This document shows, in pieces, positions 1 to 64,000 of a stretch of 64,000 nucleotides of DNA; position 1 is the first letter of the stretch, and each line of letters starts with the position of its first letter. The DNA comes from an uncultured Actinomycetota bacterium (GTDB taxonomy: Bacteria; Actinomycetota; Actinomycetes; Propionibacteriales; Nocardioidaceae), in NCBI GenBank assembly GCA_963701485.1, contig CAVPAA010000007.1, positions 6,894 through 70,893 of the forward strand. The letters are read 5' to 3'. A program made the translations under genes and the position numbers. Under the pieces are notes generated by a model, which had not been told where the DNA came from, searched no databases, and saw only the letters and a list, made by a program, of their open reading frames with translations.

Positions 1-114
1 CCTCGAGATGTTGAACGAGTTCAGCACGACGAGCGCCAGCGGCACGTGGATGAAGAGCAGCACGAAGCCGGTGAAGACCAGCAGCACGCCCCGGGTCGCC
101 CTCGAGAAGGTCAT
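1..114 (-). CDS. ABC transporter permease, N-terminal fragment (continues past window start)
   Basis: Minus-strand ATG at 114..112 opens MTFSRATRGVLLVFTGFVLLFIHVPLALVVLNSFNIS, a hydrophobic PotC-like permease N-terminus. It lies 16 nt downstream of the permease at 131..1009 and runs off the window edge. Confidence 0.55.
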   Translation of the reverse strand, partial: MTFSRATRGVLLVFTGFVLLFIHVPLALVVLNSFNISR

Positions 115-130
115 CGTCCGCCTCGTCCGC

Positions 131-1009
131 TCATAGCGAGTCCAGCGCCCCTGTGCGGCGTACCGCTCCCAGGTAGATCACCATCGTGACCACCGGGATG
201 GTGGCGACGGCGGCCGCGAACGGCAGGTTGTTGCCGGTGAGGAACGAGTCGTAGACGACGTTGCCGAGCATCTGGTTGGCCCCGCCGACGATCTTGACCG
301 CGATGTAGTCACCGAGGGTCAACGAGAAGGTGAAGATCGACCCGGCGACCGCTGCCGGGAAGAGCACCGGCAGCACGACGCGGCGCATGGTGGTGCGGGT
401 GGTCGCGCCGAGGTCGGCCGAGGCCTCGATCAACGAGCTCGGCAACCGCTCGAGACCGGCGTACATCGGCAGGATCATGTAGGGCAGCCACAGGTACGAC
501 AGCGTCACGACCGTGGCGACGAGCCCGTAGCCCGGCGAGAGGCCGAGGTCGTCCAGGGGACCGCCGGTGGCGAACATGCCGCGCCAGGCGTACGCCTTGA
601 CGAGGTACGACGCCCACAGCGGGGTCAGCACGGCGATGACGAGCGCGCGCTGGAGCCGGGGCGAGGCGACCTTGGCCATGTAGAGCGCGATCGGGAAGGC
701 CAGCAGCGCGTCGATCACCGTCACCGTCACCGCGATCAGCAGGGTGCGCACGGTGATCGTGCGGTAGACGTCGATGGTGAACAGGTCGCGGTAGTTGTCG
801 AGGTTCCAGACCCGCTCGATGTTGCCGCCGAAGGGGTCGACGGTCCACAGCGACGTGATGAACAGCGCTGCCAGCGAGCCGAGGTAGAGCACGCCGAGCC
901 AGAGCATCGGCGGCCCGAGCAGCAGCCCCAGCCGCAACCGGGGGCGGCGGTGCAGCAGTCCCCACCGGGGGGACGCCGCACCTCCCCCCGGCAGCGGCTG
1001 TGACGTCAT
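131..1009 (-). CDS. ABC transporter permease (polyamine PotB-like)
   Basis: 292-aa ORF with multiple hydrophobic helices and a binding-protein-dependent permease signature region (EASADLGATTRTTMRRVVLP). Sits in an ATPase-SBP-permease-permease operon. Confidence 0.85.
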   Translation of the reverse strand: MTSQPLPGGGAASPRWGLLHRRPRLRLGLLLGPPMLWLGVLYLGSLAALFITSLWTVDPFGGNIERVWNLDNYRDLFTIDVYRTITVRTLLIAVTVTVIDALLAFPIALYMAKVASPRLQRALVIAVLTPLWASYLVKAYAWRGMFATGGPLDDLGLSPGYGLVATVVTLSYLWLPYMILPMYAGLERLPSSLIEASADLGATTRTTMRRVVLPVLFPAAVAGSIFTFSLTLGDYIAVKIVGGANQMLGNVVYDSFLTGNNLPFAAAVATIPVVTMVIYLGAVRRTGALDSL

Positions 1010-1012
1010 GCG

Positions 1013-2231
1013 TCAGCCCTTGATCTCGGTCCAGGCCTGGGTCCAGTCCTGGTACGTCGTGCACGTCACGTCGGTGCGGCCGTCCAGGCACTGCTCGATG
1101 GGCGTCGTCCAGTAGTGGATCTGCTCGGCGTAGGCCTCGTCGCCCGCGTGGTAGGTCTCGCAGAACCCCTTGCTCGTCAGGTCGCACGCCTTCGCGTTGG
1201 CCGGCGCCTCACCGAACCACTCGGCGACGGCTGCGTTGGCCTCGGGGCTGATGATGTGGTTCATCCAGCCGTACGCGCAGTTCGGGCTCTCGGTCGCTGC
1301 CTGCACCATCCAGGTGTCCGACCAGCCGGTCGCTCCCTCGTCGGGGAGGATCGCCTCGACGGGGGCCTTCTCGTCCTTGGCCAGGTTCGCGATCACCTGC
1401 CAGGTGGTGCCGACGACGGAGTCGCCGGTCTTGAAGGACTGGATCTCCTTCAGGTAGTCCGACCAGTACTCGCCGATGTTCTCGCGCTGCTTCTTGAGCA
1501 GGTCGACGGCAGCGGCGAGCTGGTCCTGGTCGAGCGAGTACGGGTTCTCGATGCCGAGGTCGGGCTGCGTCTCCATCAGGTAGAGGGCGGCGTCGGCGAT
1601 GTAGATCGGCGAGTCGTAGGCCGTGACCTTGCCGGAGTACGACGACGCGTCGTCGAAGACCGCGCTCCAGCTCGTGGGCGCGGGGGCGACCACGTCGGTG
1701 TTGTACATCAGCAGGTTGGCACCGTAGCCGTGCGGGACGCCGTACATCTGGCCGCCGACGGAGTTCCAGTCGCGGTCCTTCAGGAACGGCCAGACGTCGG
1801 CGTAGTTGGCGATCAGGTCGGTGTTGACCGGGGCCACGTCACCGCCGGCGATGAGTCGCAGGGACGCGTCCCCCGAGGCGGACACCACGTCGTACTGGCC
1901 CGTCTTCATCAGGTTGACCGCCTCGTCGGAGGTGCCGAAGTACTTGACGTCGACCTGGCAGCCCGTCTCCTTCTCGAAGGGGGTCACCCAGTCGACGGAC
2001 GGGTCGGTCGAGCCGTCCTCCGCGTAGCCGGGCCAGGCCAGCACGCTGAGGCTGTCCTCGTACTCCCCGAGCTGGTCGGCCATCGCGACGTCCGGAGCGG
2101 TGAATCCGCCTTGCGCCTCGGTCCCGGCGCTGCTCGTCGTCGTCGCTGTCGTCGCCTGAGGACGTGCCGCAGCCGGTGAGCGCGAGCGCGAACGCTGCGA
2201 CCGTCGCGGCGAGCCTGGTGGTCTGCTTCAT
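1013..2231 (-). pseudogene. ABC transporter substrate-binding lipoprotein (PotD/PotF-like), signal peptide and mature domain in different frames
   Basis: ATG 2231 (ATGA overlap with the upstream ATPase stop) gives lipobox signal MKQTTRLAATVAAFALALTGCG in one frame. The 356-aa periplasmic binding domain (1013..2083) is in another frame, which has no start codon upstream of 2083. The frame change lies about 2100-2165. Confidence 0.7.
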
Positions 2232-3289
2232 GACTTCTCCTTCTTCTCAGGCTGGCGCGCCTGCTCTGGGTGGCCCGAGAGTTCGATGACGTGCTCGTCG
2301 GCCCAGCCGACGGTGACCTGCTGTCCCCGACGGCTCATCGCCTGGTCCGTGCTGTCCTTGAGGTTCTGCTTCAGCACCGTGAGGGTCGGACCGGCCTCGA
2401 GCTCGACGAGGTAGTGGTTGACCGAGCCGAGGTAGACGACGTCGGCCACGGTCCCCCGGGCGGTCGTGTTGCCGGACTCGACGTCCGAGTCGAGGTGGAT
2501 CTTCTCCGGGCGGATGCTGAACGTGCCCTCCCGTCCGAGCACGGCCGGAGCCGCCTCCCCGGTGAGCAGGTTCGAGGTGCCCACGAAGCCGGCGACGAAG
2601 GCGGTGCTGGGGTTCTCGTAGAGCTCCGCAGGGGTTGCGACCTGCTCGATACGGCCGTCGCTGAAGACGGCGATCCGGTCGCTCATCGTGAGGGCCTCCT
2701 CCTGGTCGTGCGTCACGAACACGAAGGTGATGCCGACCTCCCGCTGCAGCTGCTTGAGCTCGAGCTGCATCGCCCGGCGCAGCTTGAGGTCGAGGGCACC
2801 GAGGGGCTCGTCGAGCAGCAGCACCTTGGGGCGGTTGACCAGCGCCCGCGCGAGCGCCACGCGCTGGCGCTGGCCGCCGGAGAGCTGGGTCGGTCGGCGG
2901 CGGGCGAGCTGCCCCAGCTGCACGGACTCGAGGGCCGCCATCGCGCGGTCCCGACGTTGGGACGCGGGCACCTTCTTCACCCGCAGCCCGTACTCGACGT
3001 TGTCGAGGACGTCCATGTGCGGGAACAGGGCGTAGTCCTGGAAGACCGTGTTGACGTCACGGGCGAACGGCGGACGCGAGGTCACGTCGTCGCCGTCGAG
3101 CAGCACCCTCCCGGCGCTCGGCTGCTCGAAGCCGGCGATCATCCGCAGCACGGTGGTCTTGCCGGATCCGCTCGGGCCGAGCATCGAGAAGAACTCGCCG
3201 TTCTCGATGCGCAGGTCGAGGTCGTCCACGGCCGTGACGCTGCCGAAGGACTTGGTGAGGCCGACCAGCTCGACGGCCGGAGTGCTCAT
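2228..3289 (-). CDS. ABC transporter ATP-binding protein (PotA-like)
   Basis: Walker A GPSGSGKT, ABC signature LSGGQRQR, Walker B LLLDEP, and a C-terminal TOBE-like region. Start chosen at ATG 3289 (MSTPAVELVGL) behind RBS GGAGGAAG. Confidence 0.9.
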   Translation of the reverse strand: MSTPAVELVGLTKSFGSVTAVDDLDLRIENGEFFSMLGPSGSGKTTVLRMIAGFEQPSAGRVLLDGDDVTSRPPFARDVNTVFQDYALFPHMDVLDNVEYGLRVKKVPASQRRDRAMAALESVQLGQLARRRPTQLSGGQRQRVALARALVNRPKVLLLDEPLGALDLKLRRAMQLELKQLQREVGITFVFVTHDQEEALTMSDRIAVFSDGRIEQVATPAELYENPSTAFVAGFVGTSNLLTGEAAPAVLGREGTFSIRPEKIHLDSDVESGNTTARGTVADVVYLGSVNHYLVELEAGPTLTVLKQNLKDSTDQAMSRRGQQVTVGWADEHVIELSGHPEQARQPEKKEKS

Positions 3290-3447
3290 GCAGCTTCCTC
3301 CCCCACGCTCGGGACGACGGAATGCGTTGCGGAACTCAGAGTAGGACCTCCGATCCCGCACTGAACATCATCGACGGGTCACGATTCGGCGCAGGAAAAC
3401 GAGGTCACTGGTCCATACCAGGACGTGGTGCGGCGCGTCCGGACACG

Positions 3448-3482
3448 CAGCAGGGCCCCCGCCGGAGGCGGGGGCCCTGCTG
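3448..3482 (-). terminator. GC-rich hairpin, likely terminator of the collagen-like gene
   Basis: Perfect 15-bp stem CAGCAGGGCCCCCGC / GCGGGGGCCCTGCTG with a 5-nt loop, between the collagen-like gene and the potA-like start. No clear U-tract. Confidence 0.55.
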
Positions 3483-3489
3483 GTGGTGG

Positions 3490-5059
3490 TGCGGTCAGGC
3501 TCGTCAGCTGACCGAGCAGCGGCAGCGCGAACTGGTTGGCTGCCCCAGCGGGAGCGGGGAGGCCCAGCTCGGCCAGGGTGACCGCGCGCAGCAACCACCC
3601 GTCTGCGCTGGCCCGCGTTGGCGCCGCACGCCGGGTTGTCCGACGAGCCGCAGAGGTGAACGAGCCAGAGGTCGCGTAACCCTGGTTCACGGTGCTCGGC
3701 ACCATCCAGCTGCGTTGCGCACCGCTGAAGACGGCGGCCTTGCCGAACAGTCGGCATTGCCGCCGCCGCTGCCGTCGTTGAGGTAGGCGTCACCGGCTGG
3801 TTGCCCGGGGTGCCGCACGCGTCGGTGTAGTAGATCTGGCCCGGCGCCGTCAGACCACGTCCCAGCCGAGCCGTGAGAGGTAACCGTTCGAGGTCACGAA
3901 GCTCACGCTCGTGGTGGCCATGGAGACGACCTTGCCGAGCGTGCACGCCGTTGCCGTCCTTGAGGACGAGTCCAGCCCGCACCCGCCGGGCCCTGCGGAC
4001 CCGTGCGCACCGGTGTCACCCTTCGGGCCGGTCGCACCGACGGGGCCCTGCGGACCCTGGGGACCCTGGGGCCGACTGGCGGACCGGCCGGCGCCGACCG
4101 GCCCGGTGGCGCCGGTCTCGCCGGTGGCGCCTGCCTGGCCGATGGCGACCCGTCGCGCCGGTCGCGCCCGTCTCGCACCGGTCGCACCGGTGTCGCCCTT
4201 GTCGCCCTTGGGACCGATCGGACCGCGGAGGTTGACGACCGGCGGTCCAGCCGCCGGCGCCCTTCTCGTAGGCGTCCCACGAGGTGGTGTTCAGGTACCA
4301 GTCGCCGACGGCGCCGGTGCCGGCGGCCGGGGCGATCGTCGCCCGCAGCCACTTCGCTGCCGGCGGCGCCGGCGTCGCCCTTGCGCCCGTACCGCCCTGG
4401 GCGCCGGTCAGACCGGTGTCGCCCTGGTCACCCTTGACGCCGGCGTCGCCCTTCTCGCCGGGTCGCCCTGGTCGCCCTTGTCGCCCGTGGCACCGGCTGC
4501 GCCGGTCAGACCGGTGTCGCCCGGTCACCCTTGGCGCCGGTCGAGCCGGTGTCGCCCTTCGTCGCCCTTGTCGCCCTGCGCGCCGGTCAGCACCGGTGTC
4601 GCCCTTGTCGCCCTTCGCGCCGGTGTCACCCTTGGCGCCCGTCGCCCCGCTGGCGCCCGTGGCGCCAGACGCGCCCTGCGGGCCGACGGCGCCGGGGGCA
4701 CCGGTGGCACCCATGATGTTGACGCGGAGCTCCCAGCCGCGCGGCGTGTTCTTGTAGGCGTCACCGGTGGCGGTGTCGAGGTACCAGCTGTTCGTCGAGC
4801 CGTCCTTGGCGCTCGGGGCGCCGACGCCGGAGTTCCAGCTCGTGCGGAGGCTCGTCGACCGCCGCGGTGCTCAGCTGTCGCTTGCCGAGCGAGCGATCGG
4901 CGATGTCGGCACCGGTGATGGACTTGTCCTTGATGTCCTTGCCGGTGATCAGGGCGCCGGCCGTGGCGCCGCCGACGCCGGCCGACACCACCAGGGCACC
5001 GGCGACGAGGATGGCAGAGACGGTGCGGCCCTTCGGGCGCGAGAGGTGAGCGAGCGCAA
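3490..5059 (-). pseudogene. collagen-like (Gly-X-Y repeat) secreted/surface protein, multiply frame-disrupted
   Basis: Minus strand reads an N-terminal hydrophobic segment AILVAGALVVSAGVGG, then ITGKDIKDKSITGADIADRSLGKRQLS. Two modules follow (NSWYLDTATGDAYKNTPRGWELRVNIMG and GDWYLNTTSWDAYEKGAGGWTA), each ahead of long GXY tracts (GATGAPGAVGPQGASGATGASGATGAKGDTGAKGDKGDTG...). The GXY reading hops between all three frames at least 8 times. Exact ends are uncertain. Confidence 0.6.
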
Positions 5060-5184
5060 GATGGTGACCCCCAGGAGTCGAGTGGCGCCCCCTCGATGGC
5101 GGCGCGGCACCCGCAGCCTAGGAACCGCAGCCGCCCACGTCCGGCGATCGGCACGATCACCCCTTCGGGTGTGACGTACGCAAC

Positions 5185-5210
5185 AAGGCCCCCGCCGGAG
5201 CGGGGGCCTT
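5185..5210 (-). terminator. groEL terminator hairpin
   Basis: AAGGCCCCCGC-cgga-GCGGGGGCCTT, an 11-bp perfect stem 29 nt downstream of the groEL stop. Confidence 0.65.
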
Positions 5211-5238
5211 GCCGATGGTGCTGGGTGGAGCGGAGGAC

Positions 5239-7026
<1,788 letters not shown>

Positions 7027-7032
7027 TCATGT

Positions 7033-7059
7033 TTAGCACTCGACCCCCGAGAGTGCAAA
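7033..7059. promoter_or_regulatory. CIRCE (HrcA operator) upstream of groEL
   Basis: TTAGCACTC-GACCCCCGA-GAGTGCAAA, a near-perfect CIRCE inverted repeat with a 9-nt spacer. Confidence 0.85.
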
Positions 7060-7060
7060 C

Positions 7061-7085
7061 GCCGCCCCGGGGATCCCGGGGCGGC
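7061..7085 (-). terminator. hairpin terminator after the TadG-like gene
   Basis: GCCGCCCCGGG-gat-CCCGGGGCGGC, an 11-bp perfect stem 32 nt downstream of the stop at 7117. Confidence 0.6.
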
Positions 7086-7116
7086 GTCGGCAGGTGGACG
7101 GTGACCACGGTGTGGC

Positions 7117-8917
7117 CTACTCGATGAGTCGGACCGGCTCGCCGTCGATGCGGGCAGTCCAGGTGGTCGAGTCGGTGACCGCGTTGGAGCCGCCGAAGTT
7201 GACCGCCGACGCGGAACCAGCAGCCACCCGGGACGCGGTACGTTGCAGGTGTAGTTGTTGGGGATCGGGCACCCGGATCGTCTGGCTCTTACCGTTCCAG
7301 CCGTTAGCGGCGTGATGCCGGTGATCTTGCAGTTGCGTCAGGGTGGCGTTGACCTTGCCCGTGCCCTTGCAGCCTGCGATGGATGTGCGTGCTGCCCATG
7401 CTTCGAGTCGCCCGGCGGGAGGATCTGCATCGTGCCGCCGCTGCGCAGCCTCGCCGACGTCGAAGAACGTCGAAGACCAAGCGTCTTGGACGCCGCCGCA
7501 GGGACGACCCGGACCAGGTTGAAGCTCGGTGTTGGCGCCCGTGGCATTGGCGTAGATCGGCATCCGCTCGAAAGCCGAGACCGACAGGTCACCCGACGCG
7601 ATGCCGGCACCATAGGCCCGGAGGGCGAACCGGTTGGCGCCACCTCCGCCGACCGTCAGGTCGTCGCCGGCCTGGTTGTAGACGTTCAGGTTTCCTTGGT
7701 ACCCACCTCGGCCGTCCGGGCTGGTGGTGCTGAGCTTCACGTTGGTCCGGACCTGGAGGTAGTGCTCGCCGGCCTTGACGGGCGTGAACGTGCACATCGT
7801 GACCCACTGGTGGAACACCTTCGCCAGATCGTCCTTGTAGGCATTGGTCCCTGTGGAACCCTTGCGCAGCTTGTCGCGGTTCAGGTCCGTGGCACCGTAT
7901 CCCGGGTACTGCCGCACGCATCCCGAGACTGGCACCGCGTTGCGGGGGTCGTTGGTGTCTGTAGTGCCGCGCAGACCGAACGACGTCACAGTCGGGACGC
8001 TCGTCGAGGCCACGTCGCCTGTACAGAACCGGTTCATCGCTCCCGATGCCTGCTTCTTGTAGCGGTCGATGGCGTCGGTCTTGGTCCAGTCGTTCCAGTT
8101 GTTGTTGTTGACCGCCGTGCCTGCAGGTCCGGCCTCGCAGTAGTCCCCCTGAGCGACGAAGGCCGGGTCGTAGATCTGGACCGTGACGGGCTTGCCGACG
8201 GCAGTGGCCCCCACTCGAATGACGTAGTAGTAGCCCCGCGGGTCGAAGTCGATGTTCTTGCCGCTGGCGCAGCCGTCATCGCTTGCGCTGCACGACCGGG
8301 TCATGAACTGGTCACCGTTGCCCTTGGGCCAGTCGGGCCCACCGATGTTCGGCCCAGAAGTCCGGTTCGGTGGAACAATTGGCGCCGGCGGCTTGGAGAG
8401 CTGACTGGTCCTGGGGGCCGAGCGACGTGGTGCCCAGCGGCTCGTTGCCGAACGTGTTGCAGGGGCTGCCCATCGGTGCCGGCCCGTTGTAGTCGGCCAC
8501 TGCGCCTCGGGCGATGTTGGTCGTGTCGATCCCGAAGCTCTTCGCGAAGGTGTTGTCCACCTGTTGACTGATGACGACCTTGAGCTGGGTCGGCTTCGCA
8601 CCGGGCGAGACGGTGATCACGGTGCCACCACCAGCGGTGTACCCGTTGGATGTCGCGATCTCGATCGCCCTGGCCTTGGCCTTGTCGAAGTCGTCGGGCA
8701 TGAACGTGACCCCAGCGGTGGACGCGGCATCCGCAGCGGCCTGGAGCCGCTGGGCCTCGACCCACCAACGCGCCATGTCCACGCCGACCGCGCACAGCGG
8801 CAGGGCCAGGAACGCGAACATCAGTGCTCCGATCACCATCACGGCGCCACGCTCGTTCCGGGTGCGCGGGGGACGACGGACCGTGACCGTGCGTGTGCTC
8901 ATTGATGCGTCCTTCAT
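7117..8917 (-). pseudogene. TadG-like (Flp pilus assembly TadE/G family) large secreted protein, frame-disrupted (or split into two genes)
   Basis: ATG 8917 (ATGA overlap with the TadE-like stop) gives ...NERGAVMVIGALMFAFLALPLCAVGVDMARWWVEAQRLQAAADAA (TadG N-terminal motif) up to ...CSTEPDFWA. The reading then continues as NIGGPDWPKGNGDQF... in the frame of ORF 7117..8601, with a shift near 8352. Further possible shifts lie near 7540 and 7290. Alternative: two genes, 8312..8917 and 7117..8304. Confidence 0.6.
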
Positions 8918-9558
8918 GAGTGCGCGTTGAGTGTGCCGGGCATGCAGCGATCGGTCTCGAGGGGCTCGAACTGCATGACCGTCTTCTCTTCGATGGTCAG
9001 GCTGCTTCCGAAGAGGCCTGAGACCAAGCCGTGGTCGACCTGCATAGCCACCCCAACGCTGTCGCGGTCCTTGTGGTTGACGCACGCATTGACCGTGGCC
9101 GATGCCCAACTGCCGCTGGAGTAGCGGAACTTGTCCAGTCCCGCATCCCAGACGTACTTCACACACGTGGACGCGCAGGTCAGGTCGCTCTGTCCCGCCG
9201 GGAAACCATTGGCCCCCGGCTTGTAGATCATCACCCACTCGATGTCCTCGGAGTTGAGCGCGCTTGCGGTCCGCTGGATGGCGTCCGCAGCACCCTGGGC
9301 GAAGGCCGGGGCGTTGGCGGGGGTACACGGTGGCGGATTGGCACTCGCCTGGCACGTCCCGGGCCCTGCCCCGGCGGAGGCAGATGCGGTACGCGCACCG
9401 GTGCGCACTGCGCTGCTGACCGAGACGTAGTCCTTCATCAGGAAGGCACTCTCGATGATAATGAAGAGCAGCAGGATCAGCGGCATGACGATCAGCGCGA
9501 ACTCCACTGCCGCGGCTCCACGCTCATCCGAACGCATACGTCTACGACCAAGCTTCAC
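8914..9558 (-). CDS. TadE-like pilus assembly protein
   Basis: N-terminus ...SDERGAAAVEFALIVMPLILLLFIIIESAF is the TadE/TadG signature. GTG 9558 has RBS AGAGGA 6 nt upstream. ATG 9537 is the alternative start. Confidence 0.7.
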   Translation of the reverse strand: MKLGRRRMRSDERGAAAVEFALIVMPLILLLFIIIESAFLMKDYVSVSSAVRTGARTASASAGAGPGTCQASANPPPCTPANAPAFAQGAADAIQRTASALNSEDIEWVMIYKPGANGFPAGQSDLTCASTCVKYVWDAGLDKFRYSSGSWASATVNACVNHKDRDSVGVAMQVDHGLVSGLFGSSLTIEEKTVMQFEPLETDRCMPGTLNAHS

Positions 9559-9678
9559 GTGATGTCCTCTGCTCAGTGCTGGAGGACCGCGTGCGGACGG
9601 TCCCGAAGGCAATTAGCCCAGAGGTCGACGCTAGGGGTGCGGGGTTCGCGACATACTCCCCCGATCAGACCATTTGGC

Positions 9679-10548
9679 CTAGTCCGATCGAGTCATCAAT
9701 CGTGCCTTGAGCAGGTCGGCGAACGGCTCCGCGTTGGCCGGCGACACGTCGAGGTAGAGGCCCGGCTCGATCAGCTCGAGCTCGCTCACCACCCACCCGC
9801 CGTCCCAGCGCAGCAGGTCGACGCGGAGGTAGTCCATCGGACGGCCGAAGCGCTCGGCCATCGCGTCGTACGCGCGCATCACCAGGTCGCCGACGTCGCC
9901 GGTCTCGACGGCGCGCACCCGGCCGCCGAACTCCTCGTTGACGCGTACGTCGCCCTCGCCGGGCAGCTTGTCGAAGCGCTGGCCGACCCGACCGTCGAGG
10001 ACGTAGACCGACGCCTCGCCGTGGGTGCGGATCGACTCCACGAGCGGCTGGACGACCCAGGGACCGTCGACCTCGGGGTAGTCGACGTGGCTGCGGACCG
10101 GCCGGCCGAGACGGGGGTCGTCGGGGTCGGTGACCACCAGGAGACCCGCTCCCCCGGCCCCGACGCGGGGCTTGACCACCGCGGTGCCGAAGTGGCGCAC
10201 CGCGTCGGCCAGTCCGGCCCGGTCGTCGGCGAGCAGCGTCGGCACCGCCGGCAGGTCGCCGAGCTCGGTGAGGTAGCGCTTGTCGTGGTTCCAGGTGAAG
10301 ACGTCGGCGCCGTTGAGCAGACGGGCCTGGTCGAGCGACGCCGCCCAGGAGAGGAACTCACCGTGGCGGGTGACGTAGTCCCAGGTGGACCGCACCGCGA
10401 CGAGGTCGGCCGCGGACCAGTCGACGGACGGGTCGTCCCACCGGGCCCAGGCGAAGTCGGTGCCGCGGGCGTGGAGGACGGCGTCGAGGGCGCCCGCGCC
10501 GGGCTCCCCCTGCGGCAGGTCACCGCTGGTGGCGAGCAGGACGGTCAT
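9679..10548 (-). CDS. ATP-grasp domain protein (RimK/GshB-like fold, unknown substrate)
   Basis: 289 aa, MTVLLATSGD...STWDY...NHDKRYL...AVVKPRVGAGGAGLL...VVQPLV...GEASVYVLDG...GDVRVNEEFGG...YLRVDLL. The ATG overlaps the upstream stop (ATGA at 10545-10548). Confidence 0.7.
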   Translation of the reverse strand: MTVLLATSGDLPQGEPGAGALDAVLHARGTDFAWARWDDPSVDWSAADLVAVRSTWDYVTRHGEFLSWAASLDQARLLNGADVFTWNHDKRYLTELGDLPAVPTLLADDRAGLADAVRHFGTAVVKPRVGAGGAGLLVVTDPDDPRLGRPVRSHVDYPEVDGPWVVQPLVESIRTHGEASVYVLDGRVGQRFDKLPGEGDVRVNEEFGGRVRAVETGDVGDLVMRAYDAMAERFGRPMDYLRVDLLRWDGGWVVSELELIEPGLYLDVSPANAEPFADLLKARLMTRSD

Positions 10549-11399
10549 GCGTCGTCGGAGCCGTCGGAGTCGGGCAGCTCGGAGGCGCCGTAGAGCTCGT
10601 GCGCGACGTTGTCGCGGTTGGTGCCCTCCCGGTTGTCGCCCTTCTCGATGATCACGAGGTTGTGGTAGCAGTGCACGGCCCGCACCCACTGGTCGGTGTA
10701 GGTCGGCTCGTAGCCCTCGAGGAGGAACTCCTCGTGGTTGAGGCCGTCGACGAGGTCCTTGACCAGGTCCATCGACGTGCCAGGGGCGCGCGGGTCGAGC
10801 TGTCCGCCCCACGCCGGCCAGTAGGAGGTCTGGGTGTCCTCGATGCAGTAGATGGCACCGTCGGGCAGCAGCGGGAAGAGGATCCGGAAGGACTCGCGCA
10901 CGTGGGCCGGGATGTGGCTGCCGTCGTCGATGACCACCAACGGCGCGCCCTGCTCGTCGATGATGCGCTGGAGCACCTCGGGGTCGGTCTGGTCGCCGAG
11001 ATAGGTGTGGATGTGGCCCCGCGTGAGCCACGACTTGTCCTCGATGTCGAGCCCGACGATGCGGGCCTTGGGGAAGAACCAGCGCCACATCTTCATCGAG
11101 GCGCCGCTCTTGCGACGCTTCTTGTAGCCGCCGATCCCGAGCTCGAGCAGCGTGAAGGACTCGCCGCGCAGGTGCTGCAGGTGACGCTCGTAGTGGGGGG
11201 TGTACTTGTGGACACCCCACTTGTCGGTGCGGAACTCGATGGCCAGCTCGGTCAGGTTGCTGGCCAGCAGCCGGCGGCGGCGCTCGGCCTTCGGGTCGAG
11301 CGGCTCGGGCTCGGCCGGTGCGGGCGATGCCTGCATCCGGCCGGCCTTCTTGGCAGCCTTCTTGACGGCCTGGCCGGCTCGTCGAGCAGTGGTGCGCAC
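10545..11399 (-). CDS. class I SAM-dependent methyltransferase (TDK..H.Y sugar/natural-product O-methyltransferase-like)
   Basis: FRTDKWGVHKYTPHYERHLQHLRGESFTLLELGIGGY...IVGLDI...VVIDDGSH motifs. The Lys-rich N-tail depends on the start choice (GTG 11399 or ATG 11336). Confidence 0.7.
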   Translation of the reverse strand: MRTTARRAGQAVKKAAKKAGRMQASPAPAEPEPLDPKAERRRRLLASNLTELAIEFRTDKWGVHKYTPHYERHLQHLRGESFTLLELGIGGYKKRRKSGASMKMWRWFFPKARIVGLDIEDKSWLTRGHIHTYLGDQTDPEVLQRIIDEQGAPLVVIDDGSHIPAHVRESFRILFPLLPDGAIYCIEDTQTSYWPAWGGQLDPRAPGTSMDLVKDLVDGLNHEEFLLEGYEPTYTDQWVRAVHCYHNLVIIEKGDNREGTNRDNVAHELYGASELPDSDGSDDA

Positions 11400-11408
11400 C
11401 CGGGAACC

Positions 11409-12315
11409 CTAGCCTGACCCACCCACCTCGGGTGCGTGGTGCCCGAACGGCACGTCGGCCACGACGCCGAGGGCCGCGAGCACCGACGGGAGCATCGCCT
11501 TCGCCGTCCGCTTGTAGCCGTGCGCGCTCGGGTGGAAGCGGTCGAGGCTGAACATCTCCTCCGGGAAGGTGGATGAAGAACGGGCCCACCACGTGCGCCA
11601 GCGAGACCACCCGGGCGCCGCACGCCAGGGCCGCCTCCCGCTGGGCCTCCGCCAGCTGCCGCGAGGCACGCGAGCCGAGCGCGCGCAGGGGCTGCGGCAC
11701 CGGGCGGAGCGCCCCGAGGTCCGGGCAGGTGCCGACGACGACCTCCGTCCCGCGGGCCCGGAGGTCCTCGACGGCCTCGGCCAGGTGACGTACGGACTCG
11801 GCGACCGGCACCCGGTGGGTGACGTCGTTGCCGCCGACCACGATCACGGCCACGTCCGGGCGATATCCCCGCGGCAGGGAGGCGAGCTGGGAGGCGAGCA
11901 TGCTGCTCTCCGAGCCGACCACCGCCGCCGTCCTGAGCCGCACCGAGCGTCCCGCGCTGGAGGCGATGCCGCGCGCCAGTCGGCTGCCGAGGGTGTCCTT
12001 GGCCCGGTCCGCGCCGAGGCCTGCGGCGATGGAGTCGCCGAGCACCAGCAGGTCCACCGGCTCGCCGTGCTTCTTCTTGTAGTGCCGGTCGGCGTCCGGT
12101 GCGCGCTCGCCCAACGGCTTGCCGATCGCACGCCGGGCCTGCGCCGCCTGTCGCTGCAACAGCTCGCGGGCGCCGTACGCCGTCCCTCCCGCCACGCCGC
12201 CGACGACGGCCAGCGCGACGCCGGCCCGGGTCAGGTGTCTGCTCCCCACGCCCCCTGTGAACCAGACCCACCTGAACACCCGCGCAACCCCCGGCGTCCC
12301 GCCACCCAACGGCAC
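11409..12315 (-). pseudogene. SGNH/GDSL hydrolase with N-terminal membrane anchor, single frame disruption
   Basis: Block I LLVLGDSIAAGLG, block III VVGGNDV, then ...SLAHVVGPFF in one frame. The conserved C-terminus STFPEEMFSLDRFHPSAHGY (block V) is in ORF 11409..11669. The junction is ttcttc-a-tccacc near 11578. Start uncertain (GTG 12315, 12279 or 12246). Confidence 0.65.
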
Positions 12316-12374
12316 CCCACATATGGGTCGATGTACTCAGGACAACCCGGCCGTGGCCGAGCCACGGTGGGGGC

Positions 12375-13622
12375 ATGACCGACACCTCGTCACCGGCACC
12401 CGCCCTCGCGACGCGACCTGTCGCGCCGCAGCAGCTCGCCTGGCTGCGCCACGAGCTCGCCGACTGGACCTCGGAGGGACTCATCGGCGAGGAGCAGGCC
12501 GCACGCATCTCGGCGCGCTACCGCTCCGAGCACCACGCCCGCCTCGGCGTGGGGCGTGTCCTGCTCCACCTCGGCGGCGGCTTCGTCGGGGTCGGACTCA
12601 TCTGGCTGGTCGCCGCCAACCTCGACGAGCTCTCGCCGCTGACGCGCTTCGCCGCCGTGGCGGCCCTCTGGCTGGCCTTCCTCGTGGGCGGCGAGACGCT
12701 CGCGGCGCGCCGTGCCTCGCCTCCGCTGGTCGGCGCCGCACGGCTCCTCGCCGCCCTCGGCGCCGGCGCTGTCATCTTCCAGGCGGCCCAGTCGCTGCAG
12801 GTCCCGGCGTACGAGCCGCGACTCATCGGCCTCTGGGCCGTCGGCGCGTTCGTCCACGCCTACCTGACGCGGGCCCACCTGCCCTTCCTCGTCGGTGTCG
12901 TCACGGGCGTCACCTGGTGGTTCATGCAGCCCCTGTGGGACGCCCAGGACGGGACCACGGTCGTGGTGCTGCTCGGCACGGGCGCCGTCCTCACCGCCGC
13001 CCTCGCGGTCCTGCACGACGGGTGGATCGACAGGTTCGCCTGGACCTGGCGCACGGTCGCCGGCGGCATGGCGCTGGCGGCGCTCTTCGTCGCCGCCATC
13101 CCCGACGCCGGCCGCGACGGCCTGACGTGGTCGACCTCGCTCGTGGTCGCGCTGGCGCTCGCGGCGGCTGCAACGGCTCTTGCCGGCATCGTCCGCCGTG
13201 GCGCAGGCATCCTCGAGCCGCTGGGCGCCATCGTCGTGCTGCTGACCGCATGGTCGCTGAGCACGTGGGCGACCGGCAGCGACACGAGCAGCATCGACGG
13301 CGCCGACTGGGCACACGCGGCGATCTCCGTCGGCACCTACGTGGCCCTCGCCGTCGCCCTCGTCGCGCTGGGGACCGTGCGCGACCACCAGGCCCTCACC
13401 TGGATGGCGATGGTCGGGCTGGTCGTCTTCACGACCTTCCAGAGCTTCGCCGTCTTCGCGCCGATCGTCACCGGCGCCTGGCTGTTCGTGGTGCTCGGCA
13501 CCGTCTTCCTCGGCACCGGGTTCCTGTTCGACCGGGCCCGCCGCGAGCTCGTGCAGGCCCTCGACCCCACCGACCCCACCGGCACCACGACCGACCCCAC
13601 CACGAAGGGAACCGACCGATGA
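12375..13622 (+). CDS. DUF2157-like polytopic membrane protein
   Basis: 415 aa. A soluble N-domain (LAWLRHELADWTSEGLIGEEQAARISARY) is followed by about 10 hydrophobic helices. RBS GGTGGGGG. Its stop overlaps the next gene's start (ATGA). Confidence 0.7.
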   Translation: MTDTSSPAPALATRPVAPQQLAWLRHELADWTSEGLIGEEQAARISARYRSEHHARLGVGRVLLHLGGGFVGVGLIWLVAANLDELSPLTRFAAVAALWLAFLVGGETLAARRASPPLVGAARLLAALGAGAVIFQAAQSLQVPAYEPRLIGLWAVGAFVHAYLTRAHLPFLVGVVTGVTWWFMQPLWDAQDGTTVVVLLGTGAVLTAALAVLHDGWIDRFAWTWRTVAGGMALAALFVAAIPDAGRDGLTWSTSLVVALALAAAATALAGIVRRGAGILEPLGAIVVLLTAWSLSTWATGSDTSSIDGADWAHAAISVGTYVALAVALVALGTVRDHQALTWMAMVGLVVFTTFQSFAVFAPIVTGAWLFVVLGTVFLGTGFLFDRARRELVQALDPTDPTGTTTDPTTKGTDR

Positions 13623-14116
13623 GGCGCATCGTGACGACCACGGTCATCGCCGCCAGCCAGCTCGCACTGGTCGGCCTGGCCGTCGCACCGCAGCTCTCCG
13701 CCAGGATCGCCGGCGACACCTACCTGGTGCGGGTGGCACCGGTCGACCCGATCGACCCGTTCCGCGGCGCGTACGTCGCGCTCGACTACCCCGACCTGCG
13801 CCACGACGGGTCGCAGTCGCTCGTCGAGCCCGGTCTCGGCTCGCTGGACGACGGGGAGTCCGGCGACGTCTACCTCACGCTCGTCGAGCAGGACGGCGTC
13901 TGGGTCGGCGACGAGTGGTCGCGCACGCGGCCGGACGACGGCCCCTACCTCGCCTGCGACGACCGGTCGTGGCAGGTCCGGTGCGGCATCGAGAGCTGGT
14001 TCCTCCCGCAGGACGACGCCCAGGAGGCCGAGCACCTGCTGCGCGACGGCGCGGTCGCCGAGCTGCGGGTCGACGACCGCGGCAACGCCGCCGTGGTCGA
14101 CGTACGCGCTCGGTGA
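13619..14116 (+). CDS. GDYXXLXY domain protein
   Basis: 165 aa with an N-terminal anchor and motif DPFRGAYVALDY (GDYxxLxY-type), translationally coupled to the DUF2157-like gene. These two families commonly co-occur. Confidence 0.75.
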   Translation: MRRIVTTTVIAASQLALVGLAVAPQLSARIAGDTYLVRVAPVDPIDPFRGAYVALDYPDLRHDGSQSLVEPGLGSLDDGESGDVYLTLVEQDGVWVGDEWSRTRPDDGPYLACDDRSWQVRCGIESWFLPQDDAQEAEHLLRDGAVAELRVDDRGNAAVVDVRAR

Positions 14117-14123
14117 CCGGCAC

Positions 14124-14151
14124 GGTCGCCGGGGCTCAGCCCCCGGCGACC
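14124..14151. terminator. bidirectional hairpin between convergent genes
   Basis: GGTCGCCGGGG-ctcagc-CCCCGGCGACC. The loop contains the sulfur-carrier stop codon. It lies between the convergent 14116 and 14136 gene ends. Confidence 0.45.
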
Positions 14152-14411
14152 GCCGGGATCACCGAGATCTGCACGCCGTCGGGCGTGGCGGTCTCCAGCT
14201 CGTCGAGGAACCGCACGTCGTCGTTGCCGACGTAGACGTTGACGAAGCGGCGCAGCTTGCCCGCCTCGTCGAGGATGCGGCCCTTGATGCCGGAGTAGCT
14301 GGCGTCGAGGTCGTCGAGCACCGCGGCCAGGGTGTCGCCCTCGGCGCTGACCTCGGACTCACCGCCGGTGTAGGTGCGGAGGATGGTGGGGATCCGGACG
14401 GAGACACTCAT
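14136..14411 (-). CDS. MoaD/ThiS-family sulfur carrier protein ending in Gly-Gly (CysO/MetO-like)
   Basis: 91 aa, MSVSVRIPTILRTYTGGESEVSAEGDTLAAVLDDL...RFVNVYVGNDDVRF...ISVIPAVAGG. Beta-grasp carrier pattern with a C-terminal GG. Starts 15 nt after the ThrC-like gene. Confidence 0.85.
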   Translation of the reverse strand: MSVSVRIPTILRTYTGGESEVSAEGDTLAAVLDDLDASYSGIKGRILDEAGKLRRFVNVYVGNDDVRFLDELETATPDGVQISVIPAVAGG

Positions 14412-14426
14412 GGGCTGATCTTCTTC

Positions 14427-15711
14427 TCAGAGGATGTCGGCCGCGACGAAGGCGTCGTAGGACGGGGCGATGGTGGCGGCGGGGCCGACGCGGTCGGACA
14501 CCGCGTCGAGGGTCTTGAGGCCGTGACCGGTGTTGATGACGACGGTCTCCAGCGAGGTGTCGAGCTGGCCGGTCTCGACGAGCTTCTTCAGCACGCCGAC
14601 CGTGGTGCCGCCGGCGGTCTCGGTGAAGATCCCCTCGGTGCGAGCCAGGAGCACGATCGCCTCGCGGACCTCGTCGTCGCTGATGTCCTCGACCGCGCCA
14701 CCGGAGCGCCGGCAGATGTCGAGCACGTAGATGCCGTCGGCCGGGTTGCCGATGGCCAGGCTCTTGGCGATGGTGTCGGGCTTGACCGGGCGGATCGCGT
14801 CGGTGCTCGGCCTTGTAGGCCACCGACACCGGCGAGCAGCCGGTCGCCTGGGCGCCGAAGACCTTGTAGGGCTTCTCCTCGACCAGGCCGAGCTTGATGA
14901 GCTCCTGGAAGGCCTTGTCGACCTTGGTCAGCTGCGAGCCCGACGCGACGGGGATGACGATCTGGTCGGGAAGCCGCCAGCCGAGCTGCTCGGCGATCTC
15001 GTAGCCCAGCGTCTTGGACCCCTCGGCGTAGAAGGGGCGCACGTTGACGTTGACGAACGCCCAGCCCTCCTCCTCGCCGGCGATCTCCGAGGCGAGCTTG
15101 TTGACGTCGTCGTAGTTGCCGTCGACAGCGACGAGCTGCTCGGTGAACACCGCCGAGTTGACCTTCTTGGGCGTCTCGAGGTTGCTCGGGATGAAGACCA
15201 CGGTCGTGATCCCGGCCCGGGCGCCGGCCGCGGCGACGGCGTTGGCCAGGTTGCCGGTCGACGGGCACGCGAAGACCTTGGCGTCGAGCTCGCGGGCCGC
15301 GCTCAGGGCGCAGGCGACCACGCGGTCCTTGAACGAGTTGGTCGGGTTGGTCGAGTCGTCCTTCACCCACAGCTTCTCGAGGCCGAGCTCGCGGGCGAGG
15401 TTCTTCGCCTCGAGCAACCGGGTGAAGCCGGGCTCGGTGTTCGGGCTCTGCTCGATGTCGTCGGGGACCGGCAGGAGCGCCTTGTAGCGCCAGATGTTGC
15501 GGGGTCCGGCGGCGATCTCCTCGCGGGTCACCGTCGGGAAGTCGTAGGCCACCTCGAGCGGACCGAAGCACTCCGGACACGCGTAGAACGGGCCGAGCGC
15601 GACCTCGTGGCCGCACTCGCGACAGGCCAGCGCGCGGGCGTTGCCGAAGGCACCCTCGCGGAGCCCCTTCGACGGCGTGGGGGTGGTGGTCTCGTCCAAC
15701 AGGGTGCTCAT
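14427..15711 (-). pseudogene. threonine synthase-like PLP enzyme, zinc-ribbon type (MetM candidate), one frame disruption
   Basis: N-terminus CRECGHEVALGPFYACPECFGPLEV, PLP-lysine region TNSFKDR, STGNLANA. The frame from 15711 decays after ...GCSPVSVAYKAEH. The conserved C-terminus (ORF 14427..14726, ...GIFTETAGGTTVGVLKKL...NTGHGLKT) is in another frame. The junction is near 14795. Confidence 0.85.
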
Positions 15712-15719
15712 GAAGTCCT

Positions 15720-15865
15720 CCTTCTCATCTGTCCCCGCGACTCTCGCTGGGTCGGATTTGGCACCTGCTCCCGCGACTGTCCGCCGGTGGGGCGGACAGG
15801 AGGCTCGCGGGTGGTTGCCGGGACTTCGTCGGGCCGTTCCCTCAGTCCCTCGTGATGAGCACGCT
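15720..15865 (-). promoter_or_regulatory. SAM-I (S-box) riboswitch
   Basis: Minus strand reads CUCAUCACGAGGGACUGAGGGAACGGCCCGACGAAGUCCCGGCAACC...CCGCGA/CUGUCCGCC..GGCGGACAG/UCGCGG...GGUGCCAAAUCC...AGAUGAG. P1-P4 can be drawn and all conserved SAM-I blocks are present. The P1 3' strand ends 2 nt before SD GGAGG and ATG 15711. Confidence 0.85.
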
Positions 15866-15936
15866 CAGCCTAGGCAGGCCGTCTCACGATGTGCACATCC
15901 AGTCCACGATGTGGTCAGGACGAGTCCGCGGTGCGG

Positions 15937-16767
15937 TCAGCGGCGGGTGGCGAGGGCGGTCAGGAGCTCCACGACGCCCGGCGGTCCGTCGACGACCACG
16001 TCGGCCAGCCGGACCAGGTCGGGCTGCTCGGTCGAGGCCGAGCACACGACCAGACCGGGCAGTCCCTCCCCGCGCAGCGAGCGGACGGCATCGAACGCCT
16101 CGACGTCGCCGAGGTCGTCGCCGCCGAAGACCACGCCGGTGGCCTCCTGCTCGGCGACGAAGGCCCGCAGGGCCTGACCCTTGTGCATGTCGCCCGAGCG
16201 GACCTCGATGACGTTGCGACCGGGCTCGACGGTGAGGTGGTGGCGCTCGGCGAGGGAGGAGATCGGCTTCACCAGCCGCTCGAAGGTGCCGGCCGGGTCG
16301 TCCATGCGACGGGTGTGCACCGCGACCGCGAGGCCCTTCTCCTCGACGTACGCACCGGCGGCGCCGGCGTTGCGCAGCACGGACGGCAGCTCGCGCTCGA
16401 AGCTCGCCAGCCCCGCGGGCGGCCGGGGCGAGCGGATGCGCTGCTCGGTGGCCGACCAGCGCTCGTTGCCGTACTGGCCGAACACGAAGAGCTCGGCACC
16501 ACGGTCGAGCATGGCGTTGCCGAGCGCGTCGAGGTCGCCCATCGCGATGGCCTGGCGCGCCGGGCGACCGGTGATCACCGCGACCGCGCGCACCACCTCG
16601 GCGAGCTCGAGCAGCGCGCCGGGGGCCGCGGGGTGCAGGCGGGCCGCCTCGGGGTCGTCGACGACCGGCGACAGCGTGCCGTCGAAGTCGAGGCCCACCA
16701 CCACGCCGTCGAGGACGTCGCGTACGGCGTCGTAGTGGGCGCGCGCGTCGTCGGAGGTGAACTCCAT
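15937..16767 (-). CDS. otsB: trehalose-phosphatase
   Basis: HAD motif I GLDFDGTL, ...AVITGRP..., KG..L.., GGDDLGD. Lies next to divergent otsA. ATG 16767; the track ORF extends to TTG 16779. Confidence 0.85.
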   Translation of the reverse strand: MEFTSDDARAHYDAVRDVLDGVVVGLDFDGTLSPVVDDPEAARLHPAAPGALLELAEVVRAVAVITGRPARQAIAMGDLDALGNAMLDRGAELFVFGQYGNERWSATEQRIRSPRPPAGLASFERELPSVLRNAGAAGAYVEEKGLAVAVHTRRMDDPAGTFERLVKPISSLAERHHLTVEPGRNVIEVRSGDMHKGQALRAFVAEQEATGVVFGGDDLGDVEAFDAVRSLRGEGLPGLVVCSASTEQPDLVRLADVVVDGPPGVVELLTALATRR

Positions 16768-16844
16768 GGGCCAACCCAACCACGTGCCGGCGCACGTGCG
16801 CCGACCCTGCCCGGGGTTGCGCCGGGCGCGGGAGGGCCGGGAGG

Positions 16845-17381
16845 TCAGCGCGGGGCGTCGGCCGTGAGGATGATGGTGAGCCGGTCGCGCTTCATCACGC
16901 CGACGGCCGGCGCCGTGCGCTTGATCCCCAGGTCGAGGGCGAGCTGCTTGCCGGCGGCCTTGAGCCGCGGCGGGAAGTAGACGGTGCTGGTGGGGATGAG
17001 GCCCTGCCAGTTGTCCTCACCGACCACGGCCCAGCCGACATCGGTGGCCTTGGTGGCGGTCGCGGCGGCGAGCCCCCGGATGCCGGAGTTGTTGTAGACC
17101 TCGACGTAGACCTCGCCGCGCTTGACCTGCGGCTTGGGCTTCGGCTCGGGCTTCGGCGTCTCGGTCGGGGTCGGCTCGGCGCTGGGCGTCTGGTCGGCGC
17201 TGGCGATCGTGGCCGTGTCGACGCGGCGCTCGGTCGGCGCCTGGTCGCGGGTCGCGACGAAGGTGATCGACGCCATCGCGACGGCGAGGACCGACAGCAT
17301 CACGAGCGGGGACGGGAAGGCCACGCCGCGCTCGTCACGACGACGGGACGCGGATCGGCCGGGGCTGGGGAAGGAGGCCAT
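16845..17381 (-). CDS. LytR C-terminal (LytR_C) domain protein with membrane anchor
   Basis: TM segment LVMLSVLAVAMASITFV, a Pro/Thr/Lys linker, then VEVYNNSGIRGLAAATATKATDVGWAV...TVYF, typical of LytR_C. Start uncertain. Confidence 0.6.
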   Translation of the reverse strand: MASFPSPGRSASRRRDERGVAFPSPLVMLSVLAVAMASITFVATRDQAPTERRVDTATIASADQTPSAEPTPTETPKPEPKPKPQVKRGEVYVEVYNNSGIRGLAAATATKATDVGWAVVGEDNWQGLIPTSTVYFPPRLKAAGKQLALDLGIKRTAPAVGVMKRDRLTIILTADAPR

Positions 17382-17442
17382 GGGGAAGGTGACCAATCGT
17401 GAGAGGGCGGGCCGTGCGATCGGAGATGAGCAGGTGGTGGTG

Positions 17443-17736
17443 TCAGATCTCGAACCCGAGGCGGCGCGCCGAGCGCTGCCGCTGGCGGGAGGCCCGCAGC
17501 CGGCGGAGGCGGCGGACGAGCAGCGGGTCGGCCTCGAGCGCCTCGGGACGGTCGATCAGCGCGTTGAGCACCTGGTAGTAGCGGGTCGAGGACATGTCGA
17601 ACTTCTCGCGGACGGCCTGCTCCTTGGCGCCGGCGTACTTCCACCAGTGCCGCTCGAACTCGAGGATCTCGCCGTCGCGCTCGCTCAGCCCGGCCGCAGT
17701 CTCCTGCTGGGCTGTGATGTGCTCGGCTGCGTCCAT
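17443..17736 (-). CDS. DUF3263-like small protein
   Basis: 97 aa from ATG 17736 behind RBS GGAGGAG. LSERDGEILEFERHWWKYAGAKEQAVREKFDMSSTRYYQVLNALID matches the conserved actinobacterial DUF3263 pattern. Confidence 0.7.
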   Translation of the reverse strand: MDAAEHITAQQETAAGLSERDGEILEFERHWWKYAGAKEQAVREKFDMSSTRYYQVLNALIDRPEALEADPLLVRRLRRLRASRQRQRSARRLGFEI

Positions 17737-17946
17737 CGGACATCTCCTCCTCGACCCCACACCACCCGTGACCGGGTGGACGGGCACGAGTCTAGGCGAC
17801 GAACGACAACGATGTCATTCGCCTCCGGCGAGTCGTCTGGACAAAACCGGCGCCGGGCTCTGGAGCGCGCCGGCCCCTCCCGGGACCGGGTGACCAGACA
17901 CCGCGGGGTGGTCTGCGCCTCGCCGGCCGTCGCTAGGGTTGCGGAC

Positions 17947-19386
17947 GTGAGTGCAGCGGCGCAGGCAGACCTCGTGATCGTGGCCAACCGGCTGCCCGTG
18001 GACCGGGTGACCCAGCCGGACGGCTCGGTGTCGTGGCGGCCCTCCCCCGGCGGTCTCGTCACCGCCCTCGAGCCGGTGCTGCGGGCCAACGACGGCGCCT
18101 GGATCGGCTGGCCGGGCTCGGCCGACGACGAGTTCGAGCCGTTCGAGGAGAACGGCCTCTCCCTGATCCCCGTCGCGCTGAGCGCCCAGGAGGTCGAGGA
18201 GTTCTACGAGGGGTTCTCCAACGGCACGCTCTGGCCGCTCTACCACGACGTCATCGCCAAGCCGGAGTTCCACCGCGAGTGGTGGGACTCCTACGTCGCG
18301 GTCAACCAGCGCTTCGCCGACCGGGCCGCCGAGGTGGCTGCCGAGGGCGCCACCGTGTGGGTGCAGGACTACCAGCTCCAGCTGGTGCCGCAGATGCTGC
18401 GCGCCTCCCGGCCCGACCTGCGCATCGGGTTCTACCTCCACATCCCCTTCCCGCCGGCCGAGCTCTTCTCGCAGCTGCCGTGGCGACGCCAGATCCTCGA
18501 GGGGCTGCTGGGCGCGGACCTGATCGGCTTCCAGCTGCCGGGTGCGGCCGCCAACTTCGTCCGCCTGGTGCGCAGCCGGGTGGGCCACAAGACCCACCGC
18601 GACACCATCTACCTCCCGGACGGTCGGCCCGTGAAGGCGACCGCGTTCCCGATCTCGATCGACACGGCCGGGTTCGAGGAGCTGGCCCGCTCGGAGGCGG
18701 TGACGCAGCGCGCCAAGGAGATCCGGGAGGCGCTCGGCAACCCCCGGCGGATCTTCCTGGGGGTCGACCGGCTCGACTACACCAAGGGCATCCACTCGCG
18801 GCTGCGGGCGTTCGGCGAGCTGGTGCGCGACGGCAAGCTCGACCTGGAGGACGCGGTCTTCGTGCAGGTCGCGACGCCCTCGCGCGAGCGCGTGGAGCAG
18901 TACCGGATCCTGCGCGACGAGATCGAGCTGCTGGTCGGCCGGATCAACGGCGACCACGGCCGGATCGGACGACCGGCGATCTCCTACATGCACTCGTCCT
19001 ACCCGCGCGAGGAGATGGCGGCGCTCTACCGTGCCGCCGACGTCATGGTGGTCACGCCGTTCCGCGACGGGATGAACCTGGTCGCGAAGGAGTACGTCGC
19101 CTGCCGCTTCGACGACGACGGCGCCCTCGTGCTGTCGGAGTTCGCCGGCGCGGCGCAGGAGCTGCGGCAGGCCTGGCTGGTCAACCCCTACGACATCGAC
19201 GGCATGAAGTCCGCACTGCTCGACGCCTTCGCCGCGGACAAGAAGGAGACGTCCCGGCGGATGCGGGCGATGCGCCGGACCGTCGTGCAGCACGACGTCG
19301 CGAAGTGGGCCGCCGACTTCCTCCGCGAGCTCGAGGCGCTGCCCGAGCACCACGACAAGACGGTGCGCGAGTCCCGCTCGCGCTGA
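17947..19386 (+). CDS. otsA: alpha,alpha-trehalose-phosphate synthase (GT20)
   Basis: [11 protein letters not shown]...GGLVTAL...[12 protein letters not shown]...VWVQDYQL...[11 protein letters not shown]...[17 protein letters not shown] 17947 chosen as start. Confidence 0.9.
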
Positions 19387-19413
19387 CCGCCGCCCTGCTC
19401 CCCCGCCCGGCCC

Positions 19414-19433
19414 AGCCTCGGCGGACCGAGGCT
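19414..19433. terminator. short hairpin between convergent otsA and the glutamate-synthase-family gene
   Basis: AGCCTCGG-cgga-CCGAGGCT, an 8-bp stem. Weak evidence. Confidence 0.3.
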
Positions 19434-20995
19434 CAGGCGGGGGTGCGTCGTGACGGTGCGGTCTCGTCCTGGGCGACCATGATCGCCTCGATCTCGCTCA
19501 CCAGGTGCGCGCCGAGGCGCGGCCACGTCGGGTCGTAGCCGTAGACCTCGCCGAGGCCCACCGCGGACCGCGTGCCGTCGAGGAGGTCGATGTCGCGGGG
19601 AGCGATCAGGCCGGGGTGGACGACACCGATCGCCTCGGAGACCTTGAGCAGGTCGCGTCGCAGGGAGCGGACGTAGTTGGCCGCCCGGACGCTCTTGAGG
19701 CCCACGTCGAGGCCGCGCGTGTAGCGCGGGTTCTGCGTCGCGATGCCGACCGGGCAGTGGTCGGTGTGGCACTTCTGGGCCTGGATGCAACCGATCGACA
19801 TCATCGCCTCCCGGCCGACGTTGACCATGTCGGCACCGAGCGCGAAGGCGACGACGGCGTTCTCCGGGACGCCGAGCTTGCCCGCCCCGATGAACACGAC
19901 GTCGTCGCTGAGGCCGGCGGTCGCGAACCGGCGCCACACCTCGCTGAAGCCGATGCGGAACGGGTAGGCGACGGAGTCCGCGAAGATCATCGGCGCCGCA
20001 CCCGTTCCGCCCTCGCCCCCGTCGATGTTGATGAAGTCGACGCCGCGCGTCCCGGACCCCATCTCCTCGACGAGCTCGTCCCACATCGTGAGGTTGCCGA
20101 CCGCCGACTTGATCCCGACCGGCAGGCCGGTCGCCTGGGCCACGGACTCGACGAAGTCGAGCATGGAGTCGATGTCGTGGAAGACGGTGTGACGGCTCGG
20201 TGACGCGCAGTCCTTGCCCTGCTCGATGCCGCGGATCTCGGCGATCTCCCGGCTCACCTTGTCGCCGGGGAGCATGCCGCCGAGCCCGGGCTTGGCGCCC
20301 TGGCTGAGCTTGACCTCGATCGCGCGCACCGGTGCCGACTGCACCACGTCGACCAGCCGTGCCATGTCGAAGCGGCCGTGCTCGTCGCGGCAGCCGAAGT
20401 AGGAGGTGCCGATCTGGAAGACGACGTCGCCGCCGTTGCGGTGGTGGGGCGACAGGGCGCCCTCGCCGGTGTTCTGGTAGCAGCCGGCCATGGCCGCGCC
20501 CTTGTTGAGCGCCTCGATGGCCTTGCCCGACAGCGAGCCGAAGCTCATGCCGGAGATGTTGACCACCGAGGCGGGACGGAAGGCGTGCGTACGACCGCGC
20601 GCGGCGCCCATCACCTTCGCGGCGGGCAGCACGATCTCCTCCTGCGCGTGCGGCGTCGTGGCCGCGCCCGGCCCGGTGAAGGTGCGGTGCTTGATGATCG
20701 GGTAGCCCGTGAGCCCCTCGACGTCGTTGTCGGTCCCGAAGCCGAAGTAGTTGTTCTCCAGCTTGGAGCTGGCGTAGACCCACCGGCGCTGGTCACGGCT
20801 GAACGGGCGCTCCTCGTCGTTGCTGGTGACGATGTACTGCCGCAGCTCGGGCCCGAACCTCTCCAGGAAGAAGCGGGCGTGCCCGATCACCGGGAAGTTG
20901 CGGACGATCGCGTGCTTCGTCTGGACCAGGTCGTGCACGGTCGTCGCGGCCGCCGCCGCTGCCGTGCCGCCGAGGATGGCGTACCTCCACTTCAT
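19433..20995 (-). CDS. FMN-binding glutamate synthase family protein (GltB domain-2-like)
   Basis: 520 aa, N-terminal anchor, ...NISGMSFGSLS...LSQGAKPGLGGMLPG...INIDGGEGGTGAAP...GKLG... Typical of stand-alone GltS FMN-domain proteins. Confidence 0.85.
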   Translation of the reverse strand: MKWRYAILGGTAAAAAATTVHDLVQTKHAIVRNFPVIGHARFFLERFGPELRQYIVTSNDEERPFSRDQRRWVYASSKLENNYFGFGTDNDVEGLTGYPIIKHRTFTGPGAATTPHAQEEIVLPAAKVMGAARGRTHAFRPASVVNISGMSFGSLSGKAIEALNKGAAMAGCYQNTGEGALSPHHRNGGDVVFQIGTSYFGCRDEHGRFDMARLVDVVQSAPVRAIEVKLSQGAKPGLGGMLPGDKVSREIAEIRGIEQGKDCASPSRHTVFHDIDSMLDFVESVAQATGLPVGIKSAVGNLTMWDELVEEMGSGTRGVDFINIDGGEGGTGAAPMIFADSVAYPFRIGFSEVWRRFATAGLSDDVVFIGAGKLGVPENAVVAFALGADMVNVGREAMMSIGCIQAQKCHTDHCPVGIATQNPRYTRGLDVGLKSVRAANYVRSLRRDLLKVSEAIGVVHPGLIAPRDIDLLDGTRSAVGLGEVYGYDPTWPRLGAHLVSEIEAIMVAQDETAPSRRTPA

Positions 20996-21053
20996 GACCC
21001 GTTCCTAGCCCTCCCACGACGCGTTGTCGAGGACCGACCGTCCCGATGGGGGG

Positions 21054-21768
21054 TCAGGCGAGCTCGCCGCGCGCGATGCTCACCCCTGAGTGGGCGGGGT
21101 CGCCGTCGTCGGGCTCGACCGAGATGTCGACGATGCGGTAGCCCTCGTCGACGAGGTGCATGGGGACGGCGAACTCCCCCTCGTCGCCCGAGGCGAGCAG
21201 GCCGATGGAGATCATCCGCTTGCCGTCGACGTTGATCAGCCACACCTCGTGCACGCCGGGCTCGTCGCCGAGCTCGCTCGCGCTGACCCGGATGGTGAAG
21301 GTGTCGTCGGTCTCCACGGCGCTCGCCTCGCCGCGAGTCGGCGTCGCTGTCGAGGGCGGTGAGGGGGGTCGCGGCGACCACGGTCCCGGTGTCCACCGGA
21401 GGGTCGACCGCCTCGGGGGTCTGCTCCGTCCCGGTGCCGATGCGCCCGAGGCCGACTCCGGCGAGGAGGGCGAGCGCGGCGGCCACCCCGGCCAGCCACA
21501 GGGGTACGGGGCGGCGGGGAGCCGGCTCGGCGCCGACGGGCAGCGACACCGGCGGGGCCTCCGACCGGACCTGCGCCAGCACCCGTGAGCGGAGCCCTGC
21601 GGGGGGCGGGACCAGGGCGTCGGCGCCGGCACGACGGCGTACGCCGGTGAACGCGGCGACCAGCCCTGCACACTCGGGGCAGGTCTCGACGTGCTCACGC
21701 ACGTCGGCCGGACCGTCCGTGGGGTCGAGGGCGAGCCCGGCGAGCTGCTCGGGATCAGCGTGACTCAT
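21054..21768 (-). pseudogene. anti-sigma factor (RskA-like: zinc-binding N-domain, TM, extracytoplasmic RskA domain), frame-disrupted
   Basis: The N-part (from 21768) has HVETCPECAGLVAAF and TM PLWLAGVAAALALLAGVGL up to ...LTALDSDAD. The C-domain ...GEASAVETDDTFTIRVSASELGDEPGVHEVWLINVDGKRMISIGLL... is in ORF 21054..21698. The shift is near 21340. Confidence 0.7.
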
Positions 21769-22396
21769 GGCGCACCCCCTCGAGCTGCTGGTGGAGCTTC
21801 ATCAGGCCACGGCGGACGTGGCTCTTCACGGTGCCGAGGGGCAGGCCGACCTTCTCGGCGATCTCGGCGTGGCTGTGACCCTCCCAGAAGGCGAGGAACA
21901 TGATGGTGCGGCGGGGATCGGGCAGGTCCTCGACGGCCTGTCTGACCACCAGTCGTTCGGCGACGTCCTCGTCAGCGGATTGGAGGGCGTCGTCGTGGGG
22001 CACCGGCAGCGACACCACGGCCGCGATCCTGTTGGCCTCGCGGGCCCGTGCCGCTCGTACGTCGGCCACCTTGTGGCGGGCGATCCCCACCAGCCAGGCC
22101 GGCAGTGCGGCGGGGCTCGGGGTCAGCGTGTGCCGGCTGCGCCACGCAGCGACGAACACCTGCTGGGTGACGTCCTCGGCGTCATGAGGATCGCGCAGGG
22201 CACGCAGCGCGTAGGTGTGCACGAGGGCCGACCACCGGTCGTAGACCTCCTCGAGCGCGATCTCGTCACCCGCGACGAGCCGAGCGGCGAGCGCCTGGAC
22301 GCCGGCGTCCTGCTCGTCCTCGAACGCCATCGCCTCGGTGACCACCGGGCCACCGTACCGGCGTGCCGCGCGGGCGGAGAACGGGATGATGGTCAT
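21755..22396 (-). CDS. ECF-type RNA polymerase sigma-70 family factor (SigK-like context)
   Basis: Region 2 DAEDVTQQVFVAAW, region 4 FLAFWEGHSHAEIAEKVGLPLGTVKSHVRRGL. Overlaps the anti-sigma gene start by 14 nt. Confidence 0.85.
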   Translation of the reverse strand: MTIIPFSARAARRYGGPVVTEAMAFEDEQDAGVQALAARLVAGDEIALEEVYDRWSALVHTYALRALRDPHDAEDVTQQVFVAAWRSRHTLTPSPAALPAWLVGIARHKVADVRAARAREANRIAAVVSLPVPHDDALQSADEDVAERLVVRQAVEDLPDPRRTIMFLAFWEGHSHAEIAEKVGLPLGTVKSHVRRGLMKLHQQLEGVRHESR

Positions 22397-22435
22397 CGTC
22401 GTCCTCCGCCCGTCAGGCGTCCGTGCTGCCGCGCC

Positions 22436-23074
22436 TCAGAGGTCGATCGGGCGGAGCACCCGGTCGATGCCGTGGGCGACCTGCTTGTTGCCCTTGTTGA
22501 GGTCGAGGGCCTTGAGCACGGCCTTCGGGTCCTGGGCGTTCTTGTCGCGGTCCTTGAGCGTGACGCTCACGCTCGGCTTGGTCTTGACCTTGACGGTGAT
22601 CTTGCCGCCCTGGGCGGTGGTGAGCTTGGCGCCGTTGGCCTTGAGCACCTTGTTGCTGGTGAGCGTCTTGCCCGGGACGACGTGGTAGAGCAGGACGGTC
22701 TCGATCGTGTCGACACCGGCGAGGTCCACGAGCGCGTCGAAGATCTTCTTCTCGCTCTTGATCGTCTTGCCGGTCAGGTCCTTGGCCAGCAGGCGGAACG
22801 CCTCGTCGGTGGGCGCGAACACCGTGAGGCGCTGGCTGCCGTCGGCGAGCAGCGCGACCGGGGAGTCGGGCTTGGCGGCGACGATGGCCAGGGCGGCCTC
22901 GGTGACGATGTCGAAGTCGTTCTTGTTCTTGTCGAAGGTGTTGCCGTCCGAGGTGAGGAGGGCGGCGAGGCTGTCCTCACCGGCGGCCTTGGCGCTCGCG
23001 GCGGGGGCCGTGGCCTGCACCGCACCCAGGGCGAGGGCCGAGGCGGCGAGGATGGCGGGAACGCGTCGCTTCAT
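22436..23074 (-). CDS. secreted fasciclin (FAS1) domain protein (MPT70/MPT83-like)
   Basis: Signal MKRRVPAILAASALALGAVQATAPAASA. FAS1 motifs LTVFAPTDEAF and VLLYHVVPGK...VAHGIDRVL. ATG 23074 behind RBS GGAAGGA. Confidence 0.85.
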   Translation of the reverse strand: MKRRVPAILAASALALGAVQATAPAASAKAAGEDSLAALLTSDGNTFDKNKNDFDIVTEAALAIVAAKPDSPVALLADGSQRLTVFAPTDEAFRLLAKDLTGKTIKSEKKIFDALVDLAGVDTIETVLLYHVVPGKTLTSNKVLKANGAKLTTAQGGKITVKVKTKPSVSVTLKDRDKNAQDPKAVLKALDLNKGNKQVAHGIDRVLRPIDL

Positions 23075-23174
23075 GAGGGAGGTCCTTCCGTCGGGGGCGC
23101 CGGTCGGCGCCCGTCCCCCTTTCTCTGGGGGAACCCCACCGCTGGATGCACCGACCCCGAAACTTTTCTGCACG

Positions 23175-23180
23175 TAGATT
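23175..23180 (+). promoter_or_regulatory. candidate -10 box (TAGATT) for a leaderless transcript
   Basis: TAGATT (TAnnnT) sits 6 nt before the A of ATG 23187, and there is no SD. This fits actinobacterial leaderless mRNAs. Confidence 0.35.
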
Positions 23181-23186
23181 TCCCCC

Positions 23187-24350
23187 ATGGACCTCATCCC
23201 CAAGCCCGACCAGGTGGTCGCCGCGGCCGGCAACGTCGCGCACACGCTGCTGTACGGCGGGCTGGCCGACCTGCGGCCGATGCCCCGGACGCTGATCGAC
23301 GACGGTGAGCTGCGCGAGGTCTACCACTACCGGCCGGTCGCGGGCGTCCCGCAGACCGGCGACCCGGTCCTGCTGGTGACGCCGCTGGCTGCGCCGTCGC
23401 TGTGCTTCGACCTGCGCCGCGACTGCTCCCTGGTCGAGCACCTCGTCACGCAGGGGCGCCCGACCTACCTGCTGGAGTACGGGCAGGTCTCGTTCAAGAA
23501 CAGGTCGCTGGGCATGGAGCACTGGGTCGACGAGGTGCTGCCCGAGGCGGTCCGGGTCGTCAGCGAGCACGCCGGCGGTCGCGGGGTGCACCTCGTCGGC
23601 TGGAGCCTCGGCGGGATCTTCACCCTCCTGGTCGCCGCCGACCGCCAGGACCTGCCGATCGCCTCGATCACCGTCGTCGGGTCCCCGGTCGACGTGACCA
23701 AGGTGCCGCTCGTCGCGCCGGTGCGGCCGCTGCTCAACCTGACCCAGGGCCGGGGCGTCATCACGCGGGCCTACCGGGTCCTGGGCGGCGTACCGACCCC
23801 CCTCGTCAACTGGGCCTTCACCGCCGCCTCCGCGCAGAAGGTGCTCACCAAGCCGCTCGCGGTGCTGACCCACCTCGACGACACCGACTACCTCGCCCAG
23901 ATGGAGGCGGTCACCCGCTTCATGTCCAACATGACGGCCTACCCGGGCCGCACCTTCGGGCAGCTCTACCACCGCTTCGTCAAGGGAAACGCCCTCGCGA
24001 CCGGCCGCATGGAGATCGGCGACCGGACCGTCGACCTCGCCGCGATCTCGGTGCCGACGCTGGTGTTCGCGGGCAACACCGACGGCATCGCCCCGCTCCC
24101 GGCCGTACGCGCCGTGGTGCCGCTGCTGACCGGGTCGCCGCAGGTGCGCTTCGAGGTCGTGCCCGGCGGCCACCTCGGCATGCTCACCGGCCGGGCCGCC
24201 CGGTCGACGACGTGGACCGCGATCGACGAGTGGGTGGACGAGTGGTCGCGCGGCCCGCTGCCGGCGAGGAAGGGCTCCCGCGGCTCGATCGGCTCCAACC
24301 CGGCGCGCCGCTACGGCTCGGCGAGCTCGCGCGCGCTGGGCGGACGATGA
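23187..24350 (+). CDS. alpha/beta-fold hydrolase (PhaC-like N-terminal architecture)
   Basis: 387 aa. Nucleophile elbow GWSLGG, ...VPTLVFAGNTDGIAP...GGHLGM. The stop overlaps the next start (ATGA). Confidence 0.75.
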   Translation: MDLIPKPDQVVAAAGNVAHTLLYGGLADLRPMPRTLIDDGELREVYHYRPVAGVPQTGDPVLLVTPLAAPSLCFDLRRDCSLVEHLVTQGRPTYLLEYGQVSFKNRSLGMEHWVDEVLPEAVRVVSEHAGGRGVHLVGWSLGGIFTLLVAADRQDLPIASITVVGSPVDVTKVPLVAPVRPLLNLTQGRGVITRAYRVLGGVPTPLVNWAFTAASAQKVLTKPLAVLTHLDDTDYLAQMEAVTRFMSNMTAYPGRTFGQLYHRFVKGNALATGRMEIGDRTVDLAAISVPTLVFAGNTDGIAPLPAVRAVVPLLTGSPQVRFEVVPGGHLGMLTGRAARSTTWTAIDEWVDEWSRGPLPARKGSRGSIGSNPARRYGSASSRALGGR

Positions 24351-25699
24351 GCACGTCGGTCGAGGCCGGGCGGCTGCCGCTCGGCGTACGCATCGGCTAC
24401 GGCAGCGGCTCGGTCGCGACCGGGGCGTTCGGCACGGTGCCGGGCCTGATGCTGCTGCCCTACCTCACCGACGAGCTCGGCATCGCGGCGCTGTGGGCCG
24501 GCGCGATCGTCTTCCTGCCGAAGGCGTGGGACGTCGTCCTCAACCCGATCGCCGGGCGGGTCAGCGACCGCACGATCGACCCGGCCGGTCCGCGACGGCC
24601 CTGGCTGGTCCGCGCCGGGTTGATGCTGGCGGGGGCGTTCGCGCTGATCTTCGCCGCACCCGACCTCGACAGCCGGTGGCTCGAGGCCGGGTGGGTGCTC
24701 CTCTTCTTCGTGCTCGCCGCGTCGGCGTACGCGTTCTTCCAGGTGCCCTACGTCGCCATGCCGGCCGAGATCACCTCGTCCTACGACGAACGCACGCGGC
24801 TGATGACGTGGCGGGTCGCGATCCTGGCCTTCACGATCATGCTGGCCGGCGCGACGGCGCCGGTGATCCGGGACGCGGTCGGCGGGCGCGACGGCTACCG
24901 GGTGATGGGCGTCGTGATGGCGACGGTGATCCTCATCGGTGTGCTCGCCGCCTGGTGGGGCACCCGGCACGCGCCGATCGGGGCAGTGGGCGCGGGCGCG
25001 GGCACGCTGCGCCAGCAGCTGCGGGTGGTCTCCCGGGCCCGCGACTTCCGGGTGCTGCTCACGACCTTCGTCCTGCAGGCGCTCGCGACCGGGTGCATGC
25101 TCGCCGGCGTCGCGTACGTCGCCGAGGACCTGCTGGGTCGCACGTCGGCCGCCACCGTCCTGTTCGTCTGCTTCGTCGGGCCGGCGCTGCTCCTGACGCC
25201 GCTGTGGGCCCGATGGGGTGAGCGCGTGGGCAAGAAGCAGGGTTACGTCGCCTCGTCGCTGCTCCTCGCCGCCGGCGCCGCCCTCGCCGTGCTGGCGAGG
25301 GGCGGCAACGACGTCTGGACGTTCGTCGCGACGGGCCTCGTCGGCGTCGGCTACGCCGGCTGCCAGGTCTTCCCGATGGCGATGCTGCCCGACGTCGCCG
25401 CGGTGGACGCCGCCCGGACCGGCGAGAACCGGGCCGGGGTCTACACCGGCGTCTGGACGGCCGGCGAGACGCTCGGCCTCGCCCTGGGCCCGGCGCTCTT
25501 CGCCCTGATGCTCGCCCTCGGCGGCTACCTCTCGAGCGAGGGCCGCGACATCACCCAACCCGACTCCGCGCTCACGACGATCGCGCTGGGCTTCTCGATC
25601 GTGCCCGCGATCCTGACGCTGGTCAGCCTCTGGTGGCTGCGCCAGTACACCCTTGGGGGCCCCGCCGAGGTGGCGGCGGCGGAAGGAGCAGTCCAGTGA
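24347..25699 (+). CDS. MFS transporter, glycoside-pentoside-hexuronide (GPH/MFSD2-like) family
   Basis: 450 aa, 12 predicted TM helices, N-terminal YGSGSVATG...LPKAWDVVLNPIAGRVSDRT (the GPH D-R motif region). Confidence 0.8.
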   Translation: MSTSVEAGRLPLGVRIGYGSGSVATGAFGTVPGLMLLPYLTDELGIAALWAGAIVFLPKAWDVVLNPIAGRVSDRTIDPAGPRRPWLVRAGLMLAGAFALIFAAPDLDSRWLEAGWVLLFFVLAASAYAFFQVPYVAMPAEITSSYDERTRLMTWRVAILAFTIMLAGATAPVIRDAVGGRDGYRVMGVVMATVILIGVLAAWWGTRHAPIGAVGAGAGTLRQQLRVVSRARDFRVLLTTFVLQALATGCMLAGVAYVAEDLLGRTSAATVLFVCFVGPALLLTPLWARWGERVGKKQGYVASSLLLAAGAALAVLARGGNDVWTFVATGLVGVGYAGCQVFPMAMLPDVAAVDAARTGENRAGVYTGVWTAGETLGLALGPALFALMLALGGYLSSEGRDITQPDSALTTIALGFSIVPAILTLVSLWWLRQYTLGGPAEVAAAEGAVQ

Positions 25700-27132
25700 C
25701 CGACGCGATCCAGAGGCTCACCGCCCTGCAGGGCAGGGACCTGCCGGTGCACGGAGGCCGCACGCTGGCCTACGTCTACGACTCCGGCGACCCCGAGGTC
25801 GACCGCGTCGCCCGGGAGGCGGTCGCGGCCTACGCCGCCTCCAACGCGCTCGACCCGACGGCGTTCCCGTCGCTGCTGCAGATGGAGAACGAGCTCGTCG
25901 GCTTCGCCTGCGGCCTGCTCGACGCCCCGGCCTCCGCGGTCGGGACCGTGACGTCGGGCGGCACGGAGTCGATCCTGCTGGCGGTCCAGGGCGCTCGCGA
26001 CAGCCGCCCGGACGTCGTACGCCCCCGGATGGTGCTGCCCGCCACCGCGCACGCCGCCTTCCACAAGGCCGCCCACTACTTCGGCGTCGAGGCCGTCCTC
26101 GTGCCGGTCGGACCGGACTTCCGGGCCGACGCCGCGGCGATGGCCGACGCCATCGACGACGACACGGTGCTGGTCGTGGCGAGCGCTCCGTCGTACGCGC
26201 ACGGGGTCGTCGACCCGGTGACCGAGATCGCGGCGGCTGCGGCGGCACGCGGGGTCCGCTGCCACGTGGACGCCTGCATCGGCGGGTGGGTGCTGCCCTA
26301 CGCCGCCCGGCTGGGACGGCAGGTCCCGCCGTGGACGTTCGCCGTCGAGGGCGTCACGTCGATCTCCGTCGACACCCACAAGTACGCCTACGCACCGAAG
26401 GGCACCTCGCTCCTGCTCCACCGCGACGCCGCGCTGCGCAAGCCGCAGTTCTTCGCCTCCGCGGCGTGGCCGGGCTACACGATGCTCAACGCCACGACGC
26501 AGTCGACCCGCTCGGGCGGCCCCGTCGCCGGCACGTGGGCGGTCGTCGAGCACATCGGCGACGACGGCTACCTCGCGCTCACGGAGCGCGCTCTCGCGGC
26601 CGTCGACGCCATCGTGGCGTGCATCGACGGCGAGCCGGCGCTCCGGCTGGTGGTGGCGCCCGACTCCACCCTCGTGACCCTCGCGACCGACGCGTCCTGC
26701 GACCCGTTCACCCTGACCGACGAGCTGGTGGCGCGTGGGTGGTACGTCCAGCCCCAGCTGTCCTTCGGGGACGACGGCCCGAGCATCCACCTGTCGGTCA
26801 GCGCCGGCACGCACCCCCACGTCGAGGAGTTCGCCGCGGCGCTCTCCGACTCCGTCGCGGCGGCGCAGGCGGCCGGCCCGGTGGCCGTCGACCCCGGCGT
26901 GGTCGGCTTCATCGAGGCGCTCGACCCGACCGCGCTCGGCGACGACGACTTCGACGGCCTGCTCGCCGCATCGGGCCTGGTCGGCGAGTCCGCCGACGGT
27001 GAGCTCGAGCTGCCGAGCCGGATGGCGGAGGTCAACGCGATGCTCGACGTCGCGTCGCCCGCGATGCGGGAGGCGCTGCTGGTGGCGTTCCTCGACCGGC
27101 TCCAGCGACCCGCGCACCGGGTCGATCGATGA
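25696..27132 (+). CDS. PLP-dependent group II decarboxylase-fold enzyme, sphingosine-1-phosphate lyase-like
   Basis: GTG 25696 (GTGA overlap, RBS GGAAGGAG). [18 protein letters not shown], and PLP-lysine block [20 protein letters not shown], which resembles the S1P-lyase block ADTHKYGFAPKG. Confidence 0.8.
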
Positions 27133-27839
27133 GCGCGCTCGCCGGGCTGGTCGAGAAGGGGCTGGTGGCCCCCGACTGGGCGGAGGCGCTGGCGCCGGTC
27201 GACGAGCAGATCGCGGCGATGGGTCGGTTCCTGCGCGACGAGGACGTCGCCGGCCGGGGCTACCAACCCGCCGCCGACCGGGTCTTCCGGGCGTTCCAGC
27301 GCCCGCTCGCCGACGTACGCGTCCTGGTCGTGGGGCAGGACCCCTACCCCAACCCCGCCCACCCGATCGGCCTGAGCTTCGCCGTCGAGCGGCACGTCTG
27401 GCCGCTGCCGCCGAGCCTGCTCAACATCTACGTCGAGCTGCGCGACGACCTCGGCATCGTGCCGCCGCGCCACGGCGACCTGTCGGCGTGGGCCGACCAG
27501 GGCGTGATGCTGCTCAACCGCACCCTGACGGTGCGTCCGGGCGACTCCAACAGCCACCAGGGCAAGGGCTGGGAGCCGATCACCGAGCGGGCCATCGCCG
27601 CGCTCGCCGAGCGCGGCGGCCCGTGCGCCGCCGTCCTGTGGGGACGGCACGCGCAGAAGCTCAAGCCGCTGCTCGGCGAGGTGCCGTGCGTGGAGTCGGT
27701 CCACCCCTCACCGCTCAGCGCCCGGCGGGGGTTCTTCGGGTCGAAGCCCTTCAGCACGGTCAACCGGCTGCTGGAGGAGCAGGGCGCCGAGCCGGTCGAC
27801 TGGACCCTGCCGGCGTACGACACTGGCCGGGACGGGTAG
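27129..27839 (+). CDS. ung: uracil-DNA glycosylase, family 1
   Basis: [26 protein letters not shown] motifs. The ATG overlaps the upstream stop (ATGA). Confidence 0.9.
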
Positions 27840-27881
27840 TCCACCGGGAGACGGTCCTCCGAGCCGGTCCTCGGCGACCAC

Positions 27882-27910
27882 TTGCCGGTGAACTACCCAG
27901 GGAATATAGT
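27882..27910 (+). promoter_or_regulatory. candidate sigma-70-type promoter
   Basis: TTGCCG, 17-nt spacer, TATAGT, in a locally AT-rich patch about 26 nt upstream of ATG 27936 (RBS GAGGA). Confidence 0.45.
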
Positions 27911-27935
27911 TGAACCAACAACTATTGAGGACGTC

Positions 27936-28709
27936 ATGACCACTCCCATGCCTGCCCTGTACATCGGCCACGGTGCGCCGCCGCTGCTCGACGACCCGAT
28001 CTGGTCCGGCCAGCTCGCGGCGTGGGCGAAGGACCTGCCGCGACCGAAGGCGATCCTCATCGTCTCGGCGCACTGGGAGTCGGCGCCGGTGAGCCTGACG
28101 GCGAGCGGCGCTCCCCTGGTCTACGACTTCGGCGGGTTCGCGCCGAGGTACTACCAGATGACCTACGAGACCCCGGACGCCACGGCGCTGGCCCAGCGCG
28201 TCGCGGCGATGATGCCGAGCGGCGAGCCCGTGCACCAGCACGTCTCGCGCGGGCTCGACCACGGCGCGTGGGTCCCGCTGAAGATCATGTACCCCGAGGC
28301 CGACATCCCGGTGCTCCAGATGTCGCTCCCCACCGACGACCCGCACCGCCTGATGAAGCTCGGCGAGCGGCTGCGCCCGCTGCGCGAGGAGGGCGTGCTC
28401 ATCATCGGCTCGGGCTTCCTCACCCACGGCCTGCCGTTCCTCAAGGAGTTCCGGATCGAGGCCGCCGCTCCCGGCTGGTCGGTGGACTTCGACCTCTGGG
28501 CCGCCGACGCCCTCGCCCGCGGCGACGTCGACACGCTGTCGGCGTACAGGTCGAAGGCGCCCGGCATGCCGTACGCCCACCCGACCGTCGAGCACTACAC
28601 GCCGCTGTTCGTGACCCTCGGCGCGGCGACGACCGCCGACGAGCCGGGCACCCAGGTCATCGACGGCTACTGGATGGGTCTGTCGAAGCGGTCGCTCCAA
28701 GTGGCCTAA
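27936..28709 (+). CDS. class III extradiol dioxygenase (4,5-DOPA dioxygenase/YgiD-like, LigB family)
   Basis: ALYIGHGAPP...VSAHWE...DHGAWVPL...IGSGFLTHG. Start moved to ATG 27936; the track ORF starts at 27882. Confidence 0.8.
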   Translation: MTTPMPALYIGHGAPPLLDDPIWSGQLAAWAKDLPRPKAILIVSAHWESAPVSLTASGAPLVYDFGGFAPRYYQMTYETPDATALAQRVAAMMPSGEPVHQHVSRGLDHGAWVPLKIMYPEADIPVLQMSLPTDDPHRLMKLGERLRPLREEGVLIIGSGFLTHGLPFLKEFRIEAAAPGWSVDFDLWAADALARGDVDTLSAYRSKAPGMPYAHPTVEHYTPLFVTLGAATTADEPGTQVIDGYWMGLSKRSLQVA

Positions 28710-28718
28710 AGTCGATCC

Positions 28719-29582
28719 GTGCGCGTCCTCTCGATCCAGTCCCACGTCGCCTACGGCCACGTCGGCAACTCCGCTGCCGTCTTCCCGCTCCAGCGCCTCG
28801 GCCACGAGGTGTGGCCCGTCCTGACGGTGAACTTCTCCAACCACACCGGGTACGGCGCCTGGCGCGGGCCGCTCATCGCGGCCGAGGACGTCGCCGCGGT
28901 GATCACCGGGATCGGCGAGCGGGGCGCGTTCGAGACGTGCGACGCGATCCTGTCGGGCTACCAGGGCTCGCCGGAGATCGCCGACGTGATCGCCGACGCG
29001 GTGGCGCAGGTGAAGGCGGCGAACCCCGACGCGACGTACACCTGCGACCCGGTCATGGGCAACGCCACCTCGGGCTGCTTCGTGAACCCGGCGATCCCGC
29101 CGAAGTACCGCTCGACGGTGATCCCGGTCGCCGACGTGCTGACGCCCAACCAGTTCGAGCTCGGCTTCATCACCGACCGTGACGCCCTGAGCGGCCCGTC
29201 GTCGCTCGACGACATCCTCGCCGCCGTGGACGAGGTGCGGGGTCTCGGCCCGTCGACCGTGCTGGTCACGTCGGTCGACCGTGAGGGTGCGGACGACGAC
29301 GTCATCGAGATGCTCGCGGTCACCGCCGACGGCGCCTGGCTCGTCACCACCCCGCGCCTGCCGATGAAGGCCAACGGCTCCGGCGACATCACCGCCGCGC
29401 TGTTCACCGCGCACCTGCACACGACCGGCTCCCCCGCCGACGCCCTCGCCCGGACCGCGTCCTCGGTCTTCGCCGTCCTCAAGGAGACCCTCGACTCGGG
29501 CGAGCGCGAGCTCCGCCTGATCGCCGCCCAGGACGCCATCGCCTCGCCGGCCAACGAGTTCGCGGTGCAGCAGGTCCGCTGA
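28719..29582 (+). CDS. pdxY: pyridoxal/pyridoxamine kinase
   Basis: VLSIQSHVAYGHVGNSAAVFPLQ...SGYQGS...CDPVMG...TPNQFEL...ANGSGD. GTG start. Confidence 0.85.
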   Translation: MRVLSIQSHVAYGHVGNSAAVFPLQRLGHEVWPVLTVNFSNHTGYGAWRGPLIAAEDVAAVITGIGERGAFETCDAILSGYQGSPEIADVIADAVAQVKAANPDATYTCDPVMGNATSGCFVNPAIPPKYRSTVIPVADVLTPNQFELGFITDRDALSGPSSLDDILAAVDEVRGLGPSTVLVTSVDREGADDDVIEMLAVTADGAWLVTTPRLPMKANGSGDITAALFTAHLHTTGSPADALARTASSVFAVLKETLDSGERELRLIAAQDAIASPANEFAVQQVR

Positions 29583-29602
29583 GCGCGCGATCGAGGCCGC
29601 CT

Positions 29603-29627
29603 GCTTCGCCATGGGATGTGGCGAAGC
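29603..29627 (+). terminator. hairpin downstream of pdxY
   Basis: GCTTCGCCA-tgggatg-TGGCGAAGC, a 9-bp stem 21 nt after the stop. No U-tract. Confidence 0.4.
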
Positions 29628-29702
29628 ACGACCCTTCCCCGGGTCAACCGACCTCGGGAAGTGCGCATCCACCGACATCCCACGGTGCAGCAGCAGCGAC
29701 GC

Positions 29703-29778
29703 TGGAGCCGGTGACAGGAATCGAACCCGCGACATCATTATTACAAGTAATGCGCTCTACCAACTGAGCTACACCGGC
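29703..29778 (-). tRNA. tRNA-Thr (anticodon UGU)
   Basis: Minus strand GCCGGTG-TA-GCTC-AGTTGGTA-GAGC-G-CATTA-CTTGTAA-TAATG-ATGTC-GCGGG-TTCGATT-CCTGT-CACCGGC-T-CCA. Clean cloverleaf, 76 nt, CCA encoded. Confidence 0.95.
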
Positions 29779-29818
29779 GTGCGCCCGCGGACGCGGCGGC
29801 CATCCTAGGTGAGGGAGG

Positions 29819-31669
29819 ATGGGGCCCGTGAGCCTCCTCCACGACCCCCACCACGACGGGTCCCCGCTCTACGTCTCCGACGAGGCACCGGAGCTCGGCG
29901 CGACCGTCACCGTGCGGGTCCGCACGAGCGCGGCCGACCCGGTCGAGGCGGTCTGGCTGCGGACGACGTACGACGCCGAGCCGGTCTTCCACCCGACGAC
30001 GTCGACCACCGCCGGCGACGTGGTGTGGTGGGAGGCCGCGCTGCCGGTGCACAACCCGGTCACGCACTACCGCTTCCTCCTCGTGCGCGGGCACGGCGAC
30101 GGGGAGGGCGAGCAGGAGTGGCTGACCGGCGCCGGGCTGGTGGGCCACGACCTGCCGGACGCCGTCGACTTCCGGTTGTCGGCCCACCCGCCGGCACCCG
30201 ACTGGGGTCGCGACGGCGTGGTCTACCAGGTGTTCCCCGACCGCTTCGCCCGGTCGGCCGCGGCCGACGAGCGGGAGGTCCCCGACTGGGCACTGCCGGC
30301 GGAGTGGGACGACGAGGTCGTCTTCGAGGGCAGCGACCCGCGCACGCCGATGCAGCTCTACGGCGGCGACCTCGACGGCATCACCGAGCACCTCGACCAC
30401 GTCGCCGCGGTCGGCGCCGACGTGCTCTACACGACGCCGGTCTTCCCCGGCGAGAGCAACCACCGCTACAACGCGACCACCTTCACCGAGGTCGACGAGC
30501 TGCTGGGCGGCAGCGAGGCGTACGCCCGGCTGAGCGCCGCCGTCCACGAGCGGGGCTGGCGGATCCTGGGCGACCTCACCACCAACCACACGGGCGACAC
30601 CCACGAGTGGTTCCTCAGCGCGGTCGACGACGCACGCGACCCGCACCGCTCCTTCTACTACTTCGCCGACGACGGCACCTACGCCAACTGGATGGGCCAC
30701 GGCACGCTGCCCAAGATCAACCACGCCAACCTCGACGTCCGCCACGCGATGGTCGACGGACCCGACTCCGTGGTCGGGCGCTGGCTCCAACCGCCCTACG
30801 CGGTCGACGGGTGGCGCATCGACGTCGCCAACATGACCGGCCGGCTCGGTGCCATCGACGTGGCCCACGAGGTCGCCCGCACGGTGCGGGCCACGGCGGC
30901 CGCGCTGCACGACGACCCCTGGGTCATCGGCGAGCACAACCACGACGCGAGCGGCGACGTCGACGGCGACGGCTGGCACGGCACGATGAACTACTCCGGC
31001 TTCTCGTGGCCCGTGTGGTCCTGGCTGCGCGACCCCGCGTCGCCGGCACGCCCGTTCGGCCGCCCCCTGCCGGTCCCGCGTCGCGGGGGCGGTGCGGTCG
31101 TCGAGACGTTCCGGGCCTGGCAGGGCGCGCTCGGCTGGCGCGCCACCGCCTCGAGCTGGAACATCCTCGGCTCCCACGACTCCGCCCGCATCCGCACCCT
31201 CGTCGGCGGGGACGCCGCCGTCCACCGCGTCGCCGCGGGCCTGCAGTTCACGATGCCCGGCGTCCCGATGGTCTTCGCCGGGGACGAGATCGGGCTCGAG
31301 GGCGTCAACGGCGAGGACGCCCGCCGCCCGATGCCGTGGCACCGCCGCGAGGAGTGGGACCAGCAGACGCTCACGACGTACGCCGACCTGGCGCGGCTGC
31401 GGCGCGAGCACCCGGCCCTGCGCCGTGGAGGGCTGCGCTGGGCGCACGCCGACGCCGACACCATCGCCTACCTCCGCGAGCACCCCGACCAGACCGTGCT
31501 GGTCGTCGCCCGCCGCGCGGCCGGCGGCGCGTTCACCCTCCCCGTCGGGGCGGGCCGGCACCTCTTCGGGTCCGAGCCGGGTGGGGTCGACCTCGTCCCC
31601 GGGACCGACGGCGTGCAGGTCGCGGCGTCGACCGGGTCCCGACTCGACGTCTGGGAGATCACCGGGTAG
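29819..31669 (+). CDS. glycoside hydrolase family 13 (maltodextrin glucosidase/alpha-amylase-like)
   Basis: VVYQVFPDRF, GGDLDGI..HLDH, NHRYN, GWRILGDLTTNHTG, GWRIDVAN, IGEHNHD, LGSHD. Possible alternative start GTG 29828. Confidence 0.85.
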   Translation: MGPVSLLHDPHHDGSPLYVSDEAPELGATVTVRVRTSAADPVEAVWLRTTYDAEPVFHPTTSTTAGDVVWWEAALPVHNPVTHYRFLLVRGHGDGEGEQEWLTGAGLVGHDLPDAVDFRLSAHPPAPDWGRDGVVYQVFPDRFARSAAADEREVPDWALPAEWDDEVVFEGSDPRTPMQLYGGDLDGITEHLDHVAAVGADVLYTTPVFPGESNHRYNATTFTEVDELLGGSEAYARLSAAVHERGWRILGDLTTNHTGDTHEWFLSAVDDARDPHRSFYYFADDGTYANWMGHGTLPKINHANLDVRHAMVDGPDSVVGRWLQPPYAVDGWRIDVANMTGRLGAIDVAHEVARTVRATAAALHDDPWVIGEHNHDASGDVDGDGWHGTMNYSGFSWPVWSWLRDPASPARPFGRPLPVPRRGGGAVVETFRAWQGALGWRATASSWNILGSHDSARIRTLVGGDAAVHRVAAGLQFTMPGVPMVFAGDEIGLEGVNGEDARRPMPWHRREEWDQQTLTTYADLARLRREHPALRRGGLRWAHADADTIAYLREHPDQTVLVVARRAAGGAFTLPVGAGRHLFGSEPGGVDLVPGTDGVQVAASTGSRLDVWEITG

Positions 31670-31720
31670 CCGGCCCGCGCGCCTCGCCCTCGCACCTCGT
31701 GCGCGGCTAGGGTCGCGACC

Positions 31721-32929
31721 ATGGCCATGCGGATCGTCGCCAGCCGGCCGGACCCGGCCATCCTGCGCCTGCCCTGGCACCTGCCCCTCGAGGAGTGGTC
31801 GGACGACGTCGTCGTACCGCTCCCACGCGGCCTCTCACGCCACGTGGTGCGCATCGTGCGGCTCGGCACCAGCGTCTACGCCGTCAAGGAGACCAACGAC
31901 GACATCGCGTTCCGGGAGTACCGGATGCTGCGCGACCTCCAGCGCATGGGGATGCCGTCGGTCGTCCCGCAGGGCGTCGTCACCGGCCGCGAGAGTCGCG
32001 ACGGCGAGGACCTGCCCGCGGCGCTGATCACCCACCACCTCCGGTTCTCCCTGCCCTACCGCAGCCTCTTCAGCCGCGGGATGGACGCCGAGCACGTGCC
32101 CACGCTGATCGACGCGATCGTCGTGCTGCTGGTCCGGCTCCACCTCGCCGGCTTCTACTGGGGCGACGTCTCGCTGTCCAACGTGCTCTTCCGTCGCGAC
32201 GCCGGTGCGCTGGCCGCCTACCTCGTGGACGCCGAGACCGGCGAGCTGCACGAGCACGTGGGCGACCGGCTCCGGGAGTACGACATCACCGTGGGCTGCG
32301 AGAACATCTTCGCCGAGCTGATGGACCTCAGCGCGAGCGGCGCGGTCCAGCGCCCGATCGACGGCTTCGCGATCATCGAGCACCTGCGCTCGCGCTACGA
32401 GGCGCTGTGGCGCGAGCTGACCGACCTCGAGGAGTTCAGCGCCGAGGAGATGTGGCGCATCGAGCGCCGCGTCGAGCGGCTCAACGACCTCGGCTTCGAC
32501 GTCGACGAGCTCGACATCGTCACCGACCTGGGCGGCGACACGATCCGCATCCAGCCCAAGGTCGTCGACCTGGGCCACCACACCCGCGAGCTGCGTGACC
32601 TCACCGGCATGACCGTCGAGGACAACCAGGCCCGCCGCATCCTCAACGACCTGGCGTCGTTCGCCGCGCACTACGACCTCGGCCGTGAGGACCGCCACGT
32701 GGTGGCGAGCCGCTGGATGCACGAGATCTTCGAGCCGATCATGGCGATGATCCCGCCCGACGCCACCGGCAAGCTCGAGCCGGCCGAGATCTTCCACGAG
32801 ATCCTCGAGCACCGCTGGTACCTCTCGGAGCAGGCCGGCTACGAGGTCAACATCCACGCGACCGCACGCGACTACATCGACCGCTTCCTCACGACCAGGC
32901 CCGACGAGGCGATCACGGGCCAGGAGTGA
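31721..32929 (+). CDS. DUF4032-like protein with N-terminal RIO/Kdo-kinase-like region
   Basis: 402 aa. ...YAVKETNDDIAFREYRMLRDLQRMGMP...GFYWGDVSLSNVLFRRDAG...AYLVDAETGE... then a conserved acidic/helical C-domain. Family call is from memory. Confidence 0.65.
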   Translation: MAMRIVASRPDPAILRLPWHLPLEEWSDDVVVPLPRGLSRHVVRIVRLGTSVYAVKETNDDIAFREYRMLRDLQRMGMPSVVPQGVVTGRESRDGEDLPAALITHHLRFSLPYRSLFSRGMDAEHVPTLIDAIVVLLVRLHLAGFYWGDVSLSNVLFRRDAGALAAYLVDAETGELHEHVGDRLREYDITVGCENIFAELMDLSASGAVQRPIDGFAIIEHLRSRYEALWRELTDLEEFSAEEMWRIERRVERLNDLGFDVDELDIVTDLGGDTIRIQPKVVDLGHHTRELRDLTGMTVEDNQARRILNDLASFAAHYDLGREDRHVVASRWMHEIFEPIMAMIPPDATGKLEPAEIFHEILEHRWYLSEQAGYEVNIHATARDYIDRFLTTRPDEAITGQE

Positions 32930-34433
32930 TGGGCTCCCAGTCGCCGACCTGCCACGTGCCGTTGGTGCGCAACCGCACCCACTGCAGGCCGGTCGGTCGC
33001 CCGTCGGCGTAGGTGATGAGGCTGACCTCGGCGTCGCGGCGCGGCTTGCTGCCGAGCGCGAAGGCGTACGCCGCCCCGCCGGTCGTGCCGTTGGTCCAGG
33101 TGTAGCCGGTCACGCCGTCCTCCGCCTCGACGGCGTCCGGACCGTTCTGGACGTGGGTGTGCCCGCCGACCACGAGGTCCACGCATCCCCGGTCGAGCGC
33201 CTCGCGGCCGAGGTTGGCGTCGTGGACCAGCATGGTGCTGATCCGCTCGCCGTCCTCCGCGGCGGCGCAGGCTCCGTCCGCGAGCCGGTCCCCCACCTCG
33301 GTGAAGCTCAGCCCGGACTCGTCGCGCCAGCTGCCGAGACCGCTGCTGCGTGGGTCGTCGACGCCGAGCAGGGTGCCGCCCCACGGGGTGTCGACCACCT
33401 CGCCGTCGAGCATGGTCCACCCGAGGTCGGCGAGGTAGGTGCTGACGAACGTGCCGTGGTCGTGGTTGCCCGCGACCCCGAAGCGGTCCCAGTCGTCGAA
33501 GGCGGCCTGGAGGGAGTCGAGGCTGAAGGCCTCCCACGGCTGGCCGGTGGAGGTGTCGTCGCCCGCGTCGAGCACGACGCTCGCCCCGCCGGCCTCGCCG
33601 ATGGCACGGGCCACGCGGTCCATGCCGATGTTGTCGTGCCGGTCGCTGAGCAGCAGGGCGACGGTCTCCTCGTCCTCGGGGGTGCGCAGGCCCAGCTCGG
33701 GGAGGTCGGCGGCCGTCTCGGCCGCCGTGGAGTAGAACTCCTTGCTCTTGTCGTAGGTGTCCACCGCGCTCAGCACCAGCCGCTTGCTCTGGGTGGTGAC
33801 CGGGCCCGTGCGCACCTCGATGTCGCGCACCTCGGGCGGCAGCTCCACGTCGGGGCCGGCCAGGTCCGCGAGCGTCTGCCAGCTGCCCTGGTCGTCCTGC
33901 GTCGCCTCGTCGCTCTCCCACGGCTGCCACACCAGCAGCGGCAGCGCCAGCAGCAGGACCAGCGCGAGCAGGCCATGACGCGTCCCGAGCCCCCTGAACA
34001 GCTCACCGCGCCGGTGACGTCCCAGGAGCAGGAAGACCGCGACCGGCAGCAACCCGACCCCCAGCCCGCGCAGGGCGGCCGACAGGGCCATGTCGAGGAC
34101 GACGCCCTCGACCTTCTCGATGGGCGCGGACGGGTCGCTGGCGATCAGCGCGTAGCGCTGCACGAGCTCCTCGATGGACCCGACCTCGGTCTTGCCGAGC
34201 GTCAGGGTCACGCCGAGCGGGCCGACGTCGCGGAACCGCAGGTCGGGCAGCAGCGGCCCGGTCTCGACCACGGCGTCGCGCGCCAGCGTGGGGCGTACGA
34301 CGGTGTCGTGGCCGACCAGCACCACGGTCCGGCTGCTGTTGAGGAACAGCGACACCGCCACGGCGAGCCCGAGAGCCACGCTGCCGACGAGCAGCACGGC
34401 GCCGACGAGCAGCCGCCGTGGGTTGGGCCCCAT
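32913..34433 (-). CDS. membrane-anchored metallophosphoesterase
   Basis: N-terminal TMs. Motifs SDRHDN, DAGDDT, GNHD, GGHTH, characteristic of calcineurin-like phosphoesterases. Confidence 0.8.
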   Translation of the reverse strand: MGPNPRRLLVGAVLLVGSVALGLAVAVSLFLNSSRTVVLVGHDTVVRPTLARDAVVETGPLLPDLRFRDVGPLGVTLTLGKTEVGSIEELVQRYALIASDPSAPIEKVEGVVLDMALSAALRGLGVGLLPVAVFLLLGRHRRGELFRGLGTRHGLLALVLLLALPLLVWQPWESDEATQDDQGSWQTLADLAGPDVELPPEVRDIEVRTGPVTTQSKRLVLSAVDTYDKSKEFYSTAAETAADLPELGLRTPEDEETVALLLSDRHDNIGMDRVARAIGEAGGASVVLDAGDDTSTGQPWEAFSLDSLQAAFDDWDRFGVAGNHDHGTFVSTYLADLGWTMLDGEVVDTPWGGTLLGVDDPRSSGLGSWRDESGLSFTEVGDRLADGACAAAEDGERISTMLVHDANLGREALDRGCVDLVVGGHTHVQNGPDAVEAEDGVTGYTWTNGTTGGAAYAFALGSKPRRDAEVSLITYADGRPTGLQWVRLRTNGTWQVGDWEPITPGP

Positions 34434-34435
34434 GG

Positions 34436-35392
34436 TTACGAGCGGACCTGCGAGATCGCGTAGAGGGCGACCGATGCGGCCACGCCGGCGTTGAGCGACT
34501 CGAGCTGACCGGCCATCGGGATCGAGACGATCTGGTCGCAGGTCTCGGCGACGAGCCGACCGAGGCCCTTGCCCTCGGACCCGACGACGACCACCAGCGG
34601 ACCCTCCGCCAGACCACCGGGGGCGACCAGCTCGGGCAGCGAGATGTCACCGTCGGCCGCGAGACCGACGACCATGCAGCCGGCGTCCTGGTAGGCCTTG
34701 AGCTGGCGGGTGAGGTTGACCGTCTGGGCGATCGGCAGCCGGGCGGCGGCACCCGCGCTGGTCTTCCAGGCCGAGGCCGTCATGCCGGCGGCGCGGCGCT
34801 CGGGGATCAGTACGCCGTGGGCACCGAAGCCAGCGGCGGAGCGGACGACGGCTCCGAGGTTGCGCGGGTCGGTGACCGAGTCGAGGGCGACGACCAGCAC
34901 CGGCTCCTTCGCCTCGGCTGCCCGCTCGAGCAGGTCGTCGGCGTGGGCGTACTCGTAGGCCGGCAGCCGTGCGGCGAGGCCCTGGTGGACGGCCCCGCCG
35001 GTCATCCGGTCCATCTCGTTGCGGGTGACCTCGAGCAGGGTCAGCCCCTGCTCGGCGGCGAGCTTGAACGCCTCGCGCATCCGGCCGTCGCGCTCGGTGC
35101 CCTCGGCGACGTAGACCCCGGTGACCGGCACGCCGGCCTGCAGCAGCTCGACGACGGAGTTGCGACCGGCGGCCCACTCGGCCTCGGCGGTCGTACGCCG
35201 CTTGGGCCGCGTGGACTTGTCGCGCTCGCTGCGCTTCGCCGCCTTGTGCGCCTGGTGGTAGGGCCGGTCCTTGGCCTTGGGCGTCGGACCCCTGCCCTCG
35301 AGGCCCCGGCGGACACGTCCGCCCGAGCCGGCGGTCGGGTTGCCCTTGCCCGTCTTCTTGATCGCGCCCTTGCGCTGCGAGTTACCGGCCAT
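34436..35392 (-). CDS. rlmB: 23S rRNA (guanosine-2'-O-)-methyltransferase RlmB (SpoU/TrmH family)
   Basis: Basic N-tail, SpoU substrate-binding domain, DSVTDPRNLGAVVRSA, VVVVGSEGKGL, ESLNAGVAASVALY. Lies downstream of cysS, as in mycobacteria. Confidence 0.85.
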   Translation of the reverse strand: MAGNSQRKGAIKKTGKGNPTAGSGGRVRRGLEGRGPTPKAKDRPYHQAHKAAKRSERDKSTRPKRRTTAEAEWAAGRNSVVELLQAGVPVTGVYVAEGTERDGRMREAFKLAAEQGLTLLEVTRNEMDRMTGGAVHQGLAARLPAYEYAHADDLLERAAEAKEPVLVVALDSVTDPRNLGAVVRSAAGFGAHGVLIPERRAAGMTASAWKTSAGAAARLPIAQTVNLTRQLKAYQDAGCMVVGLAADGDISLPELVAPGGLAEGPLVVVVGSEGKGLGRLVAETCDQIVSIPMAGQLESLNAGVAASVALYAISQVRS

Positions 35393-35397
35393 TGCTC

Positions 35398-36813
35398 CTA
35401 CACGCTCCCCATGACAATCGTCCACCGTGGGCCGGTCGAGGTGTCCTCGATCTCCAAGCCGGCCGCCTTGATCCGGTCACGGATGGCGTCGGCGCGGGCC
35501 CAGTCCTTGGCCTCGCGCGCCGCCGTCCTCTCCTCGAGCAGTCCCTTCACCAGCGCGTCGACGACCTCGGTGAGCCGGTCGTCGGAGCGTCCGGTCGCCC
35601 ACGCGGCGTCGGCGGGGTTGAGCCCCAGCACGTCGAGCATCGCGACCACCTCGCCGAACTTCTGGCTGAGCTCGTCGGACGGCCCGTCCGCCAGCAGCCG
35701 GTTGCCCTCGCGGACCGAGTCGTGGATGACGGCCACCGCGGCGGGCGTGCCGAGGTCATCGTCCATCGCCTCGCGGAAGGCGTCGGGCATCGAGGCGAAC
35801 CACGAGCCGACGACGGGAGCGGCGCGGTCGAGGAAGTCCTCGAGGCGCCGGAACGCCTTGGCCGACTCCTCGAGCGCCTCGAAGCTGAACTCGACGTGCG
35901 AGCGGTAGTGGGCCGCGACGATGTAGTAGCGCAGCTCGATGCCGCGCACGCGCTCGAGCACCGACGGGATGAGCATCGAGTTGCCCAGCGACTTGCTCAT
36001 CTTCTCGCCGGCGGTGGTGATCCAGGCGTTGTGCAGCCAGTACGACGCGAACGGGCGGCCGGCGGCCCGCGACTGGGCCTGCTCGTTCTCGTGGTGGGGG
36101 AAGCGCAGGTCGACGCCGCCGCCGTGGATGTCGAACGCCGGTCCGAGGTACTTGCCGGCCATCGCCGAGCACTCGATGTGCCAGCCGGGGCGGCCGGGGC
36201 CCCACGGGGAGGGCCAGGAGGCGGTCTGCGGCTCGGACTCCTTCTTCCACCCCTTCCAGAGGGCGAAGTCACGAGGGTCGCGCTTGCCCCGCGGGTCGGC
36301 GTCGCCGGCGGGCTCCATGTCGTCCACGCGCTGGCGGGTCAGCTCGCCGTACGACGCCCAGCTGCGCACGTCGAAGTAGACGTCGCCGCTGCCGTCCTCG
36401 GCGGCGTAGGCGTGGCCGCGGGCGATCAGCTGCTCGATGAGCTCGACGATCTCCGGGACGTGGCCGGTGGCGCCCGGCTCGTAGGTGGGCGGCAGCACGT
36501 TGATCGCGGCGAGCGCGGCGTCGAGCTCGCGCTTCATCGCCGAGGCGAGGGCGTACCAGTGCACGCCCTGCTCGGCGGCCTTCGTCAGGATCTTGTCGTC
36601 GATGTCGGTGACGTTGCGGATGAAGTCGACCTCGTGGCCGGTGACGGCCAGCCAGCGGCGGAGCACGTCGAAGTTGACCGCGGAGCGCACGTGCCCGACG
36701 TGGGGCTCCGACTGCACCGTCAGTCCGCACACGTAGATGCCGGCCCGGCCCGGGGTGAGCGGGACGAAGTCGCGGGTCTCGCGCGTCGCGGTGTCGTGGA
36801 GCCTCAGGGTCAC
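35398..36813 (-). CDS. cysS: cysteine--tRNA ligase
   Basis: 471 aa. HVGH (HIGH-type), [22 protein letters not shown]. The length and C-terminal anticodon-binding region fit CysS rather than MshC. Confidence 0.95.
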
Positions 36814-36923
36814 CGGGCAAGTCTAGGGCGAGCGGTCCGATCCTCCGGCTTCGGCGAGCGGCGCCGTCGGCCGGGCGCTGTGACTCCTGAGACGTGTGGG
36901 ACTTTCCGGGTTATCGTCGACCG

Positions 36924-38138
36924 GTGCTCCGACGTCTCGCGGTCCTCGCCCTTCCCCTGCTGCTGGCCACCTCCCTCGCCCCCTCCCTCGTCCCCCTGGC
37001 GGGCGCCGCCGAGCAGCCCGCGGCCCGGAAGCGCGCGACGCCGCAGGTCGCCCTCACGTCGTGGAGCAGCTACGCCGACTTCAAGGCCGGCCAGCGCACG
37101 GGCCTCAAGCTGGGCCGCGGCCAGGTCTCCCTCCTGAAGGCCAGGCCCCGCACGGTCGCGGGCAAGTCCTACGAGGCCGGCACCTGGACGTCGCCGTGGG
37201 CCACGCCCGGCTTCGGCGCCACCGCGATCATCCCGTCGTGGGAGGCCACCACCCCCGGCCGCACCCTGGTGCGCGTCGAGCTGCGCGCGCAGGACGCCAC
37301 CGGCCGCACCGGCACCTGGGACACGGTCGCCGACTGGGCGCGCACCAACCGCCCGGTGCCCCGGACGACGTACTCCGGCCAGTCCGACGACCTCGGCCGC
37401 GTCAGCGCCGACACCTGGTTCGCGACCTCGGCCGTGACGGCGTACCAGGTGCGGGTCACCCTGATGCGGCCCAAGGGGTCGAGCAAGGCCGTCAGCCTCG
37501 AACGGGTCGGAGCCGTCGCCTCCGCCGACGCCTCGGCGCCGCGTGCCACCTCGGTGCCCGGGCCCGCGGCGGGCACGGTCCTGCCCGTGCCGACGTACTC
37601 CCAGATGGTCCACAGCGGCCACTACCCCGCCTGGGGCGGCGGCGGCGAGGCGTGGTGCTCCCCCACGTCGCTGGCGATGGTGCTGGCGTACCACGGCATC
37701 GCCCCGGCACCCACCGGCATCACGACCGGTCACGCCGACGCCGTCGTCGACCACACCGCCAAGATGGTCTACGACAACGGCTACCGCGGCACCGGCAACT
37801 GGGCCTTCAACACCGCCTACGCCGCCACGCTCGCCGCCGGCGACTCCTACGTCACCCGGATGCGTGACCTCCGCGAGGTCGAGGACTACATCGTCGCCGG
37901 CGTGCCGCTCATCGTCTCGATCGCCTTCGGGCGCAACCAGCTCACCGGCGCACCGATCTCCGCCAGCAACGGCCACCTGCTGGTCGTCGTCGGCTTCGAG
38001 GCCGACGGCGACGTCGTCGTCAACGACCCCGCCGGCGCGACGAACGCCGACGTGCGCCGCGTCTACGACCGCGCCCAGTTCGAGCGGATCTGGATCGCCG
38101 CCTCCGGCGGGACGGCGTACGTCGTCCGCAACAGCTGA
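36924..38138 (+). CDS. secreted peptidase C39-like domain protein
   Basis: Signal VLRRLAVLALPLLLATSLAPSLVPLAGAA. The C-terminal domain has ...GGEAWCSPTSLAMVLAY...NGHLLVVVGF...VNDP (Cys/His papain-like C39-like pattern). Start moved from 36894 because the first 10 codons have poor GC3. Confidence 0.65.
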   Translation: MLRRLAVLALPLLLATSLAPSLVPLAGAAEQPAARKRATPQVALTSWSSYADFKAGQRTGLKLGRGQVSLLKARPRTVAGKSYEAGTWTSPWATPGFGATAIIPSWEATTPGRTLVRVELRAQDATGRTGTWDTVADWARTNRPVPRTTYSGQSDDLGRVSADTWFATSAVTAYQVRVTLMRPKGSSKAVSLERVGAVASADASAPRATSVPGPAAGTVLPVPTYSQMVHSGHYPAWGGGGEAWCSPTSLAMVLAYHGIAPAPTGITTGHADAVVDHTAKMVYDNGYRGTGNWAFNTAYAATLAAGDSYVTRMRDLREVEDYIVAGVPLIVSIAFGRNQLTGAPISASNGHLLVVVGFEADGDVVVNDPAGATNADVRRVYDRAQFERIWIAASGGTAYVVRNS

Positions 38139-38357
38139 CGCCGCGACCCCGTCGAGTCGGCCGATCCTGACGCCCCGACCCCGTCGAGTCGGCGCATCCT
38201 GACGGCGCTGTGTCAGGACCCGCCGCCTGACCCCTCAGCGTCAGGACGCGCCCACTCGACCCCTGCCAGCGGTCAGGACGCGCCCACTCGACCCCTGCCA
38301 GCGGTCAGGACGCGCCCACTCGACCCCTGCCAGGCGTCAGGACGCGCCCACTCGACC
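38139..38357. repeat. 32-nt tandem repeat array with inverted arms
   Basis: Right arm: GTCAGGACGCGCCCACTCGACCCCTGCCAGCG at 38240-38271, 38272-38303 and 38304-38335 (last 2 nt swapped), plus a partial copy at 38336-38357. Left arm: two diverged reverse-complement units at 38139-38170 and 38171-38202. The units abut with no spacers. Confidence 0.85.
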
Positions 38358-38370
38358 TCGGTCGGGGTCG

Positions 38371-39888
38371 TCAGCCGGCGCTGAACTCGACCGCGTGCCA
38401 GCCGGTCGCGCCGTCCGGGTCCGGGGAGCGCACGACGCTGGTCTGGGTCTCGCCGTCCTTGCCGGTCGCCCGGACCCGGACCTCGTGGTCACCCTCCGGC
38501 ACGTCGATCGTCACCGCCCACTGCACCCAGGTGTCCACCGACGGCACGCCGCCGAGCTCGGCCCGGGTCCACTCGCCGCCGTCGACCTGCACCTCGACGT
38601 GGTCGATGCCGGTGTGCTGGTGCCAGGCCACGCCGCCGAACGACACCGGGCCGGCCGCGACGTCGTCACCGGAGCGCGGGACGTCGATGCGCGAGGCGAT
38701 CTTGACCGGACCCTCGGCGGACCAGCCCCTCGTCGTCCAGTAGCCGGTCGACTCGGCGAACGTGCTCACCTCGAGGTCCACGACCCACTTGGTGGCCGAG
38801 ACGTAGCCGTAGAGGCCCGGCACGATCGTGCGCACCGGGAAGCCGTGCTCGATGGGCAGCGGGCGGCCGTTCATGGCCACCGCGAGCATGGCGTCGCGCT
38901 CGTCGGTGAGGGCCTCCAGCGGGGTCGCGCAGGTCCAGCCGTCGTGCGAGGTCTGCAGCACGCAGTCGGCGTCGTCGGAGACGCCGAGGCCGGCGAGCAG
39001 GTCGGCGATGCGGATGCCGCTCCAGCGGGCGTTGCCCACCAGGCCGCCGCCGACCTCGTTGCTGACGCAGTTGAGCGTGATCCACGACTGCGTCATCCGT
39101 CGGGCGACCAGGTCGGAGAAGCTGAGGGTCAGCTCGCGGTCGACCATGCCGTGGATGCGCAGCGACCACTCCTCCGGCTCGATGGTGGGCTTCGCGATGG
39201 TCGTGTCGATCAGGTAGAAGTCCTCGTTGGGCGTCTCCCAGGGCGCGATGCCGGCCAGGCCGACCGAGGTGCTCGCGGGCGCCTGACGCCGGGTGACCCC
39301 GGGGATGCGCAGCAGCCGCCGGCTGACCTCGACGTGCCGGCGGCCTGCCCCCACCAGCCGCCCGGCGACGGCGATGCCGACGGCGGCGACCGACACGGCA
39401 CCGGCGACCATGAGGAAGACGCGTCGCTCGCGCGACTCCAGGTCGGGACGACCCCGCTCCCGGCGCAGGGCGTCGGTGAGCGCGGAGTGCAGCGTGACCC
39501 AGGTGAGCAGGCCGACGGCGACCGGCAGGGCGTCCACCGCTCCGGCGCCACGCTGGCTCAGGACGGCGACCAGGCCCACCCCCGCGAGCGGGAACCAGAC
39601 GAACAGCGGCCGGTACCAGCCGCCGCGGGCCAGCAGCCCCGCCAGCGCGAACAGGCCCAGGAGCAGGAGGAGGACGACGCCGACGAGGAACGGCTTGTCG
39701 AAGGTGCCGAGCACCGAGATCGCCCGCTCGGCGACCGGTCCGGGCGTGAGCCGGATGACCAGCTCCGCCACCGCCACCACCGGCGCCTCCCGGATGGTGA
39801 GCACCATCGCGGTCGCGTAGCTCGTCGCCAGGCCGGCGAGACCGGCCAGCACGCCGGCGAGCACCCAGGGAGCACGGCGAGCGGTCAC
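38371..39888 (-). CDS. molybdopterin-dependent oxidoreductase (sulfite-oxidase family) with N-terminal membrane domain
   Basis: 505 aa. About 5 TM helices, then ...NEDFYLIDT...WSLRIHG...ITLNCVSNEVGG...RWSG...HGFPVRTIVPGLYGYVSATKWV.. and an Ig-like C-terminus. Confidence 0.85.
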   Translation of the reverse strand: MTARRAPWVLAGVLAGLAGLATSYATAMVLTIREAPVVAVAELVIRLTPGPVAERAISVLGTFDKPFLVGVVLLLLLGLFALAGLLARGGWYRPLFVWFPLAGVGLVAVLSQRGAGAVDALPVAVGLLTWVTLHSALTDALRRERGRPDLESRERRVFLMVAGAVSVAAVGIAVAGRLVGAGRRHVEVSRRLLRIPGVTRRQAPASTSVGLAGIAPWETPNEDFYLIDTTIAKPTIEPEEWSLRIHGMVDRELTLSFSDLVARRMTQSWITLNCVSNEVGGGLVGNARWSGIRIADLLAGLGVSDDADCVLQTSHDGWTCATPLEALTDERDAMLAVAMNGRPLPIEHGFPVRTIVPGLYGYVSATKWVVDLEVSTFAESTGYWTTRGWSAEGPVKIASRIDVPRSGDDVAAGPVSFGGVAWHQHTGIDHVEVQVDGGEWTRAELGGVPSVDTWVQWAVTIDVPEGDHEVRVRATGKDGETQTSVVRSPDPDGATGWHAVEFSAG

Positions 39889-39925
39889 GGGACCATTGTG
39901 ACGGGCGGTCCGGCATGATGCCGAC

Positions 39926-40411
39926 GTGACCTCCCCCTACCCCGCCCCCCGCATCGGCATCGGCACGGACGTGCACCGGCTCGTCGTCGGTGTACCCATG
40001 CACCTCGCCGGCCTGGCGTGGCCGGACGAGCCGGCCGGGCTCGAGGGTCACTCCGATGCCGACGTGGCCGCCCACGCCGCGTGCGACGCCCTGTTCTCGG
40101 CCGCCGGTCTCGGCGACCTGGGCAGCAACTTCGGCACCTCTGCGCCCGAGTGGGCCGGAGCGTCGGGCGCCGCCCTGCTGGAGGAGACCGCCCGCCGGGT
40201 GCGGGCCGAGGGGTGGGAGATCGGCAACGTCGCCGTGCAGGTCATCGGCAACGTCCCGCGGCTCGGCCCGCGCCGCGACGAGGCCGTCGCGGCGCTGACG
40301 GCCGCCCTCGGGGCCACGGTCAGCCTGTCCGCGACCACCACCGACGGCCTCGGGCTGACCGGCCGCGGCGAGGGCGTGGCGGCGATCGCCACCGCGCTCC
40401 TCACCCGCTGA
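39926..40411 (+). CDS. ispF: 2-C-methyl-D-erythritol 2,4-cyclodiphosphate synthase
   Basis: [10 protein letters not shown]...[22 protein letters not shown]...W.GASG. GTG 39926. Confidence 0.92.
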
Positions 40412-40421
40412 GGCCGCGCGC

Positions 40422-41105
40422 GTGTCCACCGCTGTCGTCATCCTCGCCGCCGGCTCGGGCAGCCGGGTCGGCGCCGAGGTCAACAAGGTCCTGCTGCCGC
40501 TGCGGGGCGTCCCCGTGCTGGCGTGGTCGGTGCGCGACGCGCTCGCGCTGCCGGACGTACGCCGCCTCGTCCTCGTCGTGCGCCCCGAGGACCGCCCGGC
40601 GGTGGAGTCGGCCGTCGCCCCGTACCTCGGCGACCACGAGGTGCTGGTCGTCGACGGCGGTGCGACGCGGCACGCCTCGGAGTGGGCCGCGCTGCGGGTG
40701 CTGGCCCCCGACGTCGAGTCGGGCGAGGTCGACGTCGTGGTCGTCCACGACGGCGCCCGGCCGCTGGCGGGGCGTCCCCTGTGGGAGGCGGTGGTCGCCG
40801 CCGCCCGCGAGGTGGGCGGAGCCATCCCGGTGGTCCCGGTGACCCACCTGCTGAGGCACGACCAGCGGCTCGTCGGCGAGCGGGTGGGCGGCGTGCAGAC
40901 GCCGCAGGCCTTCCGCGCCCACGACGTGCTGGCGGCCTACCGGGCGGCGTCGGACGACGGCTTCGAGGGCACCGACACCTCGGCGTGCGTCGCCGCCTAC
41001 CGCGACGTCGCCGTCGCGGCCGTGCCCGGCAGCCCGCTCAACCTCAAGGTCACCTTCCCCGAGGACGTCGCGCTGGCCGAGGAGCTCAGCCCGGCGGAGC
41101 GGTGA
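40422..41105 (+). CDS. ispD: 2-C-methyl-D-erythritol 4-phosphate cytidylyltransferase
   Basis: [54 protein letters not shown]. Starts 10 nt after ispF. Confidence 0.88.
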
Positions 41106-41679
41106 GCGCGTCGAGGAGGCGTACGTCGTCGGGCGAGGACACCCGCCGACCCTCCGGGGGTGCCTCGAGCGTCTCGACCGCGTGACCGGCGGCCGCCAGG
41201 TCGGCGACCGCCCGGGCGAGGTCGGACGACGGCCACCGCGGCAGGGATGCCAGGACGGCGGCCGGGACGACGAGGGGCGAGGCGACGGCCACCAGGGCGT
41301 CGCGGTCGAGCGTCTCGCCGACGATCGGTCCGGTGGGGCCGTCGGCGACCACCTTGACGGTGTCGGTCACCGGGCGGACGCCCACGACGGGGCGCCCTGT
41401 CTCGCGCGCGTGCTCGAGGCAGGCGGCGAGGAAGGCCGGCGGCGTCATCGGGCACAGGGCGTCGTGGAGGACCAGGTCCTCCTCGGACCCGACGAGCCCC
41501 TCCCACGACACGGACGCGTCGAGGAGGTCCACCCCGGACGCGCCCAGCGCCCACGCGGCGCACGCCACCAGCGCGTCGCCGTGGATCAGCGCGTAGGGCA
41601 GGGTGCCGCGGTCCTCGTCCAGAACGAGACCGAGGCCCCGGGGAACGTCGTCCCAGGGGCCTCGGTCGGCGTCGTCCAC
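41086..41679 (-). CDS. IspD-like paralogue lacking the N-terminal nucleotide-binding motifs (probably non-catalytic or diverged)
   Basis: 197 aa. [16 protein letters not shown]...[33 protein letters not shown] aligns by eye with the IspD core. The AAGxGxR and conserved Lys loop are replaced by [17 protein letters not shown]. Lies 2 nt downstream of carD. Its 3' end overlaps ispD by 20 nt. Confidence 0.65.
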
Positions 41680-41681
41680 GC

Positions 41682-42167
41682 TCAGGAGGCGAGCACCTCG
41701 TCGAGCATGGCCTCGGCCTTGTCCTCGTTGGTCTTCTCGGCGAGCGCCAGCTCGGAGACCAGGATCTGCCGTGCCTTGGCCAGCATCCGCTTCTCGCCGG
41801 CCGACAGCCCGCGGTCACGCTCGCGGCGCCACAGGTCGCGGACGACCTCCGACACCTTCATCACGTCACCCGAGTGCAGCTTCTCCAGGTTCGCCTTGTA
41901 GCGGCGCGACCAGTTGGTCGGCTCCTCGACGTGGGCGGCCCGCAGCACGTCGAAGACGCGGTCGAGGCCTTCCTTGTCGACGACGTCGCGGACGCCGACG
42001 AGATCGAGGTTGCAGGCCGGCACGCGCACGACCAGGTCCTGCTGGGCGACGATCCGGAGGACGAGGTACTCGCGGTCCTCTCCCTTGATCGTCCGGGTCT
42101 CGATCTCCTCGATGACCGCGGCCCCGTGATTGGGATAGACGACCGTTTCGCCAACGGTGAAAGTCAT
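41682..42167 (-). CDS. carD: CarD family transcriptional regulator
   Basis: [38 protein letters not shown]...[14 protein letters not shown]. 161 aa. Confidence 0.95.
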
Positions 42168-42194
42168 ATGTTCAGTTCCCCTTCCTAGGTGAAC

Positions 42195-42203
42195 ATTCTA
42201 ACA
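42195..42203 (-). promoter_or_regulatory. candidate extended -10 (TGTTAGAAT) for carD
   Basis: Minus strand reads cgTGtTAGAATgttcacctaGGAAGGGGaactgaacatATG. The -10 lies about 28 nt upstream of the carD ATG, with an RBS in between. No clear -35. Confidence 0.4.
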
Positions 42204-42324
42204 CGGCTTCGAGGCACCTCCAGCCGCGTTTGCGCAGGTCAGAGGCCCTATGCGGGCTTGACAAGTCACCCGTTGCTGTGGTGCGAGCCTCCCGCCGACC
42301 CCCCGCTGAGCCATACTGCGGCCC

Positions 42325-43047
42325 ATGCCTCGGGCCCTTGCCACGACCCTGTCGACGACCCCGTCGCTGCTCCTCGCCCGGGCAGCCCACCCGCGCCAGG
42401 CGGTCGTGACCGCGGCCGCGCTGGGCACCGCCGCGGCGGTCGCCGGACGCCCGCTGCGCGAGGTCGGCCTCGTCGCCGCCACGGTCCTGGTCGGCCAGTC
42501 GCTGCTGGGCTGGGCCGACGACCTCACCGACCGCGAGCGCGACACCCGACGGCGCCCCGACAAGCCGCTCGCCTCGGGCCGGCTCGACCCCGGCACCGTG
42601 TGGTTCGCGCTCACCTGCGCCTTCCTGCTCGTCGTACCGCTCGCCGTCGCCAACGGACGCCGGGCCGGGGCGACGTACCTCGCGCTCCTGGCGGTCTCCG
42701 CGGTCGGTGACCGGTTCCTGCACGCACGGGCGCTGTCGTTCGTGCCGTGGATGGCGAGCTTCGCGCTCTACCCCGCGTTCCTGGCGTACGGCGGCTGGGG
42801 CGGGGTCGGCTCCCCGACGCCGCCCGTGCCGGTGATGGTCGCCCTGGCGGCAGCCCTCGGGCTCGGCGTCCACGTGCTGCTCGCGCTGCCGGGCCTCGTG
42901 CACGACCACGAGGAGGGGGAGAAGTCGTTCCCGATGCTGGTGGCGCTGCGCACCGGCACCCCTCGCCTCCTGCTGCTGGCGGGCGCGTGGACCGGCCTCG
43001 TCCTCGCCGCCATCCTGATCTCAGGGCGGACCGTCGGACTGAGCTGA
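42325..43047 (+). CDS. UbiA-prenyltransferase-like integral membrane protein
   Basis: 240 aa, about 7 TM helices. Asp-rich motif GWADDLTDRERD resembles the first UbiA motif (NDxxDxxxD). The second motif is unclear. Confidence 0.5.
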   Translation: MPRALATTLSTTPSLLLARAAHPRQAVVTAAALGTAAAVAGRPLREVGLVAATVLVGQSLLGWADDLTDRERDTRRRPDKPLASGRLDPGTVWFALTCAFLLVVPLAVANGRRAGATYLALLAVSAVGDRFLHARALSFVPWMASFALYPAFLAYGGWGGVGSPTPPVPVMVALAAALGLGVHVLLALPGLVHDHEEGEKSFPMLVALRTGTPRLLLLAGAWTGLVLAAILISGRTVGLS

Positions 43048-43068
43048 GCCGACGCTAGGCTGTCAGCC

Positions 43069-43554
43069 ATGCGACTCCGATCCCTCGCGACCGCCGCCGC
43101 GGTCATCGCTCTCGCCGCCCCGCTGACCTCGTGTGGGTTCGACTACGCCACCGAGCGCGACTACACCCCCGCCGGCGGCGCCAACAGCCGCGAGGGCGTG
43201 GTCGACCTGCTCTCCGCCGTGGTGGTCTCCGGCGCCGAGGGGTCCGGCACCTTCGTGGCCTCGCTGTCCAACAACGACGGCGTCGACGAGCAGAGCCTCA
43301 CCGCCATCTCCGCCGGTGACCCCGGCGCTGACGGCACGACCGTCGAGGCCGCCGAGTTCGAGCCCGTCGCCGTCCCGCCCTCCGGCCTGGTCAACCTGGC
43401 CGAGCCGCCGGCCGACATCGTCCTGACCGGCGACTTCGCCGCGGGCGACTTCGTCGCGCTGTCCTTCGACTTCGGCAACGGCGAGCGCGTCTCGCTCAAC
43501 GTCCCGGTCGTCCCCGACGACTTCGGCTACTGGGAAGGCATGGACGCCTCATGA
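43069..43554 (+). CDS. lipoprotein of unknown function (LpqE-like position next to carD)
   Basis: Lipobox signal [23 protein letters not shown]. 161 aa. Its stop overlaps the gpmA start (ATGA). Confidence 0.65.
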
Positions 43555-44294
43555 CGCACACGCTCGTCCTGCTCCGCCACGGCGAGAGCGAGTGGAACGC
43601 CAAGAACCTCTTCACCGGCTGGGTCGACGTCGACCTCACCGAGAAGGGCCGTGCCGAGGCGGTCCGCGGGGGCGAGCTGCTGGTCGAGGCCGGGCTGCTG
43701 CCCGACATCGTGCACACCTCGCTCCAGCGCCGGGCGATCACCACCGCCCACCTGTCGCTGAACGCCGCCGACCGCCACTGGATCCCGGTGAAGCGCTCGT
43801 GGCGGCTCAACGAGCGCCACTACGGTGCGCTCCAGGGCAAGGACAAGAAGCAGACCCTCGATGAGTACGGCGAGGAGCAGTTCATGCTCTGGCGCCGCTC
43901 GTTCGACACCCCGCCGCCGCCGCTCGACGACTCCTCGGAGTTCTCCCAGGCCGCCGACCCGCGCTACGCCGACCTCGGCGACGAGCTGCCGCGCACCGAG
44001 TGCCTCAAGGACGTCATCGCCCGCTTCCTGCCCTACTGGGAGGCCGAGATCGTGCCGGACCTGCAGTCCGGCCGGACCGTGCTGGTGGCCGCCCACGGCA
44101 ACAGCCTGCGCGCGCTGGTCAAGCACCTCGACCAGATCAGCGACGAGGACATCGCCGGCCTCAACATCCCCACCGGCATGCCGCTGGTCTACCGCCTCGA
44201 CGAGGACATGCGTCCCACCGTCTCCGGTGGCGAGTACCTCGACCCCGAGGCCGCCGCGGCCGCTGCCGCAGCCGTCGCCAACCAGGGTCGCTGA
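43551..44294 (+). CDS. gpmA: 2,3-bisphosphoglycerate-dependent phosphoglycerate mutase
   Basis: [20 protein letters not shown]...[22 protein letters not shown]. Confidence 0.95.
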
Positions 44295-44302
44295 GACTCC
44301 TC

Positions 44303-44448
44303 TCGACACGCCGGGTCGGTGGCTCACCCACATTCCAAGCCTTCGGAGTGTGGCTCCGGCACCGCCCGGCCGCGCGCCGTCGTACGACACGCCGGCGGGC
44401 GGTGGCCCACCCACGTTCCGGGCAGCCGGAATGTGGCTCCGGCACCGC
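44303..44448. repeat. two copies of a hairpin-containing intergenic repeat (about 48-65 nt, 83-nt period)
   Basis: GGTGGCTCACCCACATTCCAAGCCTTCGGAGTGTGGCTCCGGCACCGC (44318-44365) versus GGTGGCCCACCCACGTTCCGGGCAGCCGGAATGTGGCTCCGGCACCGC (44401-44448). Both are preceded by CGACACGCCGG. Each has an internal stem CCACrTTCC...GGAaTGTGG. Confidence 0.75.
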
Positions 44449-44478
44449 TCCAGCGGAGCGGCACCGCAGCGGCGTACG

Positions 44479-45129
44479 TCAGTCGCGCGGGGGCAGGTCG
44501 CCGGTGACGACGAAGACGACCCGGTTGGCGACCGAGACGGCGTGGTCGGCGATGCGCTCGTAGTAGCGGCCGAGGAGGGCGATGTCGACCGCGGCCTCGA
44601 CGCCGTGCTGCCAGTCGGTGGAGAGCAGCTCGGTGAAGCTGCGGCGGCGCAGCTGGTCCATCACCTCGTCGTCGCGGCCGAGCTCGATGGCCGCCTCGAC
44701 GTCGCGGTCGACGATGATGTCCCGCACCCGGCGCACCATGTCCTCGGCCGTGCGGGCCATCTGCTCCATGGTGGGACGCAGCTCGTCGGGCACCGCGACC
44801 GACGGCACGCGCAGCCGGGCGATCTTCGCGACGTGGACCGAGAGGTCGCCCATCCGCTCGAGCTCGCTGACCATCCGCAGCGCGGAGACGATCATCCGCA
44901 GGTCGCCGGCCACGGGCTGCTGCAGCGAGAGCAGCGCGAACGCCGTGTCGTCGACCCGCTCGCGGGCCGCGTCGATCGCCTTGTCGTTGCTGATCACCTG
45001 GTCCGCGGTGTGCACGTCGCCGCTCAGCAGCGCCTTGGTGGCCTCGCGCACGGCGATCTCGACCTGTCCGCAGATGTCGGACAGGTCGGCGAAGATGCCG
45101 TCGAGCTGGTCATGGAAAGCCTCACGCAT
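44479..45129 (-). CDS. phoU: phosphate signalling complex protein PhoU
   Basis: 216 aa from ATG 45129, with two PhoU repeats (D..ID..E, ..E.MGD.., ..ERI.DHA). Confidence 0.92.
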   Translation of the reverse strand: MREAFHDQLDGIFADLSDICGQVEIAVREATKALLSGDVHTADQVISNDKAIDAARERVDDTAFALLSLQQPVAGDLRMIVSALRMVSELERMGDLSVHVAKIARLRVPSVAVPDELRPTMEQMARTAEDMVRRVRDIIVDRDVEAAIELGRDDEVMDQLRRRSFTELLSTDWQHGVEAAVDIALLGRYYERIADHAVSVANRVVFVVTGDLPPRD

Positions 45130-45147
45130 GACGGGCACTGTAGGCAG

Positions 45148-45190
45148 CCGAAGCGAACAGATGTGCGTGCTCGATGAACGAGGGGTGAAC
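45148..45190 (-). promoter_or_regulatory. candidate PHO box (OmpR-family direct repeats) in the phoU/senX3 divergent region
   Basis: Minus strand: GTTCACCCCTC-GTTCATCGAGC are two abutting 11-nt units (45190-45169). A third, GTTCGCTTCGG, follows 10 nt further (45158-45148). They lie 20-60 nt upstream of the phoU ATG. GTTCA at 11-nt phasing resembles Streptomyces PhoP units. Confidence 0.45.
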
Positions 45191-45243
45191 ACTCCGTGCC
45201 GGGTGTCCGTCCGGTCAGGACACCCGTCCGCGATGCGTACGAT

Positions 45244-46479
45244 GTGAGCGTGGATCCGACGACGCAGGCTGCCTTGGCGGCATTCGTCGGGGCCATCGTG
45301 GCGGGCGGCGCGGTCCTCGCGTGGCACATCAGCGACCGGCAGCGGCACACCGCCCCCGCGGCAGAGCCGCCCGTCGTCCAGGCGGGCGTCGCGGCCGTCC
45401 TGAGCATCCTGCGGTCCAGCGCGGTCGTGGTCGACGAGTCCGATCACGTCCTCAAGGCCTCGGCGCCGGCGTACGCCTTCGGGCTGGTGCGCGGCAACAC
45501 CGTCCTGCTGCCCGAGCTGCTCGACCTCATCGCGCAGGTACGACGCGACGGGCAGATCCGCGAGAGCGACATCGACCTGCCCGCGACCGACGGCGGGTTC
45601 ACCCGCACGCTGACCGCGCGTGTGGCGCCGCTCGGGGCCAGGCTGGTGCTGGCGCTCGTCGAGGACCGCACCCGCGAGCGCCGCGTGGAGGCCGTGCGCC
45701 GCGACTTCGTCGCCAACGTCAGCCACGAGCTGAAGACACCCGTCGGCGCGATCCGTCTGCTCGCCGAGGCCGTCAACGACGCGGCCGACGACCCGGAGGC
45801 CGTGCAGCGCTTCGCCGGGCGGATGCTCACCGAGAGCGACCGGCTCTCCAAGCTCGTGCAGCAGATCATCGAGCTGTCCCGGCTGCAGGGCCACGACCCG
45901 CTCGAGCGGCCCGTCATGGTCGACCTCGAGGCCGCGGTCGCGACCGCCGTCGACACCAGTGCCATCGAGGCGGCCGCCAAGCAGATCACCGTGGAGTCGC
46001 GCGGCGAGCCGCACCTGGAGGTCTTCGGGTCGCAGGAGCAGATCGGCGCCGCGATCAGCAACCTCGTCGCCAACGCGGTCGCCTACTCCAACGCGGGCTC
46101 GCGCGTGGTCGTCACGACCAGGTCCGAGGGCGACCACGTCCAGATCTCGGTGGTCGACCAGGGCATCGGCATCCCGGCCGGCGACATCGACCGCATCTTC
46201 GAGCGGTTCTACCGCGTCGACCCGGCGCGCCACCGCTCGACGGGCGGCACCGGCCTCGGCCTCTCGATCGTCAAGCACGTCGCGGCCACCCACGGCGGCG
46301 ACATCGCCGTGTGGTCGGTGCAGGGACAGGGCTCGACCTTCACCCTCACGCTCCCCCGCAGCTCGGAGCCCGGCCAGGGCACCGGCAGCACCACCCCGGT
46401 CGAGGTGGTCGCCCCCGTGCGACCCACGACCGGCACCGATCCCGGACCACGCAGAGCACAGCAGGAGACCACGACATGA
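45244..46479 (+). CDS. senX3: sensor histidine kinase SenX3-like
   Basis: TM, PAS-like region, H-box FVANVSHELKTP, N box NLVANAV.YS, G boxes DQGIGIP and GGTGLGLSIVKH. Start uncertain (GTG 45244 or 45250; the track ORF starts at 45196). Confidence 0.85.
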   Translation: MSVDPTTQAALAAFVGAIVAGGAVLAWHISDRQRHTAPAAEPPVVQAGVAAVLSILRSSAVVVDESDHVLKASAPAYAFGLVRGNTVLLPELLDLIAQVRRDGQIRESDIDLPATDGGFTRTLTARVAPLGARLVLALVEDRTRERRVEAVRRDFVANVSHELKTPVGAIRLLAEAVNDAADDPEAVQRFAGRMLTESDRLSKLVQQIIELSRLQGHDPLERPVMVDLEAAVATAVDTSAIEAAAKQITVESRGEPHLEVFGSQEQIGAAISNLVANAVAYSNAGSRVVVTTRSEGDHVQISVVDQGIGIPAGDIDRIFERFYRVDPARHRSTGGTGLGLSIVKHVAATHGGDIAVWSVQGQGSTFTLTLPRSSEPGQGTGSTTPVEVVAPVRPTTGTDPGPRRAQQETTT

Positions 46480-47153
46480 CCCGCGTACTCGTCGTCGAGG
46501 ACGAAGAGAGCTACAGCGACGCCCTCGCCTACATGCTCCGCAAGGAGGGCTACGAGGTGGCGATCGCCGCCGACGGCAACACCGCCCTGACGGAGTTCGA
46601 CCGCTTCGGACCCGACATCGTCCTGCTCGACCTGATGCTCCCCGGGATCCCCGGCACGGAGGTCTGCCGGCAGATCCGCCAGACGTCGTCGGTCCCGGTG
46701 ATCATGGTGAGCGCCAAGGACGACGAGGTCGACAAGGTGGTCGGGCTCGAGCTCGGCGCCGACGACTACGTCACCAAGCCCTACTCGCCGCGCGAGCTGG
46801 TCGCCCGCATCCGCGCCGTGCTCCGCCGCGGCCAGGAGCCCGACCTGATGCCCGACACCCTCGAGGCGGGACCGGTCCGGATGGACGTCGAGCGCCACGT
46901 CGTCACCGTGGACGGGACCGAGCAGCGGCTGCCGCTCAAGGAGTTCGAGCTGCTCGAGATGTTCCTGCGCAACCCCGGCCGCGTGCTCACCCGGGGCCAG
47001 CTGATCGACCGGGTGTGGGGCTCCGACTACGTCGGCGACACCAAGACGCTCGACGTGCACGTCAAGCGGCTCCGCGCCAAGCTCGAGCCCGACCCGGGCG
47101 AGCCGAAGTACCTCGTCACCGTCCGCGGGCTGGGCTACAAGCTGGATCTCTGA
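46476..47153 (+). CDS. regX3: OmpR-family response regulator RegX3-like
   Basis: RVLVVEDE...DIVLLDLMLPG..G, KPYS.REL, winged-helix LTRGQLIDRVWG...TLDVHVKRLRAKLE...VRGLGY. ATGA overlap with the kinase stop. Confidence 0.9.
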   Translation: MTRVLVVEDEESYSDALAYMLRKEGYEVAIAADGNTALTEFDRFGPDIVLLDLMLPGIPGTEVCRQIRQTSSVPVIMVSAKDDEVDKVVGLELGADDYVTKPYSPRELVARIRAVLRRGQEPDLMPDTLEAGPVRMDVERHVVTVDGTEQRLPLKEFELLEMFLRNPGRVLTRGQLIDRVWGSDYVGDTKTLDVHVKRLRAKLEPDPGEPKYLVTVRGLGYKLDL

Positions 47154-47170
47154 GCCGAAGGGCAGAGATC
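47144..47170 (+). terminator. hairpin spanning the regX3 stop
   Basis: GGATCTCTG-agccgaagg-CAGAGATCC, a 9-bp stem. No U-tract. Confidence 0.4.
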
Positions 47171-47340
47171 CAGCGCGCCGCGCTGGGCAGCGATGGACGT
47201 GTCGAGATCTCCGACCCTGAGCCCGGTCCCGTGACGGGACTCCGTCCCTCCTCGACCAACGGCGGGAGCGCGGCGGGATGTCGGCGTACGACGTCCGAAA
47301 AGCGCTGGCGGTCCGTCATGACCGTACCTAGCCTTGACTT

Positions 47341-48267
47341 GTGACCACGACGACCCAGACCGCCGGGAGCGAGCCCACCACGTCCTCCCCCGCCCCCTGG
47401 CTGCCGGTCGCCGCCGGCGCCGTCACGCTGGTCATGTGGGCGTCGGCGTTCGTGGTGATCCGGCACGTGGCGCACGACGTCAGCCCCGGCGCTCTCGGAT
47501 CGGGTCGCCTCCTGGTGGCCGCGCTCGTGGTGCTGCCGCTGGTGCTGCGCCGCGGCTGGGTGCGCCCCACCCGACGTGAGTGGACCCTGCTGGCGGCCGG
47601 CGGCGTCGGCTGGTTCGGCATCTACAACCTGACCCTCAACGCCGGTGAGCGCCACGTCGACGCCGGCACCGCCGCGATGATCATCCAGATCGGCCCGGTC
47701 ATCGTCGCCCTGCTCGCGATCCCGCTGTTCGGCGAGCGGATGCACGCGTGGCTGGTCGGCGGCATGCTCGTCGGCTTCGCCGGCGTCGCCGTCATCGCCC
47801 GCGGGTCGTCGACCGACGCGAACGCCAGCCTCCTCGGCGTGGGCCTCGTGCTCGTCGCCGCGGTGATGTACGCCGTCGGGGTGCTGACCCAGAAGGTCCT
47901 GCTGCGCCGCCTGCCGTCCGTGCAGGTCGTGTTCGTCTCGTTCCTGATGGGCGCGCTCATCTGCCTGCCCTTCTCGAGCGACCTCCCGGGCATCGTCGCC
48001 GACGGCGGCGCGGAGCTGTGGTGGATCGTCTACCTGGGCGTGTTCCCCACCGCCGTCGCCTTCACGACGTGGGCCTTCGCGCTCACCCACACCGACGCCG
48101 GAGCCCTGTCGCTGACGACGTTCCTCGTGCCGGGCATCGCCACGCTCGTGGCGTGGCTGACCATCAACGAGGTGCCGCCGACCCTGAGCTTCGTCGGCGG
48201 CGCGCTGGCCATCGTCGGCGTGCTGATGACGCGCCGCAAGCCGCGCACCCGCGACCGGGTCTCGTGA
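47341..48267 (+). CDS. DMT-superfamily (EamA-like) transporter
   Basis: 308 aa, 10 TM helices in two EamA-like halves. GTG start. Confidence 0.8.
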   Translation: MTTTTQTAGSEPTTSSPAPWLPVAAGAVTLVMWASAFVVIRHVAHDVSPGALGSGRLLVAALVVLPLVLRRGWVRPTRREWTLLAAGGVGWFGIYNLTLNAGERHVDAGTAAMIIQIGPVIVALLAIPLFGERMHAWLVGGMLVGFAGVAVIARGSSTDANASLLGVGLVLVAAVMYAVGVLTQKVLLRRLPSVQVVFVSFLMGALICLPFSSDLPGIVADGGAELWWIVYLGVFPTAVAFTTWAFALTHTDAGALSLTTFLVPGIATLVAWLTINEVPPTLSFVGGALAIVGVLMTRRKPRTRDRVS

Positions 48268-48304
48268 CGGGCGCCGGGGCGCCCTCCTCGACCAGCGAGA
48301 GCAG

Positions 48305-48820
48305 CTAGGCCTCGAGCCAGCCGCGGAACGCCTCGAGGTTGCGCGTCGACTCGCCGCGGGAGATCCGCCACTCCCACTCCTTGCGGATGGACGTGGCGAA
48401 CCCCAGCTCGAGGATCGCGTTGAACGACTCGTCGGCGTTGGCGAGCACGGAGCCGAGGATGCGGTCGAGCTCGTCGGGGTCGACCGAGGCCAGCGGCAGC
48501 CGCGCCTCGAGGTAGATGTCGCCGTGGCGGTCGACGGCGAACGAGACGGCGTACATCCTGAGGTTGCGCTCCAGCAGCCAGCGGTGCACCCGGGCGTGGT
48601 TCTCGTCGGGGTTGCGGCACACGAAGGCGTGCACGCCCAGCGCGTGGGCGCCGACGTCGAGGCGCACGGGCGTCTGCAGCTTCTTCTCCCCCGGCAGCGT
48701 GAGCGAGAAGCGCGCGCCCTCGACTCCCTCGCGGGAGGTCTCGTCGTGCTCGATCTCGTTGGCGACGAGGTAGTCGCGGACGGCGTCGACGGCCGTCGCG
48801 GTGGCGGACGGGGCGCTCAT
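48305..48820 (-). CDS. YbjN-domain protein (Rv0487-like position downstream of mshA)
   Basis: 171 aa. ...[16 protein letters not shown]...L.V.AFV...P.EN....[18 protein letters not shown]... The ATG overlaps the mshA stop (ATGA). Confidence 0.75.
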
Positions 48821-50073
48821 GAGGCCATCTCAGCACGCATGCGGCCACTGGCACGCTCGTAGGCGTCCAGCGTGCGGGCCGCGGTGCGCTCCCACGAGAA
48901 GTCCTGCGCGTGGGCGACCGCACCCCGGCCGAGCCGCTCGACCAGCTCCGGGTCGTCGATCAGGCGGCGCAGGCTGGCGGCCCAGTCGCGAGGCTCGTGG
49001 GTGTCGACGAGGATGCCGCTCACCCCGTCGCGCACCACCGTGGTGAGCCCGCCGACCGCGGCGGCCACCACCGGGGTGCCGGTCGCCTGCGCCTCGACGG
49101 CGACGAGGCCGAACGACTCGTTGTAGGACGGGACCGCGACCGCGGTGGCGGCCGAGGTCCACACGGCCAGCTCGGCCTGGCTGACCGGCGGGACGAACCG
49201 CACGACGTCGTCGATGCCGAGGTCGGTCGCCAGGTCGGCGAGGGCGGTGGGGTGCTCGAGCCCGGAGCCGGACGGCCCACCCACCACGGGTACGACGAGC
49301 CGGTGCCGCAGGGACGGGTCCTGCTCGAGCAGCACCGCGACCGAGCGAAGCAGGACGTCGGGCGCCTTGAGCGGCTGGATCCGGCCGGCGAACAGCAGCA
49401 CGGCCGCGTCCTCTGGCAGGCCGAGCTCGCGGCGGGCCTCCGCGCGGCCGCGCGGAGCGAAGACGGTGAGGTCGACACCGGGGTGGATCACCTCGACGGC
49501 GTCGGGGCTGGCGTCGTACAGGTCGATCAGCTGGCGGGCCTCGGTGTCGGTGTTGGCGACCAGGAGGTCGGCGGCCTCCACCACCTGCTCCTCGCCGATC
49601 ACCCGGGACACCGGCTCGGGGGTGTCACCCTCGGCGAGCGCCTCGTTCTTGACCTTGGCCATGGTGTGCATCGAGTGCACGAGGGGGACGTTCCACCGGT
49701 CCCGGGCGAGCGCGCCGACCTGGCCGGAGAGCCAGTAGTGGGAGTGGACCGCGTCGTAGTGCCCCAGGGGCTGCATCGCCTCCGTGCGGAGCACCTCGCG
49801 CGCGAAGGTGCACAGCTGACCGGGCAGCTCACCCTTGGTGAGGCCCTCGAACGGCCCGGCGGCGACGTGTCGGACGAGCACACCGTCGGCCGCCTCGACG
49901 ACCTGCGGCAGGGAGGACGAGGTGGCCCGCGTGAAGACGTCGACCGCGATGCCCTGGGCAGCCAGGCGTCGCGAGAGCTCGATCACGTAGACGTTCATCC
50001 CGCCGGCGTCGCCCGTCCCGGGCTGGTCCAGCGGTGAGGTGTGCAGGCTGATCATCGCGACCCGCTCGCCCAC
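48817..50073 (-). CDS. mshA: D-inositol-3-phosphate glycosyltransferase (mycothiol biosynthesis)
   Basis: GT4: [31 protein letters not shown], ...[30 protein letters not shown] 50073 behind GGAGG. Confidence 0.9.
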
Positions 50074-50169
50074 GTTGCCTCCTCGAGACCTCGACTGCGT
50101 GCCCCGGTCAGGGCACCTCAGGCACAACCCCGGGAGGTCCGCTGGGATTCCCGCGTGGATTGCCGCCGG

Positions 50170-50541
50170 TCAGCGGGCGTGTGCGCCGGCCGGGCGACGG
50201 CTGGTCGAGCGGCCCCGGCCGCGCGCCAGCGCGAGAGCGCCGAGGACCACGGCCGCGACGCCCCAGGAGCCGTCGTACCAGGAGGTGCCGTCGGGCCGGA
50301 ACGCCTCGACGACCGACAGCGCCAGCAGGGCGGTCGCCACGCCGACGACGGCGCGCACGGCCACGGCGTCGCCCTTGACGAGCGTGGTGCCGAAGGCGGC
50401 GGACGCGGCCATCAGGCAGGCGAGGCCGACGAGGTGCAGGACGTCGAGGAGGAAGCCGTCACCGCCGCCGAGCAGCGCGTGCAGGATCCACGTCGCGCCG
50501 CCCAGCAGGGCGAGCGACGCAGCGAGCTTCGCAGGAGGCAT
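50170..50541 (-). CDS. small integral membrane protein, unknown function
   Basis: 123 aa from ATG 50541, behind GGAGG-like tgcctcctgc on the opposite strand. Four hydrophobic helices and a basic tail. No family recognised. Confidence 0.5.
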   Translation of the reverse strand: MPPAKLAASLALLGGATWILHALLGGGDGFLLDVLHLVGLACLMAASAAFGTTLVKGDAVAVRAVVGVATALLALSVVEAFRPDGTSWYDGSWGVAAVVLGALALARGRGRSTSRRPAGAHAR

Positions 50542-50618
50542 CGGACGAGTGTGCCACGACCCACCCCGATGGGCGGTCCTGGGGCGGACGGGACCGCCAG
50601 GGCCCGTCGGGCCGGACC

Positions 50619-51512
50619 TCAGGGCTCGTCGGTGCCCTGGTGGAAGCGCTGCTGCCACTGCCCACCGGTGCGCACCCAGAGGCTGCTGCGCAGCGTCGAC
50701 CGCTCGTCGGCCAGCGCGCGCCACAGGAGCAGGATCGTGTCGCGGTCGACCCGCTCGACCGACACCACGTCGAGGCTCACCGGCTCGATCGGGCCGACCT
50801 CGGCGAGCAGGTCTGCGCGGGTCCACAACCGGCCCGAGCGCCCGACCTCCTGCCACTGCGGATGGAGCAGGGCCGCGACGGCGGCCCGGTCGCCGCGCAC
50901 CTCGTCGCTCAGCAGCGCCCGCTCCATGGCGACGACGTGCTCCTCGTCGGTCGCCTCCACCTGCCGGGCCTGGTCGACGAGGTCGCTGAACAGGTCGGGC
51001 TCCTGCTCGACCTGCCCGACCGTCGCGGCGGGGTGGGCGGTGCTGCTGCCCGCGAAGCCCGGCCCGGCATCGGGCTCGACACCGCGCTGGTAGGCGGTCG
51101 CGGCGGCGTTGGCGCGCTTGTCGGCCGCCTCGTTGAGCTCGTGGCCGGCATGGCCCTTGACCCACTCGAAGCGGACGGTGTCGCGCCGGCCCTCCATGGC
51201 GGCGTCGAGGGCCTTCATCAGCTCCACGTTGAGCACGGGCTTGCCGTCGCTCTTCTTCCAGCCCTTGCGCTTCCAGCCCGGCATCCACTTGGTGACCGAG
51301 TCGATGACGTACTTGCTGTCGCAGAAGACGTGCAGCTCGTCGTCGACGTGCGCCGTCTGCTGGAGGAGGTCGAGGACCGCCATCAGCTCACCCATGTTGT
51401 TGGTGCCGCGCGGCCAGCCGCCGGACGCCCAGCAGTCGTCGTCGACGTACCACGCCCAGCCGGCCGGGCCGGGATTGCCGAGTGCCGAACCGTCGGCCGC
51501 CGCGAAGATCAC
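50619..51512 (-). CDS. rnhA: ribonuclease HI fused to a C-terminal SnoaL/DUF4440-like domain
   Basis: N-half: DGSALGNPGPAGWAW...TNN.GEL.A...L...D.....DS.Y......W...W...GW......V.N.......H.G...NE.AD. The C-terminal 130 aa is a separate globular domain (LLHPQWQEVGRSGRLW...). Confidence 0.8.
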   Translation of the reverse strand: MIFAAADGSALGNPGPAGWAWYVDDDCWASGGWPRGTNNMGELMAVLDLLQQTAHVDDELHVFCDSKYVIDSVTKWMPGWKRKGWKKSDGKPVLNVELMKALDAAMEGRRDTVRFEWVKGHAGHELNEAADKRANAAATAYQRGVEPDAGPGFAGSSTAHPAATVGQVEQEPDLFSDLVDQARQVEATDEEHVVAMERALLSDEVRGDRAAVAALLHPQWQEVGRSGRLWTRADLLAEVGPIEPVSLDVVSVERVDRDTILLLWRALADERSTLRSSLWVRTGGQWQQRFHQGTDEP

Positions 51513-51553
51513 CCCGCAATCTTGTCAGCACCGGATCTTGGCAGGATGGGCGC

Positions 51554-52306
51554 ATGAGCATCGACAGCACCCAGTCCCGCACCGCCGTCGTGACCGGCGC
51601 CTCCAGCGGCATCGGTGCCGCGACGGCGCGCGCCCTGGCGGCGCAGGGCTTCCGCGTCGTCTGCGCCGCCCGCCGCACCGACCGCATCGAGGACCTGGCC
51701 GCCGAGATCGGGGGCGAGGCCATCACGTGCGACATCACCGACCAGGCGTCGGTCGACGCGCTCGCCGCGGCGGTGCCGACCTGCCACGTGCTGGTCAACA
51801 ACGCCGGTGGTGCCGTCGGTGTCGACCGGGTCGACGGGGCCGACGTCGACGGCTGGCGCTGGATGTACGAGGTCAACGTCCTCGGGCTCGTCCGGGTGAC
51901 CAAGGCGCTGCTGCCCGCGCTCCGGGCCAGCGGCGACGCGGTGATCGTCAACGTCGGGTCGACGGCCGGTCGCTGGGCCTACGAGGGCGGCGCCGGCTAC
52001 ACGGCGGCCAAGCACGGCGTGAAGGTGGTGTCCGAGACGCTGCGGCTCGAGCTCAACGGCGAGCCGGTGCGCATCAGCGAGGTCGCCCCCGGGATGGTGC
52101 GGACCGACGAGTTCTCGCTCGTCCGCTTCGACGGCGACCAGGAGAAGGCCGACGCCGTGTACGCCGGCGTCGACCAGCCGCTGCTGGCCGAGGACGTCGC
52201 CGACGCCATCGCGTGGGTGGCCACCCGGCCCTCGCACGTCGACATCGACGAGCTGGTGATCAAGCCGCGTGCCCAGGCTGCGGCACACAAGGTCCACCGC
52301 AGCTGA
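51554..52306 (+). CDS. SDR-family oxidoreductase
   Basis: TGASSGIGAA (TGxxxGxG), NNAG, catalytic YTAAK. Confidence 0.85.
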   Translation: MSIDSTQSRTAVVTGASSGIGAATARALAAQGFRVVCAARRTDRIEDLAAEIGGEAITCDITDQASVDALAAAVPTCHVLVNNAGGAVGVDRVDGADVDGWRWMYEVNVLGLVRVTKALLPALRASGDAVIVNVGSTAGRWAYEGGAGYTAAKHGVKVVSETLRLELNGEPVRISEVAPGMVRTDEFSLVRFDGDQEKADAVYAGVDQPLLAEDVADAIAWVATRPSHVDIDELVIKPRAQAAAHKVHRS

Positions 52307-52326
52307 GAGGTGGCAGACTGCCGCGC

Positions 52327-53022
52327 GTGAAGACCATCGGACTCGTCGGCGGCATGAGCTGGGAGAGCAGCGCGGTCTACTACCGCGACCTCAACCTCGG
52401 GATGCGGGAGCGCCTCGGCGGGCTGTCCTCCCCCAGGCTCGCGCTCACCACGGTCGACTTCGCGGAGGTCACCCACCTCGAGGACGACGAGCGCTGGGAC
52501 CAGGTCGGGGCGCTCCTCGCCGACGCCGCCCGCGGGGTCGAGCGGGCGGGTGCCGACTTCCTGCTGCTGTGCACCACGACGTTCCACAAGGTCGCCGGCC
52601 AGGTCGAGGAGGCCGTCGGCATCCCCGTGCTCCACCTCGGCGACGTCGTGGCGGAGGCGGTCAAGGCCGCGGGGGTCGAGACCGTCGGGCTGATCGGCAC
52701 GAAGGTCGCGATGTCGGAGTCGTTCTTCGTCGACCGGCTGCAGGCCCACGGCCTGTCGGTCGTGGTGCCCGACGCCTCGCACCACGACTTCCTCAACGAC
52801 GCGATCTACGAGGAGCTCGTCCACGGCGTCGTGCTGCCCCGCACGCGCAGCCGCGTCGTGTCGATCATCGAGGAGCTGTGGGACGCCGGCGCGGGTGGCG
52901 TGCTGCTCGGCTGCACCGAGCTCGAGCTGCTCGTCAAGCAGGCCGACGTCGAGCTGCCGGTCTTCCCCTGCACGACGCTGCACGTCCAGGCCGCGCTCGA
53001 CGCGGCCCTCGCCGACGGCTAG
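52327..53022 (+). CDS. aspartate/glutamate racemase family protein
   Basis: IGLVGGMSWESS..YY, LLLCTTTFH, LLGCTELELL (two catalytic Cys/Thr blocks). GTG 52327. Confidence 0.85.
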   Translation: MKTIGLVGGMSWESSAVYYRDLNLGMRERLGGLSSPRLALTTVDFAEVTHLEDDERWDQVGALLADAARGVERAGADFLLLCTTTFHKVAGQVEEAVGIPVLHLGDVVAEAVKAAGVETVGLIGTKVAMSESFFVDRLQAHGLSVVVPDASHHDFLNDAIYEELVHGVVLPRTRSRVVSIIEELWDAGAGGVLLGCTELELLVKQADVELPVFPCTTLHVQAALDAALADG

Positions 53023-53947
53023 AGCGGCAGGCCGTACGCCGTCGCGAGCCAGCGCAGGCTCGTCCACGCCGGCGACAGGCGGTCGGTCGCGCCGGCCGAG
53101 GCCGGCAGGCCCACCCGGAGCACCTGCGAGCGGGCCCCTTCGGTGCTGACGAGCAGCTCGTCCCCGGCGAGGGCGACACCCTCGCCCTGGTCCTGGTCGG
53201 GGAGCGGCCACGACTCGACGCCCTGCCACGACGGGAACGCCGACAGGTGGGCCGTCGAGTAGGTGCGCATGACGACCCCTCCCCCGCCGGGCAGGAACGT
53301 GGCGTCCGTGACGATGCCCGGCGCCTGGCCGACCTCGGTCAGGCGGTTGGGCCGGTCGGCGCGCAGCCGCTGCGGGGCGGCGTACACCGTGCCGGCGAAG
53401 ACGCCCTTCGTGATGACGAAGAGCTGACCGGTCACGGGGTGGCTGACCAGCGCCTCGGCGTCACGAGCGCCGTCGGGGTAGACGAGCTCGTACGCCTCGG
53501 GCTCGACGATCGCGGTCGCCGCGACCGACAGGCACCCGGAGCACCGACACCGATGCGCGGGCGTGCCGGTTGTCGCCGGTGTCGGCGACCCACACCCGGC
53601 CGGGACCGGCGGGGGCCAGTGCCTCCACGTCCTCGGGGTCGGTCGGCCACCTCGTGACGCCGACCGTGGCGCCCGTGGCGGGGTCGACGGCGAAGACCCG
53701 GCCGGAGTCGCCGGAGTCGTTGGTGGTGACGACGAGACCGGCGTCGCGACCGGCGCCCGGCAGCACGACGAGCCCGCTCGACTCGACGATCTCGGGGTCC
53801 TCGAAGCGGAACGCCGGGTGGTCGGCCGCGCCCGGAGCACCGGCGGCCGCGCCCAGCAGGAACGGGACGGCGACGAGGGCGCCCAGAAGGCGATGCTCGC
53901 GGCCGCCCTCTGCTGGGCACGGGCTTCTTCGTCGGCGCGGCCGGCAT
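53019..53947 (-). pseudogene. secreted beta-propeller-like protein of unknown function, at least two frame disruptions
   Basis: The signal-like LLGALVAVPFLLGAAAGAPGAADHP has no in-frame start; ATG 53947 is in another frame. ...VESSGLVV..TTNDSGDSGRVFAVD...VADTGDN...VLRVPVGRGD (ORF 53461..53766) continues as IVEPEAYELVYPDGARDAEAL...VITKG... in ORF 53019..53840, with a shift near 53520. Confidence 0.5.
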
Positions 53948-54905
53948 CGCGACCGGCCAGCTGTGGCTGCTGTACCTCGGCTACGGCGTCATCGGCGGCA
54001 TCGGCCTCGGCATCGGCTACATCTCACCGGTCTCGACGCTCATCAAGTGGTTCCCCGACCGGCCGGGACTCGCGACTGGCCTGGCGATCATGGGCTTCGG
54101 CGGCGGCGCGCTCATCGCCGCACCACTCTCCAATCGGCTGATGAGCGCCTTCGACCCCGGGTTCGTGCCCACCGAGCCCGGCGCGGTGGCGTCGGGCTCG
54201 GCCCTGTCGCAGACCTTCATCACGCTCGGCGTGGTCTACACGGTGTTCATGCTGATCGGCGCCGCCCTGATCCGAGTGCCACCCGGCCATGGCGACGACC
54301 AGACTGCCGAGCACTCGCCCGGCACCAACGGCGCGCTCGTGCGCGCGTCGAATGCCGTCCGGACCCCCCAGTTCTGGTTCCTGTGGGTCGTGCTCTTCTG
54401 CAACGTCACCGCCGGGATCGGCATCCTCGAGCAGGCCGCACCGATGATCCAGGACTTCTTCCGGGTCGGCGGGGTCAGCTCGATCTCGGCCGCGGCGGCG
54501 GCCGGCTTCGTCGGCGTGCTGTCGCTGGCCAACATGATCGGCCGGTTCGTCTGGTCGAGCCTGTCCGACCGGATCGGCCGCAGGGGCACGTACGTGATGT
54601 ACCTCGGCGTCGGGCTCGTGCTCTACCTGCTGCTGGCACTGTTCGGCAGCTCCAGCACCTTCGTGTTCGTCGCGCTCGCGGCCGTGATCATCTCCTACTA
54701 CGGCGGTGGGTTCGCGACCGTGCCTAGCCTACCTGAAGGACCTCTTCGGGACGCTCGAGGTGGGCGCCGATGCACGGGCGACTGCTGACCGCGTGGGCCG
54801 CCGCGGGCGTCGCCGGCCCCCTCATCGTCAACGGGTTCCTCGACAAGGCCGGCGAACCTGGCTCGCTGGTCGCGGCCGACTACCGGCCGCGGGCGACCCG
54901 ACGCC
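53895..54905 (+). pseudogene. MFS transporter remnant (oxalate/formate antiporter family), truncated at both ends with internal frame changes
   Basis: ...LLGTGFFVGAAGIATGQLWLLYLGYGVIGGIGLGIGYISPVSTLIKWFPDRPGLATGLAIMGFGGGALIAAP... through GGFATVP in one frame, then AYLKDLFGTLEVGA, then HGRLLTAWAAAGVAGPLIVNGFLDKAGEP in two further frames (shifts near 54725 and 54768). The N-terminal ~4 TM and last TM are absent. The left boundary is ambiguous. Confidence 0.6.
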
Positions 54906-54907
54906 GC

Positions 54908-56122
54908 TCAGCCATGCCCGAGCAGCTCGCCGAGCCGGGGCTTCACGCCCCAGGCGCCGAGGAGCTCGTCGTACTCACGAGCCGCCTCGGAGCCGTCGGC
55001 TCCCGTGCGCACGGCCCGCAGCAGCGTGTTGCGCGGGGTGTGGGCGCTCTCGACGAACTCGACGACGTCGACGCGGTAGCCCTCGCGGCGCAGCAGCGCG
55101 GCGCGCAGCGCGTCGGTGAGGGTGTCGGCGAAGCGCTCGCGCAGGATGCCGTGGCGGGTGAGCATCGCGTAGGGCGCGGGCACGTCCGTCGTCCGGAGCT
55201 GGGCGGCGATGTCGTGGTGGCAGCACGGGGCGGCGAGGACCAGCGGGGCCTCCCACTCCAGCGCGCGGCCGAGGGCGTCGTCGGTCGCCGTGTCGCAGGC
55301 GTGCAGCGCGAGGACGACGTCGGGCGCCTGCTCGAGCCGGGCGTCGGCGATCGACCCGACGACGAAGTCGGCGTCGATGCCGAGGTCGGCGGCGACGCGC
55401 GAGTTGTGGTCGGCGGACTGCTGCTTGACGTCGACGCCGGTGACCCGCACCGGGAGCCGGTCGGACAGGTGGGCGTGGGCGGCGAACGTCAGGTAGGCGT
55501 TGCCGCAACCCAGGTCCACCACGCGCAGCGGGTCGTCGGCGGTCGGGGTGCGCACCCGTCCCTGCGCGACGGCCTCGGTGAGGCTCGCGTCGAGCAGCCG
55601 GACGAACTCCTCCACCTGGCGGTACTTCGCCTGCCGGGTCGGCTTGACCCGCCCCTGGGCGTCGCTGATGCCGAGCGCGACCAGCACCGGGTGGTCCTCG
55701 GCGAGCAACCGGTCCTTGGGCCGGTCGTGGCCCCGGGACGGCGCGACCTCGTCGGTGCGCGTCGAGGTGTGCAGCAGCGGCACGCCCTTCTTGGTCACCC
55801 TCAGCTGGTGGGTGGCGGTGGTGGTGTCGACGTGCCAGTTGGCGAACGGCTCCGCGAGCAGCGCGTCCACCGCTGCCTCGGCCGCCTCGCCCGCGAGGTG
55901 GTTGGTGGTGTGCGCCTGCGTGTCGTCGTACGACGTCACCTGCAGGTGGCGCCCGGCCCGGAGGTCGACGACCCGCACCTCGACCCGACGCACCTCGCGT
56001 CCCTCCACGACGGGGACCGGACCGCCCTTGCGCCGACCGCTCGCGAGCGCGCGCACGAGGTGGTCGGCGTCGACGATCGCCGAGCGGACCGTCGCGAGCC
56101 CTGCCTCCGGAGGAGTGCTCAC
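54908..56122 (-). CDS. SAM-dependent methyltransferase (Methyltransf_32-like)
   Basis: 404 aa. Motif I VVDLGCGNAYLT, ...LALHACDTATD..., CCHH. GTG 56122. Confidence 0.75.
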   Translation of the reverse strand: MSTPPEAGLATVRSAIVDADHLVRALASGRRKGGPVPVVEGREVRRVEVRVVDLRAGRHLQVTSYDDTQAHTTNHLAGEAAEAAVDALLAEPFANWHVDTTTATHQLRVTKKGVPLLHTSTRTDEVAPSRGHDRPKDRLLAEDHPVLVALGISDAQGRVKPTRQAKYRQVEEFVRLLDASLTEAVAQGRVRTPTADDPLRVVDLGCGNAYLTFAAHAHLSDRLPVRVTGVDVKQQSADHNSRVAADLGIDADFVVGSIADARLEQAPDVVLALHACDTATDDALGRALEWEAPLVLAAPCCHHDIAAQLRTTDVPAPYAMLTRHGILRERFADTLTDALRAALLRREGYRVDVVEFVESAHTPRNTLLRAVRTGADGSEAAREYDELLGAWGVKPRLGELLGHG

Positions 56123-56202
56123 AGGACGGCGGCGAGGACGACGATGAGGATGAGTGCCCCCAGCGCCACCGGGATCACGAGTCGACGGTGGCGGGGGTTC
56201 AT
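56119..56202 (-). CDS. candidate 27-aa hydrophobic micro-protein
   Basis: ATG 56202 (preceded by GGATGAGGG) gives MNPRHRRLVIPVALGALILIVVLAAVL. Its TGA overlaps the GTG of the downstream methyltransferase (GTGA). Composition could also produce this by chance. Confidence 0.3.
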   Translation of the reverse strand: MNPRHRRLVIPVALGALILIVVLAAVL

Positions 56203-56266
56203 GCCCTCATCCTAGTGACCGGCGGGAAGGCCGCTCATTCCTCGCGCGTCGCCGCGCGGGCGGAGG

Positions 56267-57535
56267 TCACCAGTGCTCGAGGGACTCCTGGAACACGGTG
56301 GCCAGGTCCTCGGCCGTGACCGCGACGGGTGCGGTGGCGAGCAGGCGCTGCTGCTTGAGCGCCCCCTCGACCAGGTCGTCGACGTCGGCCTGCCCGAAGC
56401 CGAGCTCGGCCAGGCCGCTCGGCAGGCCGACGTCCCGCATCAGGCGGCGCAGCACGTCGGGCAGCGGCTCGCCGGTGCCGCCGAGGAGCTCGGCCGCACG
56501 GCGGTGGCGCTCGGGCGCGGCGTCGTGGAGGAACGCGAAGGCGGCGGGCGCGGTCATCACGACGGCCATCCCGTGCGGGACGATCGGCTCGTCCGCGGGG
56601 TAGCCCTCGGGTCGGTAGTCGCGGACGCGGCCGGCGATCGGGTAGGCGCAGGCGTGCGGGACGTGGACGCCGGCGTTGCCGAAGCCCAGGCCGGCGAAGG
56701 TGGCGGCGAGGGCCATCTGCTCGCGGGCCTCGGCGTCGGAGCCGTCGCGGACCGCGCGCCGGAACGCCCCGGCGAGGAGCGACAGGGACTTCTCGGCCCA
56801 CATGTCGGCGATGGGGTTGGCGCCGCAGTAGGGCACCCGCTGCTCGGGCTGCTTGGCGTCGAAGTCGGCGTACCACCGCGCCGTCCAGCTCTCGAGCGCG
56901 TGGCAGAGGATGTCCATGCCCGCCGACGCGGTCACCATCGCGGGCTGCGTCATCGTCAGGTCGGGGTCGACGACGGCGAGCGTGGGCCGCAGCCGGGCGT
57001 GGGAGATGCCGGTCTTCACCTCGAGCGCCAGGACGTCGAGCACGCAGATGGTGGTCGACTCGGCCCCGGTGCCGGTGGTCGTCGGCACGGCGACGAGCGG
57101 CAGGAGCGGGTGCTCGGGTGCCCGGCCGCCGCCGACCGGCGCGTTGACGTAGTCCATCAGCTCGCCGGGGTTGGTCAGCATCAGGTCGACCGCCTTGGCG
57201 GTGTCGATCGACGAGCCGCCCCCGACCGCCACCACGGCGTGGAAGGGGCCGCTCGCGCGAGCCGCGGCGACGGCCGCCTCGAGCGAGGCATCGGTCGGCT
57301 CGACGCGCGCCTCGGCGTAGACCACCACCTCCAGGCCGCGGGACCGCATGCCGTCGGCGATCCGCTCGGGGTGGCCGGTGGCCGCGACGCCGGGGTCGGT
57401 GACGAGCAGCACCCGCCGCGCCGCGTCGCCCGGGACGTCGCGGCACAGCTGCTGGACGTCCCAGCCGATCTCGTCGCTGGCGCCGCGGCCGAACTTCAGG
57501 CCGGGTGCGGCGTAGGTGAAGACGCTCTCAGTCAC
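56267..57535 (-). CDS. iron-containing alcohol dehydrogenase (hydroxyacid-oxoacid transhydrogenase-like)
   Basis: VAVGGGSSIDTAKA, VAVPTTTGTGAE, metal-ligand blocks DILCHALES and HVPHACAYP. Confidence 0.85.
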   Translation of the reverse strand: MTESVFTYAAPGLKFGRGASDEIGWDVQQLCRDVPGDAARRVLLVTDPGVAATGHPERIADGMRSRGLEVVVYAEARVEPTDASLEAAVAAARASGPFHAVVAVGGGSSIDTAKAVDLMLTNPGELMDYVNAPVGGGRAPEHPLLPLVAVPTTTGTGAESTTICVLDVLALEVKTGISHARLRPTLAVVDPDLTMTQPAMVTASAGMDILCHALESWTARWYADFDAKQPEQRVPYCGANPIADMWAEKSLSLLAGAFRRAVRDGSDAEAREQMALAATFAGLGFGNAGVHVPHACAYPIAGRVRDYRPEGYPADEPIVPHGMAVVMTAPAAFAFLHDAAPERHRRAAELLGGTGEPLPDVLRRLMRDVGLPSGLAELGFGQADVDDLVEGALKQQRLLATAPVAVTAEDLATVFQESLEHW

Positions 57536-58430
57536 GCCGTGCTCCCAACGCGTAGGTGACGACGTCGAGCACGTCGACCTCGCCCGATGCGATCCGTGTC
57601 GTGGGCACCCACGCGACGGCGTCGGTGGTGCCGTCCACCTCCACCACCCGGGGCTCCCCGTCGGCCACGCGCGCCCGGTAGAGGAGGTGCACCCCGTGGT
57701 AGTCCTCGATCCGCCCCGACGGGGCGGTGCCGGAGAAGTGGGTGTCGTGCACGCCGAGCAGGTCGCCGACCTCGCACGCCAGCCCGCACTCCTCCTCGAC
57801 CTCCCGTGCCAGCGCGACCGACGGGTGCTCGCCGTGGTCGACGCCCCCGCCGGGCAGCGTCCACCGACCGGGGTGCGCGGCGCTGGAGGAGAGCCGGGTC
57901 AGCAGCACCTCGTCGCCGCCTGCGGCGCAGCGGGTGACGACGGCGTACGCCGCGACGCGCTGCAGCCGGAACGGCTGGTGGTCGACGAGCGCCTCGGTCA
58001 CCACCGACGACACCGGGACGGCGCCCACGGCGACGTCGTCGAGCGCCTTCCAGGCGGCCTCGACCGTGGAGCCGTCGACCTCGACCACCCGCGGGGCGGG
58101 CGCGTCCGGTGACACCCAGCCCTCGTAGACCAGGCGGATCGCGTGGGCGTCGACGAGCTGCCCGTCCCGCGGCGTGCGGGGCATGTGGGCGCTGTAGACC
58201 CGGGCGCGGTCACCCACCGTCGCGTCGAGGCCCGCCTCCTCCTGCACCTCGCGGATCAGGGCGTCGCGCGGGTCCTCGCCGTGGTCGACACCGCCGCCCG
58301 GCAGGGTCCACAGCTCGGAGCGCGAGACCCGCGGCGCGAGCCGGCTCAGCAGGATCTCGACCCGACCACCGCGCTCTCGGAGGATGACGGCGTACGCCGC
58401 CACCCGCTGTCGCCTCGGCAGGGATCCCAT
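57528..58430 (-). CDS. tandem NUDIX hydrolase (two Nudix domains)
   Basis: Two Nudix boxes: LPGGGVDHGEDPRDALIREVQEEAGL and LPGGGVDHGEHPSVALAREVEEECGL. Confidence 0.85.
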   Translation of the reverse strand: MGSLPRRQRVAAYAVILRERGGRVEILLSRLAPRVSRSELWTLPGGGVDHGEDPRDALIREVQEEAGLDATVGDRARVYSAHMPRTPRDGQLVDAHAIRLVYEGWVSPDAPAPRVVEVDGSTVEAAWKALDDVAVGAVPVSSVVTEALVDHQPFRLQRVAAYAVVTRCAAGGDEVLLTRLSSSAAHPGRWTLPGGGVDHGEHPSVALAREVEEECGLACEVGDLLGVHDTHFSGTAPSGRIEDYHGVHLLYRARVADGEPRVVEVDGTTDAVAWVPTTRIASGEVDVLDVVTYALGARRD

Positions 58431-58452
58431 GCCTCCAACCTAGTGAAGTAGC

Positions 58453-59487
58453 GTGAGCGCCGTGCCCCCCACGTCCCGAGATCCGTGGCTCGACAACGTC
58501 AAGATGGTCCTGATCACGCTGGTCGTCGTGGGGCACTCGATCGGGCTCGTGGAGGCCACCGAAGGCAGTCACTGGGTCTACGACTTCATCTACCTGTGGC
58601 ACATCCCGGCCTTCGTCTTCGTCAGCGGCTACCTCTCGAAGTCCTTCGAGTGGGACCGCCGCCGGATGAAGAGCCTGCTCTACACCCTCCTGATCCCCTA
58701 CCTGCTGTTCGAGCCCGCCCTGTTCTACTACCGCCGCGAGGTCGTCGGCGAGGGCGTGACGGGTCCGCTGTGGATCGAGCCGCACTGGACGATGTGGTAC
58801 CTCATCGTGCTGCTGATGTGGCGCCTGATCACCCCGATCCTCAAGCTGCACTGGCTCTTCCTGCCGCTGTCGGTGATCGTCAGCCTGGTCGGCGGGGTCT
58901 GGGACACCGAGGCGCTGATGATCCCCCGCTTCCTCGGCCTGCTGCCGTTCTTCGTGCTCGGCCTGTACCTCAAGCCCCGTCACCTCGCGCACCTCGACGA
59001 CGTGTGGGTGAAGGTCGCGGCGGTGCCGATGCTCGTCGGCATCGGGATCATGGCGCTCTACACCGACACCTGGGCGGAGTCGGCGCTGCTCTGGTACGAC
59101 ACCGGGTACTCCGAGATCCCGATCGACAACGAGATCGTCTTCCAGACCCGCCTCACCGTGATGATGGTCGGGCTGCTCGGCGCCTTCTCCGTGATGTCGC
59201 TGGTGCCGCGACGCAACCTCGGCTGGTTCACCACGATGGGCACCGCCACCATGGTCATCTACCTGTTCCACGGCTTCGTCATCAAGACGTTCATGGCGCT
59301 CGGCTGGCCCGACTTCACGGCCTCCTACCCGACGCTCGGCCTGGTCCTGACCGTCGTCGGCGCCGTCGGCCTCACCTTCTTCCTCGCGTGCCCGCCCGTG
59401 CGTCGCGTGCTCGAGCCGTTCACCAACCCCCTCGGCTGGCTGGAGGCGCGCCGCAAGCGGGCCAGCTCGACCGCGACGTCGGTCTGA
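58453..59487 (+). CDS. acyltransferase family 3 membrane protein
   Basis: WLDNVKMVLITLVVVGH...YLWHIPAFVFVSGY, about 10 TM helices. Start GTG 58453, or leaderless GTG 58462 behind TAGCGT. Confidence 0.8.
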   Translation: MSAVPPTSRDPWLDNVKMVLITLVVVGHSIGLVEATEGSHWVYDFIYLWHIPAFVFVSGYLSKSFEWDRRRMKSLLYTLLIPYLLFEPALFYYRREVVGEGVTGPLWIEPHWTMWYLIVLLMWRLITPILKLHWLFLPLSVIVSLVGGVWDTEALMIPRFLGLLPFFVLGLYLKPRHLAHLDDVWVKVAAVPMLVGIGIMALYTDTWAESALLWYDTGYSEIPIDNEIVFQTRLTVMMVGLLGAFSVMSLVPRRNLGWFTTMGTATMVIYLFHGFVIKTFMALGWPDFTASYPTLGLVLTVVGAVGLTFFLACPPVRRVLEPFTNPLGWLEARRKRASSTATSV

Positions 59488-59541
59488 CCGCAGCCCAGCA
59501 CCACGTCGAGGTGGGCACCCCGCCGGGTGTGTGCTCCCGGC

Positions 59542-60780
59542 TCAGGCGAAGGGCGGTCGGGCGTCGCGCGCGGCCGAGCGGCGGCCCGCCCATCGCCAGA
59601 CGCGTGCCGCGCGGTCGCGGTCGGCGTCGTCGACGAGGTTGCCCATCCAGCGCAGGGCCAGCGTCATCAGCCAGTCCGAGCGCATCCCGACCGGGCCGAG
59701 CGCCGACACGACCTTCGGCTGGGTGGCGATCCCGGCGAGGCGGCGGGCGATGGAGAACGCCTCGCCGTAGTGCTCCACCAGCGTCGAGCGCCACGCCTCA
59801 CCGAGGCCGACGCCGCTCGCGATGTGCTCGGCGACCAGGCGACCGGTCTCGAGGCCGTAGTCGATGCCCTCGCCGTTGAGCGGGTTGACGCACGCGGCGG
59901 CGTCACCGATGAGGGCCCAGTTGGGGCCGGCGACGTTGCTGACCGCGCCCCCCATCGGCAGCAGCGCCGAGGTCGGCATCCGCAGCTCGCCCGAGAGCCC
60001 GAAGTCGGCGCCGATCGTGTCGGCGTAGGTCTGCATCAGGGGCTTGATCGCGACCTCGGCGGGCCGCCGGCTCGTCGCCAGCGTGCCGGCGCCGAGGTTC
60101 ACGGTGCCGTCGCCGAGCGGGAAGATCCACCCGTAGCCCGTCACCAGCTCGCCCTGGTCGTCGCGCAGCTCGAGGTGCGAGCTGATCCACGGGTCGTCGC
60201 TCATCTCCGAGTCGACGTAGGAGCGGCCGGCGACCGCGTAGACGGTGTCACGGTGCCACTCGCGCCCGAGCAGCTTGCCGAGCGGCGAGCGGACGCCGTC
60301 GGCCACGACCAGCCACCGGCAGGCGACCTCGTAGGTGCCCTCGTCGTCGCGCAGCTCGACCGCCGCGACCCGCTCCCCCTCCCGGCGTACGCCGACCGCG
60401 CGGGCGCCGTCGACGGCACGGGCGCCGCTCTTGATCGCCACCGTGCGCAGGTGGTCGTCGAGCTCGGTGCGGGTGACCGCCGAGCCCCAGTCGGGCAGCG
60501 AGCCGCCCGGCCACGGGAGGAGGAGGGTCTGGCCGAAGCCGTGGGCACGCAGGCCCTCGTTGACGGTGTGGGCGCGCAGCCAGTCCTCGAGGCCGAGCTT
60601 CTGCATCTCCCCGATCGCGCGCGGGGTGAGGCCGTCACCGCACGTCTTGTCACGCGGGAACGTCGCGGCATCGGCCAGCACGACGTCGAGCCCGGCACGG
60701 GCGGCCCACGCAGCGGCGGCGGAGCCGGAGGGGCCGGCGCCGACGACGAGGACGTCGGCGGAGGTGGGTCGTGTCTGCAC
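59542..60780 (-). CDS. geranylgeranyl reductase family FAD-dependent oxidoreductase
   Basis: DVLVVGAGPSGSAAA, CGDGLTPR, ADG..S, GYGWIFP, LIGDAA..VNP..GEGI. Confidence 0.85.
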   Translation of the reverse strand: MQTRPTSADVLVVGAGPSGSAAAAWAARAGLDVVLADAATFPRDKTCGDGLTPRAIGEMQKLGLEDWLRAHTVNEGLRAHGFGQTLLLPWPGGSLPDWGSAVTRTELDDHLRTVAIKSGARAVDGARAVGVRREGERVAAVELRDDEGTYEVACRWLVVADGVRSPLGKLLGREWHRDTVYAVAGRSYVDSEMSDDPWISSHLELRDDQGELVTGYGWIFPLGDGTVNLGAGTLATSRRPAEVAIKPLMQTYADTIGADFGLSGELRMPTSALLPMGGAVSNVAGPNWALIGDAAACVNPLNGEGIDYGLETGRLVAEHIASGVGLGEAWRSTLVEHYGEAFSIARRLAGIATQPKVVSALGPVGMRSDWLMTLALRWMGNLVDDADRDRAARVWRWAGRRSAARDARPPFA

Positions 60781-60828
60781 GCTGCGATTCTCCCTTGCCG
60801 CACCGCATGCGGCGACACCGCCTCGGCC

Positions 60829-61389
60829 TCAGCGGTGGAACGGACCGTGGGAGAGCAGGTGGACCGCGTCGTCGAGGCACCCGGTGGTGGGGTGCATGAC
60901 GAAGAAGGGCCGCGCCGCGTCGGGCGGGTGGACGAGGAACGCGTCGACGCCGGCGGGGCGGCACGTGCGGCTGGGATAGTTGGCCGCCACGGTCTCCGAG
61001 ACCCGGCTGAGCGCGCGTTCGCCGGGCGCCAGCACGACCCGGCGGGCCGTGCCTGGCTCGCGGTCAGCAGGCGCGCCGACCTGGGTCCCGTCGCCGCCTC
61101 CGACGTAGGACAGGCCGCCGTAGCCCTGGACGGTGCACGCCGAGCCGCCGACGTTGCGCAGCCGGATCACGCCGTAGCGGTGACCGGCTGCGGCGTCCCG
61201 CGCCCGGTAGTCGGCGTGCAGCTGCTTGCTGGCGCACACCGGCACCACCGCCCCACCGGCCGCCCCACCGGCCGAGGCGCTGGCCGGCGCCGCGGTCGCC
61301 CCGGGATGCTCGTGGAAGGTGGCGACCAGCAGCACGGCGCAGACGGCGACCATCGACCAGAACGAGCGGTGCCACATCGATCGGACCAT
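60829..61389 (-). CDS. secreted DUF4232-like protein
   Basis: Signal MVRSMWHRSFWSMVAVCAVLLVATF...ATAAPA, then C...L......AAAGHRYG.I.LRN.GGSAC.V.GY.G. Conserved Cys pattern. Start moved to ATG 61389. Confidence 0.6.
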   Translation of the reverse strand: MVRSMWHRSFWSMVAVCAVLLVATFHEHPGATAAPASASAGGAAGGAVVPVCASKQLHADYRARDAAAGHRYGVIRLRNVGGSACTVQGYGGLSYVGGGDGTQVGAPADREPGTARRVVLAPGERALSRVSETVAANYPSRTCRPAGVDAFLVHPPDAARPFFVMHPTTGCLDDAVHLLSHGPFHR

Positions 61390-61491
61390 GCCGTCCAGTG
61401 TGCGCCGTGGGCCGAAATGCGCCGCGCCCCGGCCTCCGAAGAGGCCGGGGTCGGCGTTGCTGCGCACACGGATCGATCTCGGAACGCACAA

Positions 61492-61519
61492 CGCCCGCCC
61501 TCGCAAGCGAGGGCGGGCG
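61492..61519 (-). terminator. rpoC terminator hairpin
   Basis: CGCCCGCCCTCGC-aa-GCGAGGGCGGGCG, a 13-bp perfect stem 50 nt downstream of the rpoC stop. On the minus strand it is followed by TTGTGCGTT. Confidence 0.7.
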
Positions 61520-61568
61520 TTGGTGCTACTCGATCCGGGTCGTCACACCAGACCTGATCGCTTCGCGA

Positions 61569-64000
61569 TCAGTTCTGGTACGACCCAAAGTCGAAGTCGT
61601 CGAGCGCGACAGCCTGCGACGACGGACCGAAGTCGTAGTCGTAGGAGTCGTAGCCGGTGACCGAGTAGGCCGCGGCGCGCGCCTCCTCGGTGGGCTCCAC
61701 CCGGATGTTGCGGTAGCGCTCGAGGCCGGTGCCGGCCGGGATGAGCTTTCCGATGATCACGTTCTCCTTCAGGCCACGGAGGCTGTCGGAGCGGCCGTTG
61801 ATCGCGGCGTCCGTGAGCACCCGGGTGGTCTCCTGGAAGGAGGCCGCCGAGAGCCACGACTCGGTCGCGAGCGAGGCCTTGGTGATGCCCATGAGGACCG
61901 GGCGACCCGAGGCCGGCTTGCCGCCCTCGGAGACCACGCGACGGTTCTCCTCCTCGAACCGCACCCGGTCGACCAGGTCGGACGGGAGCAGGTTGGTGTC
62001 ACCGGACTCGATGACCGTCACACGACGCAGCATCTGCCGCACGATGATCTCGATGTGCTTGTCGTGGATCGCCACGCCCTGGGACCGGTAGACCTCCTGG
62101 ACCTCGTCCACGAGGTGCTCCTGGGCCTTGCGGACGCCGAGGATGCGCAGGACGTCCTGCGGGTCGGGCGTACCGGACGTGATGTGGTGACCGACGTTGA
62201 TGTGGTCGCCGTCCTCGACGTTGAGGCGCGAACGCTTCGACACCGGGATCTCCTGGACCTCGGAGCCGTCGTCGGGGGTGACCACGACGACGCGGGCCTT
62301 GTCGGTCTCCTCGATCTTCACGCGACCGGCGGACTCCGAGATCGGCGTACGACCCTTGGGCGAGCGGGCCTCGAAGAGCTCGACCACACGGGGCAGACCC
62401 TGCGTGATGTCGTCTGCGGAGGCCACACCACCGGTGTGGAACGTACGCATCGTCAGCTGCGTGCCGGGCTCACCGATGGACTGGGCGGCGATGATGCCGA
62501 CCGCCTCACCGATGTCGACCAGCTTGCCGGTGGCCAGCGAGCGGCCGTAGCACTTGGCACAGGTGCCGGTGCGGGCGTCGCAGGTCAGGACCGAACGGAC
62601 CTTGACCTCGGTGACACCGGCGGCCACGAGCTCACCGATCTTGACGTCACCCAGGTCCTCGCCGGCGGTGGCGAGCACCTCACCCGTCTCCGGGTGGAGG
62701 ATCTCGGTCGCCGAGGAGCGGGCGTAGGCCGAGGTCTCCACGTGCTCGTCGTCGATCCGCTTCGGCAGGCCACGCTCGGTGCCGCAGTCGTCCTCACGGA
62801 TGATGACGTCCTGCGACACGTCCACCAGACGACGGGTCAGGTAGCCCGAGTCGGCGGTGCGGAGCGCGGTGTCGGCGAGACCCTTGCGGGCACCGTGGGT
62901 GGCGATGAAGTACTCGAGCACCGTCAGGCCCTCGCGGAAGTTGGCCTTGATCGGGCGCGGGATGATCTCGCCCTTCGGGTTGGCCACCAGACCACGCATG
63001 GCCGCGACCTGCCGGATCTGGTTCATGTTTCCGGAGGCACCCGAGTCGACCATCATGTAGATCGGGTTCTTGCGGTCGAAGTTGGCCTCCATCGCGCGAC
63101 CGACCTCGGCAGCAGCCTGGGTCCACAGCTCGATGAGCTCCTGACGACGCTCGTCGTCGGTCATCACACCGCGCTCGTAGTTCTTCTGGACCTTCTCGGC
63201 CTGCGCCTCGTAGCGGCCCAGGATCTCGGCCTTGCTGTCGGGCGTGGTGACGTCGTCGATCGAGACGGTCACACCCGAGCGCGTGGCCCAGTGGAAGCCG
63301 GCGTCCTTGAGGGCGTCGAGCGAGGCAGCGACCTGCACCTTGGTGTAGCGCTCGGCGAGGTCGTTGACGATCGAGCCGAGGCGCTTCTTGCCGACCTCCT
63401 CGTTGACGAACGGGTAGTCCGCCGGGAGCGTGTCGTTGAAGTGGACACGGCCGAGGGTGGTGTCGAGCCGGAGAGCGGTCCGCTCCTCCCAGTCGGCGCC
63501 GAGCTCGAGGTCGAGCGGCGGCACCACGTCGGTGAGGCGGATGCTGATCTTGCTCTGCAGCGTGATCTCGCGACGGTCGAAGGCCATGATCGCCTCGGCC
63601 GGGCTGGAGAACACGCGGCCCTCGCCGGGCTCACCCTCACGGTCGGCGGTCAGCCAGAACAGACCGATGATCATGTCCTGCGAGGGCATGGTCACCGGAC
63701 GGCCGTCCGACGGCTTGAGGATGTTGTTGGTCGACAGCATCAGGATGCGGGCCTCGGCCTGCGCCTCCGCGGACAGCGGCAGGTGCACGGCCATCTGGTC
63801 ACCGTCGAAGTCGGCGTTGAACGCGCCGCACACGAGCGGGTGGATCTGGATGGCCTTGCCCTCGATCAGCTGCGGCTCGAAGGCCTGGATGCCGAGGCGG
63901 TGCAGGGTGGGCGCGCGGTTGAGCAGCACGGGGTGCTCGGTGATGACCTCTTCGAGGACGTCCCACACGACCGGGCGGGCGCGCTCGACCATCCGCTTGG
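61569..64000 (-). CDS. rpoC: DNA-directed RNA polymerase subunit beta', C-terminal ~810 codons (5' end outside window)
   Basis: ...[18 protein letters not shown]...[12 protein letters not shown] (catalytic NADFDGD)...trigger loop...ends [10 protein letters not shown]. The ORF is open to the window edge. Confidence 0.97.

Follow-up and report, generated by a model that had tools for sequence, protein, structure and literature searches.

The locus on the minus strand of the window (the whole 64-kb stretch of DNA that was analysed) is most probably an actinobacterial metM-metO operon, here in a Nocardioides, under the control of a SAM-I riboswitch. Direct observations are the aptamer, the gene pair with its conservation and synteny, and the lack of a terminator; the activity of the enzyme is predicted. 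The Streptomyces metM/metO route, to which an earlier note on this DNA had likened the locus, is present in the literature: the S. albulus MetM/MetO system consists of a ThrC homologue and a sulfur carrier, with a SAM riboswitch upstream of metM (Hasebe et al. 2024, AEM 90:e01247-24, as represented in PMC12172450 and the GapMind 2026 preprint). According to these sources, MetM prevents methionine auxotrophy in S. albulus (Hasebe et al. 2024), the route includes Mec and MoeZ steps, and the enzyme is "often misannotated" as threonine synthase. The O-phosphohomoserine route through MetM/MetO is included in GapMind 2026. The features of the locus are as follows.

15722..15861, minus strand: SAM-I (S-box) riboswitch aptamer, P1-P4 with a 37-nt insertion in P3 (RF00162 match)
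15854..15859, minus strand: P1 5' strand, CUCAUC (RF00162 and sequence reading)
15724..15729, minus strand: P1 3' strand, GAUGAG, 2 nt before the Shine-Dalgarno (SD) sequence
15709..15721, minus strand: ribosome-binding region with SD GGAGG (15721-15717), spacer ACUUC and ATG (15711-15709) (sequence reading)
14806..15711, minus strand: metM-like gene, first frame, residues 1-302, with zinc ribbon and PLP lysine (Pfam PALP, TIGR00260)
14805..14805, minus strand: one extra C, a frameshift in the metM-like gene (DNA alignment with the related loci L001, L002 and L004)
14427..14804, minus strand: metM-like gene, second frame, residues 303-427 and stop TGA (14429-14427)
14136..14411, minus strand: metO-like gene, 91 aa, ThiS/MoaD beta-grasp family, C-terminus PAVAGG followed by the stop (Pfam ThiS, PDB matches)

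The leader was matched by RF00162 at 15861..15722 (minus strand) over the full model (positions 1-108 of 108) with 69.9 bits against a gathering score of 44.4 (E 2.8e-14), and our own aptamer model R1, which was built from 14 RF00162-type aptamer matches, gave the window aptamer 108.5 bits. P1 is formed by CUCAUC (15859-15854) pairing with GAUGAG (15729-15724). Across 85 leaders, 99% of the cells in the P1-P4 junction were paired, compared with at most 53% in slid controls, and compensatory (two-sided) changes were observed in 10 of the 25 aptamer pairs, in an alignment that was fitted to the model and is biased toward the structure. By these sequence criteria the leader is a genuine SAM-I riboswitch, as the earlier note had claimed, and it is predicted to bind SAM. 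The placement of the P1 3' strand 2 nt ahead of the SD GGAGG, with the ATG at 15711, was likewise confirmed from the sequence.

In all 85 sources (the window and 84 related loci), exactly one aptamer was found by model R1 directly upstream of the ThrC-like gene, and the aptamer-bearing loci span Nocardioidaceae, Kribbellaceae, Streptosporangiales, Pseudonocardiales, Streptomyces and Kitasatospora. The carrier gene lies directly downstream in 66/84 loci, always with PAVAGG, and an adjacent metO is missing in about one locus in five. Gly-Gly-Cys is the C-terminus of about 15 related carriers, including several Streptomyces ones, and the others end in Gly-Gly. The gene order DUF3263 / otsB / otsA ... 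PALP-ThiS ... groEL is common to Nocardioides and S. albidoflavus. After repair, the enzyme shares 66% identity with its orthologue in Streptomyces sp. SDT5-1, where a SAM-I riboswitch and a carrier gene are also present. The MetM/MetO reading of the earlier note is supported by this identity and by the counts of aptamers and carriers. S. albulus was absent among the 120 matches listed in a search with the Streptomyces orthologue, and the proposed orthology to the characterised MetM of S. albulus is based on other proteins of like architecture from Streptomyces. In a Pfam sweep of about 40 window ORFs, no MoeZ/ThiF, Mec/JAB, CysM, MetX/Y, ThrB (homoserine kinase) or Hom was found, and no second PALP or canonical thrC gene was found among the ORFs of the 64-kb window.

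The description of the first gene product as a zinc-ribbon ThrC homologue was borne out: the CxxC...CxxC ribbon is formed by C30, C33, C45 and C48 (15624-15568), the PLP lysine of the SFKDR motif, K128 (15330-15328), is invariant in alignment A1, and Pfam PALP gave 224 bits. The second product was also as described, a 91-aa MoaD/ThiS protein ending in AVAGG, and its gene starts after a spacer of 15 nt from the enzyme stop TGA (14429-14427) in the correct frame. It scored 51.3 bits with Pfam ThiS (cut-off 22.5) and was matched to the solved structures PDB 3dwg_C (M. tuberculosis CysO, E 2.7e-29, 58% identity) and PDB 4n6e_B (E 2.1e-25). From its sequence it is a CysO-type protein with a Gly-Gly terminus, and thiocarboxylation of this terminus is predicted.

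The enzyme gene, which the earlier note had read as one open frame, is broken by the extra C at 14805, and that reading had crossed the break unnoticed. The minus strand of the window has 'gccgagCaccgac' where three relatives (L001, L002 and L004) have 'gccgagaccgac', and in tblastn against the relatives the match breaks into two frames at residues 301-303. Read as sequenced, the ORF that starts at ATG 15711 continues in the wrong frame to 14359, overlapping the start of the carrier gene. When the extra base is removed, ...AYKAETDAIRPVK... is restored, giving a clean 427-aa protein that is about 94% identical to the 428-aa relatives. If the additional base is real, the locus would be a decaying pseudogene in which MetM is cut into a junk tail and another homocysteine route (e.g., MetX/MetY) is used; in this strain the module would then have no activity, and translation of metO would be disturbed too. 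The shift of frame relative to three relatives speaks for such decay, as does the lack of a slippery motif at the site, so that there is no hint of programmed frameshifting, which was rejected as an explanation. Decay is nevertheless unlikely, since on both sides of the break the protein remains about 94% identical to intact relatives and a strong coding-type GC3 bias is kept, and since the riboswitch and metO are intact. Similar single-base insertions relative to relatives were found within about 10 kb in at least two housekeeping-type neighbours, an anti-sigma gene (~21336) and a GDSL lipase gene (~11565), and the break at 14805 is therefore probably an error of sequencing or assembly. In a DUF2157 gene, a further (fourth) frame break looks more like a difference in start-codon annotation than an indel.

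For the intact operon, control by the riboswitch is predicted to be mainly at translation. The gap between the aptamer match and the ATG of the metM-like gene is 10 nt, the distance from the P1 3' strand to the AUG is 12 nt, and in the related loci the start codon, wherever one was assigned (79/79), comes 7-20 nt past the aptamer, which argues against control by an intrinsic terminator. A search of both strands in 14000-16100 revealed no terminator-like site. Together these observations support translational rather than terminator control across the family, in agreement with the earlier note, which had considered control probably translational and had seen no terminator.

The folding models gave mixed signals on translational repression. 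With P1 enforced, the predicted accessibility of the SD 5-mer was 0.27 vs. 0.42 in Nocardioidaceae and 0.44 vs. 0.55 in other lineages, so the narrower 5-nt SD core shows a modest shift in the expected direction. A classical sequestor/anti-sequestor arrangement was rejected, since in full-leader ensembles the -14..-4 region showed no consistent change (0.42 vs. 0.45, P1 enforced vs. penalised). The P3 insertion of the window contains GCCUCC, which could pair with the SD, and an anti-SD in the P3 bulge was dropped as a general mechanism because GCCUCC recurs in some Nocardioides leaders only and is absent from other lineages.

The predicted opening of the start codon went in the other direction: with P1 enforced, the AUG was more open in Nocardioidaceae (0.55 vs. 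0.24), and over the individual loci it was more open in 20 and less open in 4. In the window, GUGCUCAU (15863-15856, the P1 5' strand with two 5' neighbours) is complementary to AUGAGCAC at the start codon, and in the fold of lowest energy (-81.1 kcal/mol) the start codon is paired with the P1 5' strand; the native P1 fold has -74.9 kcal/mol, a difference of 6.2 kcal/mol. In 23/31 Nocardioidaceae-like loci the P1 5' strand can form a helix of 6 bp or more with the start region, compared with 3/48 loci of other lineages and 6-8% of control segments within coding sequence, and a double change was seen in the related locus L062 (ACUCAU with GUGAGU). These features would fit a riboswitch whose polarity is reversed, or which acts via the start codon, in Nocardioidaceae: without SAM, the free GCUCAU would pair with AUGAGC (the start and Ser2 codons), and a P1 locked by SAM would expose the AUG. 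Reversed polarity is, however, very unlikely. The signal is found in one lineage only and comes largely from the conserved Met-Ser(AGC) N-terminus, so that the loci are not independent for this helix, and growth of the helix past 6 bp, judged by eye, occurs no more often than by chance. SD accessibility shifts in the conventional way, and induction of a methionine-synthesis enzyme by SAM would be regulatory nonsense. In the published S. albulus work, MetM sustains growth without methionine, which means that expression is needed at low SAM. The related idea that, on the ultra-short platform of Nocardioidaceae, the P1 5' strand GCUCAU toggles between the aptamer 3' strand and AUGAGC at the start (a P1 start-codon mimic), conceivably with unusual polarity, is quite unlikely; if true, it would be an undescribed coupling of SAM-I ligand binding to initiation.

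It is highly improbable that the enzyme is a true second threonine synthase, or another O-phosphohomoserine/O-phosphoserine lyase, with a carrier that belongs to some other, unrelated pathway, for example molybdopterin or cysteine synthesis. Such a role is suggested by the equivalog model TIGR00260 (thrC), which the protein passes with 252.8 bits against a cut-off of 167, and by the name "threonine synthase" in every database record of the family that was examined; an M. aeruginosa homologue, 51.6% identical to MetM, is reported to have threonine synthase and deaminase activity in vitro. Among solved structures, the carrier is matched best by CysO, which acts in cysteine synthesis. Against a threonine synthase stand the SAM-I riboswitch in every source and the carrier adjacent in most loci, as well as the distance from the characterised enzymes: the repaired enzyme is only 34-35% identical to the solved threonine synthases (B. 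subtilis and M. tuberculosis ThrC), with the segment "NPxRxEGQKT" altered, and scores below the cut-off of NF006050 (287.3 vs. 303). A similar value, 33% identity, is given for B. subtilis ThrC and MetM in the 2026 preprint. The carrier is below the family cut-offs for archaeal MoaD (TIGR01687, 35.6 vs. 49.5) and SAMP1 (NF041918, 50.9 vs. 60), and neither cysM nor moaE was found nearby (window ORFs by Pfam and flanking genes), which argues that it is neither the MoaD of a molybdopterin synthase nor SAMP1. Repression of a true threonine synthase by SAM would also be metabolically backwards. In plants, whose pathways branch at O-phosphohomoserine, threonine synthase is activated by SAM.

Under the preferred metM-metO reading, the following sequence of events is proposed. 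When SAM is scarce, the leader would let ribosomes load, and MetM and MetO would be made. A MoeZ-type enzyme, encoded outside the window, would adenylate MetO and convert its C-terminus to a thiocarboxylate. From homology and the published S. albulus work, MetM, a ThrC-fold PLP enzyme with a zinc ribbon, would then remove the phosphate from O-phospho-L-homoserine, the MetO thiocarboxylate would attack the gamma carbon, and the product would be freed as homocysteine. Homocysteine would be converted to methionine and then to SAM, which would bind the aptamer and lock P1. With the 3' strand of the locked P1 so close to the SD (2 nt) and the AUG (12 nt), initiation would be expected to fall, giving a translational OFF switch that is possibly reinforced by Rho.

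Compared with S. albulus MetM/MetO, the window has the same arrangement of a PLP-dependent ThrC homologue followed by a ThiS/MoaD-type carrier, with a SAM riboswitch ahead. The otsA/otsB ... groEL setting, the 66% identity and the "threonine synthase" naming are shared with Streptomyces, whereas the host is a Nocardioides, the enzyme gene is frameshifted as sequenced, and the carrier ends in Gly-Gly where several Streptomyces carriers end in Gly-Gly-Cys.

The CysM/CysO/Mec/MoeZ system of M. tuberculosis, of which CysO was solved in complex with CysM (PDB 3dwg), works on the same principle: sulfur is handed from the thiocarboxylate of a beta-grasp carrier to a PLP enzyme whose substrate is an O-phospho amino acid, and CysO is 58% identical to the carrier of the window. 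It differs in the enzyme, which has the CysK/CysM fold and not the ThrC fold with a zinc ribbon, and in the substrate, which is O-phosphoserine for CysM and presumably O-phosphohomoserine here; in the window, mec and moeZ are not adjacent and control is by a SAM riboswitch.

Compared with ThrC (PDB 6cgq, 2zsj, 1uim and 2d1f), the PALP fold, the SFKDR PLP-lysine motif, the STGN loop and the presumed substrate O-phosphohomoserine are shared. In contrast, alignment with the solved ThrCs begins only at residue ~71-75, and none of them covers the zinc-ribbon N-terminus. They have SVNPxR[LI]EGQKT where the window clade has VNVNxRP[FY]YxEGSKT, and canonical ThrC has neither a SAM riboswitch nor a paired sulfur carrier. 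No solved MetM structure was found among the PDB matches for comparison.

The mode of control resembles that of the Xanthomonas campestris SAM-I riboswitch Xcc (PMC7270179), which also acts on methionine-synthesis genes, mainly at translation and with no intrinsic terminator. The Xcc riboswitch has a long platform (P5-P7) with defined anti-SD and anti-AUG segments, whereas in the window the platform is ~12-22 nt, the SD abuts P1 and a separate sequestor helix is not evident.

The system, including its riboswitch, has already been described (Hasebe et al. 2024), and the window adds a Nocardioides case. The survey of loci does not overturn the current understanding and makes modest additions to the Streptomyces work: the riboswitch accompanies the gene in 84/84 sampled loci from several actinobacterial orders, the leader is never roomy enough for a terminator, the otsA/otsB ... 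groEL setting is kept from Nocardioides to Streptomyces, about one-fifth of the loci are without an adjacent carrier, and the carrier terminus is of two kinds, Gly-Gly or Gly-Gly-Cys. The practical value lies in annotation, where the claim of the earlier note that the family is still annotated as threonine synthase agrees with the literature and with every record examined, and the NCBI thrC model passes the protein. As a result of this naming, methionine reconstructions for Nocardioides and many other actinobacteria will be expected to miss a route to homocysteine and over-count threonine synthases.

The SAM-I riboswitch and MetM/MetO-type module proposed in the earlier note is real and was correctly interpreted, being one more example of an already published system rather than a discovery. 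In S. albulus, MetM is reported as a ThrC homologue converting O-phospho-L-homoserine to homocysteine with MetO as its sulfur carrier (Hasebe et al. 2024, AEM 90:e01247-24), and this is the Streptomyces route to which the earlier note had pointed. According to PMC12172450, citing Hasebe et al. 2024, a SAM riboswitch lies upstream of S. albulus metM, and MetM prevents methionine auxotrophy. The GapMind 2026 preprint counts MetO, Mec, MoeZ and MetM among the steps of the pathway. The features of the module are as follows.

15861-15722, minus strand: SAM-I aptamer (RF00162, 69.9 bits, gathering score 44.4, E 2.8e-14, all 108 model positions)
15859-15854 with 15729-15724, minus strand: P1 helix, CUCAUC paired with GAUGAG (from sequence)
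15721-15717, minus strand: Shine-Dalgarno (SD) GGAGG, starting two bases past the P1 3' strand (from sequence)
15711, minus strand: ATG of the metM-like gene, separated from GGAGG by a 5-nt spacer
within the 15330-15000 region, minus strand: clade signature VNVNxRP[FY]YxEGSKT, residues about 220-235 (A1, the alignment of metM-like proteins)
14411-14136, minus strand: metO-like gene, 91 aa, ThiS/MoaD family, ending PAVAGG directly before the stop codon
15937-19386 and 5239-6870: conserved order otsA, DUF3263, (LytR_C), otsB, riboswitch-metM-metO unit, and groEL at a distance of a few genes (also in homologous loci L001-L004 and L085)

The RF00162 search bore out the proposed riboswitch, a 37-nt insertion in P3 being the sole irregularity. 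The source of the window is a Nocardioides, with best protein matches 92-94% identical, one of them from N. astragali. Scanning one genome per species gave 80 loci at 63-89% identity, distributed over Nocardioidaceae, Kribbella, Actinomadura, Streptosporangium, Nonomuraea, Pseudonocardiaceae, Kitasatospora and about 25 Streptomyces. An RF00162 match lay directly upstream of the metM-like gene in all 13 diverse loci tested, and a covariance model built from these matches found exactly one aptamer in that position in 85/85 sources (the window and 84 loci). The leader alignment of the 85 sources is paired in 99% of its cells, with compensatory changes at 10 of the 25 pairs, while pairing in slid controls was at most 53%.

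The proposed Gly-Gly sulfur carrier was likewise found. Among solved structures it matches CysO of M. tuberculosis, determined as a complex with CysM (PDB 3dwg_C, E 2.7e-29, 58% identity), and 4n6e_B, a second actinobacterial ThiS/MoaD-family protein. It stays below the NCBIfam cut-offs for SAMP1 and MoaD. The metO-like gene is directly downstream in 66 of the 84 loci; otherwise the next gene is unrelated, often encoding a cold-shock protein. Within the 5 kb fetched on each side, L006, L011, L022, L037, L038, L041, L043, L045, L046, L052, L054, L055, L059, L068 and L073 carry no metO-like gene; in these loci the carrier gene must lie elsewhere, unless another sulfur donor serves the enzyme. 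PAVAGG is present in all carriers; about 50, like that of the window, end there, and about 15 carry one further Cys (L016, L018, L019, L042, L047, L049, L051, L057, L063, L072, L075, L076, L080 and L083). This residue would have to be removed before thiocarboxylation, probably by a Mec-type hydrolase, consistent with the GapMind remark that MetO is matured by Mec. The neighbourhood DUF3263, otsB, otsA ... PALP-ThiS ... groEL is common to Nocardioides and S. albidoflavus, indicating that their genes are positional orthologues. Elsewhere in the window, a tRNA-Thr gene (anticodon TGT, 29703-29778, minus strand) is unrelated to the module, and 39926-42167 has an unusual arrangement in which ispF (plus strand, 39926-40411) and ispD (plus strand, 40422-41105) are followed by a divergent IspD-like ORF (41086-41679) on the strand opposite to ispD, adjoining carD (41682-42167); BLASTP found no significant similarity between the two IspD-like proteins.

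The product of the ORF from 15711 has the PALP fold (Pfam, 224 bits), with C30, C33, C45 and C48 as its CxxC...CxxC and the PLP lysine within SFKDR. Past ...SPVSVAYKAEH, this frame becomes an Arg/Pro-rich tail that crosses the carrier start codon and ends at 14359, and the proper C-terminus (...DAIRPVKPDTIAKSLAIGNP...AADIL, stop 14429-14427) sits in a different frame. Close relatives have 426-428 aa and the sequence ...AYKAETDAIRPVK..., and DNA comparison with three of them revealed one surplus C at 14805 (minus strand). Once it is deleted, the gene reads through without interruption for 427 aa and ends 15 nt short of the carrier gene, the spacing that the earlier note had described; the single open frame implied in that note is broken at 14805. 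Relatives' proteins for an RskA-type anti-sigma factor (~21336, minus strand) and a GDSL lipase (~11565, minus strand) also divide into two frames on the window, each through one inserted base in non-repetitive context. Three frame-breaking insertions in about 10 kb of otherwise well conserved coding sequence suggest an error-prone assembly with indel errors rather than gene decay.

Among solved structures, the best relatives of the repaired enzyme are ordinary threonine synthases, which reach only 150-163 bits and 34-35% identity. They align only from residue ~71-75 on, leaving its zinc ribbon unmatched. All 5 solved ThrCs have SVNPxR[LI]EGQKT where the metM-like clade has VNVNxRP[FY]YxEGSKT, with R226 and Y229 invariant across A1; this signature may serve to tell MetM-like proteins from true ThrC. 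The Arg of the ThrC segment presumably contacts the substrate phosphate, and if so, its displacement in the clade may be tied to a different chemistry. NCBIfam has no MetM-specific model, and since the enzyme passes the TIGR00260 (thrC) cut-off, every database name is 'threonine synthase'. B. subtilis ThrC is 34% identical to the window protein, and a 2026 preprint gives 33% between it and MetM.

By homology, MetO would be thiocarboxylated by a MoeZ-type enzyme, MetM would eliminate phosphate from O-phosphohomoserine and attach sulfur from the thiocarboxylate to the gamma carbon, and homocysteine would be released, probably through a Mec-type hydrolase. Neither MoeZ-type nor Mec-type accessory genes were found among the window ORFs examined.

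SAM feedback via the aptamer would control metM-metO. A consensus scan of 14000-16100 found no terminator-like hairpin with a T-run, and in all 79 loci with an assignable start, the start codon lies 7-20 nt past the aptamer match. This distance makes an intrinsic terminator impossible and leaves initiation as the step that must be controlled, whether or not Rho contributes, in line with the translational control first proposed. The Xanthomonas SAM-I switch is a translational precedent, but its platform is much longer. In S. albulus the genetics speak for expression at low SAM, and so for an OFF switch. No clear sequestor/anti-sequestor pair was identified in the leaders, and folding models were mixed. 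With P1 enforced versus penalised, predicted accessibility of the SD 5-mer was 0.27 versus 0.42 in Nocardioidaceae and 0.44 versus 0.55 in other lineages, which fits an OFF switch, whereas that of the AUG in Nocardioidaceae (0.55 versus 0.24) opposes it, because the P1 5' strand GCUCAU can pair with AUGAGC (start codon and Ser2 codon). This pairing could give a helix of 6 bp or more in 23/31 Nocardioidaceae-like loci versus 3/48 elsewhere (6-8% in control segments inside coding sequence), and the minimum-energy fold of the window adopts this pairing (-81.1 versus -74.9 kcal/mol for native P1). The signal is bound to one lineage and rests mostly on the conserved Met-Ser N-terminus; this modelled pairing is treated as unexplained and not counted as a mechanism. 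In the leaders of L045, L052, L060, L006, L011 and L022, the bases immediately ahead of the start codon tend to be complementary to the P1 3' strand (CUCAUG with GAUGAG, or CCCAUG where that strand is GAUGGG), which would offer the start codon a second possible pairing with P1. The ultra-short leader poses a small question that experiments could reasonably take up.

The GapMind 2026 preprint describes the threonine synthase label of MetM as a frequent error ('is often misannotated'), and the main value of this locus is the correction of that annotation, with the frameshift to be flagged.
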